DNA of 64,000 nucleotides from Lepidodermella squamata (Eukaryota > Animalia > Gastrotricha), in contig JBLDXI010000015.1 in assembly GCA_047495785.1 (NCBI GenBank), positions 3,038,001 through 3,102,000 of the forward strand, read 5' to 3'. This document shows, piece after piece, positions 1 through 64,000 of this stretch (within the stretch, counting starts at the first letter, position 1; each line of letters starts with the position of its first letter). Below the pieces are notes generated by a model. That model was not told where the DNA came from. It saw only the letters and a program-made list of their open reading frames with translations, and ran no database searches. Made by a program: the position numbers and the translations under genes.

Positions 1-3000
1 GCCATCCACCTCCACTTTTAGGACCAGGACCGCCTTATCCGCCGTATCAGGGCCCGCCTGTTCCGCCGTTATTACCCGGTGCGCCGCTGCCACCGCCGTT
101 ACTGGGTCCTGATACCCGGCCATCTCAGAAAAATTCGAAACACCAATCTCGACGTTACAGATCTCGATCGCGTTCCCGTTCTTCTAGATCTAGGTCAAGA
201 TCTCGATCCCGCTCGTCCCGGTCTAGATCACGGTCCTACTCGCGGTCTAGGTCCAGGTCTAGATCGAACGATCGTAGACGGAGTCGCCGTTACTCAAAAT
301 CTCGATCCCGATCGCGATCGAATTCTCGCGAACGTCGCCAGAAAAACGAAAGGGAACGCCGGAAGCGTGGCATGCCGCCAGCGCGAGATAGCTGCGTCTC
401 AATCGCTTCGACAACGATTTGGATCGGTCACTTATCGAAACATACCCGAGAAGCCGAGCTACGACAGCATTGTGAAGACGCGACCCGGGGCGGCCAAGTT
501 GTTTCTATCAACCTGATCACACCACGAGGCTGTGCTTACGTCACCTTCAACGACCGGCGAGATGCGCAAGTTGCAATTGACGAACTTCAGGGCGTTAAAA
601 TTCAGGGATTTGCCGCGCGTGTGGAATGGGCGCAGGGCAATGGCGTGAAGGGCGAGGAATTTAAGGAGGCTTGGGACAAGAAAAACGGTGTGACTTACAT
701 TCCGTGGGAGCAAGTTGGCGAATTTGATTTGCTGAGGCTCGCCGAGGGCGGTGTTGTCGATGAAGACACGCTGCCCGAGGGTATTCGTGACAAATTTATG
801 GCGGAGTATGAAAAATTACAGGAGGAGAAGCGACTGGCTGAGGAGTTAGCCGAAGAGCGGGCTAGAGCCGAGGCGTTGGAGCGAAGTCGCCGTGGCTCTG
901 AGGAGGAAACTGCTAGTTTTGAGGAGGGTAGCTACCGGGGTCGGGGTGGCTATCGAGGTGGCTATCGAGGCCGGGGTGGGTTTGGTGGTCGCGGCAGAGG
1001 AGGGGCGAGGTTCCAACAAACTGAGATCGGCCCAGTTGAAGAGCCGCCTCAAATTCGACTTCAAACCGATCTGCCCCTGTTACCCCAGGCGCAAGTTCAA
1101 TCCGCTGGCCCGGCTTTGATTCAGGTCCCGCCTCAGCCCTTGCTACCATTACTAGCCCAGCCGCAGATCAGCCAACCGCCTGCGTTATTCGCAACACCCC
1201 GGTTGCCTGGTTTGACGTTACCGGCTCAATTGACTGGTCTACCCCAGCCGCCTCAACCACCGCAACAGCAACAAAACCCGACAAGGCCAACCGGGCCGGG
1301 TTTGTTGGCTGTTCAACAAGCTATCGCTGCCGGGTCGTTATCAGCCGAGCAGCAGCAGACGATTTTAGGCGAGAAGGAGAAATCGAATTCGCAACAACAG
1401 CAAGACAATAGACCGTCGTCTATCGAGCAATTTCTGCAACAACAGCAGCAATTACCCCAGGCTGGTCAACCCTTCATTTTACCGGGTGGACCTGGGCAGG
1501 GTCCGCAGATTTTGCTGCGGTTACCGAATGGAAATCCGGGCCAGTTGCAGCTCCAGCCGCAAATGCCGATGATCGATGTTGTGACGGCGATGGCGCAGCT
1601 GAGGCAACAGGCTGAGGCGAGGCAGTTGGCCCAGCAGCAGGCTCAGGTGCAGCAGTTGCTTATTCAAAGGCTTCAGTTGCAGCAGCATCAAGAGGGTCAG
1701 ATGAATTTGATTCGACATTTGCAGCAGCAACAGCAATTGCAACAACAACAGCAACAGGCGCAGATTCAGGCGAGTCAAAACCAGCCGGGTGGTAGCAATG
1801 ACCAGGATGATAACGACCCGGACCAGGACGAGGCGGAGGAGGCGTATCGGCAAATGATGGCCGAGGAAGAGGCGGAGGAGCAGCGCAAGTTGCAACAGAG
1901 CCAGGCGACGGCGCAAATTCAGCCCGGCCAGGCGATTGACATTCAACGGGCTATGATGTTGGCGCAGGGTGGGGCCCAGAACCCGGTTGACTGGCAGCAG
2001 CAGCAGCAACAACTACAACAGCAAAGAAGCGCAACTGATTCGCCGAATTCGACAAATTCATCGCAGAATTCGAATCAAATGCAGCAGTTGCAACAGCAAC
2101 AGCAACAACAACAACAGCAGCAGCAGCAACAGCAATTTGCATTCCAGTTGCCGCCTGGTTTTCCTCAGATAGCTATCCAAGGTGAGCCACTCACATAAGA
2201 ATGCAATTTTTTAGAGACTTCCCTAGAGGAAAATAAATTATGTAAAAATTCGAATAATTGGGTCACATGCATCTAATGCATGTTGATCTTTTGATGTCGC
2301 TAATGTTATAATCAGCTTAGCTCGTGTTTGATGGCATCCAAAGGCTGATATTACAGATTGAAGCCTGAGTTCTCACTCAATCTGAAGTAATTTGTTCAAA
2401 AATCGTTCATGTCGCTAGACGCGGTTTGCCTCATTAGTAGTAATGCCTTGGGGTTTGAAAGTTGATCGTTTCAAGGCATGTCAACAAAATCGATCAACCC
2501 TGTTAGTTACAACCTAGCGAAGTTTTGATTTGATTCAAATATATCATTCGAACATAATAAAACAGACTATTTTTAGATTTATTTGAGGTCAAATACCTGA
2601 ATTTTGATCAAAATAACGAAAATTTGTGCAATTTAAGGTACTTACTAAAGCATTTTGAAGACTTGAAGGTGCAATTATGTCGAGATTTTGTTGATTCCTA
2701 TTCGTCTTAACAAATTCAAGGCTTATGAGTTCGTGGCGGTAATATCAGGCTATTGATTGAAATTTGAATCGAAAACGTCTGATAAAAGAATATTAACATT
2801 AAACACCAATATCAGCTTGTGAGAAAATTTAAAGGGTCTTACTTTTAGCGGAACCAAAGTTTTCAATGGGCTTAATTTTCAATGGGCTTAAAGCTACTTT
2901 TCTAGGCTTTCAAGCTTGTCATGATTTATCAGCATAATTTGAAATACATCATCATTAAATTCAGCGTAAAATTCTGTACAAGACGCATTCTTCACTATGG

Positions 3001-4031
3001 AATTCATGCATTGCCTCAATTTCGTAGAAATATTCAAAAAGCGACCTTTTGCTTACCTAAAATTATGTTCCGCGACATGCCGATTTGGTTTCGCAGGCAA
3101 ATTTGGTTCCGCTAAAAGATATTCTGAAATTTAAATAGTAGGGGATGTTTTGAAATTCGGATAAAAAGTATTTTTGGGTGCGATTTTCAAGCTGGTGATT
3201 GATTTTCAAGGTATCAGTATTGCCGAAGTTAAATACTAAAAGAACAATTGATTTTCAATTTTGTCCCTAGCTTGAAACCGAATTCAAATCCAACGAAATT
3301 GAATTCACAGGCCCAAAATATCAAATTTTAAATAAAATAAATATTTAGGAATTTTTGTAAGTTGGCCGCTGAAGACGATTCAATTTCATTTAATTATAAC
3401 TAATTTTCGATGTTTTTGATTTCGGTATTTTCGCAAAAGCACCGAATTGAAAGGTTATACTGAAAGTTTAATAAGTTAGATAGTATAAAAGAAAATAGGC
3501 TTGGGACTTGCGTTCTCAACAGTCTTGTTTTTATGATTAATGTTTTCGCAATGTTGAGTCATCTATTTTTTTGCGTATGACGCAGGTCGACCTCCGTTTG
3601 CAGCTGGACAACCGCTCGTTGGCTTACCAGGGGCGGAGCGGCTGCAGCTGCCGCCCGGCTTCCAGCTACAACTGCAGCCCGGCGGCGGGCTACAGCTAGT
3701 GCGACAGGGTGCACCGGGGTTAGCCCAGCAGCAACAACAACAGCAACAACAATTGCAGCAACAGCAACTGCAACAACTTCAGCAACTTCAGCAGCAACAG
3801 CAACGACTCGGTTCCCCTGGTGCGGCGAATATGAATCAACTGCTCAACGCGTTCCGCCAGCCGGGCCAGTCGGCGAGTCCGCAACCCGGCGGGCTGTTCC
3901 TGCGGCCGCCTGGGCTTCCGCAAATGGCGGCTAATTTCCGCGCCATGGTGCCGCAACACTTCCTGAGGCCGCCGATGCCTGGCGAGCCAGGTGCCGATTT
4001 GAGTGACATGAGTAATAATACTGGCCAGTAG
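1..4031 (+). CDS. SCAF4/SCAF8 (RBM16)-like SR-related CTD-associated factor, 5'-partial; exons <1-2181 and 3586-4031
   Basis: An RS-rich tract precedes an RRM (STTIWIGHL...INLITPRGCAYV...GVTYIPW...AEGGVVD) matching the SCAF4/8 signature. RGG and poly-Q/Pro low-complexity regions follow. The GT-AG intron 2182-3585 keeps frame (CAA G|GT CGA). Confidence 0.85.
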
Positions 4032-4380
4032 TGCGACGAGTTTTTATTTGATTATTAAATTCTAGCCATGATTCGAATATTACTAAAAGTAGTTGTGCGT
4101 AGCTGAAGATGAGCTAACATTTCAAAAAGTTGCTCTCATTTAGTTGTTTTATGAGACTTGTATTGTTGCTGTTGACGTTTATTTAACCTTTTGGCTTTGC
4201 TTTTACTATTTCTCTGGTCATTGTGACGGTAAATCTGATGATGAATCTATATATAAACCAAAAAATGTTCGCGTTTCGGCGGTGTCTTTTTCTACACACA
4301 CCTTGTTATTATTCGTAATTTTGAGGAGGATGAGGATATTTAAGTGCCTCTCTCTTTTGATTGTTTTCTTGCTATCTGTG

Positions 4381-4580
4381 GACCGGCGACTCTCGGCTCG
4401 CTTTCCCAGCAAGTTCATGTGTATAAATTTCAGTCATTTTTACTTCCCGTTGCCGATATTTAATGACGATAATAATATGTGACAATTTTTGACTGAAGCG
4501 AAATAAATTGCGAAAAAGTCGAACCAATTCGTCGATCCTTTTTTTCAGAATTATTGTCCGGTGAATATTTCAGGCTTGGC
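4381..4580 (-). pseudogene. Decayed duplicate of the last codons and 3' flank of the Cys-loop channel gene (homologous to 7933-8123)
   Basis: About 200 bp of near-identity, including tcagtcatttttacttcccgttgccgatattt...actgaagcgaaataaattgcgaaaaag. The minus strand reads AKPEIFTGQ*F* versus TKPEIFTGEFF* in the intact gene. Confidence 0.75.
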
Positions 4581-5118
4581 CCGGAGTTTGGCGGCCGAAG
4601 TGGAAGCGGACTCGTTAAAGTCAGGAGTGAAAATCAAGACTAATCAAGGAAATAAGCAACGATGTGGAAGTCCTAAACTTGTGTTTCGGGCAGAAACCAG
4701 ATTTCAGCATTTAACACCACTAAGGATTCCTTGATTTTCAAGTGCCGAAATGGAGTTTATGCCGGAGATTCCCGTTCCCCCGGGTAGTTGGTTATTTTCA
4801 CTACTATAGCTACTAGGGCCTTCTGGGCATCAAAAAGGGTGGTACTGGTTGGTAGTAGATAGTAGAGTGTTCATTGTGCTATTGTTTTCGAAATCTAAAA
4901 TCAAAATCAAATTACTCGCGTTAATCGCGCAGTTTTTCTATTCTTTTCTTTCCGCATTTCTTCGCTGCTCTTGTTGAAACCACGACATGCCCAGCATCGT
5001 CAAAAATTCGTGTGGAATTGTAGCTTAGCCATCATCACTTTTATTGCATATGCTCATATAGCAGAAACACCGAGGTAAGTAATAAGTTCTGTCAAAGTTT
5101 TTCATGGAATTGGAAGAG

Positions 5119-6943
5119 TTAGCCGCTGACGGTTTGCTGACTGCACGACGGCACAGCAACATCGTATGTTCTCATGCCGATGCACTTGACCCTGCCGGAA
5201 ACGCCGGCTGGGAATTTCTTGCCAGCATCGCAAGCGCAAGTGAAAGATTCGCCGACATTGACAAAGTCATCTTCGTTTTCACGACCATCAACCTCGCAAT
5301 ATCCGCCTGAGATTTCACTCGGGAAAGCGCACACAGGTCTTGCGGTAGTCGAGCTGAAGGTGCACGATGGCCTGTTACCATCCCACTGGTTCATGCCCTT
5401 GCAGGTCAGGGTGACAGTTGCACCTTTTTGTCCATTGGTTAGGTACCCTGCGTCACAGCCGCAAGTAGCCTTCTCTCCGACGTCGAAGTCGGTAGCGCCA
5501 TCCTTCGCTGCTGATTCGCAGTAGCCATTGACCAGAGTGTCCAAAGCAGACAGCGTGCAGATAGGTTTCAGGGTGGTGGTGATCTTCATGCACTTTGGCA
5601 CGACGCCTGAAAATGTCCTGGTAGATTGGCACTTGAGAACGCGATCTCCAATGAACCAGTAGTCATCTTCATCGTTGCAGGCGCAGGAAACCTTAATGGT
5701 TGAGGGCAGAATTGAAAAATTGTTCAAATTAATAATGAATTTTCAATTACCGTGCGTCCGACGTCGACGTCGTTATCGTCATCACCTTCCTCGGCGTGGC
5801 AAACACCTCCGGCAACAACGGGAGCCTTGCCGCAGCCGGCAGCACGGGTGGTTGTAGCAATTCTGACGCAGGTTGGAGATTTGGACCAGACGCCATTGGT
5901 CTGACAAGTAATCGTGGGATTTCCAGACATTTGGAAGCCAGGATTGCACTGAAAATTAATAACAATGTTGACTTCTGAGTATAATGGCAGCTCGTCAGCC
6001 TACTGTAAATGTAACAGCCTCTCCGATTTTAAAGATCTGTTTGTTGTCGGCGCCACCGATACAGTTGCTTCCCTCGCAACCAGTATTAGGAACGTCCTTC
6101 GGCCTTGCGCATATAGGAGCGAGGGTGGTTGTAGTTATAGGCTTGCATGTGGGAACGTTGCCGAATCTAAGAGATTAAAAAGGGGTCATAACTTGAGTTG
6201 GAATCAAAAATTGACGCAAAATACCTGTCATTTCCGATACATCTAGCGCGTGCACTGGTTGGCCACAGAGCGTCACGACGTTTACGACCAGACAGTGTTG
6301 CTGTAGCGCTCACGAAGTATCCGGAGTTGCATGTGCAAGAAACTTCCTCACCCAGGGCGATGCGTGGATTTGTAGTGTTGATCCTTGTGCAGGTACCGTA
6401 AGCGACTAAAGGTAACTTAGCGCAGCCCGGGAAGAGGGTTGTGGTAGTGACAATAGGCTTGCAGGTTGGCGGGTTCAGCCAAGTATTCCACTCTTTACAA
6501 GTCGGGTTCAGTACACCTGTTGAGCGCATGTAGCCGGCTTGACAGGTGCAGTTTGCTTGGTCTCGAACTCGGAAGTTAATTCCATTCAATTTGGCCCCAG
6601 TGCATGAACCGAAAGGCACAGTTGGGGGCGAGCAGATCATCTCACAAGTTGGGCTCTGAGTCCAGGTACCGTTGGCCTGGCATTTGACCTGAGTCGGACC
6701 AGTGAAAACCCAGCTGGAGTTGATCGTCTTGTAATAGACAACAGTATTGGGGTCGTACAGCTGAAGATCCTTGACTTCGCTAGTTTTGACAGTAAATATT
6801 CCAGCGCTAGAATCAGCCCATGGCTTGGTTGAGCAGTTGCCACAGTAGACGAATGGCGGATTGCCGCACTGACGGCCATCGACAGAACTGAGGAAGAAGC
6901 AAGCGACGCCCAGGAGGGCAAAGGAGAGAACAACCTTCAACAT
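5119..6943 (-). CDS. Secreted protein with about 7 sushi/CCP (SCR) domains separated by Thr-rich linkers; exons 6943-6225, 6166-6004, 5948-5751, 5691-5119
   Basis: Signal peptide MLKVVLSFALLGVACFFLSSVDG, repeated C-xx-P...C-x-C-xx-GY...C...W...P-x-C modules, and three frame-preserving ~55-nt GT-AG introns. No transmembrane segment. Confidence 0.85.
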
Positions 6944-6996
6944 TGTAGCGAGTAAGACCAAAAGAGAAATGATGGTTACTATGCCGCTATGTTGCC

Positions 6997-7005
6997 CTTA
7001 TATAC
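6997..7005 (-). promoter_or_regulatory. Putative TATA box of the sushi-domain gene
   Basis: GTATATAAG on the minus strand about 55 nt upstream of the ATG at 6943. Confidence 0.45.
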
Positions 7006-8088
7006 AACCAGAATTCGAGGGAAAGCGGACGTTATGACGCGAAATTGCATACTTCCTGAAGCATTAAATTAGTCATGTAGCTATAATGAAAGCGAAGCTT
7101 CTTTCTGCAAAAAAACAAGAAGCCGCCGAGTATTAACACGCCACCCGGGCCGCTTGCTTCCATCTAACGTGGCGAACCGACGGCAGGGAGAACAGCGCAT
7201 GCGCATGCCTGGTTTATTATACCCATATTTCGTGCTGTTGACAAAATGGTAATAGCGGTTTCGATTACGGATGTGATGCTTCCCGCCTTGGGATAGACAA
7301 TAAATCTTCAAGTTTAACATTCCCAGACGAACACCGGTTATATTTTATATTAAATGTCATTCCTATTAAAAACCGTGTATTTCCTATGGCTGGTTATTTC
7401 TTTGATTTTCTTTTTATAATTTTCCGAAATCCTCGCTTTTACATCATTCTGTGACGATGAAAACAGCTCTATAGATATATTTTGCTTCTCCTGGTGCGTA
7501 TGCGTGCTGTATGGAACCAACCTGCGCCTTCTGTAGTTGACAACTCTCATCGAGCCTTTCATAGAAAACAAAATTCTTCCCTTCTTTGATCTTTGAGAAC
7601 CACGTCATAGCCGTCGTGAGGTGCCAGGAAATCACCGCCTACTGCTATACTGATACCTTTGCATATTTCCACTACTTGCTTAGTTTTAAAAACCGCTGGG
7701 AATTATGGTTAATTCTGCGTAATTTTTTAGGGTCGGTATATTCGCACCTACGCCTGAATTATAAGGTTCCACTGCGACTTGATCACCTAAACATTCATCC
7801 ACTGGAATTGCTTTTTCCAACCAGGCGAAGTGAGAGCAAAAAATGTTCAATTATCCGCAACTGGAACCAAGTACGAATAGTCAAAAAATTGAAGTTCGAA
7901 TATCCACTTTCGTTGTATTTTCGCTATATGTTGACCGGCGATTCTCTCACTTTCCCAAAACAAGTTCAAAAGTATAAGTTTCAGTCATTTTTACTTCCCG
8001 TTGCCGATATTTAACAACGATAATATGTGACAATTTTTTACTGAAGCGAAATAAATTGCGAAAAAGCCAAACCAATTCGTCGTTTTGT

Positions 8089-9969
8089 TCAGAAGAATTC
8101 TCCGGTAAATATTTCGGGCTTGGTATAGTTTAATTGCGGCTGTTTCGTCGATGTTTGGCGGACAAAGTAGAAGCCGAAAACAGCGTAAGCTGTCGCCAGA
8201 GTCACGGCGTAAATGACTAGTCCTATGTTATTGAGCATGCTTGCAAGTTTGCTAGAGCCTTTCTTGGGTATAAGTTTCAATGGCAGCCCGATTATTTCGT
8301 TTTGCCGTTCGACACCATCTGAAATTATAAAAAATGTAAGCATGTCTAATTTTTAATTCGAGTTTTTAATTCGTAAACTGCAGCTCGCGGACCATTTTCT
8401 TGATTTTTCTAGCCAAAAACGGAACATTTTGCCGCAGGCGATCTTAACGCCCTACTTTGGGCCGATTCCTGTGCGTTAACGCCCCTTGTCCTTTGAGCCA
8501 CCTTAAAATGAGAGATCCAAATTCATTCACCAAAATACGAATTCCTAAGAATTTTCACATTTTTGCTACATTTCCAACCTGCTAGCTTTTTTGGTACCAC
8601 TATGAAGGAATCGCAGTGCGATGAGTATTGTTTTTACCTGGTGTGGGTGCAGGTGTCTCAGTAGCACGTCTTTTCGCTCGTTCCTCTCGTCTCGAATGTC
8701 TATCAGCCTGCCGACTTTCGTGGTCAACTCGCACGATTAGTGCAGTATAAAGCGTCATGAAGAGTGACGTTGACGTGATAAACGCAAAGAAATACGTCAA
8801 TACTGGGATGCCATTAGATTTAACCGGTACTGCTGCATCGAAGGCCAGGTAGAGCAAGAAATAGGACAACAGGCAGCTGAAAGCGGCTATGGTTAAAAAA
8901 TCCTCATTCTTTCATTTCCTCAAACAAGGTTAGATTCAAATTAACCCGTCATTTTCTCGTCAGTACGTTCGGGAAGCACAAAGGTTGCAAGTTGCAGAAT
9001 ATTGATGACCAAAGTCGGCAGAACAACGCTGATGATTTCGTGTTTAGGATCTCGCCGGATGCGAAAATAGAAAATCACGCCCGGGGTGTTGTGGCTGTGA
9101 TTTTTCGTCGCCTGGCCATCAAGTTCCCAAGCCAGGCTAGTTAGAGCTTGCCGGTCTGAAGACCATACTTGAAGGGCCTTTTTAGGGTTCTCGACTGCGA
9201 TTTCCAAGTCTTGAAGTCGATAACTAGGAGCCCGGATTGACAAAAAGCATTCTGTGGAAAAGTTATTCTATTAAAATAATCCTTCAATTTCGTATCCTAG
9301 GCTTGGACAACATTTATTATATGGTTTGATTATGGTGGCACATTAGGAAGGCGAGGTTCATTTCATTTTATAGGATTTATAGGAATTATAGGACTAATTT
9401 ATTTGAAGCTGGCTCTGAACCTTGGAAATCGAACGGATATAGGTGAACGTCCATGACACATTTTAGCACAACGTTCAATGAAACCAGCCAATTGACCTGA
9501 CCCCGAAAATCGACGCTGAGTGACATTTTCTCCCAAGTTTCATGGGGTGAAACCTGGCCCAGCAAATATATCGGAGGAAAAAAATAATAAAAATTCCTAT
9601 TTATATCCATACCTGATCAGCATTGTCTACTATGTATTGCGGATACCAGATTGTTTTAGCTGGTTGGACGATGAAAGTTCGGTTCAAATCGCTACAGTTC
9701 TCAGATTTAACCGCAAGTCGTTCATCGAGCCAAGAAAAATGTAGGAAAGTGATAGCTTGAACTGTTTCCATCGTTTCGCTGATGTGGAAAATTGATTTCA
9801 AAATCATGCGAACGATAACTCGAGTCGGGTGGCTAGGCGGCATTTTCACCACGTCAGCCATTCTTCGCCGGACCAAATTTTGAAAATTGTCGTGGCAATC
9901 ATGATCACCGAAGCAGAAGCCGGCGAAAATCGCCAAAATTAGTACTGAATATGACCTTGAAATACGCAT
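8089..9969 (-). CDS. Divergent pentameric Cys-loop ligand-gated ion channel subunit (nAChR-like, predicted cation-selective); exons 9969-9613, 9553-9421, 9251-8946, 8886-8638, 8318-8089
   Basis: Signal peptide, WLDERL, IWYPQY, Cys-loop CVMDVHLYPFDFQEC (C-x13-C), pre-M1 FRIRR, M1-M2 linker PERTDEKMT and four hydrophobic helices. All introns are GT-AG and in frame. Confidence 0.88.
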
Positions 9970-12255
9970 TTTTTTACTATTTTTACTCTGTTTATCATTT
10001 TTATTCGTATTTTCGGTCGTGATGGCCACTTCTCGCATCAGCGGGACTCTATATTTTCCAAGTTCAAACAAACTTGAATGTACAGGTAAATGAAGAAAGT
10101 TGGCATTATTTACGCTGGTGCAATTAAGTGTGTCACTAACGGCCGTCATCATTATACCTATTTTATTCCACCGCAAAAATGATGGCTATATCACATTATT
10201 AGATGAAAAATAAATAAAATATTATGTCAACGGCCTCGTCTTCATCATTATCAGTTTATACATGCGTCGGTTGGAGAGGCCTCGCAAAAAGAACACTCGA
10301 TTTTATACCTTGGAAACAAACACACATCGCCGTTTTTCGCCTTCATCTCTATTACGAGGTGTGATATTAAAAGGTAATAACAATAAATAAATAGCGTTAG
10401 CCTGGCCCTTGACGTGACAACGTTGACGCCTATCGGCTAACGAGCGTCCGGCAATAAAATAGCGACTGTAAAAATTAAGGTGGATATTGGAAGTTATTTA
10501 AATTTGTTGTTCCTTCCAACTCGCACCCACTTTCCCCATTTCGTGCGCACTTGGTAATTATTTTTGCCTTAGTACTTTTGCCTGATAGTAATTAGAAGTT
10601 GAAATTTTTTGAATTTTTTGACAAAGCCTTTTCGTGCGCTTGGAATAACGCCAGCCTGAGAAAGTAGCCGAGTGTTTTGCGCACTTGGCTCGCTTTTTCG
10701 AGGGTATAATAATACAAAACATATCATACGCGGCTCACTTGGCGCAAACTTTTTTCTCGTGTGTGTATTATTTGTTCGGCCTCGACAAGTTTCGGCGGCA
10801 TGCGTTTGATGTCATTTTATTAAACATGAGCCTGCTGTCGCGACCTTGCAAAACGATGGCGGCGTCGTAAACAAAAGTGGTGGCCTTTTTTACCATGTGA
10901 CTGCAAAAACGAAACGCGTGCGCTTCGTTAGCCGGCTATTATTAGTATTTGTAATTAGCATTGTTGTACGAGAAATGTTATTATTACTCGCAACAATCAG
11001 CTTATCTTGTTTCTTGTAACATGTCTCACCTGTGCGGCATGCGACAAAGCGCGCGCAATCTTTTCGCGACACCGGAAATTAGCACGCGCGCGGGTCATCT
11101 TCAAGGCCCATCGCTGCATCGTCCAGCCAACCTTAACCGTTTGTTGCCAATCAAAAATCGCGGCGCCGTGTAACATCCTGCCGAGACGTTATTTGCCTAG
11201 CCGCGTCCGATTTTTGGGACACCATCGGTTTGGCAATTTACCGCCCGGCACGCGCCCGGAGCGAGCGAGGCGTCGGCGGCGAGACGACGATATTAGGTCA
11301 ACAACAACACGGCCCTTGAAATAACAGCGGTAACTGCTCATCGTCCTTATTAGGCTCACCTCTCTATTTTATAACATTAACCCCGATGAACACATCACAA
11401 CAAACCACCTTAATGCAACTTGTTTACAGGCCCTTGGCTCTCGACGTCGACGCCTGCTGAGGAGGATATGCTCTTGTTTGGCCGTGAAGTGTGTAAATAA
11501 GATATCCTAAGACACCCTAGAGGATGATATTTGCGCCTCACTTGTTGTTGCGCCTTGTTGTGTTGTAGTGGTAATAAGCGGGCAAACATCCAGTAGCAGT
11601 AGTACATAGTACGGGTATAGGGTATCGCGCTACTGTGCTTATATTTACGCTTTATTTTTACGCCGGAACACACCTGTGGCGAATAAACGCGCGCCAAAAT
11701 TAACCGCGCGGCGATGATAACGCCCGCTCATCGCCCTTGCGATCATGCCGCGTAATAAAAACAACAAAACACCTATGCTGATGTGATGTGGTTAAATTGA
11801 CAAATTGCTATTACAGCCCGTCCGTCCGTCCGTCCGTCTTGCCTTCGTATTATACATTGCACATACATACACTTGAGTGATCAGAAGTTCGAAAGTTTAT
11901 ATTTATCTAAGCGTTACGCCCGACGCGCTTCGGTGACGCGAAAAAGACAATGCTAATAACACGCGCGATTTTCGTAACACCTTGTTATCATAATTTTCAT
12001 TACACCTCGGTTAATTTAAAACTTCAACCTCAGAGAGCTACTTGGTTTAATTATCGATGCACTTATTAAGGTGGCTTATATTTCATACTTAGAAAGATCG
12101 GAAAGATTGAGGGTTACCTTAAAGATTCTCAAATTTTATATTTTATTCGATTTTTTTTCTGCTAAAAGCTTGAAAGCTCTTCCTTAAAAAATGGATTTAA
12201 ATATTACGAATTTTCGATAGAATTTCCAACTGAATATTTATAATTTTCGGAGTGG

Positions 12256-12814
12256 ATATTCGTACTTAAATAAGTACGCGTTTTTTGATATTCATACTTA
12301 AATAAGTACGCATTTTTTGATATTCGTACTTAAATAAGTACGCGTTATTTGATATTCGTACTTAAGCAGCTTTCCGCTTACGTAATATTCGAAATTTTTC
12401 GACCATAATATTCAGCTTTTAAAACTGAGTAATAATCATATCTCACCCAGGAAGCTGAGATAACTTGGACTTGTCAAATTTGCATCCAAAAACATGAAAT
12501 TAGGGTTGGAAAGCTCAGGAAACCTAAAAGGTCCTGAACCTTAGATCCAACTTGATGAAAATAGGGAGAAACTCCAGATTTTGCCATCAAATTTGACAAG
12601 TCCAAGTTATCTCAGCTTCCTGGGTGAGATATGATTATTACTCAGTTTTAAAAGCTGAATATTATGGTCGAAAAATTTCGAATATTACGTAAGCGGAAAG
12701 CTGCTTAAGTACGAATATCAAATAACGCGTACTTATTTAAGTACGAATATCAAAAAATGCGTACTTATTTAAGTATGAATATCAAAAAACGCGTACTTAT
12801 TTAAGCAGGAATAT
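12256..12814. mobile_element. Foldback/MITE-like element: 227-bp inverted arms (12256-12482, 12588-12814) around a 105-bp spacer, each arm with about 3.5 copies of a 32-bp subrepeat
   Basis: The arms are reverse complements apart from about 2 terminal mismatches. Repeat unit: gatattcgtacttaaataagtacgcgtttttt. Confidence 0.8.
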
Positions 12815-15800
12815 AACGACCCAATTTTTATTTGCGTCCACATTTCAAAATTAGGTCATATGAAGCGAATTTTAGAACTGGAATATATTTTCGAAAGAAA
12901 AATTCTCGCGGTCTGAATTATTAAGGTGGCCTAATTAATTTTTCTTCGAATTTTCAAAATTTCCACAAATTTCCACAAATTTTTACGAAATTTCAAAAGT
13001 GCCACTTGAGTGCCAAGAGTTGTTCGTATATTTTCGCCATATAGAAATTTACACCATTTTAGTGTAGTAAATCTTGATTAGTTTAACACGAGGAGATATA
13101 ATGGGACCAGTAGTAGTAGTAGTAACTCACTTTGTAGAAACACGCGCTTGGCTTCTATACAGCTTTAATTGAGACGCGGCGATTATTGCAGTCAAAAATT
13201 CTTAGTCGCATTTTTGTCGCGTTCAGCCGAGCCGCGCGTGTTAGGCACGTTTTGACGCGCTTAGCAGCGACCTGACACGGTAATTGGCGTCCTAATTCTT
13301 CATGTCGCCGGTTTATTACAGGCTGCAAGCGCGAGCCTCCGCTGCGAAAATCGTCTTCAAAATGTTATTATTTTGCCGTCGAGACGGCACCTGCCAGTAG
13401 CAGCGCACGCGGCGTGTTTGAAGTCGGAGAACGCGCGCGCATCTGTTCATCATCGTCTTTTACCTCGGAACAAGAAAGGCGTCTTGAGCCACGGCTAGTC
13501 ATTAACCTACGATTAAGGCGGATGCGAGGCCCCGCCTCAGCGCGATAATCCAACTTGCTACAACAAGAACAACGGTCATAGCGAGCAGGCGCGCCTTATC
13601 CGATCGATGATCGATGCCACTTGTACTTCTGTTTCGTTTTTCGTGATCGCCATCTGTTGTTGCAGGGCGGAATATACGCTAGGCTTTACGTAACGCCGCG
13701 TAGCTGGTGGGCTGTTGTGGCTACTGCCTACTAATCAAATATTCCTTCGTTAAGCTTGTTACTCCTCTTATCGCACATCGATGCGAGAGTTCCAACTGAT
13801 ACTAATGAGATGACTCGACTCATCCCTGAGGATTAATCTAACGTTTTCGCGCCTAAACATTAATAAACCCCTACCTAATAATAATGTTATCGCTATTAAT
13901 TTTTTTCTAGGTCGAAAAGTCGTTGTCAAATCGTCTACTTAGCGATGAAGCGCTGATTTTTGTGTCTCGCAGATGTTAATCACGATATTTGCCAATTGGC
14001 GACCCATCCCGGGCCCACATGCGCGGACTTTTTCGCGCGTGCCACGGTGTATTGCCGTGCATATATTGGTGTGCGACACGTTCGGCGCGCGCAGGCAGTC
14101 ACGCCCGGCCTAATCAGCGGTAATCCGCGACGCGCTGCCCCGCGAATTAGCGACAAAGCGCTACATACATCCAATTAATTTTTAGTGTCACTTATTATTG
14201 GCGACCTGGATTAGCCGCAATCCGCCTCAAAGCCAAACAAGGCACGAGGCGAGACGTCGACTCGTGGCAGCACGTTCAGCAACATTCATCTCTCGAGCCA
14301 TTATTATTTACGATTTTTTCCTCCTGAACTCAACAACGTCAGGAGTTGTGTTTTACGAGCCGCGCGGTATGTCGGCAGCCGCGATGCTTCAAGACCTGAT
14401 TACCTGATGACGCCATTTGATAATGTACTAGGCATCAGCGGCCCGTGTGCCTCTTCTCGCTTAGATGTGTGCGCCTTGATAAATCTTGCGTGCGCGATTT
14501 TTGACAGGCGGGGCCGTTTCTTGCCTCGCCGACACAGACACGCCTCTCTCACTCGGCGCTTACAACCGTCTTCAACGCCTCGCCTTTACTCGACTCAATT
14601 TTAGGTAACAGTTTATTACGCCGAGCGGCCGACCGTTGCAAATCATTTAGTATTCAGTTCACGTCGTGAGGTGGATCGATTTTCAAGTTTTATCACCAGC
14701 TGATATGTGATCATGAGCCACTAGCGTATCCATTCATTAATTTTGCGTTTATTGCCTCATCGGCGGTAGCAGCTCGCGCGAACGTTATGGCACCTCGCAT
14801 GACGCGTTTCTCGTGCTCATTTATTGTACATCTCGCGTCTCCAGAACCGTTGGTGGCACCTTGTTGTGTTGGTGGCACGCATCATCATGTGCCAAGATGA
14901 TGATTAGCCCTTGTCAAGTAGGAAGATCGCGCGTGATGGGAACAGATTGCTATCGGCCATGGCGCCATTTCGACGACGACGTCGCCCTTAATGATTATTG
15001 CAGCTACTTGTCTCCGGCCTCGGCGACCCGTAACGGACGTTGCGCGTCGCTCGGCGGGTGTCATCGCGCTGCCAGCACGTCGCCACTCATAAAAACGTTG
15101 GGCCCCGACGCGCGCGCATCTGGCCCGGTTGTCCGGCCTCATCGGGGGGCCCCCGGGTCGTTGCCAACTTGAAAACAACGATCGCGAACCGATAGCCACC
15201 GGCGACAGCTGCTGCTCTCTTCGCTTTCACTCACCCACTCGCGCCCGCGCCCTCCCAGCTCTATTTCAATAAAAAGTTCAAGAGGCCCCATCTTAATAAC
15301 GCTCGTTCAAGTGTCAGCGCGATGATTGCCGGTTGCGTCGACGCCCGTTTTTGGCGCTCGGCGGGCGAGCGATATCGATCTAGATGGCCGCAAATTTGTG
15401 TATACTACGCGATATTGTGTATAGGAGCCCATTGTGCGCGACCAGCCACCGAGGCAAAAATCATCTTGACAAATTGCTGGCTTTCCCACACGCCTGACCA
15501 GCTGCCCAGCTAGGAGCCACGGCCAGGGTGCCACAAATCTCGACCCTCTTCGATTTTTTTCCCCAACTTCCCTTTTGTTCGCATATACTCGAGTGCTATT
15601 ACGCCTATAATCTAATTTTACTGAATTAGCGGCACAATTTTCGCAATTTATTCGAGCTAAAAAATATAATAGCCTCTCTTCCGTTTTGTCACAAATCAGT
15701 TTATTATAACGTAGTACAGATTGAGCTAATTTTTCTCACAGGCGATTTACATTTATTATTACCTTCTTTTATTTTTATATTTTTTGAAAAATCCTCCTCA

Positions 15801-17045
15801 ATTTTTTTTAATCGAATTTTGATTTGTAATCGAATACAGCTTATTCGCTATAATCGGGTTTGGGTTATTAAATAATTATGATTATCCACGGGATTAAGCA
15901 CTAAAATCTTGTTATTTGCCATGTTAGTGCGACCTGGACGGCGGCGGTGCGGTGTGCGAATGCGCGGCGTGCTCTGTGTGACAAATGCCTAGGCCGCGCC
16001 TAATCCGGCGGATAAGCTGATTTGAGGCATCGCCGCCGAAAAGGTGCGCTGCGCACTCGACTCGTTTCGCCCAATAAACTTGTTTCGGTCGACGCAGCGG
16101 CGTACGGCCGGCCTCGACAGGGCTTCTTGCTGGTACTGAAATATTTACGAAGTCGGCGTTGTTGCCTGCCGCCGCGGGCAACTTTTCGCCTCATAGTCTC
16201 AGGCTATAGGCATATAGGTTCGCGGAACCCGGGCGTTGTTTTGCGCGGCAATGAATGGGCGCGTGCGCCGCGTTGGCGCTCATTAGCACCATCGCCGTCG
16301 CCAGGTAATTGTCTCGAGCCACGCGCCTCTCGTCCACTTGTTGTTGTATTTTGAGAAGACTCGCGCATTTATACACCTGAGCCCCTCTCCGACAAGATTT
16401 TGGCGTGCGCGCGCGCCGCTTTTGTTTCTCTCAAGTCCGTGCAGGCCCTTCGATATACATTGACTACCACACCTCTCTAGACACACAGGTAGTTCAGTAA
16501 CGTGAAGTGGCGGGTGCGCGGCTTTGCCTGTATTAGTACCCAGAGGCCACTAACTACCAAACTGCCTCTCGAGCTAACTCTCTTACAGCCCAGCGAAGAA
16601 TGTTTACCCTCGCAATCTTCATCAACAGCAAACGTTGTTTTGTTTAGGTACCTACCACCAACCAACCTGTCGCGCGCCAGACCAGGTATTACTTACGCCT
16701 CGGCCGCGCAAAAAGGGCGCTTCGGCAACCCGAGCCCACCTCTGTTTGCCAATTTTGTTTGCCGTTTCCTGTTGCCTTACGTTGCAACTCCGCCGCCTTT
16801 GTTATTGTTATTTCCCCTTTTCACCTTCTTCTTCTCTCCAGACTTTATTATTAGTAACGACAAAGCGCCGCGCTTTTACCTTCACTCGCTGCTGTCTCCA
16901 TAAACACAATCATCTACAATAATAATAACAATAATAGCTCTTTCTCTTTTTATTAAAATGCCCAGGCCTCTGATGTATCGATTTTGTTCATTTCTACAGA
17001 ATAGATGCCATTTTAACACATTTTAACGTGATTTAATTTACAACG

Positions 17046-19870
17046 ATGGTTGCCGTCGTTCACAACCTGGCTCCGAAACGTACTCAGACCGCTGTCTTCC
17101 AGGCTCAGCCTCGGCTAGCTAATGGCGGCGTGTTAGGCAGTCTCGCTGCTATGTCCCTATCTTCAACCGCAGTTTTCGATCGGAAAGGTAAAAACTCCGC
17201 CTTAATTTAATTATTTTTCTTAATTTTTTTTGTTTCGTTAATTTTTAGAATGTGAGATTGACGTGTCGGCTTATCAACGGCGATCGTCGATCAATGCAGG
17301 TGCGTTTTACGTGCCGCCGCCGTATCGCCGCGGTGCCGTGCGTGCGATGAGCCCGCCGCGACACGTGTCTCGCCTCAGCTCGGCGCATCACCCCGCCTCG
17401 ATAACAACCACACCGGCGTCGCTCTCCTCGTTCGACGACGAAGAGGAGACGTATCGCCGGCAGCGCGCCACCGACTTCAAAGTCGGCCGCAACCTCTTCA
17501 ATAGGTACGTGCCCCACTTTCGGTTTCACCGCACTTCGGGATTTTCGGGTTTAAACCCCGCCCGCACGTTTCCGATGTTATCTGATCCGTGTGTTGACGG
17601 CATGTCGTATCATTGTGATAATGCCTGAATTCCATGATAATATTGATAAGAAATTTTATTTCATTTTTTTTCAGACATCCTGAGCAAGGCATGGCGTATT
17701 TGATTCTTCGTGGCTTTGTTCAACCAACCCCGAGCGCAATTGCTGCCATGTTCGCGAGCCGTTTAGGGTTCAATCGGCAGAAGATCGGCGAATTTCTGTC
17801 AACACCAGCCTCTCAATCGCAACTCGCAGCCTCGGTTCTGTCACGCCTGGCCGCCACCGTTGACATGGCTAACGTTGATCTCGACGTAGCTCTGCGCCGT
17901 TTTCTCGCGCTCTTCCACTTGCCAGGCGAAGCGCAACGCATCGAACGGTTAGTCGAGATGTCCCTTTAGCTACTTGACTCATTTATTTTCCCACCATAGT
18001 GTTATTTTTGTTACATCAGTGTGTAGCGATTATCCTAGTATAATCTCATTAGCTAATCCTAGCTATAATAATCGCTATATATTTGTTTGTTTTGCGCATT
18101 ACCAGGATCCTGCGTGTATTCGCGCATCATTACTGCGCGCAGAACGACTCGGCGTTCGCGGCCTTCCTCGCGCACGACAAGTTCGCGGACAAGTGCGATC
18201 TCGCGCTTCTGCTCGCCTACGCCATCGTCATGCTCAACACCGATCTCCACTCGCCGGCGATTCGCGAGTGCCGAATGTCCCAAGCTGACTTCATCGCAAA
18301 TTTCCAAGGTAAATTCGAGAAAAAAATTAAGGTGGAATTTTTAATTTTTTTTCAATTGTTAGGAGCGGGTGAACACGCCGCTGCGATGCCTGCTGTAACT
18401 CTGGCTTCGATCTACGAGCGAATCCGGCTAACACCGTTGACGCCGAGTGAAGACAACACAACGCTTGTAGGCCGTATCGAAGAAGCGATTCTGAACAGGC
18501 AAAAGCCGCTCGTCGCCTCGCATCGCCGCCTCGTTTGCTACTGCTGCCAGGTCGAGCTGAAAGGCGACCCGCTGCGCGGGGCTGCCGAGAAGACCTCCGC
18601 TAACAAGCCGCCGACGAACCAACCGAGCCAATCAACAGGCCGCAAATCGTTCCCAGCCTCGTTCACCGAAGGCCTGCGATCGCGGCAAACCGACGCGAAA
18701 CACGGCGCTGAACGGCAGTTGTTTTTGTTCAACGATCTGTTGGTTGTGACTAAAGTTGCGCGGCGGAGACAGCAGCAGCAACAACAGAAACGGCAATCTG
18801 GTGTTTCGGTCGGGTCTACCTCGAGCTCAAGTTCGAGCCAATCAAACCAGCCGAAGGAGAGCTTCATCTTCCGCCGCTCGCTGCCCCTCTCGAATCTATC
18901 TATCGCGACTTTCTCGACACCAACCGCGCCTTATGGCGTTCGGCTGACTACAGTGGAAGAAAACTCAAAATTGGTGAGTAGACAAATTTTTAATAATTTT
19001 AAAAATTGAAAATTTAAAAATTAAACTAAATTTTAAATTTTAAAATTAAAATTAAAAAATTCATAAATTTTCAAACATTTAAAATTTTAAAATTCATAAA
19101 ATATTAAATTAACAGTCCTCTATTTTTTTTAAATTTTGAATTATAATTATAATTGTTTCTAATTTTTTGATTATTTTTTTCAGCCTTCGACAATGTTTTT
19201 CTGTGCCCGTAACGCTGATGACCATCGTCATTTCGTGCAAGACCTTCAAGACGCGATCGCTGAGGCCGCGCTCACTGAAGCGGCGCGCCTCGACCTGGAA
19301 CGGTGCCCGATGCCGATTCTCGACAAGCTCATCGACGCGGCCGACTTCGAGGACGTGTCAATCTACGACGAGCCGCCCAAGGTGGCTAAAAGCAGCGCCG
19401 TTGTTGTCGCAGCGCCCAGCGTCGACGTGCAAACATCGCTGAGCGCGTCATCACTGCCGCAACATCATCACTTACACGACGACTGCTCGCCGGCGTCGAC
19501 CCCGCAACGCCGCCTCGTATCGGGTTCCAGCTCGACGACAAGCGAATCAGAGGCGGGCCGCATGCTGCGCCGCCACAGCCGTACGTCGCTCGACAGCGGT
19601 GTCGGTGAAATCGGCAGCCAGGTTAGCATCGCCGTGGTCGCCGGCGCCAAGGTGACTAAATCAACAACGCTGTACGGCAGCCACAGCGCCGAGAAGCGAT
19701 CCGCCGCCGATCAGGTGTCAGTTTTGTCACCCGAGCCGCCGGTTGTTCGCGTGCCTAAGGCTAAGACACCCTCCTCTTCGACGGCGCCCGTCGTCGTCAT
19801 CGCCACCCAGGCCGTCGCGCAACCTGTCGCGAAGAAAGTGCGATCAAAATCGGTCGACGCGCTGTGCTGA
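17046..19870 (+). CDS. IQSEC/BRAG-family Arf guanine-nucleotide exchange factor (Sec7 + PH); exons 17046-17187, 17249-17504, 17675-17947, 18106-18308, 18363-18973, 19184-19870
   Basis: Sec7 motifs NLFNRHPEQG, FHLPGEAQRIER (glutamic finger intact) and AYAIVMLNTDLH. IQSEC-type PH motifs HRRLVCYC and RQLFLFNDLLVVTK. Splice sites are consistent, but the true 5' end is uncertain. Confidence 0.87.
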
Positions 19871-20596
19871 AATTAATTACGTGCAATAATACCTAATAAT
19901 GATGATCCGCCCTCTCGACGTTGTGCCAACCTTCGTCTGATCCTACTTCTTATCTTCTCGCTCTCTCTCGGTTTAGTTATTGGGTGGTTATGGGTAACTA
20001 AAAATGTTATGTCTGTCTCTGCGCCCTCACTGTGATTTCAACAACCTATTATATATAGGCTCTTCTTATCTCTTCATCACGTGAGTGTTTGTTGCGCAGG
20101 TAGATGAATCGAATCAAAATTGCTGCGGCTTGCTTCCATGTTTCTTCATCTTCGCTTGATTCGATATTAATTGATTAATGCAATTAATCGTTAAATTAAA
20201 AATCGTGGTGGCAATGGTGTATTTAAAAGAATGAAATATATATATTATATCTATTATTATTTAATATTATTGATAATGATGATGATAAAGAATTCCCCCA
20301 ATTATATTGTTTTCCTCGGTTTCGCGTTTTTCCCTTCTAATTAGCAGTGTTCATGATGGTTGCGATGGCCAAAGATTCAGTACTGCTTTTGTAAAATCCA
20401 GCCCTTGCCCGCCCCTCCTTCAATAATGATGATGATGATGAAAATATTAAAGCAAAAAATGGAAGATTAATTTACCAATAAAATACAAAAAATTGTAACC
20501 GTGTCGTCTTTTATTTAAATTAATTGACATTTCACGCATTAATCCAGCCGCGAGGTCATATTATCAGATGGTGATTGTAACGCGCCGTTACTCTGT

Positions 20597-22121
20597 TCAA
20601 AGCGATGAGTCGAACGACGGATGCTTCGTGGTCGTGTAATGATATTTCGGAGTAGCCATAGTTGCATTGGGCGACTGGCGCAGGCCTTCTTCGGAGTTGG
20701 CGTACCAGTCAGGCTATTAAAATTTGAAAAGGAGTTGAAAAAAGAGATGAAAAATAACATGAACAGCGGCAAAGAGAAAACGAAATGAGAAGTCCATGCT
20801 AATTCTCTGCTAATTAATACTGAATATTTCGTTGAAAATTGAATTCTACAAATATCGGCTTGAAAAGAAGATCCTAAAGAGACTAGTATAATGATATAAA
20901 AAACACAAGTAAATGTCCAAATTTCTGCCTAATCTATGGCAAAATTATCAGTTATGGCTAGGTTCGAGTAATTTTGAACGCGTAAATAATTTAAAATTTT
21001 TATTAGGTAATGACAATTATTTTTTGAGATCAAATTCGGGACGAACTTCATAGAATTTAATTTTTCCAAAATATTTATTAAATAGCTGGGGCAAATTTTT
21101 AGTTTTCTCGTACATTTCAACTGGGCTATTTTTTTATTTTTCAAGTTTGACTGCAAAAATAAAAAAATTAAAATGCCATGTCTCGAAAATACCTAAAAAT
21201 GTTAACACGAAAGGCTGATTAAAATGCTAAGCTGGTGCATTTCTTGGAACGGAACTTGACTGATGGTAAAATCTAACTTCAATTATTCTACCAGGCCGAG
21301 CTGATAAATAAGAAACTACTGAAATTTTCCTATCTCGCCCCAAGAAAATTTCAGAAGTTCAAAGTTCACGGAAAATACGAAGCTCCATGGAACTAATTTT
21401 CAACCAAATAATATTTTGGGTTATTGGTATTGCAAGTAGTTTGGCAATCTTGAATCTTAATTTTGAGCGGTTCTAAACAATTCTTCAAAAATTCTTTCAC
21501 GACGTTTGAGACGCACCTTGACGAGACAAGCATGAATTTGATCGAATCTTACATACCTCATAACCATCGGCAGGGTGCTTGAAAGTGTCTTCATTGACCT
21601 TCTTCAGCAGGTGGTTGACGCGATGGCCGTGTTTATCAACATCAGCGAACAAATCGCCGTACTCCTGCGGGTTGAACGGCCGCTTCTCCTCCGACTCGTA
21701 GTCACTCTCGTCGTCCCAATCAAACTCCATATCGTCATCCCAATCGTCTTCGACCAGGCCGTCGTCCATCGGATGCCCGGTGGTTTCGAAGGCGCCGGGG
21801 AACATCATCCGTGGATCCATGGCTCGAGGGTCCATGCCGGGGATCAACGTCGATTGGTGATTCGGCGCCAAGGTCGAAGGGTGCATTCCTTGGTCGAAGG
21901 CAGGGTGATCAAGGTGGTTATCAGGATGGAAATTAGCTTCAGCCGCCTGCCTTTGGGCTTCGAGATAGGCGTCTGTGGTTAAATGTTCGTGATGAATGTC
22001 TGAAATAATTTAAAATTAAAATAAATTTAATCGATTGATATAAAATTAGCGAACCATTTGCTGAACAGGCAATATACGCCACATTGCCTAGCAGAACGAT
22101 GGCTGCTAAAATGGAAGTCAT
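20597..22121 (-). CDS. Orphan secreted His/Asp/Glu-rich protein; exons 22121-22055, 21999-~21556, ~20713-20597
   Basis: Signal peptide MTSILAAIVLLGNVAYIACSA and an acidic tract EDDWDDDMEFDWDDESDYESEE. GT-AG introns keep frame. Confidence 0.65.
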
Positions 22122-22552
22122 GCTTTTGGAGGCAACAAAACCGCAACAAAATTCCACAAAATTAGTTTTAGATTTTTCACTTATCCAAGAAATGCTTGTC
22201 AGATAGGCGATATCGATAGCTCCGAAAAAATGGAAAAATCAGAAAAGACGCGTGATGTTCTCAAGATGATCGCGTGTTGCGGTTTTTTCTCGATGAACTA
22301 AACACTCTTAGCAAATGCGCAGAATATTTATTTTCATTCATAAAATCCGAGAAGAAATTAAGATTTTGTAACCGAATATTAAGGATTCAGCTCTTTTTAA
22401 AATTGCTCAAGAACAATTTCCGCAATGGTGTTATTTCCACTTTCAAATAATAATAAAATAAAAGCTCTGTAAGAGATTGCTGTGCGGCGGGAACAACGGT
22501 GGTTTCGCTGATTAAAATTGAAAAAAATAAAAATAAAAAATGAAAAAATCTT

Positions 22553-22625
22553 TGGAGGATACGGGCGTCGATCCCGTTACCTCTCGCATGCTAAGCGAGC
22601 GCTCTACCATTTGAGCTAATCCCCC
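22553..22625 (-). tRNA. tRNA-Ala(AGC)
   Basis: GGGGGATTAGCTCAAATGGTAGAGCGCTCGCTTAGCATGCGAG...ATCCTCCA: 73-nt cloverleaf with G3:U70. Confidence 0.95.
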
Positions 22626-22984
22626 GGCTTATGTAATCACGCGCTAGTTTCGCACATCACCGCGATAGAGGTACGTAATTGCTTCTCGAGTCTTTTGCCG
22701 TGTGGCGCCACTGTACTTGCCACGCTATAGCTCTCCAAGACAATGCTGGCAATAAGCTTTCATGATAAACGAGAACTGGAACAAGGAGCAACCGGAGCTT
22801 CGAAGTTCATCCATGGATTCACCATATTACATTGCCCCAGCATTCTTGGATTCTCGAACTCGTAAATGCCTTGGGTGCTGCATGCTGCATGGTTAGAATA
22901 TCGGCCAGCTGTGAAAATCGGCGTGTTTAATTTTATTTTTGCGACTCGGCATGGCTCAGAAATTACGCCACCGCTTTGTACAAC

Positions 22985-23057
22985 GACTCCGTAGCTCAAT
23001 TGGCAGAGCGTCTGACTCCAGATCAGAAGGTTGCGTGTTCAAGTCACGTCGGGGTCA
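22985..23057 (+). tRNA. tRNA-Trp(CCA)
   Basis: GACTCCGTAGCTCAATTGGCAGAGCGTCTGACTCCAGATCAGAAGGTTGCGTGTTCAAGTCACGTCGGGGTCA, followed by a T-run. Confidence 0.95.
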
Positions 23058-23204
23058 TAAGCTTTTTACAATATAATTATAATTTATTTTATTTTTTTTT
23101 TATTTTTCCATTTTATTTTTGTCAAGTTTCAACCGAACCGAGACAGTTGATAGAATTTTTAATACTTACTATTTGTTTTTAGTTTCATGCCCCCATGTTT
23201 CAGG

Positions 23205-23397
23205 GGGTGAGCCGAATCCCGGAGGTACTGCAATACCGGGCCGACTCGTGGACGGGGTCCAGCAAGCTGGCTGCTCCCGCCCGGCTAGCCAAAAATAGGG
23301 CTAATATCGTAGGCCCCACATGGAGGCCGTTGTAGATATTAAACTACAAAGAACAGATACTACACTTTGATCATAGCCAAAAAGGCCGAGAAGCGAT
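23205..23397 (-). ncRNA. U2: U2 spliceosomal snRNA
   Basis: 5' ATCGCTTCTCGGCCTTTTTGGCTATGATCAAAGTGTAGTATCTGTTCTT, branch-point-pairing GTAGTA, Sm site ATTTTTGG and stem-loop IV loop ATTGCAGTACC. About 193 nt. Confidence 0.95.
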
Positions 23398-23734
23398 ACT
23401 TTTTTTGAAAAAATTTTTTGACGGCGTTCTGGACTGTGAGCACAACCAGCCGGGTCGCTGATTTGCTTATGCAAATACCTAAAACACCGCTCGTAGCTTT
23501 TATAATTCTAGTAATTGCTAGCTCTGCGTTCGAGGAAAACTACCATCTACATTTGTCAGAAAAAACTAACTGTAATTTACTATACAAAAACTTACCACTT
23601 ACTATTCAACCCTCTCAGTGAAAAACTGGCGGATGAAAGACTTTACCGCGCGCGCTAGTTTATTTCTTTCGTTAGTTTCAGAATGCGGCTTGTTTTGATT
23701 GAAAAACCAAATTATTCGATGCAAAAAGTGAAGC

Positions 23735-23808
23735 TGCCCCCTGTGAGGATCGAACTCACGACCTCCAGATTATGAGACTGGCGCTCTAGCCAACTGAGCC
23801 AAGGAGGC
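23735..23808 (-). tRNA. Elongator tRNA-Met(CAT)
   Basis: GCCTCCTTGGCTCAGTTGGCTAGAGCGCCAGTCTCATAATCTGGAGGTCGTGAGTTCGATCCTCACAGGGGGCA. The G1:C72 pair and TTCG T-loop indicate the elongator type. Confidence 0.93.
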
Positions 23809-24622
23809 GCTGTTGAATATATTGATGTCTATCCTAATCATGAATTTTCGGTGTTCGGTGCTACTCATTTTATCGTCGATTGTCAAATGAAAGGGCTCCA
23901 GAAGCTACTTACTAAATATTTTGGATAAAATTGAATTTTACCGATGCCAGGTTTTTGTTCCCATCGGTCCCATACGACGTGACGACGTGACGAATAGTAG
24001 CTTCAACAGCAATTTTGTGAGGATTTCATCGCACCTTCCTGAATCGAAAGAGCATTTGGACATGTGACGTAGATACGTCACATGCATTTGGAGGCTCGTA
24101 TCGCAAAATGCCGAGTCAACTTTAATGATAGATCGTTCAGAACCTGCAACTGGGATCGCACTTTCATCACAAATTTTTAACCCCTATAATGCTTTTTATT
24201 TCGTTTTTTTAATTAATAATATAATATAATATGAATGATGAGGGGTAAATTCGGTTCGAAAACATAAAAAATGAACGATTCGTCAACAAATAATTTTTGA
24301 AATTTTCAATTTTTTTCAGGTTGAAATTATAGTAGCCCGGGCTGCTATAGGAACAAATAAATACGGTAAGAGCCCTAAAGACGCATAAGCACTAAAAGCC
24401 GTAAGAGAAGTAAGATTCGAGAAAACCGGTCGTCTGATAAAACAATGTAACGTGACGTCAAAACGTGATATTCAGTAGTAGCCTCAATGCATACCCATCC
24501 GCCTGATTCTACATTCTTTCCGAGGGAATCGAAATGACGCATACAGATGAACCTATATAATGTGGGGAAATTTTCAAATTTTCATTATTTTTCTCCTTTC
24601 TCTTTCGACCAAATTCAGAATT

Positions 24623-25391
24623 ATGAACAGACTTGTAGCTTTAGCGGCTCTAGCTGGTCAGTTAATCATTCATATTCCCTCCAAGCTAACTGAATTTTCT
24701 CTAATTTATTACAGCGATCTGCAGTGCCGACTTACTGGAGTATCAACGCGAGGCCGGAAGGCAAGCTGCACCGGCTCCAACCGGACCTATTCCGAAATAT
24801 AATGCTGATCCATACATACAGTTGTACGACCAGTTCTGGATAAAGTTCTTGCAAACCCCATCATCCGTTAGCAATGCCGATCGGCTAAATTGCTGGAAGG
24901 CCTACTTGAAAAGCAATCCAGACAGGATTATTAGGTTTGTATCTATAAGCGCAGCAGAATTTTCTGATTTATTGAATTTAAATTTCAGAGACGATCCTAC
25001 CTACCTACTGTGTTTAAATCAGCATGCTCCAGGTCGAGTTGAAAACGGTTCAGCCATTGCTGCCAAGTATGACATGACATACCTGGATCTGCTTAAAGAA
25101 GACGCCGACTTCCGTAGATCGCGATTCGAAGGAGGGCCTGATAACACTTGTTACCAGGGACACATCAGCGGCATCACCCAATGCCCAGTCCCGCCTGTTA
25201 CTGACTTGAGATACATAATCTCCAACCCCAGATTCTACACGAAAGAAATTCCCAAAATCTGTGCTCATCTCAAGTGCGCTATTCCGATCTACAAGAGCAT
25301 GACCGGACCTGAAGCGTGCATTGCTTCAAAGCGGATTTTGTGGATCAGCCACCACTGGTACTTGGAGGCTTTTGGTACCTTGTGCAATTGA
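24623..25391 (+). CDS. Small secreted Cys-rich protein, a stand-alone paralog of the C-terminal domain of the adjacent papain-like proteases; exons 24623-24656, 24715-24934, 24989-25391
   Basis: MNRLVALAALAAICSADLLEYQREAGRQAAPAPTGPIP... ending CAHLKCAIPIYKSMTGPEACIASKRILWISHHWYLEAFGTLCN. It shares the first exon and intron positions with the protease genes. TATA box (cctatataa) at ~24553. Confidence 0.85.
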
Positions 25392-25987
25392 TCAATCCTT
25401 GATACAATCCTTGTGCATGAAGATGAGCTGAGAGTTGAGTTCAATTCTTATGGCTTATTTTGATCTGGCGGTGATGGGAATAGGAAACTTGAGTGGTAAA
25501 TAGTGGATACAAAACAAAGCCTAGATCCTAGAGTGATATTTTCTTTTTTTTTTTCTTTAATTGAATATCACGGCTTGACAAGCATTTTCCAAGCATCTTC
25601 CGCTGTCAGAGGATTGCAGTGAAGCTTCCTTGGATCGAAAAGTGAAAATAAACCCGCGATCTAATACCTGTGAAATAATCTACCTGAGAAACTGAGTGAG
25701 TCTCATACTTCACCTAGCTGGCAAATCGATTCCAGTCGAGGAATATTTAGGTGATAAGAAGGTCCCGGATTTATAATTAATATCGAACATATTTTCTGAA
25801 TACTCTCTAGTAATCTCTAGTTTAGCTGGGAAGGTCAAATAATTTCTGATTTTTTTATTGTTTCGCCTGATGTTTCGACTCTTATCTAGGCAGTCAAATC
25901 TTTTTTTCAAAGTAGTAGTTAAATGCAACTCAAAGTTTGATTTGCGTTAAATTATTTACTAGTTAAAAATCTACTCGTTAGTTACGA

Positions 25988-26360
25988 GAGAAGGGTGGAT
26001 CTTGGACCCTACCATCCGCTTCGAAAAAAGCCCAGATCAAGCCCTGGAAGTCGACAAAGAAAAACGGGCACACTACGAGCCTTGCGCAGAATACTTCAAG
26101 GAAAGATACAATCTAACTTCCCTCGAAGTAATCGGTCTCTTCGTTGGAGCCCGTGGTACCATCACCAAGTTCTTCCGCGACTTCGCAAAACGTCTCGAAC
26201 TACCGCAGTCACTCATGTGCGACATCGTCATTTCAACGATAAAAGACTCATGCAAAATCATAAATAATCATTTGTACAGAAAGAATTAAATGTAAATACC
26301 CGTGTCTATAGGCAAACTGTTACTTAGTATCAGTCGGATCATTGTTTTAACAATAAACTA
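25988..26360 (+). mobile_element. 5'-truncated 3' fragment of an RLE-type (R2/NeSL-group) non-LTR retrotransposon
   Basis: GWILDPTIRFE...EKRAHYEP...LEVIGLFVGARGTI...NNHLY resembles the C-terminal restriction-like endonuclease of site-specific non-LTR elements. A short 3' UTR contains aataaa. Confidence 0.7.
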
Positions 26361-26870
26361 CTATGTTATATTTGTATGATATAGCACGAGTAAAGAGTTC
26401 AGATATAAATGATTTACGAGTGCTGTATCAAAAACTTTTGAATTCAGCGACTCGACCTATATTTTTGAGTGCAATTCTATATTTGTATGGTATGACATGA
26501 GTAAAACGTTTATATCTGTAGGTAGCCGCCCGAGATTTACGAGTCGGAACGAGCCGGAGGAGAGTTGCGATGAGTAAATCGAGTGCGGCGAGTTCAGATA
26601 TGAACGATTTACGAATGTTATACCGTAAAATATCGAACAGTCAAAGCTACTCGACCTATATTTCTGGGGACAATTCTATATTTTTAGTAGGCCCTCCGCC
26701 GGGCGGCGCTATCATAGGCGCAATGGATTAGAAGACAAGTAGAAAATTACCGGTGATTTCGTTGAGTCGGTCGTTGGCGTCGTTGAGTCGGTGCACCGGG
26801 TGTCAATGCAGATCAAGGCTCAGCGGGGCTCGAGATTCAAGGCTCAATGCCTGGAAGAGCAGCTCAATCG

Positions 26871-27309
26871 GGGTTATTTTCGAAGCTGTCTTTATGATAA
26901 AGTCGACTCTATCGATGAAGCCAGCTTTATCCGATAAAGTCGAACTAAGCTAATGTCGCCTTAATCATAAAGACGACTAGGTATAGACGACTGAAGTCGC
27001 CCTTAGCTTAAGTCGACTTTATCTGGCAAAAGTACCAGGCGCCAGTTTCAAATTGCTCATCATTAGCTGTGACCTACTTTTTAACAGCCTCTTTTTTTTG
27101 CTATGATTCGTTATACAATTAGGTCAACAAGTGTTGAGAGGTCATAACGCTCGAATTCTTACAAAAATCGACCGTTAAAGTCGACTTTTATCGCCCGTAG
27201 TGCATTTATGTTTGCGATATAAAGCCCCATTTACCACTATAAAGTTGGCTTTATGTTCGAAAACCATACCGGTCGACTTTATCGATAAAGGCTGCTTCGA
27301 AAACAACCC
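26871..27309. mobile_element. MITE with ~35-bp imperfect TIRs (second copy 35463-39483 carries the LINE insertion)
   Basis: gggttattttcgaagctgtctttatgataaagtcgac versus the reverse complement of gtcgactttatcgataaaggctgcttcgaaaacaaccc. Internal aagtcgacttt subrepeats. Confidence 0.65.
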
Positions 27310-28092
27310 TCAATATTAGCTAACTTTCGGAATGGGCAGAGGCAAAAGGCAAATGTTGGCCTGAAGGCTCAGGTCTAGGCTCATGCAGATCTCGCACTTG
27401 TTTGCTTTAACATCCTCTCTTGGCGCCACACCGATTCTCCAGTTGATCTGAGCCCGCTCCGGAGCAAGATAGGGCGCAAGCATAGAGAAAAAACGACCCT
27501 TTTCTCTATGGGCGCAAGTTGCAGCCGGCTCAAGTCTCTAAGCAATCAACGATGATCCTCGGCTCCGATGGATTTTCTGCGGAATCGAACGAGATCCAAC
27601 GACCAAAATGACTCGGCCCGCTCGTTCCCGTGTCTGCAATCCTTCAACCGTAAATTTTCTCGCAATTACGGAATAATAAAATATATGGGTCGTGGGGGAT
27701 CTCTCGCCTCCATTTTCAATACGAGTGCAGTCGTTGTTTTGCTCGGTGCTATTCACGCACACGGCGAAAACCGGGTGACGGGAAAGCAATAGGACATTCG
27801 TTAATATTTTTCGGCGAAAACCGAAAAACAATTGTCAACTGATAAAACAAAGATGATCAGGGAGTTGAAGTTTTGCCTACGTTGCCGCGTATTTTTCTCT
27901 TGCCAAAATCATCCTACGCACTTAAATCGCAAAATAACGTGATGTGCGTCCAAGCGCCTGAATCTACATGTTATTCTCCTACGCCGGAATGAGGCATTGG
28001 CGAGGGCGTTTCGATTCGATATAATGGCAGGTATTCATTCAATTTTTCATTATTTCCGTTTTCCTCATTTGACTAATACTCGATTTTACGAG

Positions 28093-30421
28093 ATGAACAG
28101 ACTGTTTTTGGTGGCAGGTCTCACTGGTAAGCTAATCCGAAGCAATACATATACTCCCTTTCATCCATTACTTTTTTATTCTTCTAGCGCTCTGTTATGC
28201 AGACTTACTAGAATTTCAACACGAGGCTGCGAGGCAAGCAAGTGTTGAGACTTGCGATACCACAGGACTTCCCGATACATTGGACCACTCGAAGCTTCAT
28301 CCGGAATGGTTTGACGTCAAGAGCCAGCACTGCCAGGGCTGTTACTACTGGTCGGCTGTTGCTGCAACTCGTTGCGCCTGGTCGAAGGCCTGGGGCAAAC
28401 CAGCTCCGAAAATCTCCGAGCAGGTTAGCATTCTCCTGAACGACGAGAGTAAAAATATAAGCTTTTCCACAGGCATTGATCGACTGCAATGCGCCAAACT
28501 GTAATGGTACCGGGGGAGCTCCTGAGAACGTGTACGACTTCATGGTCAGGAATGGTGGCACGCCGACTTATGACCAATACCCGATACGCGACTACATGAA
28601 CGAGGGGTTACGAGGGCAATGCAAGTACGACCAGTTTCCCAAGAGTATCCCCTTTCGGAAAGCCCGTACCGATCCGGCGCCATGGAACTCGTGGGGATAC
28701 AAGAGTTTCAGCGGCAAGAGCTTCACATGCACCAAGAAGGTAGAAAAACGGTTCGATATGATTTGATTGAAATAGTTTAGGATTTGCGTTCCTCAAGGCT
28801 ATCAATGATTATGGTTGCCTGACTATGCCGTACTGCAGCACCGCTCCCGGCTCGAATGGATACAAGGGGGGAATCATGGACTGGGGAGTCGGCGGGTGCA
28901 ACAAAATCTACCGAATGGACCACGTCGTGGCGCTTGTTGGTTACGGTGTCGATCAAGCGAGCGGACGGCCGTACTACGTCGGTCTGAACAGCTGGGGGAC
29001 GAATTGGGGAGAAGGAGGTTTCTTCAGAGTCTACGCTGACTCGGTTGCCGTTGGCGTCTCGGCTCCTCTAGTCGAGACACCTGACACCTTAGGAAAGGTG
29101 GTTCCTTACGATCGCGTCAACGACCTAGCGCTATCCAATGCTCAGCTGTTTATTGGGGAGGGGACGGCAAAAGCTAGCCAATGCCCTTGGTCTAATTTCC
29201 GGTATTTCTAAGCTTTAAATTGTGTTAGCATTCTAGCTATATTTGATTTCAGCACCCTGACCGAAGTCTATAGCTGTTATATAACAGCTAGCGGTCTCGG
29301 CGACTTCGCTACTACTGCTGCTGCTAAGCGAGGCAAAACGCTGAATGACGTGGCTGATGCTGTGGCTGGATTCGACTACAACTTCCAAGATTCTAAATGC
29401 AGACCTCAGGAGAAAGTAGCCGCGTGTTCTCCTATTCCAGTCGGCTATGGCTCGCTGTCAAATTATCCCGCGGAGATCAAACCGGATGCTTGCCGTTACG
29501 CCTCGTGCGCTGTTAACGAGTACAAGAAACTAGCAACTACCGACGACTGCAAAACGTTTCAGATGTATTTCGAAATGGCTTCCGAGTTCCAAATCAACAA
29601 GTTCTGTCCTGGAGGAGTTCCATCGTCAGCGCCAGCTCCTGCCCCAGCGCCAGCTCCAGCCCCTGCACCTGCACCTGCTCCAGCTCCAGCTCCAGCACCT
29701 GCTCCAGCACCCGCGCCCGCCCCAGCTCCTGCTCCTGCGCCAGCTCCCGCCCCTGCTCCTGCTCCTGCTCCAGCCCCCGCCCCAGCTCCAGTACCAACCG
29801 GACCTATTCCGGACTGGTATGCTGATAGCTACTTCATGCTATACCGCGCTTTCTGGGGATCTTTGGTGTATCCTGGTGATGAACCGTCACTGGCAGACTG
29901 CAAACAGAAATGCTGGGTTGCTTACTTGTACAGCGGATCAGATTCCACTAACAGGTTTGTGTCTGAGCTCATCCAAATTTTCTAGTTTCAGTGATTTAAA
30001 TTGCAGAGACGAGTACACTTATACGCTGTGCGGAAATCAATGCGTTCCAGCTAAAGTTGCGAATGTCACCGCGATTGCTACTAAAAATGGCTTGTCATAC
30101 CAGGATCTAATCAGAGCAGACAGCAGTTTCCGAACCGCACGATTCTACGGAGGTGCTTCTAACACTTGTTACCAGGGGCAAGTTAGCGGTGTCGCTCAAT
30201 GCCCAGCTCCGCCTGCTTCAGCATCGTCTATTGACCTGAGATACTTCCTGTCGTATTCTAGCTCCTTCAAGACTGAAATTTCCCAGACCTGTGCCCATCT
30301 CAAGTGCGCCATTCCGGTTTACAAGAGCATGACGGGACCGGCGGCTTGCATGAGTTCAAAGCCGATCCTGTGGATCAGCCACCAGTGGTTCTTGGATACA
30401 CTTGGTTCTCTCTGCCAGTGA
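28093..30421 (+). CDS. Secreted papain-family (C1A) cysteine protease lacking the I29 prodomain, with two C-terminal Cys-rich domains linked by (AP)27, copy 1; exons 28093-28126, 28188-28423, 28473-28739, 28798-29201, 29253-29954, 30007-30421
   Basis: LPDTLDH (equivalent to LPxSxDW), KSQHCQGCYYWS (oxyanion Gln and catalytic Cys), SEQALIDC, DHVVALVGYG (His) and LNSWGTNWGEGGF (Asn). Five frame-consistent GT-AG introns. Confidence 0.9.
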
Positions 30422-30530
30422 TTGTGCGTTGTGAGATGTAATGCTGAAAATGCAATTGAGAGAGTTGAAGAGATGAAGAAGAGTAAATTATGATTGCAGT
30501 ATTTATCTGTAGACTTGAAGTGTGTAACTC

Positions 30531-32043
30531 AAATAGCACAACTACGGGGCCGCTACGGTAGCGCTACGGCGACTGCTATTTCAGCTACCTGAAAACAAGT
30601 CAAAAGGTGAAAAACACAGTTAGGATACAAATTTTTGAAAAATCAGCATGTAGCCAGCTGAATGGCATAGGCTCAATGTATATCGGTTGAATCACGAGTG
30701 ATAGGTGCGCTCAATACTGATTGCAGCGATATGCTTACAAAGACGAGTCTTTTATAAAGATTTGGACAATCCGCGATACGTTTGGGAGTCTTCGGAACCC
30801 GTGAAATTGTGCTGGAACCCAACTCTAAAATCAGCCTAGAATGCTATGTTAAGGCGAACTTTGGGAACCCAGGTTGACCAGGTGATTGATGACGGGCGGG
30901 TTCCAGCATATCCATCTGATCAGTGCCGGGGCCCTAGGCGATCCCCATCATCGGGGGCCCCTATACATTTGGTTGTTAAAATTGAATGACTAAATTTACC
31001 ACCTGAGAGCTTGGCCAAATTGGACCACTTTCGCAGGGTTTTTAATTGAAAAATTTGCCGCGGCTTTGGTGGAGATTACGTGCAATTTGAACCGAATAAT
31101 TCGAGAGAAGCGAGCAAATTTCGGAATATTTTCAATAAAAATTGGTCCCCAAACCCTCTTAAAAATGGCTAAAATACTAATTTCCCTAACCCTTAATCTT
31201 GAAATTTATCTGCCAACTTTAAAATTTCGGTTTTCACACTGGTAACATGCAGGAAAATATATCTAACTCTTATATCAACAGTGACATATCGTTAAGTTCA
31301 GGGCTTGATTCACTCATTATATAATGCAATGCCTCCTGTACACAATACTGCCCAGATTTGGTCGGGGAGAGTTTGAACCGATCTGAAGAAAGTAGACAAG
31401 TGCGAGCGTAGCGAGCAAATTTGTAGAAAATTGTTGTCCAAAGGCTCTGTCCGAAGCCTCAAAAATTGATCATTAAAGCCGGTTTCACAAATCAAAAGGG
31501 TCCCCCTGTGGAATTTTCCAACTAGATTCAGAAAATATGGGGGCCCTTGGGGCATAAGGGTCTTAGGGGCCCGAAAATCGGGGGGCCCTAAGGCAATTGC
31601 CTTGTTTGCCTAATGGAAAATCCGCACTGCATCTGCGATAGCTGGGATCCCAGGGAACCCGTTGGCATTGGTCAGTTCGAACCGAAACAAATTTATTATT
31701 TTCTTTTCCGCCTTGTTACTGTCGACCTCCAGGTAGTTATTGAATACATCTTTTCACGGTTATACATACTTTTAAACGTTTTCAAGAGCGAGACTGTTAT
31801 CTGAAGCTTTCACCTGATTCTTCATTGATTTTAACGGGACCTTTTATCACCGGTATTAAGCTTATTGGCCAATCCGTTTCCCTAATTGGTGATATGATGT
31901 TTTGTTAGATTTCATAAATTTGAAGTCAGGGGGGAGTTTTCAAAAAGTTGCGGAATCGCTACGGCGCCGTAGATGACCGGCGGTACCGGCACCGTAGTTG
32001 CGCCGTAGTTGACCGTGCCGGCATTACGGTGCGAGTGCTATTT
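30531..32043. mobile_element. Putative non-autonomous DNA transposon with short TIRs and caactacgg subterminal repeats, containing a nested hAT-like element
   Basis: Termini aaatagcac...gtgctattt, with ctacgg/ccgtag repeats at both ends. Absent at the equivalent position of duplication copy 2. Confidence 0.5.
30921..31629. mobile_element. Non-autonomous hAT-like element
   Basis: CAGTGC...GCACTG termini, gggccc-rich subterminal motifs, and imperfect 8-bp flanking repeats catctgat/catctgcg. Confidence 0.6.
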
Positions 32044-32701
32044 TTTCGCCGCCTGGCTATTATTCGAGGCGGGCTATTCTCCACCCAATTTTCTTTTCCA
32101 CTTTTCTTTTATTATCAGCGGCCACCCGTTCACGTGATCCGATTTATATTGCCAATGAGTATTTTGATGATCTTAATTGGCAGTTTCATGTTTTTCAAGA
32201 CTTGAGGAATCATATCTGTCAATCGAAGGCGGGCCGCTGACTTCTAAAAAATACACTGAAAATAGAAGTTGCTGGCCCACTTGTCAGCGACCTACCTTGC
32301 TCGATTTGCCATGACGTGACCATCACAAATGTATCTTTGTTTTGTAGTTACGATCTGGTAACCGATGGTATGCGTCTTTAAAGTTGAAAGAAAACACGTA
32401 TTGTGGCCATAAAGGATCATTGGAACGACTTAAATTGGTGATGTCGAATAAAATATTCGGGTGAGAGTTTTAGGTTCTTCAGGTTCGGCTAATTAATTAG
32501 AAGAACGATTGCAATTTGATTTAACATTTATTGAGATTTTGAATTGTTCTCAGTTGAAAATAGGTCAGAGATTTATACTGCAATATCGCCAATACCTAGA
32601 TCGCCGCATTTTCGAATGCTACCAACTTCGTAAACTTTGTGTGATCCTACTATTGACCCACGATGTGGCTTCGAATCTACTCTAAGCGATTCTACTCTAA
32701 G

Positions 32702-33263
32702 CGGAAATATGTAAAAAGTGGGGTTTGGCGTATTTTTCGTATTTTCAAGCAAATGGCAAAACGTATGTTGACTTGAAGAGGGACGATTCTTGGATTCCTA
32801 GATGTCTTTACTCAGTTTTTCTTGAGGATTTCGAATTTTCAAATTTCAGACCTCTAGGAGGCTCCCATCCGCCTTAAAATACGGAAAACCCCAGCGCAGC
32901 CCTGAAAAGTGTTATTGATTCAGGTTGTCGTAGAGACACCATCTTAATCCCAACAAAATATAGCGAGATTCCTCACCTCAGATTACCCTTAGAAACGTCA
33001 ACTGTGCATAAGAAAGTAATATCAGAATTTATTGCGTGGGGAATTTTTAAATGATGCAATAAAAAACTAAATTTTTAAGCCCGCATTTTTTGAAATTTGC
33101 ATTTTTTCGCTCGTATACTTTCAAGCCCATTATCTCACAAACCCTGATGAATATCAACCCCTTTCTTATACCGTTCGACTCCTCGTTAATAGATCTTGAG
33201 AGTGGCATCAAAATCTCACTATGTCAAAAATTTCGCCAAACCCCACTTTTCACTTATTTTCGG
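32702..33263. mobile_element. MITE with ~30-bp TIRs
   Basis: aaaagtggggtttggcg at ~32714 and cgccaaaccccactttt at ~33234. Confidence 0.6.
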
Positions 33264-33275
33264 TCAATTCAAAAT

Positions 33276-34070
33276 TCAACCATCTGTGATATTTTTCAAT
33301 TTCGTACGCCACTCAATTCTATTCTGAGCTGATACAGCGGCGTCTTCCCTTTTCTCAATATTAATTTTCTTCAACTGCCTTTTCGGGCAGTCTGAGTAGC
33401 GCAGTTTGGGACGGCCCCGGGGTCTTTGCCACGAATCGTCTGAGGGGTTCCAATACCTGACCTGTTTCAATAGCGAGTCTCTGCGCTCTACATGTCCGTA
33501 CCATCATAATTGATTCCTAGCGACCTTTGTTGATATTTTTTGCGCATTACATTTTTTCCTAATTGTTTCACTTCGGATCCTATTAGCCAGCCTAATTCCG
33601 GTAATGTTCCTGAGCCATTTCATCTGGCAGACATCTAGCCTTCTTTCTTCTTCACGAGTCATCGCCCATCCTTCGGACCCGAACATCACGGTTGGTACGA
33701 TCACGCCGTCTAGGCATTTCATTTTTGCTTCGATTTTTAAGCTTGTATTGCTGAAAATATATTTTATCATAGCTCCGAATGATTCATTAGCCTTTTCTAT
33801 TCGATTTCTAATATCAGCGTTGCAACTACCGTCGGATGTTAGCGTACTACCTAAATACAGTACTTTTTGAATAAACCGGACAAAGAGCGCGCCACAAAAA
33901 TTCGTCCGCATTATGTGAAGTCCGGATAAAGCAATGCATTTTATATGTGGAGTCCACGGCACGAGCCACCTGGATCCGTCCGAATTAGGCAAAGTCCGGC
34001 CTATGCAAGTCCGGACAAGACAAAAAGTACTGTATGTAAAATTTTGATCATTTGATATTTTGATCATAAT
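33276..34070 (-). mobile_element. Decayed 3' fragment of an RTE-clade non-LTR retrotransposon
   Basis: NFT-YLGS, DIRNRIEKA, VPTVMFGSEGW, L*WYGHVERR and RPRGRPKLRY motifs. It has an in-frame stop at 33504 and is interrupted by a MITE. Confidence 0.85.
33858..34032. mobile_element. Tc1/mariner-type MITE inserted into the RTE fragment
   Basis: TA|cagtactttttg...caaaaagtactg|TA, with internal ccggac repeats. Removing it restores the FTYLGS motif. Confidence 0.8.
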
Positions 34071-34944
34071 AGAGAAGAATAACTACAAAATAGGTAGTAA
34101 GGGCTTTCTTAGCATTTTCAGGATTTGGGGGCTGAATAGTAGAAAAATTGGCTCATCTAGCCCATAATTCCTTAATATCATGCATTTTTCGTGATGATAA
34201 CTGCATGGGTTTGCATGAAATGTTGCTCCGGGAATGGGAAACTAAGAAATTTTGCCCATTGAAACGCAGACTCTGGTCATGTCTCAACAAGACTATCGGG
34301 AGAGACAGAAAAGTATCGCATCATCCTAGACTACGCTCGAAAGGAATAAAGATGAAATAAGGAAAAAGAGGATAAATTTGGTTGATCTCAAGAATTTAGC
34401 CATGATAAAGGAGAAATTGTCTGAAGAGTTTGTGCGTAGTACGCAGTATTGTAGGCGTTGCAACCGCTCGGTATCGGATGCGGCGCAAGATGCTATTAGC
34501 TCATACCAGTACCAAGTATTTTATTACAAACGGCATGAAAGTACTGCGTATCGAGGTCTCTTACCTCGCAACTCGAACGACATTCGATTCGATATCGTGA
34601 TATATCGAAAATCGAACGACCTTGCCACACCCTCTGCACGGTTTCCATTAACCGCGGGCGTAAACTCCACATTAATGGTGGTAAATTACAGTGGCAAAAA
34701 ACACTTGTAGCAAAAAATCTTATGGATCTTATGGTAGGTATAGTGACAAACCACTCTTTTATAGAGACAAAAATGGAAAGAGACGCCGGATGTAAAATAG
34801 AGACAAATTGATCTGCGATAGTGATCTTCCATATCCCATAGTGACAAAAACATTTCGAGCCGTTGAATCGCCTATTCCGATGCTAGCTCGCTAATAGCAT
34901 CTCGAGGTGGTGGATTTTTCTCTGTACGTCACCACCCATATAGG

Positions 34945-35160
34945 GGTCGCGGGGGATCTCTCGCCTCCATTTTCAATACGAGTGCAGTCGTTGTTTTGCT
35001 CGGTGCTATTCACGCACACGGCCGAAACCGGGTGAATGACGAGCTATAGGACATACGTTAATATTTTTCGGCGAAAACCGAAAAACAATTGTCATCTGAT
35101 AAAACAAAGATGATCAGGGAGTTGAAGTTTTGCCTACGTTGCCGCGTATTTTTCTCTTGC
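34945..35160 (+). repeat. Third copy of a ~215-bp segment (also at 27687-27903 and 39869-40086) at the duplication junction
   Basis: gggatctctcgcctccattttcaatacgagtgc...gcgtatttttctcttgc, joined to the start of copy 2 through ttgc microhomology. Confidence 0.8.
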
Positions 35161-35670
35161 GATGAGTAAATCGAGTGCGGCGAGTTCAGATATGAACGAT
35201 TTACGAATGTTATACCGTAAAATATCGAACTGTCAAAGCTACTCGACCTATATTTCTGGGGACAATTCTATATTTTTAGTAGGCCCTCCGCCGGGCGGCG
35301 CCATCATAGGCGCAATGGATTAGAAGACAAATAGAAAATTACCGGTGATTTCGTTGAGTCGGTCGTTGGCGTCGTTGAGTCGGTGCACCGGGTGTCAATG
35401 CAGATCAAGGCTCAGCGGGGCTCGAGATTCAAGGCTCAATGCCTGGAAGAGCAGCTCAATCGGGGTTATTTTCGAAGCTGTCTTTATGATAAAGTCGACT
35501 CTATCGATGAAGCCAGCTTTATCCGATAAAGTCGAACTAAGCTAATGTCGCCTTAATCATAAAGACGACTAGGTATAGACGGCTGAAGTCGCCCTTATAG
35601 CTTAAGTCGACTTTATCTGGCAAAAGTACCAGGCGCCAGTTTCAAATTGCTCATATTTAGCTGTGACCTA

Positions 35671-38600
35671 TTTATTTAATTTATTTAAAGAGCCATAACG
35701 CCCAGAAGAGGACAGCTCAGACAAGTGATCAATAGAAAAGTAAAGACAACAACAAAATTGAAAATCGAAATAGCATAAATAGTAGACTGATCGGGATCAC
35801 TATCGAAATCAATGCAATGATCAACATAACATGAAAAATATGAAAATATATGAATATTCAACAATCAGAGCAGAGCGGCATTAATGTTGTAGTAGTGTAG
35901 ATAAGCCGCTTGGCGACACGCCTTCGCTGACTCCGCTTCGTAAACGCTCGAAGGCATTTGATTCCACAAGTGCGGGCCACGGTACGACATGCTTAGTTGG
36001 CCTCGCTCGGATGTGTAGGTCGGTTTTAACATGGGTTCGAAATTACGGCAGCTGTAGCCGTGGCTGCGATCGTTCAGCTTAAACATCAACGTGAATTCAT
36101 CCGGCGCCATCTTGTTCAGGCTCTTCCACATGAATGTACATAGGTGCATCGCATGCTTCTGGCCGACTGTTAGCCACCCAAGTCGATGCCGCAGCGGGGC
36201 CGGATCCGCCAATGGATGAGCGCCGTATATGATTTTGATAGCTCGATCCTGCGACGATTGCAGTTTGTCGCGAGTCGATTTTGAGGCCTGTCCGAGGGTG
36301 AGGTCGCCATAATTCAGATGGCTGACGACGAGGCCATTTGTCATCATAACAGCAGTTTTGCGATCGATTCCAGCGTTGACAGCTTGTTTGAGAGCAAACA
36401 GGCCTTTTCGGGCTTTGCCTTTGGCCATCTCGACGTGCTCATCGAATTGTAGCTTGTTGTCAATTTTGAAACCAAGGGTATCCATGATTTCTGACGGCTT
36501 TATCGCAACTCCTCCGATTGTGACCTTGAAATCGGGCGCTGTCGAGAGGTGTGGTTTGAGAAGCATGAATTGCGATTTTTTCCCATTTACTGCGAGGCTG
36601 TTCTGTTTTAGCCATGCGCATACCCTGTCAAGTTCCAGTTGCAGAACTGAGTGGAGTTCGTTGATGTTCTTCGATCCGTAAAAAATTGTAATGTCGTCGG
36701 CGTATTGTGCTATACCGCATCTCCTTAAAATCAAAGGCAGGTCGTTTACATAAATTGTAAACATGAGTGGCCCAAGGACCGATCCTTGTGGCACACCGCA
36801 ATCAATTGACTCGAACGGGGATGCTTCGCCGTTGATTTTCGTGGTTTGGCGGCGATTGCTCAAGTAGTTTATCAATAGGCGAATTGACTTTTCCGTTACA
36901 CCAGCGGATCGGAGAGATTCGATAATCCCATCGTGGTGGAGCGTGTCGAAGGCTTTGGATAAGTCGATCGACACGGCTCCAACCACGTTTCCTTTGTCAA
37001 GTAGATGTCGCCAGCGTTCGGTGAACGATGCCACGCAGGTGTCAGTCGAATGGTATTGACGAAATCCGTGTTGTGCCGGTGTTAAGAATTTGATCGCTCG
37101 CAAATGATCTTTCAGCTGTGTTGCCAGGCAACGCTCGAACGTACGAGCTAGCGGTGAAGTGATCGAAATCGGCCTAAAATTCCCAACCTCAGCCTTTGAT
37201 CCGGACTTATGCAGCGGTGTGACAATAGCCGTTTTCCAATCACTGATGAAGACACCATCTCGAATGGCCAAGTTGAAGAGCGCTGTGAGATGCCGAGCAA
37301 TTGAAGGCTTTGCCATCTTCACGATGCACTCGGGAATGCCGTCGAACCCGGTCGTAGCCTTGTAACTCAGTTTGTCGATCGCTTTTTCGACATCGGTGAC
37401 CGAGACAGGTCGAAACGTAAACGGCGTTGAGCTTCGTTTACGTCTTGCGAAGTTCAGACAGCCTCCGAGACTTTCGGCCACGATTTTTCCTGCTTGTGAG
37501 AAGAACAGATTAAAATTGGTGGCCTTTTGCAATGACTCATCTCTTGATAGCTGTGTCCAGACGTTGCGATTTCGCTTTTTAGCTTGTTCTTTGTCGATCA
37601 ACGGGGCCACTTCGTCCATCACTGCTAGAAGCCGGAGTTTGATTTGAGACCAGAAAGTTTCGCAATCGTCCGACTCGTTGACCGTCGCAAGTTTCTCCTG
37701 TAGTAGTTGATTGAGTCGTTCAGTATCAACACTGTTGTAGTCGCGAAATTTTGAATTTGTCGGGGGTTTTGATTTTTCCTCGCCGTCGTTATCAAGAACC
37801 AACGATGTCGCGTAGTGGTCGCTGAGACCCATGATCGTGCCAGTTTGCGCTATTTCGGCCTGAGGAATGTTGGTCCAGAAGTGATCTAGGCATTTCTCAG
37901 ACGCGGGTCGGGTTACTAGTTGGGTGTAGGCTGGTCGTAGATCGAAGTCAGCAAACACTTTAGTCATCGCGCTAGCAACATTTACGTCACGTAGGTTCCA
38001 GTTGAAGTCTCCGCCGATGATCTGGTAGTCAGCCGTGATGTCTTTGCAGAGAAGAAGAAATTCCTCTAAATCGTCAGCATCGTTGTTATTGAACTCGTCG
38101 CTGGAACCCTTGGGTCGCCTGTAGATCGAGGTCATAGAAAGAATTTTCCCGGATGGTAGTGTTACAACGCATTGATAATTTTCAAAGACTTTCGATGACA
38201 GCGATCGTTCGACAACCACCGCGTGTGTTTTGTAGACCAGTAAGCCGACGCCTCCACCACCCGAATGCGATCGACCTTTCCAAAAACATTCGTAGCCGAA
38301 ATATGGGTCCTCAGGAACGCTGAAGTTCTCTGCAAATGCGTCGTCAACATATTTTGGCATGCAGCCATCAAGCACTTTGACCTCGCCAAGAAAGATTGCT
38401 GTTGGACGGACTACTTCCGCAAACTCTGCTAGGTTCGGAAGCTTGTCTTTTGTTAATAAGCCATTGAGATTTGCTTGCACGAAGCAGTGCAGGTTCGGAG
38501 CAAAGCGCGATCCAACTAGTTCCTGGTGATCCATTGTTGGCGGTACCAGTTGAGCTGGTTGAGTCGGTCCCGGGTTCGGTGACAGTCCCGAGATTAGCAA

Positions 38601-39249
38601 CATCAACAAAATGAAACCTCGCTGGCGAGTAACTTGGCGGAAGGGGTCACGCGCAGCGAAGCAGAAGAATATTGAAAGCCATTCCTGAGTTAGCGTTTCC
38701 GTTGTTCTACCGTCGTGGATAGTAGTGGCCGATGGGCCGCTGTTGCTAGTGACGCCGTATCTGAGCACGCCGTTGCTAGGAAGCACACTGATGGGGCAAC
38801 AAATTTCAAGCTGATGCATCCTTTCGAGTAGAAGAATTATTTTCATGAGCGGCACGTGCTTGGCCTCGGTGTTGTTTACGAATGGCGTCATAACCGATAT
38901 GAAATTCAAAAATTCAAAATTGTCCGTCTGACCTGGATTTTGACTTGCCGCTGTCTCGGAAACCAGGGCAACCTCGAGCCCGGTCTGTACCGAGGGGGGA
39001 GGAATCACTGCCGAAGAGGTGACGACTGATAGGAAAGCCAGCAAAAATGACAGCGTTGTCACGAGAGCCAACCTATTAGAGTTGGATGGAAGCTGCCTCA
39101 TCTTCGATTGATTGCCAGGCAGCCGATCCACAACTTCGCTTGCCGTAGTTGACGTAGTCGATGTTAGTTTCGAGAAGTATATACAATATTTAATCGTCAA
39201 CGGTCAGAGCCGTCCCCTATCTCAGAAAATTTAATATTCAATCGCAGAT
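35671..39249 (-). mobile_element. Young CR1/L2-group non-LTR retrotransposon insertion
   Basis: The empty site gtgaccTActtttt is visible in copy 1 (~27069-27082). The element has a (TAAA)-like 3' tail at 35671 and one uninterrupted APE-RT ORF. Confidence 0.92.
35865..39101 (-). CDS. LINE ORF: N-terminal leader, apurinic-like endonuclease and reverse transcriptase
   Basis: Endonuclease motifs QANLNGL, FLGE, GGGVG, IYRRP, GGDFN, LDH and SDH. RT motifs NFRPIS, QHGFR, DLSKAFD, GVPQGSVLGP and YADD. First ATG at 39101. Confidence 0.93.
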   Translation of the reverse strand: MRQLPSNSNRLALVTTLSFLLAFLSVVTSSAVIPPPSVQTGLEVALVSETAASQNPGQTDNFEFLNFISVMTPFVNNTEAKHVPLMKIILLLERMHQLEICCPISVLPSNGVLRYGVTSNSGPSATTIHDGRTTETLTQEWLSIFFCFAARDPFRQVTRQRGFILLMLLISGLSPNPGPTQPAQLVPPTMDHQELVGSRFAPNLHCFVQANLNGLLTKDKLPNLAEFAEVVRPTAIFLGEVKVLDGCMPKYVDDAFAENFSVPEDPYFGYECFWKGRSHSGGGGVGLLVYKTHAVVVERSLSSKVFENYQCVVTLPSGKILSMTSIYRRPKGSSDEFNNNDADDLEEFLLLCKDITADYQIIGGDFNWNLRDVNVASAMTKVFADFDLRPAYTQLVTRPASEKCLDHFWTNIPQAEIAQTGTIMGLSDHYATSLVLDNDGEEKSKPPTNSKFRDYNSVDTERLNQLLQEKLATVNESDDCETFWSQIKLRLLAVMDEVAPLIDKEQAKKRNRNVWTQLSRDESLQKATNFNLFFSQAGKIVAESLGGCLNFARRKRSSTPFTFRPVSVTDVEKAIDKLSYKATTGFDGIPECIVKMAKPSIARHLTALFNLAIRDGVFISDWKTAIVTPLHKSGSKAEVGNFRPISITSPLARTFERCLATQLKDHLRAIKFLTPAQHGFRQYHSTDTCVASFTERWRHLLDKGNVVGAVSIDLSKAFDTLHHDGIIESLRSAGVTEKSIRLLINYLSNRRQTTKINGEASPFESIDCGVPQGSVLGPLMFTIYVNDLPLILRRCGIAQYADDITIFYGSKNINELHSVLQLELDRVCAWLKQNSLAVNGKKSQFMLLKPHLSTAPDFKVTIGGVAIKPSEIMDTLGFKIDNKLQFDEHVEMAKGKARKGLFALKQAVNAGIDRKTAVMMTNGLVVSHLNYGDLTLGQASKSTRDKLQSSQDRAIKIIYGAHPLADPAPLRHRLGWLTVGQKHAMHLCTFMWKSLNKMAPDEFTLMFKLNDRSHGYSCRNFEPMLKPTYTSERGQLSMSYRGPHLWNQMPSSVYEAESAKACRQAAYLHYYNINAALL

Positions 39250-40275
39250 TACTTTTTAACAGCCTCCTTTTTTGAAATGATTCGTTATACAATGAGGTCA
39301 ACAAGTGTTGAGAGGTCTAAACGCTCGATTTCGTACAAAAATCGACCGTTAAAGTCGACTTTTATCGCCCGTAGTGCATTTATGTTTGCGATATAAAGCC
39401 CCATTTACCACTATAAAGTTGGCTTTATGTTCGAAAACCATACCGGTCGACTTTATCGATAAAGGCTGCTTCGAAAACAACCCTCAATATTAGCTAACTT
39501 TCGGAATGGGCAGAGGCAAAAGGCAAATGTTGGCCTGAAGGCTCAGGTCTAGGCTCATGCAGATCTCGCACTTGTTTGCTTTAACATCCTCTCTTGGCGC
39601 CACACCGATTCTCCAGTTGATCTGAGCCCGCTCCGGAGCAAGATAGGGCGCAAGCATAGAGAAAAAACGACCCTTTTCACTTTGTTCTCTATGAGCGCAA
39701 GTTGCAGCTGGCTCAAGTCTCTAAGCAATCGGCGATGATCCTCGGTTCCGATGGATTTTCTGCGGAATCGAACGAGATCCATCGACCAAATTGACTTGGC
39801 CCGCTTGTTTCCGTGTCTGCAATCCTTCAACCGTAAATTTTCTCGCAATTACGGAATAATAAAATAAATGGGTCGTGGGGGATATCTCGTCTCCATTTTC
39901 AATACGAGTGCAGTCGTTGTTTTGCTCGGTGCTATTCACGCACACGGCCGAAACCGGGTGAATGACGAGCTATAGGACATACGTTAATATTTTTCGGCGA
40001 AAACCGAAAAACAATTGTCATCTGATAAAACAAAGATGATCAGGGAGTTGAAGTTTTGCCTACGTTGCCGCGTATTTTTCTCTTGCCAAAATCATCCTAC
40101 GCACTTAAATCGCAAAATAACGTGATGTGCGTCCAAGCGCCTGAATCTACATGTTATTCTCCTACGCCGGAATGAGGCATTGGCGAGGGCGTTTCGATTC
40201 GATATAATGGCAGGTATTCATTCAATTTTTCATTATTTCCGTTTTCCTCAATTGACAAATACTCCATTTTACGCG

Positions 40276-42604
40276 ATGAACAGACTGTTTTTGGTGGCAG
40301 GTCTAACTGGTAAGCTAATCCGAAGCAATACATATACTCCCTTTCATCCATTACTTTTTTATTCTTCTAGCGCTCTGTTATGCAGACTTACTAGAATTTC
40401 AACACGAGGCTGCGAGGCAAGCAAGTGTTGAGACTTGCGATACCACAGGACTTCCCGATACATTGGATCACTCGAAGCTTCATCCGGAATGGTTTGACGT
40501 CAAGAGCCAGCACTGCCAGGGCTGTTACTACTGGTCGGCTGTTGCTGCAACTCGTTGCGCCTGGTCGAAGGCCTGGGGCAAACCAGCTCCGAAAATCTCC
40601 GAGCAGGTTAGCATTCTCCTGAACGACGAGCGTAAAAATATAAGCTTTTCCACAGGCATTGATCGATTGCAATGCGCCAAACTGTAATGGTACCGGCGGA
40701 GCTCCTGAGAACGTGTACGACTTCATGGTCAGGAATGGTGGCACGCCGACTTATGACCAATACCCGATACGCGACTACATGAACGAGGGGTTGCGAGGGC
40801 AGTGCAAGTACGACCAGTTTCCCAAGAGTATCCCCTTTCGGAAAGCCCGTACCGATCCGGCGCCATGGAACTCGTGGGGATACAAGAGTTTCAGCGGCAA
40901 GAGCTTCACATGCACCAAGAAGGTAGAAAAACGGTTCGATATGATTTGATTGAAATAGTTTAGGATTTGCGTTCCTCAAGGCTATCAATGATTATGGTTG
41001 CCTGACTATGCCGTACTGCAGCACCGCTCCCGGCTCGAATGGATACAAGGGGGGAATCATGGACTGGGGAGTCGGCGGGTGCAACAAAATCTACCGAATG
41101 GACCACGTCGTTGCGCTTGTTGGTTACGGTGTCGATCAGGCGAGCGGACGGCCGTACTACGTCGGTCTGAACAGCTGGGGGACGAATTGGGGAGAAGGAG
41201 GTTTCTTTAGAGTCTACGCTGACTCGGTTGCCGTTGGCGTCTCGGCTCCTCTAGTCGAGACACCTGACACCTTAGGAAAGGTGGTTCCTTACGATCGCGT
41301 CAACGACCTAGCGCTATCCAATGCTCAGCTGTTTATTGGGGAGGGGACGGCAAAAGCTAGCCAATGCCCTTGGTCTAATTTCCGGTATTTCTAAGCTTTA
41401 AATTGTGTTAGCATTCTAGCTATATTTGATTTCAGCACCCTGACCGAAGTCTATAGCTGTTATATAACAGCTAGCGGTCTCGGCGACTTCGCTACTACTG
41501 CTGCTGCTAAGCGAGGCAAAACGCTGAATGACGTGGCTGATGCTGTGGCTGGATTCGACTACAACTTCGAAGATTCTAAATGCAGACCTCAGGAGAAAGT
41601 AGCCGCGTGTTCTCCTATTCCAGTCGGCTATGGCTCGCTGTCAAATTATCCCGCGGAGATCAAACCGGAGGCTTGCCGTTACGCCTCGTGCGCTGTTAAC
41701 GAGTACAAGAAACTAGCAACTACCGACGACTGCAAAACGTTTCAGCTGTATTTCGAAATGGCTTCCGAGTTCCAAATCAACAAGTTCTGTCCTGGAGGAG
41801 TTCCATCGTCAGCGCCAGCTCCTGCCCCAGCGCCAGCTCCAGCCCCTGCACCTGCTCCAGCTCCAGCTCCAGCACCTGCTCCAGCACCCGCGCCCGCCCC
41901 AGCTCCTGCTCCTGCGCCAGCTCCCGCCCCTGCTCCTGCTCCTGCTCCTGCTCCAGCCCCCGCCCCAGCTCCAGTACCAACCGGACCTATTCCGGACTGG
42001 TATGCTGATAGCTACTTCATGCTATACCGCGCTTTCTGGGGATCTTTGGTGTATCCTGGTGATGAAGCGTCACTGGCAGACTGCAAACAGAAATGCTGGG
42101 TTGCTTACTTGTACAGCGGATCAGATTCCACCAACAGGTTTGTATCTGAGCTCATCCAAATTTTCTAGTTTCAGTGATTTAAATTGCAGAGACGAGTACA
42201 CTTATACGCTGTGCGGAAATCAATGCGTTCCAACTAAAGTTGCGAATGTCACCGCGATTGCTACTAAAAATGGCTTGTCATACCAGGATCTGATCAGAGC
42301 AGACAGCAGTTTCCGAACCGCACGATTCTACGGAGGTGCTTCTAACACTTGTTACCAGGGGCAAGTTAGCGGTGTCGCTCAATGCCCAGCTCCGCCTGCT
42401 TCAGCATCGTCTATTGACCTGAGATACTTCCTGTCGTATTCTAGCTCCTTCAAGACTGAAATTTCCCAGACCTGTGCCCATCTCAAGTGCGCCATTCCGG
42501 TTTACAAGAGCATGACGGGACCGGCGGCTTGCATGAGTTCAAAGCCTATCCTGTGGATCAGCCACCAGTGGTTCTTGGACACACTTGGTTCCCTTTGCCA
42601 GTGA
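40276..42604 (+). CDS. Secreted prodomain-less papain-family protease with two Cys-rich domains and an (AP)27 linker, copy 2
   Basis: Same six-exon structure as copy 1 (+12183 bp). The protease domain is identical at the protein level. Confidence 0.9.
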
Positions 42605-42789
42605 TTGTGCGCTGTGAGATGTAATGCTGAAAATGCAATTGAGAGAGTTGAAGAGATGAAGAAGAGTAAATTATGATTGCAGTATTTATCTGTAGATTTG
42701 ACGTGTGTAAATTGAATGTCTGCGCAAATGCTTTTGAATTTGAGAGATATGTTAAATAAAGTATATGGGAGTGAGCTTTGGCTTCTTTC

Positions 42790-43000
42790 AAAGGAAAACA
42801 CGTATTGTGGCCATAAAGGATCATTGGAACTACTTTACTGTTCAATGCTATGGGCCTACGAGCGATGCCGAAGAAGAGGCGAAGGAGCGTTTTATGGGAT
42901 GCTCCAGAGCAGAGTCTCGATAGCCCATAAACATGACCTACTGATAGTCATGGGCGACTTCAACGCTAAAGTGGGCCGTGATAACAACGGGTTTGAGGTC
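42790..43000 (+). mobile_element. Frameshifted fragment of an RTE-type APE endonuclease
   Basis: VQCYGPTSDAEEE, then after a frameshift AFYGMLQ...LIVMGDFNAKVGRD. Confidence 0.7.
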
Positions 43001-43189
43001 TTGAGTATATACGTCGTAGTCTAATAAGCAATTGAGAATCCAAGTAGTTGTTGCCAATTTGCTCAAAAATCTAGTTTAATATGCTGTTATGATTGACGAC
43101 ATATATAAATAAAACCGCCTGGATATTCGAAAGTTAGCCTTTATTTCACTCGAAATAATTTGTGAAAATATATAATTAAAATAATGGTA

Positions 43190-46100
43190 CTAATGAACTG
43201 TTTTTATCAGTGCTAGGTGAAGCATAAAAAGAGCAGCAACGGCAAGATAGCATGATTTTGTCATATTCGCTCCGCTTATAACAACTGTTTGAGTCTGTAA
43301 ACCAATAATACATAACAATCCATGACATAAGACTTTTAAAAGAATATACCTGTGTGACAACTGGCGGCTTGATCGCGTATAAACATCGCGGCCTTTCGCT
43401 AGAATATCGGCACTGGATGCAAGCCAGACCAGATTCGCAGATGGTCTCGCGCGAAATCGGGCAAACTGAGTTCTTGCCGATAACAACGCCGCTTCTCGCA
43501 CATGTTTTCGCCGTCTCATTCCTTTCGTTCAAGTAGTCTTGAAGAACATAACCGGGTTGGCAGAGGCAAATGCCGGCTATGCATGATGCCCTAAGATGAA
43601 TAAAACAAAAAATGAAGGTTCGCAAAAAATAAAAAAAATTCCGGAAAATTTACCGATCTAAAAGGCTGCAGTCTACATCACTGGTGCAACTGTCGCCATA
43701 AGTAGCAGCGCGGCAGGTGTAATCGGATTGTCGTACACTGCCAGGTGGACACGTACACTTGCCTAAAATATCAGGAAAAATATCCAGTTTTAAAGGAAAA
43801 ATTTGGAAAATAGCGAGAATCTTACTGTTTTTGCAGCTTAGGTCGTAGTAACATTCCTCTGACGCAGCGCAATCTTCTCCATAAATTTTATTCGCCGTGA
43901 TGCTTACACAACGGCCAAGTGGCCCTCGTTTGAACCCATCCTGTTATAAGATAATTGTTTTTAATTTTAATTCAAATTGAAAGATTGAAACAATTCACTC
44001 GATTTGGGTTTAAAATCACCCCTCAAATTAGGGTGGTAATTCCCCTCAAATTAGGGTGACTGATTACAAAAAAATAGATTTTAGTTTTAGACGCAATCAC
44101 GACTGTATAGGACCTCAAAATTTCCTAGTAAAGATGTATTCTTTGTAACAACCAGCACAAAAACATTTATCATTATTCAAACGCCGAAATGTTGTCATTC
44201 CCAAGATTAGGTTAAGGTGGAGATGAAAATCAGCAATTTTACCTGACAAGTACACACGCCTTCGGTCGAGCATCTCGAATTTTCAGTGCAGACAACGTCT
44301 GGTGAGTCGCATCGCTCGTCAATCCGCCTTCCGATGTAGCATCGACCGGACAGGAGGACATAACCAGGCTGGCAAGCGCATTGGCCGTAGTAGCACTGCG
44401 TTGTTATCCGATCACAACTACAAATAAATACAGTAGGTAAATTAATTGTTTTTTTATTTAGCGAAAAGTAAATTTTACCGAGAATTAGCTGTGTTACATT
44501 GCCAATTTTCCTGGCATCTTGATCCAATTCCGGTGGCAGACGCTGCAACTTGATCACATGAACTACCTGTATAGCCAGCGTTACATGTACATTGATCCTA
44601 ATGATTCATTAAGATTCATTCAGATTTTCAATAAAATTGATGTCAAAATTACCGGGCCAGTGCAACGACCGTTGACGCAGGCTTAAATAAATAATTAAAA
44701 TGTAGTTGAATTGATTATTTCGATCAAAAATATATTACAGTTTGAGCAGGCTGGATTGACGCAACCTTGCCCTGACCAGCCACTGCGGCATTTGCAAGTG
44801 TTAGGCGCTATGCAATCTCTGATGGAGAAATCGTTAGTAAAACCTGAAATATTTAATCAAAGTTCTCTATACCCGTTAGGCCCACAGCTCGTCGCGCAAG
44901 TTGGAGTGTTGCAGCCTGTTCCACTCCAACCAGGATCTGTTAATTAATGGTGAGTTAGGATTTGCAGTTGTAGACAACAAAATTACGAAAACTTACTGCA
45001 CTTGCATTGATTCGGAGCCACACATTGGGCATTAGCACCGCATCCTAGAAATTAAAAAAAAATAATTGATAAATTTATTTCAAATAAGCTGGTTTTTTCT
45101 ACCTCCAGAGCATAGGGGAACAGTACATCTTGGGCCACTCCAATTTTTTGCGCAATTGCAGGTTCCTGAACCCGAGCAAACCCCGCGACCCTGGCTGAAG
45201 TTGCAGTCTTCGTCTGTCTTACAAACAGCAGTATCTGACGAGCCTTGAGTCTCACAAGCTACACCAGAGTAACCAGCAGCTAATAATTAATAAAAATAGA
45301 TTTTAAACGATTTTAGAGAAAAAAACGTACGACAACTGCAAAAGTCAGGTTGTGAACAATAGCCGCCATTTTGGCAAGGATTCTGCGTACAAACTGCAAC
45401 ATCTAAACGGAAGATTGAAATCTTAATTTTTTTGTCTCAATTTTAACAACAATATTTAACCGCAATACTGCCCAGCCCAGCCATACGGACAAGCACACGT
45501 TCCACTTGCTCGAGGCGTTCCGCCATTTTGGCAATTTACGTCTAAAATTTAGCGCACTTTAATCAATCAATTCGGGTGAATAGCGAATTTCTGCCTACTT
45601 GGTGGTGGTTGTTGAGTAGTTGTTGGACTCGATGTTGAAGTGGAGCATGTTTTTCCGGTAAAACCAGCCCTGCAAACGCAGAAATCAGGACCCTGACAGG
45701 TACCACCATTTTGACAGGCCGGCGAACAATCTAATTAGCATAATTTAAATTTATTCGGTTTTTTTGCTTATTTATTACTTGGCCTGCTTGTTGTCGAGCA
45801 TCCATAAGCTTGGCTAGAATAACAGATAACTAATCGAAACAGAAAATACTATTTATAAACTTACTTGATAGCTGCGATGTCTCCGTAGGACATGCCGAAT
45901 CGCTGGCCCATTAACCGCGATTGAGGAGTATCCACTTTCGGGGTCAGGGTGCGTGACACCGGGTCAACAGCGTAGGCGAACGGGCCGAAATGCGTGATCG
46001 AGGTGAAGTCGTAAGCGCCGATTTGCAGACCGTTGTAATCAATCATTATCTGATCTATTCCAGATTCCTGATTTAAACGCAAAAATTGTCGGGGAAATTT

Positions 46101-49100
46101 ATTAGGGGGAATTAAAAAAAACCTGAACATTATTGAAATCGACTGTTATGAAATCGTCCCGATCTTGCCTTTGATGTTCATGGCCGAAGCCAAGCAAGTG
46201 CATAATCATGTGCTGAAAATGAGAAAAATTTATTATTATAATTTACGATAATGAATATAAGCCTAAATTGAAATAATTGCCATCTAATTTGGGTTCCAGA
46301 ATTAAATTCAAGCATGCTAACACTCGATTTTTTGCCTTGTTTCGATTTGGAATTTTAGTTGTCTCAAGATAAACCATATAAGTCTGGAGTTTTTCATTTT
46401 AGCAACCTTGTAGAGAAGAAATCCCTAATTTCGGCCACTGCCTAAACTCGGCCGCTGGTTCCGGTTCCCTAATTCCGGCCAGGAGTCTAAGTGACTTCAA
46501 AATTAGCCATAAATCAAGGTAAAATCGTCCGGACTTGCGGAAACCGGCAATCGATAGCCCAAGAACTCCACTATAATTATGTATTCGCTGAATATTTTCT
46601 AAAAATTCACCTGGCTGGCAAGATTGGAAAAACCCGAAAAGTGGCGGAATTTAGGGTGGGATGCTCTGCCCAAAGATATCAGAAGAATGACTAATTTGCA
46701 AAATCGATACCGGAAGTCGATATCGGCACCTCAGACCGAAGTTAAAATCCTAATTTGACCGGCCTAGTATGCGTAATAGGAAGATCAGGAAAAAAAAATT
46801 GAAAAATTCAAACTGGAACTTCAACTATCGGGTTCAACAACCGATTAAAAATGTTCCAATTTTACCCAGATCAGTTTCTTTCTCTGAGCTTCAAATTTAA
46901 TAAAATGAAAATTTAATAAAAATTAATTTAAATTTTGAAATTTTTACGAGCCAGGGGGATGTGATCGAAGCAAATGTGTAAATTTTAGTTTAACCTGATA
47001 TTTTTTAATTGATTTCAAATTTTCGAAAGTGTGATCGAAGTAAATAACCTTAGGTTTTCGGGCGAAAATTACTTTATTTAAATAAAATCGCGCATTTCAT
47101 AGTTTCGCAACAATGGCGACGATTGTTGCATAACACTGTCTGTTCAGCACATGTACAGTAATTCGGATTTTTAAGCTTTTTGTGGCTTTTATCGCACTCT
47201 GATTATTTGTCTGGACCTGCTTACAACATGGGCAAAAGGGAACATTCAACTTGAACTCTTATTTCATACAATTAGGGTGAAATTTGGCTAATGCAGCCTG
47301 AAGCGGATTTTCTTGGAATGGGAATATTTCTAGCGGGACTAGTCAGCCCCGAAAGTGTTGCACTGTTCTCGCAGTTTAATACAGGCTCTCTTTATATTGC
47401 TGATAGTGTAAATCAAACCAATATTATTGCCCGGATTGTTCATGAAAAGCTGCAGCTTCGATATATTTCGGAATTTTGATTCGTGTGGGTTGAAAGAAGG
47501 GAGAATAGGTAATGCAAGCACATGGCTGACATTAAGATTATAATTTTCCAGAACTTTGCCTGATTTGAAAATTGGCAGCGGGGCAATCAACCTAAACATC
47601 TAGCTATGTATTTCGATTATTGATTTGGAAATTCATGAATAATTTCTGATATTAAATGCAGAATGACTGCCGATAAATCTGATATGTACGCGATTTTCGC
47701 TGCTCGCTGATACGGCCCTGATTTTATGGTCAGGTTAGGTTAGGGTCGGGGTTAGGGTTTGAGGCAAGCTTGTTTCGAGGTCCGAAAACACCAAAATACC
47801 TATGGCCAAAATTTGCGCCATTTGTGGAAGCAACAAAATTCGCATCCATGTACGAGCATCGCTCAGCGAAATCGAAGATTTCGGTTACGTTTACTAGTAC
47901 CTTAAAGTGAAAAAATTATGGCACTATTGCTGTCCTCGTAAGTGCTGCTGAAAATAACGTATTCCTGAACACGCGATGAATCAGCATATTCATTGTTGCG
48001 CAAGAGATTTCAGCTGAAAACTTGATTAATTTTGCGATAAAAAGCCATATTTTAATAAAATCTAAGTCCTGCCTCGAGCAAGACATAGATTTTATTTGAT
48101 TTATGGTATTTTTCGTCGATTTCGAGCTATTTTTAGCCAAATTTATTTGAATAATGTCAAGAATGAGGTCAAAAAGTGAAAAGCAGGAGAATCAATTTGA
48201 TTTCGCTCGGTTTTTATTTAAAATTTGCCCCAAAGTAAATTTTCAAATTAATTTTGGCCGAAAACAGCGAATATTTAATAATTTTGGGTAAATTATAATA
48301 AATTCATACGAATAATAAATTTTTTTTGCTTCGATCACATCCCCCCCAGGGAAATTAGTAAATAATTTTTCAATTTTAAAAGATATTTTTTTAATATATT
48401 TTTTTACCAGCATTTCACCAGAGTTATCCAAGCAGCTGGAACCTAGCTCAACTTCTTGCATGCCACCCAGGTAACCAACCGGAGCTCTACACGCTTCCTG
48501 GCCATCAATTCGTCGAAATAGAATAAAATCCTCCTCGCCAGTGTTCGCCGTAAACCTGACACACGTCAACTGGTTGATCTTATCAATCGCCCGCATAACC
48601 GCAGATCGCGCGGATGACGGGAAACTTGTGCCGCCTTCAAACTCATACGCAACCTTGCTATTAGGCCAAAGAGTTGTTGTCAACAAGGCACGCGAGCTAA
48701 CGGGAGTATCAACCGGCCGCAGAATGTCCGACGATGAAGATGAAGACGCGTAGCAAAGGCCTGTAGTCACCTTGGCGGCTGCCACCTTAACCGCGCCATC
48801 TACATCGCCCGAAGTCGCCGTAATTTTCAACCGAAACGGCACGCTAGAAATGCGAAGAATTGCCTGAGCCTTTTCCCACTTGGAAGTAGCGTTTCCGGTC
48901 GTGAAAATCGGTATCGCTTCAAAGTCGCTAGAACTTCCTTCAACTGATCGATAAATTGAAAGTTCGCTATTAGATCGCAGGTCATACATGACCGAGAAGC
49001 AGTATGATTTAGGCAGCTGAGCTGCGGCGATGCTAATTTGAGGGCTAGTTAACGAGGCCTTCAGTCTTTCTCCATTCCCACTTGGCCAGCGAGTGGTTGT

Positions 49101-49319
49101 CGAAGATGCGTTCTTACCAGCTTGCGTCCTGGCAAACGACCGGTATCGACCCTCTGAACTGCGGCTAATTTCCCATTTCAGCGTCTTTGAACTTGAACCT
49201 TCGGATGACTGTTGATATCGGCATAGGTTGGATGAAAACTGACATTCAAGCGCTTTGATATCGTCGTTTTGAGCGGAGACTAATTTGCAAATTAGCAGAA
49301 CGACAGCAAATTTCAACAT
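43190..49319 (-). CDS. Multi-exon MAM + astacin-like (catalytic Glu replaced by Met) + EGF/EB-repeat protein with a C-terminal GPI-type signal
   Basis: Signal peptide, MAM domain (CQFSSNLCRY...LTSP...YCFSVMY...WEKA), LWPNSKVAYEF, TCVRF, GEML|HMIMHLLGFGHEHQRQDRD, YDFTSITHF, CQNGGTC-type EGF repeats and the hydrophobic tail CYLAVAALFMLHLAL. The internal small exons were not all delimited. Confidence 0.85.
46954..48346. mobile_element. Non-autonomous TIR element in the 2.2-kb astacin intron
   Basis: gggggatgtgatcgaagcaaa / tttgcttcgatcacatccccc 21-bp TIRs, with ccag overlapping both ends. Confidence 0.7.
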
Positions 49320-50254
49320 GCTGCTTTCCGTTTTATTCTGGATTCTTAAAATATGTTGTTAAGCTGAGGTTAAACGCGTCGATGTTTCGTATTATGAGCT
49401 GATGATATGCATTTAGATATCTCATCATCATGAATGAAGACGAATACGCTTCGTGATCAACGTAGGTGTTATTCGTGAGCAACGACTTGCTACTATATAT
49501 GTGTGTAGCATATAGTTTAAGCGGGATTTAAAAAAACCGCTTCATCACGACTTTCACTTAAGCTGGTCGTGCTAACGGCAGTGGAAGCTGTGGCTTGTTA
49601 CTTATTTTAAAGGCGAGAATCATCTGCGTGTATCAATCTAAAGGTAACGTGTTTAGTTTTTTAAAAGACGGCCCACCCTTTGAAATCCGTTTTTCAAAAT
49701 GGAAATCTGAACACGACATTGCAGGGTTCTATTTTATGATTAAACTTGACAGTAACAGATTGAATGGTAGAATTGACTTATTTCTATACGCCAATGTGTT
49801 ACAATGAATCTTAATTTCAACTCACCTGTTTTCAATAAACCTTTTTCGAATACAAAAGCACGATGCATTCAACGGCCTTGAAATCTGGGTCAAATTTGAT
49901 TAAAGAAGCTTGGTGACAGAGCTAATTTTTTCACAATCAAGAAAATGTGCCACGGAAATTTCATGTAATTTTATTTTATTTGTCCAAAATGAGCTCACGT
50001 TGCACCTGATTTTTCAGGTAGATGTCCTTTTAAATGGTAATTCGAGAAAAGATAAGACTTTGTCCGTTCCTAGTGTATATCAGATTATCGATAAAACAAA
50101 ATTGAGCGGAGATAAGTTATCGCAACACAACAGCCCTCGATCATAACTACGTAGAGGATAGAGGATAGACTCTATGGAGTTTTCGTCATCACCTATTTGA
50201 AATATCGCTTGTAGCTAAGTAGGAAAACACAGCTCAGGATTTCGAAATCAAGTC

Positions 50255-51306
50255 ATGTCGCATCTGCATGCAAATTCGCCTCGACATCAGAAAAATAAAC
50301 CTTCGGTTTGAAAATACTTCCGTCATTCATAAGTCATTGCTATTTTCCGCAGAAGCCCAGTCCAGAGAAGCTGAGGGAAGAGGCAATACAAGTAAAAATA
50401 TGAGTATATTTCACTAGGCATTTTACTAGACAGTATTTTTAGGAGCTGTTCACCTGTGTGGAGAATAACGATACAGCCGGAATAGTGCGATTGCTGTCTG
50501 ATGCAGAACTAGCATTGGACGCTAATTGCAAGCATGGAATATCTAGGGAGAAACCGCTGATGTTGCCTGTAGATAAGGAGACACCGTTAACTCTTGCTGC
50601 TATGAAGGGACACGTTGCTGCTATCGAGCTGCTGGCGGGAGAGTTCAAGGCAGATGTGAACGCTAAGAACAGTTTCAAATGGACTCCATTGCAAATGGCT
50701 GCTAAACACGGACAGATCGCGGTGGTAGAACTATTGGCTGGCAAATTTAAAGCTGATGTTGATGTTGGAATAGACAGAGGCTGGACCCCACTACAACTGG
50801 CCGCCGAACGTGGCCATGCTGATGTTGTGGAGCTGCTCGGCGGCAAGTTCGGTGCAACAATCGATGTAGCAGATAGGTACGGCAATACTCCTATCCACAG
50901 CGCCGCAAAGATAGGCTCCGCTAAAATGGTGGAACTGTTAGCTGGAACATTCAAAATCGATGTCAATGTGGAAGATTGTCGAGGCTTTACTCCATTGCAC
51001 GAAGCCGTATCTCGTGGCTCGGTTGAGGTTGTGGACTTACTCGTGGGAAAGTTTGGAGCCGATGTGAATGCTATTGATGTTAGTAGATCTACACCGCTAA
51101 TGTATGCGGCATACTGCTTTAACCCTGATATTGTTGATCTTCTCGTTAACAAATACAAGGCTGATGTTAACTTGAGGGACAACAAGGGAGAAACTGCGCT
51201 GAAAATTGTCAAAAACCGCAGTAGGTATTCAGTCAATATGGATAAGGTACATAGAATAATTGATATTTTGACAAAAGCGCATACGAAGAGAAATAAAGCT
51301 AAATAG
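50255..51306 (+). CDS. Ankyrin-repeat protein (about 6-7 repeats); probable exons 50255-50305, 50353-50391, 50443-51306
   Basis: TPLxxAA...GH..VVELL.GKF.ADVN repeats with a 34-aa period. Two short phase-0 GT-AG introns supply an ATG. Confidence 0.85.
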
Positions 51307-51389
51307 TATGCTTCTTGTCAGTCAAAAACTGGCCAAACTTTATTATATAAAATTTAATGCTGTTTTGCTGTCGTGCTTCGAGGATTTTG

Positions 51390-53316
51390 TCAATTATCCC
51401 ATAACATAAAGGCCGAGAAAACTGATATCAGCAAAATCATGCTGATTGGGCTGATGGTCGATGCCGTTCCCACCTGGCTCTGAGCTCGCTGAATGTCAGC
51501 ACTAGCTAGAGATTTTTCTATGGAAAAATAAAACAATAAACAACCGGTTAAAAATCTCCGAAAGGTGCGTACGCATGGTGCATTTTGTTCCTTCCTTCGG
51601 AGCTTCGGTGAGCTTGAAGCATTCGGATAGATGGTCCTTGATGTTGAAACGATCCGGCCATTCTGTCCCAAGATCGAGGCGGAAGATGGCCGGCGAGTCG
51701 AGGCATTGCCTCATATTGATGAAACCAGTGTTGGTTAAGAAATCATAGCATTGTCTCGAGCATGTGCCAATCGGGTAGGTTTCGCAAAGACACTCCGACT
51801 GGAAGGTTCCAAACTGTTTCGTCTGGTTGAGTTTCTTTTTGAACTCCGCTGTTGAGCAGTTGTTAAAGACGGGCGATCTCAGAGAGCAGGCGTCGATACC
51901 GCCATATTCGATACCATGAATGTCGAAAATAGTTCCATTGACTGGGGGAGTGATATCCAACAGCATGAAACACATTTCTTCGTGGGTTCCTTCACCGTAA
52001 AAGGTCCAAGTATCTCGCCCTGTCGTATTGAAGATGCACTCCATCTCAAAACCATCCCCAGCTTCAATGATCGGGGCGGTTTCAGCTGTCCATTCTGTCT
52101 TAGGCTGGTGGTCGTAGAAATAAGGCACGTCTGCCAGCAAAATTCGTTGCCCGGTCGATTTTTTGTTGAGATAGGCCCTGGCGTAACTTCCAGTTTGATG
52201 CATGTGGAAGTAAGCTGTTCTCAGCGAATACTTCTTGCCCTGCCCGCCGAAGGTCGCGACACTGCACTGGTCTTTGAATGTCTCCGATTTGACTGAGATT
52301 CTCGGAGTTTGCGGCGGCAGTTGCAAAACCATCTGGCCAATCGTTACACTAGCGATTTTGTTTGGTCGTTTGATTTTTTGGTAATACAGGATCAGCCCAG
52401 ATGAGTCCACCTGTCCAGTGATTTTCTTTGGATTCGTGTAGTGGACCTGCATAAGGACTTTGTTGAAGTAGCTCTTGCCGAATGGTACGCCAACGTCATT
52501 GCCGTAGCAAAAGAAGCCGACACCACGGATGAACTGCATGCCGCAAGGCGCGGCGCCCATTCCACACCTGCTGGGTGTCGTGAAACGGCCGTTCGATTCT
52601 GCTAGCCGTTTCACTTCAACTGGCGAAGCACATGCGAGGGCGATAAGGTGATGAATGAATTGGGTATTGTCGTAGAGAGCATTAAACTGAAAAGAGAAAA
52701 CTTTGAATCAGTTTAAGCTTATGTTAGAGATCCTTACCCCAATGATTTCGTAATCATCATCGTCGGGTAGCTGGAATTCCATGCAATCGTAAGCAGTCTC
52801 TGTTAGAGGTACGGAGTAGTTTTTAAACCTCATACTATAAGTCATGACTCCTTCCTCGTTAACAGCTGGGCACCAAGCGTTCGGCTTGCCCTCAGTGTTG
52901 CACTGCTGATTGAGAGCGGCCAGAAAGTCGACCTTCCCCTTACAAACTGGGGCATCAAGGGGTTCGCATACTCCTGGATGAGTGATTGAAGCAGATTCAG
53001 GGTGAGGGTTGCCCGGGACCCAATTGCAGTTAGGATCGCCTAACTCCTGTCCGTTAGTCACTCCATCGCCATCACTGTCCTTAAGGCACAGCTCGCGGGT
53101 CCATTTCTTCCCAGCCCTCGAGAAATCTGCTCCGAAGGTGTTTAAATCGCCAGAACCCGGGGAGTATTGATGCCCAACGCCCGTCCATATCTGCGATCGA
53201 TCACAAGGGTCTGGAACTCGATGGCCGTTAGGAATCGCATCCCTGTAACTTGGCAAACCAACGACTGAGCTGAAAATCGCGGCAAGACTACAAACCGCTG
53301 GTGTTAAAAAATGCAT
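51390..53316 (-). CDS. Temptin-like domain fused to a DBH/MOXD1-like copper type II ascorbate-dependent monooxygenase, GPI-type tail; exons 53316-52738, 52686-~51573, ~51517-51390
   Basis: IPNGHRVPDPC...GVGH...NTFGADF...WTRELCLKDSDGDGVTNGQELGDPNC (temptin-like). Copper ligands IHH, QVHY, HMH and EEMC are all present. Hydrophobic C-terminus. Confidence 0.88.
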
Positions 53317-53924
53317 TTTTCTGCAAGAAAAAACTGAATGTAGGTGTTATCACCAATTGCTCACTTTTTAAATAGCTTTTTCATCGCTCCTTTTAGGCTA
53401 CGGCAAAAAAACTTGCTCAACGTAGGCAGGAACTCGTGGCTCTTTAGCCTATATCCAGGCACGATATTTTCTCGAAAATTGAACCAGCGGGTTTGGACTC
53501 TCATTTGATTATTTTTTGAGCGCTCAAAAGAGCAAAACACTCTTATACTCCTCACAAGTGTGAATGCGACTGGTATTATTAGGTGCCGAGATTTGTCCTC
53601 CTGCTGTAGCATCAAAATGTCTGCGTTTTTGGCAGCTTATTTGTTTTTGAGCTCCATAGTTTTTCAGGGAAGGATTTTTTGAAAAATTAGGTAACAACTC
53701 AGAGAAAGGAGGGCATGAAAATATAATGTATCACGCAATTTTTGAGGGCGTAGCATGAGTAACGCCTAATTGGGATCGATGGCAGCTTATAGTGTTGTCA
53801 CCTGGCATCATATCCAGCCACTTCTATTAAAATTCGAGTCAGTTTTAAAATTAAAAAATTACTATGCGTTTTATTAGCCGTATTATATTTTTAGAAAGCC
53901 AATGATTGAAAGTTTGACCAATTA

Positions 53925-54437
53925 TTATGCTCCGTCATTTTTGAAGGCCGCAGTTTTGTCAATGTATGTAGTAATAATTGCTTTCGGAGGCTGAAAAACA
54001 AAAACAACCACAATAATTAATCATTAAGGCGCTTAATTTTGTTTAAACTTACACTTATCCAAAATTGAGGGCTGGAAAATTTGAAAAAAAATAATTATTT
54101 GAAGGTGTTAATTTCGGTTTCGCTGCTTACTTACCTCATAGTCGAATTTTAGGTTTTGAATGAAGAGATCGATTTCACTGGGCTGTCGCCGCTTTGGCCG
54201 TAAGCCAATCAGATTTATCCGGTTATCAGCTTCGATTATAGCCGCGAGACGATTTTGATCGAAACTCGCATTATTTGCTTGAGCTAAAAACCGAGACTCG
54301 TTCATAATACCTAATAAATTAAATTTTGCAAAAAATCAAGAAAATCTGATATTTTTGAATAATTTACCTGTCCAGCTTGCAGCAAAAGTTGTGAAATTTA
54401 TTGATAATAAATAAATTGTTAATAATCTGTCTATCAT
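53925..54437 (-). CDS. Small (~103 aa) secreted prohormone-like protein; exons 54437-54368, 54310-54135, 53990-53925
   Basis: MIDRLLTIYLLSINFTTFAASWTG...GLRPKRRQPSEIDLFIQNLKFDYE|PPKAIITTYIDKTAAFKNDGA*. Two clean in-frame GT-AG introns. Confidence 0.6.
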
Positions 54438-56282
54438 AGCTGAAAAATGGGGAAATTTGATTAAAAATGAAGCGAATAATTCTCGTCGATTTCGTAAAAT
54501 TTTGACACCACTGTAAATTACAGGGACGGAAGCCGAAATTGAAATATACAAGCCGGAAATGCGTGTAATAAACAAGTATAGGATTTGGTGATATAATATG
54601 TGTTCCAAGTTATCGGACGCGCTGCTTATGAACAAAGAATATACAGCGCGCAACTTGTCAACATTATTAAGGCGACGTGTTTGAGCGCGCGCGAGCAACG
54701 CCTTCGCGTGCTGCGTTTATACACTTTTATACACTCTTCTACCTGTCCGCAATATAATTAACAATATTGCAAGCTATAATATAAGTTCCAACTTGCTACT
54801 GACAGCAGCGCGGAGAGATAGACAGACACAATGCGAGCGGCAAAGGACGTGAACGTGTTGTTAGGGGTTACGACTCGAGACGACAAAATTTACCCTGCAA
54901 AATACGAGGGCAATTATTAGTTTTACGACTACACATGTTACAAACAAGTAGAATATTTTCTTTGTATTATTAAAAACTTGAAATTTTAACGCGCTAGTCC
55001 GCGGTGTTGGCATATAGATGATTACAGCGGAGCTTTGTTATAGCAAAAGGCCAGAGTTCCACTGAACTCGCTATTTTCTGAGAATAATTGAGTGCGTAAA
55101 CAACAACTGACTCTCAAGTCCGCATATAGTCGCAGTGATAAAAATTAAAATTTTCAAGATAATTAATTTGTTTAGGGTGGAGAGTATGGGTATTATATCA
55201 TAGGCAATTTTTTTACTATTTGACCGATGATTATTATTCGTGTGACCTATTACGCTCGGGTGTTAATTGCGTTTCAGATGTAGGCCTGATGATAAAAACT
55301 CATCGCTAAGCCCCATCTCCATAAGTTATGGCGTGCATCATTACACTTTCGTCTACATCTGAAGCTGATGCTCACATTGTTATAAGTAATGGCTGTGTTG
55401 TAATAATTATTTTACGTGTATATTTATCTGATGCTAAGAATTATTGAGGAGGTGTTGACGCCGCTATTTCAGACGCCGCGCTACTCCCGTGGAATTATTT
55501 GCTTAGCTTTTGTGGGCAGGCTTGATGCCGCTGTTGTCGCCGCTTCAAAATCGCTCAGAATTCGGCCGAAAAAAAATTGGGTTACTCTGCAGGATATTTA
55601 GATAAGTGTGGTAATGAATACTTATTACGGCAATAAATAGTGCGCTTTTTTATGTAAAGAAATGAGCATTAAAATGAAATAAAAAGAAGAGCCGCCATGC
55701 AGAAATTAGGAACGTTGTCGCGCAGTTCCATTTTTATGTTATTTTTGCTTAGCGGCTCATCCTCAAAAGTGACTTTTTTGACAGGGACGAATAAATTTTC
55801 GTAAATAGGACATAACTCATTCATTATTTTATTAGTAAACACGGTGTGGAAAAAAATAACACAAGCCCATTTTTTCATTAAAAATTAGCTAGCGGTAAGC
55901 TGGAAGATTTTCGCTGACAAAAGAATTAATTTCGACATCCGCATGAAAAAGTGACAGCGCACTTTTAATAGGACAAATTATTTAAAAAAAATGGTCACTT
56001 GTGTGCGCTAATTATTCGACATTATGTTTCGAACCAGTTGATCGACAGCCAATGCTCGGAATTTCTCCTGTTTTCATGCCTTCAACTTTGCTCTGTAAGC
56101 CCACTCGCGGCGCTACAACGCGTGAAACATCGAAATTAGCTAATTTAATATTATCGCTTGCGAGGTTTAGCCGTTAGTTATTGCTCTAACTCGATTAGCT
56201 ACTAGTGCATCAAACCAACCTATTCTCATCTTAAGAGCTGCGGCAGCTAGGTTATCATTGTTATGATTTATTGATTTGCATA

Positions 56283-58631
56283 ATGCTATCAAAATTGTTT
56301 TTCGCTCTTTCACTCTTGATTCCTATTGCATCAAAGCAGTTCGAGTTGTCGCTTTTAAGCCTAATGCCGTTAACTGGCCAAGAGCCATCGGATGGGAGGG
56401 CCTGTGAAGCTGCCTCCAAGGTCGTGATCGATGCTGTCAACTCGCGAGATGATATTCTACCCGAATACCGGATCTCTTTGCAAGTACGAGACGAAGGCCG
56501 TGGCGCCTTACGAGCACCTAGGAGTCTCATCGAATTCATGAGAGACTTCGAAGACCAGCAAAATACACGGAACAACACTTTCATGGCCCCAGTGATTGTC
56601 GGAACGTCATTAGCCTGTCAGAGTTTTGCTTTCGTAGCTAAGAAGCTTCATTTCACAGAATTCGCCGAAGGATGCACCGGGCCATTTCTGCTTGGCAAGC
56701 GTGACTTGTTCTCAACGTTGTACCGAGTACAAATGCCACTTGAAAATCTCGCTATGGCTGTTACGCTGTTCGCGAAACATGTCGGGAAATGGGGTCAGAT
56801 GGGAATTTTCACCTACTCCCCAAACGCAAATGATTACATGCTTGGTCAGACGATACAGAAAGTTCTCGTAGAAAACGGTGTGTCGGTCGTCTACTACGGC
56901 AGCGAGCCTGATGTGACGCCAGAGATTATTCAAGATATCATTCAAAGCGGGGCGAGGTTCATCGCCTCGGCTCATGGCCAAGTTTGGCTGACCATCAAGT
57001 TTCTATGCCTGGCCTATGAAGCCGGCCTGCGACCGCCTAAATTCGCGATTTTTCCTAATTTCTTCGCGTATTTCGCAGCTGATAGTCCATTGTTGACCTT
57101 CCCACCAGGTTGTAGTCGAGAGGTCATCTTCGAACAGTTGAGAGCTACCTTTTTCGTTGGTAGCTGGGTGCAGGCTGTGAAAAATCATGGAGACACTCCT
57201 CTAGGCTACGACCTTGTCGCTTTTGAAAGAAAAACTCTTGCGAAATTAGGTAACCAGATAGTCCCAGATTATCCGCAGCGGTTCTTGTGCCACGACGCTA
57301 CAATGGCAGCTGTGATGACCCTCGACAAAAGCGAACGTATTCTAACGGCCAAATTTAATAAGACCCTTCGAGATTTTTCGACACATCCCGAACTAGTGGC
57401 GCAAGTTGTCAATGCATCTGCCTCTGCTCTTGATTTCAATGGCCTGAGAATCGGCCGCCTTAAATATTCCGAACGGCTTGAACTTGATGATGAAGAAATG
57501 TGGATTATTCAGTGGTTGAACGGCACCAATCGATATGCCTACAAAGTAACTCGAAGGACTAACGACTATAGAAGTGTGCTGAATTCTAGCACCTATGACC
57601 TAGTTACAGTAGAAGGAGCGAAATGGTTCACAAAACAAGGGTTCCCGCCTAAAGATCTATCCTACATCCGACATGAAGTTGTGGTATTCCCGATTGCTGA
57701 TGCGGCAGTTGTTATTTCTATGTCAGCCTTTATATCGATCATTCAAGGTCTAGTTTTCATCGGAACCTTCTCTAAGGACCAGCAGTCACTCATGCTCAAT
57801 CATCGGGCTTTTAATCTTTCCTTGTTCTTTTGTTGCTTCATCCTGAATCTCGCAGCTGCTGTTCTGATGTCTGAAAAGGCGTTTTACGAGGAATCTCTGT
57901 GCAAAATCCGACCTTTATTTTGTGCAATGGGACTGACAGGATGTGACGCGTTGATAGTTGCAAAGCTTTACTCACTGCGGAGCTTGTCCCGTTGGGTGCA
58001 AACCCGTTTCCTCGGCCGTAGAAGTAGAACAGAATTCGCCGAGATCACAGCTGGGGCCGTCGCTACAGACGCTTGGGAAGATAACATGAAATCTACTACA
58101 TTTCAGACGAAATTGTCCAAAAATGCAAAGCTGCTGAGTTCAATGACTGCATCGTCACTTATTGCAGCTCTGATAACGAGCGTTACGTGGGTTTCGTCAG
58201 ACAGTTTCACTGTAAGATATCAAATTTCACAGCCCATCTATGACGAGATGTCTGACTCGTATTTCGACATCAAAAGCTCGTATTGCTCATCTGAAAGATG
58301 GACAGCATGGCTAGCTGGATTTTTAGCGGCAAATTTTGTTTTATTAGTCGTTGTATGCTTAACAGGGTGGCTGCTGCTGAGGAGCCTAGGCTTGCCATCG
58401 TTTGTCAATCACCAGTCGAGACTGTTGAGCTGGGTCTCGTTCAACTCGATTGCAATATTTTGCATCTTCTCATTGCTGACCTATGTCTTGGCCTCGCAGA
58501 ATGAGAATCGTCAATGTTTGGCTGCGGCTGTTGGCATGTTGGTGTTTTCGTCTTCGGTGATTGCAATTGCTCACTTTCCCGTCTGGACCAGTCGATGGCC
58601 GTTAAAATCGGAGGGAAAAATAACAAAGTGA
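56283..58631 (+). CDS. Intronless class C GPCR (Venus flytrap + 7TM), GABA-B-receptor-like and divergent
   Basis: Signal peptide, LMPLTG...AVNSRDDILPEY, LFSTLYR, CHDA, PPKD leading directly into TM1 (no cysteine-rich domain), LCKIR...IVAK and CSS. Confidence 0.85.
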   Translation: MLSKLFFALSLLIPIASKQFELSLLSLMPLTGQEPSDGRACEAASKVVIDAVNSRDDILPEYRISLQVRDEGRGALRAPRSLIEFMRDFEDQQNTRNNTFMAPVIVGTSLACQSFAFVAKKLHFTEFAEGCTGPFLLGKRDLFSTLYRVQMPLENLAMAVTLFAKHVGKWGQMGIFTYSPNANDYMLGQTIQKVLVENGVSVVYYGSEPDVTPEIIQDIIQSGARFIASAHGQVWLTIKFLCLAYEAGLRPPKFAIFPNFFAYFAADSPLLTFPPGCSREVIFEQLRATFFVGSWVQAVKNHGDTPLGYDLVAFERKTLAKLGNQIVPDYPQRFLCHDATMAAVMTLDKSERILTAKFNKTLRDFSTHPELVAQVVNASASALDFNGLRIGRLKYSERLELDDEEMWIIQWLNGTNRYAYKVTRRTNDYRSVLNSSTYDLVTVEGAKWFTKQGFPPKDLSYIRHEVVVFPIADAAVVISMSAFISIIQGLVFIGTFSKDQQSLMLNHRAFNLSLFFCCFILNLAAAVLMSEKAFYEESLCKIRPLFCAMGLTGCDALIVAKLYSLRSLSRWVQTRFLGRRSRTEFAEITAGAVATDAWEDNMKSTTFQTKLSKNAKLLSSMTASSLIAALITSVTWVSSDSFTVRYQISQPIYDEMSDSYFDIKSSYCSSERWTAWLAGFLAANFVLLVVVCLTGWLLLRSLGLPSFVNHQSRLLSWVSFNSIAIFCIFSLLTYVLASQNENRQCLAAAVGMLVFSSSVIAIAHFPVWTSRWPLKSEGKITK

Positions 58632-60092
58632 AAGTTTGATTTCGAATTTTCCCAGGCTTGGAAAATTAAACAAAAATTCAGAAATATTAACTAAGAATAT
58701 TTTGTCAAGGCACTTTGTTCATCTTTATTTTAGCTTCGAATCTGAGATTGTGCTATTAAAACATCGGACATTTAATAGAGCAAATTGAAGTCAAAAGGTC
58801 ACGCTTTTGATTAGTTGCCGCCTCAGGCTCGCTTTCGGCAAAATTGATGATGATAATGTCAGACATTTCGTCTTCGCCACAGTCTTCGGCAGACTCGTCA
58901 AGGATTCGATTTGTTCGAACAGTGACGTAGACGTAATCATTAAAATCGATCTTCGACATTTGGCTATTTGACAATTAGTTCATGAACAGAGTGCACACTC
59001 TCAAGTTGAAGAGACAACATTCATGCCTGGGTTGATTTTTTGTTCTCCACGTCAGCAGAGCCTATACCTAAACATACGTCATTTTTCTGGCTATTTTCTG
59101 ACCGACCTTTCACTTTCGCGAAATTCCTCAGCCGCCCACCAAATCTGCTGGAATGCGCTTATAATATATTCAACTTGGGGTTTTTATTTACCTTTTAGTA
59201 AATTTGATGTACGAGCCATCTACGTAACTTTTAGTAGGCAAAAGCTTAGCCTTGAAATAAACACGCAATTAAGCCTATTTGTTTTTATTAAAGCATCAAG
59301 CTCTTAGAGAACTTTTAGTATATGAGAGAAAGGGCGTGATTATCACATGATTATGATATTATTGCTGGAGGGTTATGAATGAAACGTACTTTGCCCCCTT
59401 GGGGCTTGGGCTTAAATCAGGAATTTGCGCAACGATTCATTTCGATTGCTTTGATCAGGATATATCAATCAACCTTAAACAGTCTGAAATCTCAATCCGA
59501 ACCTTTTTAACATGGGTATTAATTATTACTAATTAAGCGGTGTAACCGGTCGTTTCTTCAGTAATATTTATTAATTTAGTCAACTATATGTATAGGGTTG
59601 AAATGTGATGAATAAATATATACATATTTTTGAATGTTTTTGGAAAATATTTAAATTTTACACGATTTTTCCCCAAATAAAAAATTAAAATTAAAATTGA
59701 AAACTGTGTCGTTAATTACGTACTCGTGGTCGTCCCACTTGTGTGTTAGTAGGCTACTGCTTCAAAGCTGGAAATCATGGGTCCGGTGCCTGGAGAGCTC
59801 TTCATTCACAAATTCTTTGCTCTCCCTTGATAGATCGCCATCTGACCATATATACTTGGTCCATCATGCAACATAATTGGGAGTTTTATACAGCGTCCTA
59901 CTGTCAGGCGAGCTGCCGTATATACTCGAGCCGTAAAGATATACGGTGTGAAAAACAATGAAAAGCAACCAAATAAAACAACTGAGTGCACGTTCCGCGT
60001 TTGGTCACGGCCCAGTGGCATCCGCAGCCGGCTTAGTTCTGCAGCTGGACGTTACACGAAAAACAGCTCGCACCGAGCATTTTAACTGGAAA

Positions 60093-62986
60093 ATGATTTC
60101 AAGTGCCATCTTTCTACTGGCTTTGCTCAGCTGCCATCTCAAATCAACGGATGGGAATGATCAAATCGATACTTTTGACCATAGATCAGCTGGCCTTATC
60201 ACCTGCCCGCCTTACCTGTACGTCCACCGTAAAACCACCGATTTCAATATAACATGTACGATACGCTTCGATGAATTCCTGTCATCCCGCGCGACGGTGG
60301 CGTCTGGCAGCAAGCAAATCGTCTGGACCCTCCACTCGGACCAGGTTCACGACGAAAACGACGAAGCGGTGATCAAACTGCACCCAGGCGAGAAGAATGG
60401 CCACTATCACTTCATCTACAACGAACAGCTTAACATGTCAACGGCGACTGCTGTTCTAGTCTTTTCGAAAATCGACCTAAAAACAGACTATACCAACTAC
60501 ACGTTATCAGTTCGAAGCCCGAAAACATTTTCCTCGGTCGATGTCAAGGTATACGAACGTGGGCAAGGCAAAGCCGCGTTTCAATGGTGGGATTACCTTA
60601 TTTTCGTGTTGATTCTCGTAGTTTCGGCATTAATCGGTGTTTACTACGGATTTTGCGCGAAATCTGACAATTCCCAGGCGGAATACATGTTAGGCGGCCG
60701 GCAAATGGGCTGGTTCCCAGTATCGTTGTCCTTATTAGCTAGCTTCATGTCAGCAATCACCCTGCTAGGCACACCGAGTGAAATCTACTCAACCGGAACG
60801 CAGTACATATTCATCGGAATTTCATACCCGATAACAATGCTAATAGCTGCTCACATTTTCCTACCAATTTTCTACAACCTCCGAATTACCTCAGCCTATG
60901 AGTATCTGGAAATTCGATTTTCTAAGGCGGTTCGAGTCGCTGGGGCTAGTCTTTTCGTCCTTCAAATGGTCGTCTATATGTCTATGGTTGTCTACATGCC
61001 AAGTTTAGCCCTCGAAGCTGTTATCGGCCTTAATTTCTGGTTCTCAGCTCTAACAACAGCTGTTGTTTGCATTTTCTACACGTCGATAGGTGGCATGAAG
61101 GCGACAATGTGGACAGATGCGTTTCAGGTTATCATGATGTACATTGGGCTGATTTCAATCTTCGTCCAGGGCTGCATTCGCGAGGGAGGTTTTACGAATG
61201 CGTGGAATAAGGCGATGACGCGGAGTAGGATTGAGTTCTGGGAAATGGATCCTGATCCGAGGATTCGCCACTCATTTTGGACTATGACTGTTGGTGGAAC
61301 CTTTACCTGGCTGTACACCTACGGCGTGAACCAGGTATAAATGGTCTAAAATGAATAAGTCCACCTTAAAAGTTCATAAGTTGAAATAAGGAATATATAA
61401 ATGAACTTTTCGATCCTTTCCGAAGGATTTTTTTTTTGGATTTTTTAGGATTTTTCTTTAGGATTTTTCTTATCCAAATTTAGGGAATTTTTATTATTTA
61501 GGCAGTTTGGTGCTGGGTCTTGAATTTAGCGCTGGATCCCCAACTTCAGGGTGCCCACTTGGCACTGTTTTCAAACCCAATTTTTGAAGTTGAGGGAATA
61601 ACTCCAAAATTAAGATTAAAATTAAAAATTAAAAATTTCAAGATTAAGAATTTAGAATTTAAAAGCTGAAGATTTAAAATTAAAAAATTAAAATGTAAAA
61701 ATTTCAAATTTAATTTTCAAATTTTCAAATTTAAAATTAAAAAAATTTAAATTTAATTAAAAAAAACCATCTTTTTATTTACCCAGGCCCAAGTTCAACG
61801 CGGTCTGTCTGCGAAAACACTTCGAACTGCCCAAATCTCGTTTTGGATCAACGCGCCAACTCTAATCCTAATGATGCTCATCCCAGCAATGTGCGGCATC
61901 CTGATTTTCTCGCGTTACATGGACTGCGACCCAGTTAAAGCAGGCGTCATCTCAAAAAAGGATCAACTGCTAATTCTTTACGTAATGGATATTGTTGCCG
62001 AGGATTTGCCAGGTATACCTGGGCTATTCATGGCAACCCTTTTCAGCGCGGCCCTTAGTACCATTTCTTCTGGAATCAACGGTCTAGCCGCTGTTACATG
62101 TCGTGACTACGGCGTTGAAGAATGGCTAAGAAACCGCGGCCATCCCGAGGGAAGAATCACAATGATCGCTAAATTTATTTCAATCCTATACGGGGCTCTT
62201 TGCATAGTACTGATTTTTGTCATTCAATACCTACCTGGTCTGCTAGACTCAGCTCTAGCCCTGTTTGGCGCCTTGGGTGGGCCATTACTCGGCATTTATT
62301 GCTGCGGAATTTTCCTGCCTTGGATCAATAAATACGGCGCTTTAGCCGGGTTATTATCAGCGTTATTCCTAACAGTCTGGATGACGGTTGGCGAGAAGGC
62401 GAGTCAACACATCTCGCAGGCACAACGCGGCCCGAGTTTGTCTACAATGGCCTGTGATGCTCATTTCCTTCAGACGTCCCGGGCCCATGACGCCACGCCT
62501 GAAGCTGCGGCTGGGTTGTATCTTAACCACTTCATTCCAGATAGGAAGACAGATTTCGGCCGAATCTCTGGACTCGAGAATCTTTACTCGATTTCTTACC
62601 TCTACCTCTCAATTGTTGGCATCAGGTTTGCGAAAAATCAGCATTCAGTATTCATAATTTTTCAATTTTTTTCTAGCGTGTCGGCCTCGGTCGGCATTGT
62701 TGTTAGCGCTTTCACAGGCTGGACTCACAACGTCGAGCTTCAATCGAATTTATTCCACCCAGCCGTTGTTCGATTGGCTGAAAAATACGGCTGGAAAACG
62801 TGGAAATCACCTGCCCTTGAGGCTAAAGGCACCCTGCCGTCTATTCCAAGTCAAATGGTTATGCCTGGCGATGTCAGCCAAGAGATTTCACTTGAAACTT
62901 ACGATAATGGTGATAATGAAACTAAATCAAATAATATTGTGATCAAGCGGGTTAACAATAAGTCTGACGATGAATGCCGTGTGTAA
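60093..62986 (+). CDS. SLC5A5/6/8/12-type sodium:solute symporter with an N-terminal signal peptide and Ig-like ectodomain; exons 60093-61334, 61787-62625, 62677-62986
   Basis: WDYLIF...EYMLGGRQM, SLLASFMSAITLLGTPSE, SAYEYLEIRF, GGMKATMWTD, GVNQ|AQVQR, CDP, DQL and LSTISSGIN. A ~160-aa leader lies in the same exon as TM1. Confidence 0.9.
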
Positions 62987-63128
62987 AATTATCAAAATAA
63001 TCTGGCCACTAGTCTGATCCTATTCAAGTTGCTTTCCTAACCCTTTAGTATTTTTTAAATAAAATTTTCAAAATTAATGGAACCTTCTGGTTTCAGCCGT
63101 ATTTTTTTATTTAATTTTTTTTTCGGCG

Positions 63129-64000
63129 CTAGTTTCCGGTGTAATTTGAAGCGTAGCGTGACGGAATGAGGCCACGCCGGCTGCCGTACTCCTCCGCATT
63201 ATTCGCCGCTTCGTTGATGGACGTTGATGATGCTGACAAGGGTTGCATTTTGTAGTCGTGATTATGCCGATTCAACAGTTGTCTGCGAATAAGGAAAGCC
63301 ACGCTGAGCGCTATCACCGCAGTGATAACCAAAGATCCGAGAATTATCAGCGTAATCGCCCACCAGGTTGAAAGCGTTGCGTGATGATGGCCCTCGTTAA
63401 CTCGGCTATCATGGCAGCAAACTAATTTTGAATTAAAAATTTTTTTAATGTAGATTTGAGATATTAATTGCGCAACGAAAAACGAGTATGAAGCTGAAAG
63501 AAAAATGAGCAAACTATTTATTAAGCTGGCAACGATCTCGTTTCAGTGTGCTCTCATAGGATTCATTGATCAAACGAGAACAGACAATTAATTCATTTAT
63601 CATTAATTAATTTTAATTATCAATTAATTTTTAATTAATTATTATTGATTTCTCAAATTCAAAATAATTTTATAATTAATTTTATCAATTTGCTATGTTG
63701 CAATTTTCGAAATTTCGCTGCTCTAATGTCACTGTAGGAGAAATTGTTGATATTAATATTTTACTCTTATATCTTTGCTCTATTGTCGTTGCGCACTTCT
63801 TGTTTATGCAAAATCAATATTGCCTCGAATGATTATGAAGAATGATTATTAGAAAATTTAAAACTTACAATGGCCCTTTTCGCATGATATTTGACATTGC
63901 GACAGCCTTCGATGCCAATCTCGAGCCGAACAAGGTCCGTAAACTCCAGGCGATACAAGTGTCTCTTCTTTATTAGTTAAGAACACATATTCTCGCCCTG
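63129..64000 (-). CDS. 3' end of a single-pass membrane protein with a Cys-rich juxtamembrane segment, 5'-partial; exons >64000-63869, 63421-63129
   Basis: GREYVFLTNKEETLVSPGVYGPCSARDWHRRLSQCQISCEKGHF|CCHDS...WWAITLIILGSLVITAVIALSVAFLIRR, joined by a phase-1 GT-AG intron. Confidence 0.65.

Follow-up and report, generated by a model that had tools for sequence, protein, structure and literature searches.

A predicted signal peptide and Ig-like ectodomain fused to an SLC5-type sodium symporter

Within the window (the whole stretch of DNA analysed, 64 kb in length), we found a three-exon gene (60093-61334, 61787-62625 and 62677-62986) for a protein of ~796 amino acids in which a predicted signal peptide and an Ig-like ectodomain are fused in one exon to an SLC5 transporter. 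Our results support this layout, first proposed in a sequence-only reading of the same DNA, and also support its description there as unusual: the Ig-like extension is present in only four metagenome proteins among the 120 closest relatives, and a domain profile search across 1.84 billion proteins yielded just one further protein, a multi-Ig protein of an annelid. The gene is expressed and selectively constrained. As for what the extension does, we tentatively favor a built-in accessory role, in which the Ig domain would be a beta-subunit-like ectodomain of a constrained SMCT/SMVT/NIS-like SLC5 symporter.

Gene structure, transcription and transporter core

The open reading frame runs uninterrupted from the ATG at 60093 to 61334, so that the signal peptide, the Ig-like domain and TM1 all lie in exon 1, with zero introns between the Ig-like domain and TM1 (Table 1). 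Residues 1-164 precede the W-W-D-Y at the start of TM1, in good agreement with the ~160 residues that the sequence-only reading had placed ahead of TM1 in the same exon. In the Ig-bearing relatives the whole gene is one intronless ORF; two of these relatives (P0001 and P0003) were used as full-length stand-ins, and the window exons were handled one by one. No further copies of the Ig-like domain or of the SSF were found in the 64-kb window.

Table 1. Positions of the parts of the Ig-SLC5 gene in the window, with the evidence for each
Feature	Position	Strand	Evidence
Start codon and predicted signal peptide, aa 1-21	60093..60155	+	First in-frame ATG within the RNA-covered region
Variable mature N-terminal tail, aa 22-34	60156..60194	+	No alignment between paralogues
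Ig-like (V/I-set-like) ectodomain, aa 35-155	60195..60557	+	AlphaFold model and fold matches
Nine-residue stub R-G-Q-G-K-A-A-F-Q, strand G to TM1	60558..60584	+	Kept in 5/5 Ig-bearing proteins
Remainder of exon 1: TM1 onward, first half of SSF core	60585..61334	+	Pfam PF00474, 92.5 bits
Intron 1, GT..AG, 452 nt, AT-rich simple repeats	61335..61786	+	Sequence; X1 depth zero at 61405-61785
Exon 2, second half of SSF core	61787..62625	+	Pfam PF00474, 41.8 bits, profile positions 222-404
Intron 2, GT..AG, 51 nt	62626..62676	+	Spliced X1 contig
Exon 3, last TM and cytoplasmic tail, stop TAA 62984-62986	62677..62986	+	X1 coverage continues

Transcription was assessed using read set X1, which we take as RNA on the basis of its exon-only coverage and one spliced contig, and whose contigs do not fix the exact 5' end. 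X1 depth is zero at 59754-60007, starts by ~60070, and covers 60070-61334 including the Ig-like domain—the continuity that the sequence-only reading had named as a check, here with X1 being RNA by inference. Exons 2 and 3 are also covered, with X1 absent from the upstream region and from intron 1, where the DNA run X2 is present (61405-61785). No contig bridging intron 1 was found in X1; joining across it restores N-Q|A-Q-V-Q-R-G, matching the intronless relatives. Intron 2 is in frame, so the raw ORF reads through it, and the X1 contig that reaches 62625 then reads CGTGTCGGC, corresponding to 62677-62685, and so shows intron 2 spliced out. Its removal gives the protein sequence G-I-S-V-S-A-S-V-G, with G-I-F-V-S-A-S-V-G as the P0001 counterpart. 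An AATAAA lies past the stop codon, at 63058. The only in-frame ATGs before TM1 encode M1 and M115, the next usable methionine being M199, past TM1; since TM1 is conserved in all SLC5 proteins and lies upstream of M199, translation must begin at M1 or M115.

By sequence comparison, the core is a clear member of the sodium:solute symporters of the SLC5A5/6/8/12 (SMCT/SMVT/NIS-like) group. The Pfam SSF match (PF00474; cut-off 22.8) starts at aa 198 and covers profile positions 1-184 in exon 1, and comparison with solved SLC5 chains gave 4.3e-81 for SMVT, 1.1e-78 for SMCT1 and 3.6e-69 for NIS, from query aa 158-159 to 414. The core is 57% identical to ordinary spiralian SMCT/SMVT-like proteins and about equally distant from SMVT and SMCT1, so that the substrate is not assignable from sequence. 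The sequence-only reading had also pointed out that the usual QRY motif reads QRG, which is true of the sequence but carries no meaning: among the 120 relatives this position is Y in 48, A in 37, C in 21, T in 6 and G in 2, and with such variability across the family we do not read QRG as evidence of altered function.

Fold, conservation and distribution of the N-terminal extension

The protein opens with a hydrophobic core at aa 2-16 (Kyte-Doolittle peak), at the place of the signal peptide suggested by the sequence-only reading, and a hydrophobic leader also opens all four Ig-bearing relatives (P0001, P0002, P0003 and P0097, which together with the window protein make up the Ig-bearing set), three of these leaders ending in small residues like A-x-A. 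From the signal peptide to TM1, hydrophobic peaks occur only at aa 2 and 169, and an extra TM between the Ig-like domain and TM1 is absent. Ordinary relatives start 8-30 aa ahead of the W/V-D-Y motif, with tails such as T-G-Q-K-N-x-F, and the stub before TM1 of the window protein corresponds to this short N-terminal tail. Among the Ig-bearing proteins, this tether is strictly conserved (E-R/K-G-Q-G-K-x-x-F).

AlphaFold models, built from 5 and 8 sequences, were obtained for the window's domain (m190649f13c1f; pLDDT 75.3, nine strands) and for a paralogue's domain (m1ede63836016; pLDDT 84). The strands of the former (B, DFNITCTIR; C, IVWTLH; E, TATAVLVFS; F, NYTLSVR; G, FSSVDVKVYE) agree with the strand assignment of the sequence-only reading, and both models matched Ig domains only. 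For the window model, all of the 50 PDB matches listed by Foldseek were Ig domains (E ~4e-5), VIA gave Z 12.4 to DIP-alpha Ig3 with an rmsd of 1.9 over 98 residues, and the ESM Atlas returned I-set/V-set clusters (TM 0.64-0.69). For the paralogue model, a Foldseek-independent search gave Z 12.0-10.7 to antibody and TCR V domains, NCAM, Dpr, SYG-1 and basigin. The ectodomain is thus modelled as a two-sheet Greek-key beta sandwich with the Ig strand order, V/I-set-like in type.

Pfam reported nothing in aa 1-166 of the window protein, and its Ig models (ig, I-set, V-set, Ig_2, Ig_3) did not match the window's domain even at E 10; their best match on the paralogues was Ig_3 at E 0.11 (P0003), below significance, and a related Owenia domain reached E 0.002 for Ig_3 and 0.062 for V-set, both below the Pfam cut-offs. 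A word search with the N-terminal region alone returned no relatives, a blank that carries no weight, since the relatives found later share too few 5-mers. The canonical B-F disulfide is absent, with Leu138 at the F-strand position where the sequence-only reading had noted that the cysteine is lacking (L, I or E in relatives). All 8 aligned domains have both Cys38 in strand A and, 17 residues later, Cys55 in strand B, and a Cys38-Cys55 (A-B) bond probably replaces the usual B-F bond. The C-strand Trp78 is W in four of the five sequences and F in one, and the tyrosine corner motif of strand F (D132-x-x-x-Y136-x-L138) is present in the window domain, with D132-Y-T-N-Y136 intact in the window protein, P0001 and P0003, partial in P0097 and lost in P0002. 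Several N-glycosylation sequons had been noticed, and we count three (N52-I-T, N114-M-S and N135-Y-T), the first two recurring in 4/5 sequences and the third in 3/5, a recurrence that would fit a lumenal or extracellular N-terminal domain. Collectively, these features add a divergent Ig subtype (A-B cysteines, F-strand Cys absent) that Pfam profiles miss.

The Ig-like domain evolves faster than the core, and with loop indels: the Ig part has a dN/dS of 0.25 (15 synonymous vs. 16 replacement changes, binomial p = 6e-4; 4/4 indels in frame) and the core one of 0.10. This faster evolution would also fit a recognition role. In the second haplotype seen in X2, aa 11-34 differ by 5 synonymous changes and 5 conservative replacements and by the loss of one codon, the differences in exon 1 from TM1 onward (7/7) and in exon 2 (8/8) are all synonymous, and the Ig core (60195-60528) has zero heterozygous differences within the window's species. 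The core is therefore under strong purifying selection, in keeping with an intact transporter. Between two near-identical genes, a 5' block including the Ig-like domain has ten-fold higher synonymous divergence; the block also spans the non-coding 5' flank, a pattern more like a recombination boundary than like selection acting on the domain. Two related genes apparently pass sharply from an old to a young haplotype right at the Ig/TM1 junction, which could be a trace of ectodomains being exchanged as modules.

We found the Ig-SLC5 layout only in this genome and in one animal from metagenomes, and our literature searches turned up neither a description of it nor any paper on the metagenome samples. 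The paralogues combine Ig sequences that are 30-43% identical with cores that are 66-75% identical. The Ig-bearing transporters have a single origin, falling together as one clade (SH-aLRT 100) when the tree is built only from the TM part. In the core tree this clade sits on a long stem (0.82). The annelid protein added by the profile search is Owenia fusiformis CAH1800411.1 (P0122), in which two domains were matched (E 2.6e-4), with the same two cysteines. Two further candidates were rejected: P0121, an FN3-repeat protein that the profile also hit (E 3e-10 over 11 repeats), is a repeat-inflated partial beta-sandwich match whose repeats match only profile positions 63-99, and P0079 from Dimorphilus (762 aa, of which 130 aa form an extension) is a merged gene prediction with 7TM receptor Pfam domains.

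Possible roles of the ectodomain

Carriers and channels often rely on separate Ig-domain partners (MCTs on basigin/embigin, Nav channels on beta subunits), and SLC5 carriers appear in textbooks as proteins with a bare N-terminus. In the accessory reading, which we put forward tentatively, an ancestral short extracellular N-terminus would have been lengthened by a signal peptide that is cleaved off and by a single divergent Ig-like domain. The signal peptide would direct this new N-terminus into the ER lumen, where the Ig domain would fold, probably locked by its A-B bond, and be N-glycosylated, to end up outside the cell within ~9 residues of TM1. There it may aid transporter folding, surface delivery, stability, or lateral/partner docking, while the core would go on taking up organic anions or vitamins by ordinary Na+ coupling. 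According to a review (PMC12838822), basigin acts through its Ig domains on both the activity and the trafficking of MCT1. SLC5 carriers of the ordinary kind do without an Ig domain, so a chaperone role is not compelled.

An unlikely alternative is that the Ig domain serves recognition or adhesion, binding a protein or glycan on another cell, on matrix/cuticle or on a microbe, and that this binding either places the transporter at a particular membrane domain or, within the same joint reading, makes it a ligand-sensing "transceptor". The nearest folds are indeed single V/I-set adhesion domains (DIP/Dpr, NCAM Ig1, SYG-1, RIG-5, myelin P0, MPZL1), and the faster evolution of the domain with its loop indels, the ten-fold divergent 5' block and the several paralogues with strongly diverged Ig sequences on well-conserved cores all point the same way. 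However, a dN/dS far below 1 does not indicate diversifying selection, the divergent block takes in non-coding flank as a recombination boundary would, the Ig core lacks heterozygous differences in this species, and one domain tethered by 9 residues extends no more than a few nanometres beyond the membrane. That the domain is a true recognition module, giving contact- or ligand-gated carriers, "transceptors" or adhesion-anchored carriers, we regard as rather improbable; were it so, the Ig-SLC5 family would illustrate in nature how transporters come by Ig accessory subunits, or lose them, through fusion and fission.

We consider it similarly improbable that the domain is a kinetic modulator or substrate antenna, with a membrane-near Ig beside the outer vestibule shifting apparent affinity or directionality. 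Its very short, strictly conserved tether would suit such a role, as would the long stem of the Ig-bearing clade, by which the core changed after fusion. There is also a precedent in the membrane-proximal Ig domain of basigin, which is reported to change the MCT1 equilibrium ~fourfold and may concentrate lactate and H+ (PMC12838822). Against this, domain net charge varies among the paralogues (pI 5.0-8.0), and we rejected the substrate antenna on this check, a conserved charge not being found among them. In SLC5 structures (vSGLT, SGLT, SMCT1), moreover, TM1 is a peripheral helix outside the 5+5 core, which gives no obvious reason to place the domain over the substrate path.

A non-functional 5' leader or decaying relic, with the working transporter starting further downstream, is very improbable and already largely refuted: the blank Pfam result, the empty word search (relatives sharing few 5-mers) and a 5' end not fixed by reads would allow it, but translation has to start at M1 or M115, and five genes preserve the segment at the protein level, with invariant cysteines, in-frame indels and constrained dN/dS, with two of its three sequons recurring in most sequences and confident folding in two paralogues.

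Taken as an accessory domain or otherwise, an Ig domain fused to an SLC5 carrier and retained through several duplications offers a self-contained system for studying the domain's role in folding, surface life-time, placement and kinetics, with a practical weight that is modest given the obscure organism.

Comparison with known systems

SLC5A8/SLC5A12 (SMCT1/2), SLC5A6 (SMVT) and SLC5A5 (NIS) have the same core, and their N-out topology allows an N-terminal ectodomain. In ordinary SLC5 members the stretch ahead of TM1 has a median length of 15 residues and lacks a signal peptide—the short N-terminus that the sequence-only reading had given for NIS/SMVT/SMCT transporters—compared with 164 residues in the window protein.

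Basigin/embigin and Nav beta subunits likewise place an extracellular Ig close to the membrane beside a polytopic carrier, and the membrane-proximal Ig of basigin (4u0q_B) is among our fold matches (Z 10.7). However, basigin and embigin are single-pass polypeptides in their own right, each anchored by its own helix and paired with unrelated carrier families, whereas the window's Ig is a covalent part of the carrier, without its own TM and without sequence relationship to basigin. The likeness is one of working principle only, and the window protein is not a member of the basigin/embigin family.

The two domains of CAH1800411.1 are of the same subtype, with a strand A Cys followed by Pro, a strand B Cys 17 on, a Trp in C, F/Y-x-N/D-Y-x-L in F, S-N-x-x-G after it, and the F-strand Cys absent, although the similarity is weak (the above E-value, with 18-20% identity to P0003, which heads alignment A4). 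CAH1800411.1 is a membrane protein of the classical IgSF kind, carrying several Ig domains and a single C-terminal anchor, without a transporter.

The only other sizeable N-terminal extracytoplasmic SSF fusions that turned up are those of bacterial NanM (a Kelch mutarotase), known here from automatic ESM Atlas cluster labels (PF00474 with PF24996/PF01344). They differ in being bacterial and in that the fused part is a beta-propeller enzyme acting on substrate, not an Ig, and they show that the N-terminal position of the SSF tolerates fusions.

An Ig-like ectodomain on a spliced, transcribed SLC5 transporter

The joining of an Ig-like domain to an SLC5 carrier is a real, rare domain architecture, in which a known transporter family bears a divergent Ig-like ectodomain. 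Pfam recognizes the sodium:solute symporter family on exon 1 (aa 198-379; 92.5 bits, cut-off 22.8) and again on the next coding block, which starts at 61787 (positions 222-404 of the profile, 41.8 bits). Removing intron 1 restores N-Q/A-Q-V-Q-R-G (slash at the joint), identical in intronless relatives. Intron 2 is in frame, so the raw ORF reads through it; its excision gives G-I-S-V-S-A-S-V-G, the counterpart in P0001, a metagenome Ig-SLC5 relative, being G-I-F-V-S-A-S-V-G. Searches and folds used the exons unjoined, with intronless relatives as stand-ins for the full length. The sequence does read QRG in place of QRY, as the sequence-only reading had remarked, but this carries no weight, the third position being variable among relatives (Y 48, A 37, C 21, T 6, G 2).

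Features of the Ig-SLC5 gene and models of its N-terminal domain
Feature	Position	Strand	Details
Exon 1 ORF	60093-61334	+	ATG at 60093; GT begins where ORF ends, 61334
Intron 1	61335-61786	+	GT..AG
Intron 2	62626-62676	+	51 nt, GT..AG
Stop codon	62984-62986	+	product 796 aa by arithmetic
Hydrophobic leader	aa 1-21		
Variable tail	aa 22-34		
Ig-like segment	aa 35-155		120 aa
Stub R-G-Q-G-K-A-A-F-Q			9 residues; directly joins W-W-D-Y start of TM1
AlphaFold model, window domain	60192-60581		5 sequences in alignment; pLDDT 75.3; pTM 0.69
AlphaFold model, P0003 domain			8 sequences in alignment; pLDDT 84.4; pTM 0.78

Alignment of solved SLC5 chains to the window protein begins only at aa 158-159 (SMVT, E 4e-81; SMCT1, 1e-78; NIS, 4e-69). 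Since ordinary relatives start 8-30 residues ahead of the W-D-Y-type motif with tails of the kind T-G-Q-K-N-x-F, the stub is the old N-terminus, with signal and domain added in front. The only in-frame Met codons upstream of TM1 are M1 and M115, so synthesis of a working transporter must start at M1 unless, improbably, it starts mid-domain. SLC5 carriers have their N-terminus outside the cell, as established for SGLT1 and NIS, so the leader and domain ahead of TM1 should be extracellular, with which the recurring sequons agree.

Read run X1 is RNA by a guess in its run label, which its contig behavior fits. Its contigs span about 60070-61334 and about 61900-63300, its depth falls to zero over 59754-60007 and over 61405-61785, where the DNA run X2 has even coverage, and a contig ending at 62625 runs on into CGTGTCGGC, the first letters past intron 2. 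Continuity of RNA through the domain was borne out, with unbroken X1 coverage over 60135-60642 and no skip-type joint removing the domain among the X1 contigs, which are short, do not span intron 1 and leave the 5' end unfixed.

On the opposite strand, X1 contig ends at 60679 and 60724 translate as I-A-K-F-E-W-W-D-Y and V-I-F-A-L-I-L-V-Y; these match the TM1 region of another Ig-SLC5 paralogue, indicating at least one further family member in X1. Short AT-rich repeats (variants of 'aaatttaaaatt' and 'ggattttt') fill 61440-61770 of intron 1, where contigs of both X1 and X2 skip or break. Downstream, a 127-aa ORF (63129-63512, minus strand) without a Pfam match contains a single hydrophobic helix; X1 depth peaks within this stretch (27.9 at 63183-63300), so something on it is expressed. 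Directly upstream lies a single 786-aa ORF (56271-58631, plus strand) in which hydrophobic helices come after an ANF_receptor ligand-binding region (Pfam, E 9e-9); it is probably an intronless gene for a class C-like receptor.

Predicted fold of the N-terminal domain

Pfam recognized nothing on the domain sequence. In Foldseek searches of the PDB with the window model, all 50 of the 50 matches listed were Ig domains (E about 4e-5, TM 0.54-0.63), including antibody VL, DIP-alpha, myelin P0 and MPZL1; ESM Atlas returned exclusively I-set/V-set clusters (TM 0.64-0.69), and VIA-align against DIP-alpha Ig3 gave Z 12.4 (rmsd 1.9 over 98 residues). A Foldseek-independent scan of the P0003 model over 48,161 chains matched only Ig V/I-set domains (Z 12.0-10.7), among them NCAM Ig1, Dpr/DIP, SYG-1, RIG-5 and basigin. 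Two predicted models with Ig domains only among the structural matches listed thus uphold the proposed Ig-like ectodomain, and the nine strands of the window model agree with the assignment of strands B, C, E, F and G. The domain retains Cys55 in strand B, the Trp of strand C and the D-x-x-x-Y motif, and the F-strand Cys is absent as first read, with Leu at that position. Cys38, followed by Pro, sits 17 residues ahead of Cys55; both are invariant in 8/8 aligned domains, a pattern from which an A-B disulfide may be proposed.

Rarity, single origin and selective constraint

N-termini of the core's best 120 relatives have a median length of 15 residues, and among these proteins a 130-145-aa extension occurs only in P0001, P0002, P0003 and the fragment P0097, all from ENA metagenome assemblies (66-75% core identity to the window protein, 30-43% in the Ig domain). 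These look like one animal's paralogues, given their common samples and the presence of two as tandem intronless ORFs on one contig, L001. The Dimorphilus protein P0079, a further long-N-terminus candidate, proved to be a merged prediction carrying GPCR domains. On L001, P0127 (518-2710) is near-identical to P0001 (4 differences in 592 core residues), with wholly unlike signal peptides (MKVIFLVFLSTASSAIA vs. MLLAFLTIALVLNAVNA), and lies in tandem with P0003, both intronless.

A HMMER search with the domain profile over 1.84 billion representative proteins recovered its own clade, an FN3 protein rejected as a repeat-inflated partial match, and one Owenia fusiformis multi-Ig protein (CAH1800411.1; E 2.6e-4). 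Two domains of the latter (residues 254-366 and 421-540) share the cysteine pattern (C-P, then C after 17 residues) together with F/Y-x-N/D-Y-x-L and likewise lack the F-strand Cys, which suggests a spiralian Ig subtype barely detected by Pfam models. A literature search for fusions of the Ig-SLC5 type found nothing. In a quick tree search on the TM part only, the five Ig-bearing proteins formed one group (SH-aLRT 100, stem 0.82), which fits a single fusion event before the duplications.

A second haplotype is present in X2. Its core differences are all synonymous (15/15), aa 11-34 show 5 synonymous and 5 conservative amino-acid changes besides the loss of one codon, and no difference falls in the Ig core (60195-60528). 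Between P0002 and P0128, closely related metagenome genes, the Ig domain shows 15 synonymous and 16 replacement changes (dN/dS 0.25; binomial p = 6e-4 against neutrality), with 4/4 indels in frame, compared with a dN/dS of 0.10 in the transporter core. That the N-terminal region is a non-functional leader is thus highly improbable, contradicted by these constraint data and by the TM1 position. Divergence between their two loci (L006:1-2577 vs. L007:296-2905) is 11-52 per 100 nt over the 5' flank, signal peptide and Ig domain, and 0-3 per 100 nt across the entire core. The changeover coincides with the Ig/TM1 junction, near L006 position 630 (dS 0.23 vs. 0.023), and could stem from recombination, from conversion of the core between genes or from chimeric assembly.

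Possible roles of the ectodomain

As to function, all of which we infer, our tentative preference is for a built-in accessory ectodomain that would help to fold, deliver, stabilize or dock a carrier in other respects ordinary, with Na+-coupled uptake of organic anions or vitamins. SMVT and SMCT1 are about equally near to the core, so no substrate is assigned. A recognition or adhesion module, to which the closest folds (adhesion Ig domains) and the faster evolution of the domain relative to the core would point, seems unlikely, with domain dN/dS far under 1. Somewhat less likely still is a kinetic modulator or substrate antenna: the short, conserved tether to TM1 speaks for it, and the varying domain charge (pI 5.0 to 8.0) against. 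Were the domain to bind ligand or gate transport, the finding would be of greater interest.

For the accessory role, basigin offers an analogue in its partnership with MCTs, whose trafficking and kinetics are both influenced by basigin Ig domains (PMC12838822). Structural neighbors of P0003 among ESM Atlas clusters include bacterial SSF transporters with an N-terminal NanM/Kelch mutarotase (Bacteroidota, Verrucomicrobiota), which, like Ig-SLC5, place an extracytoplasmic domain in front of the SSF core.
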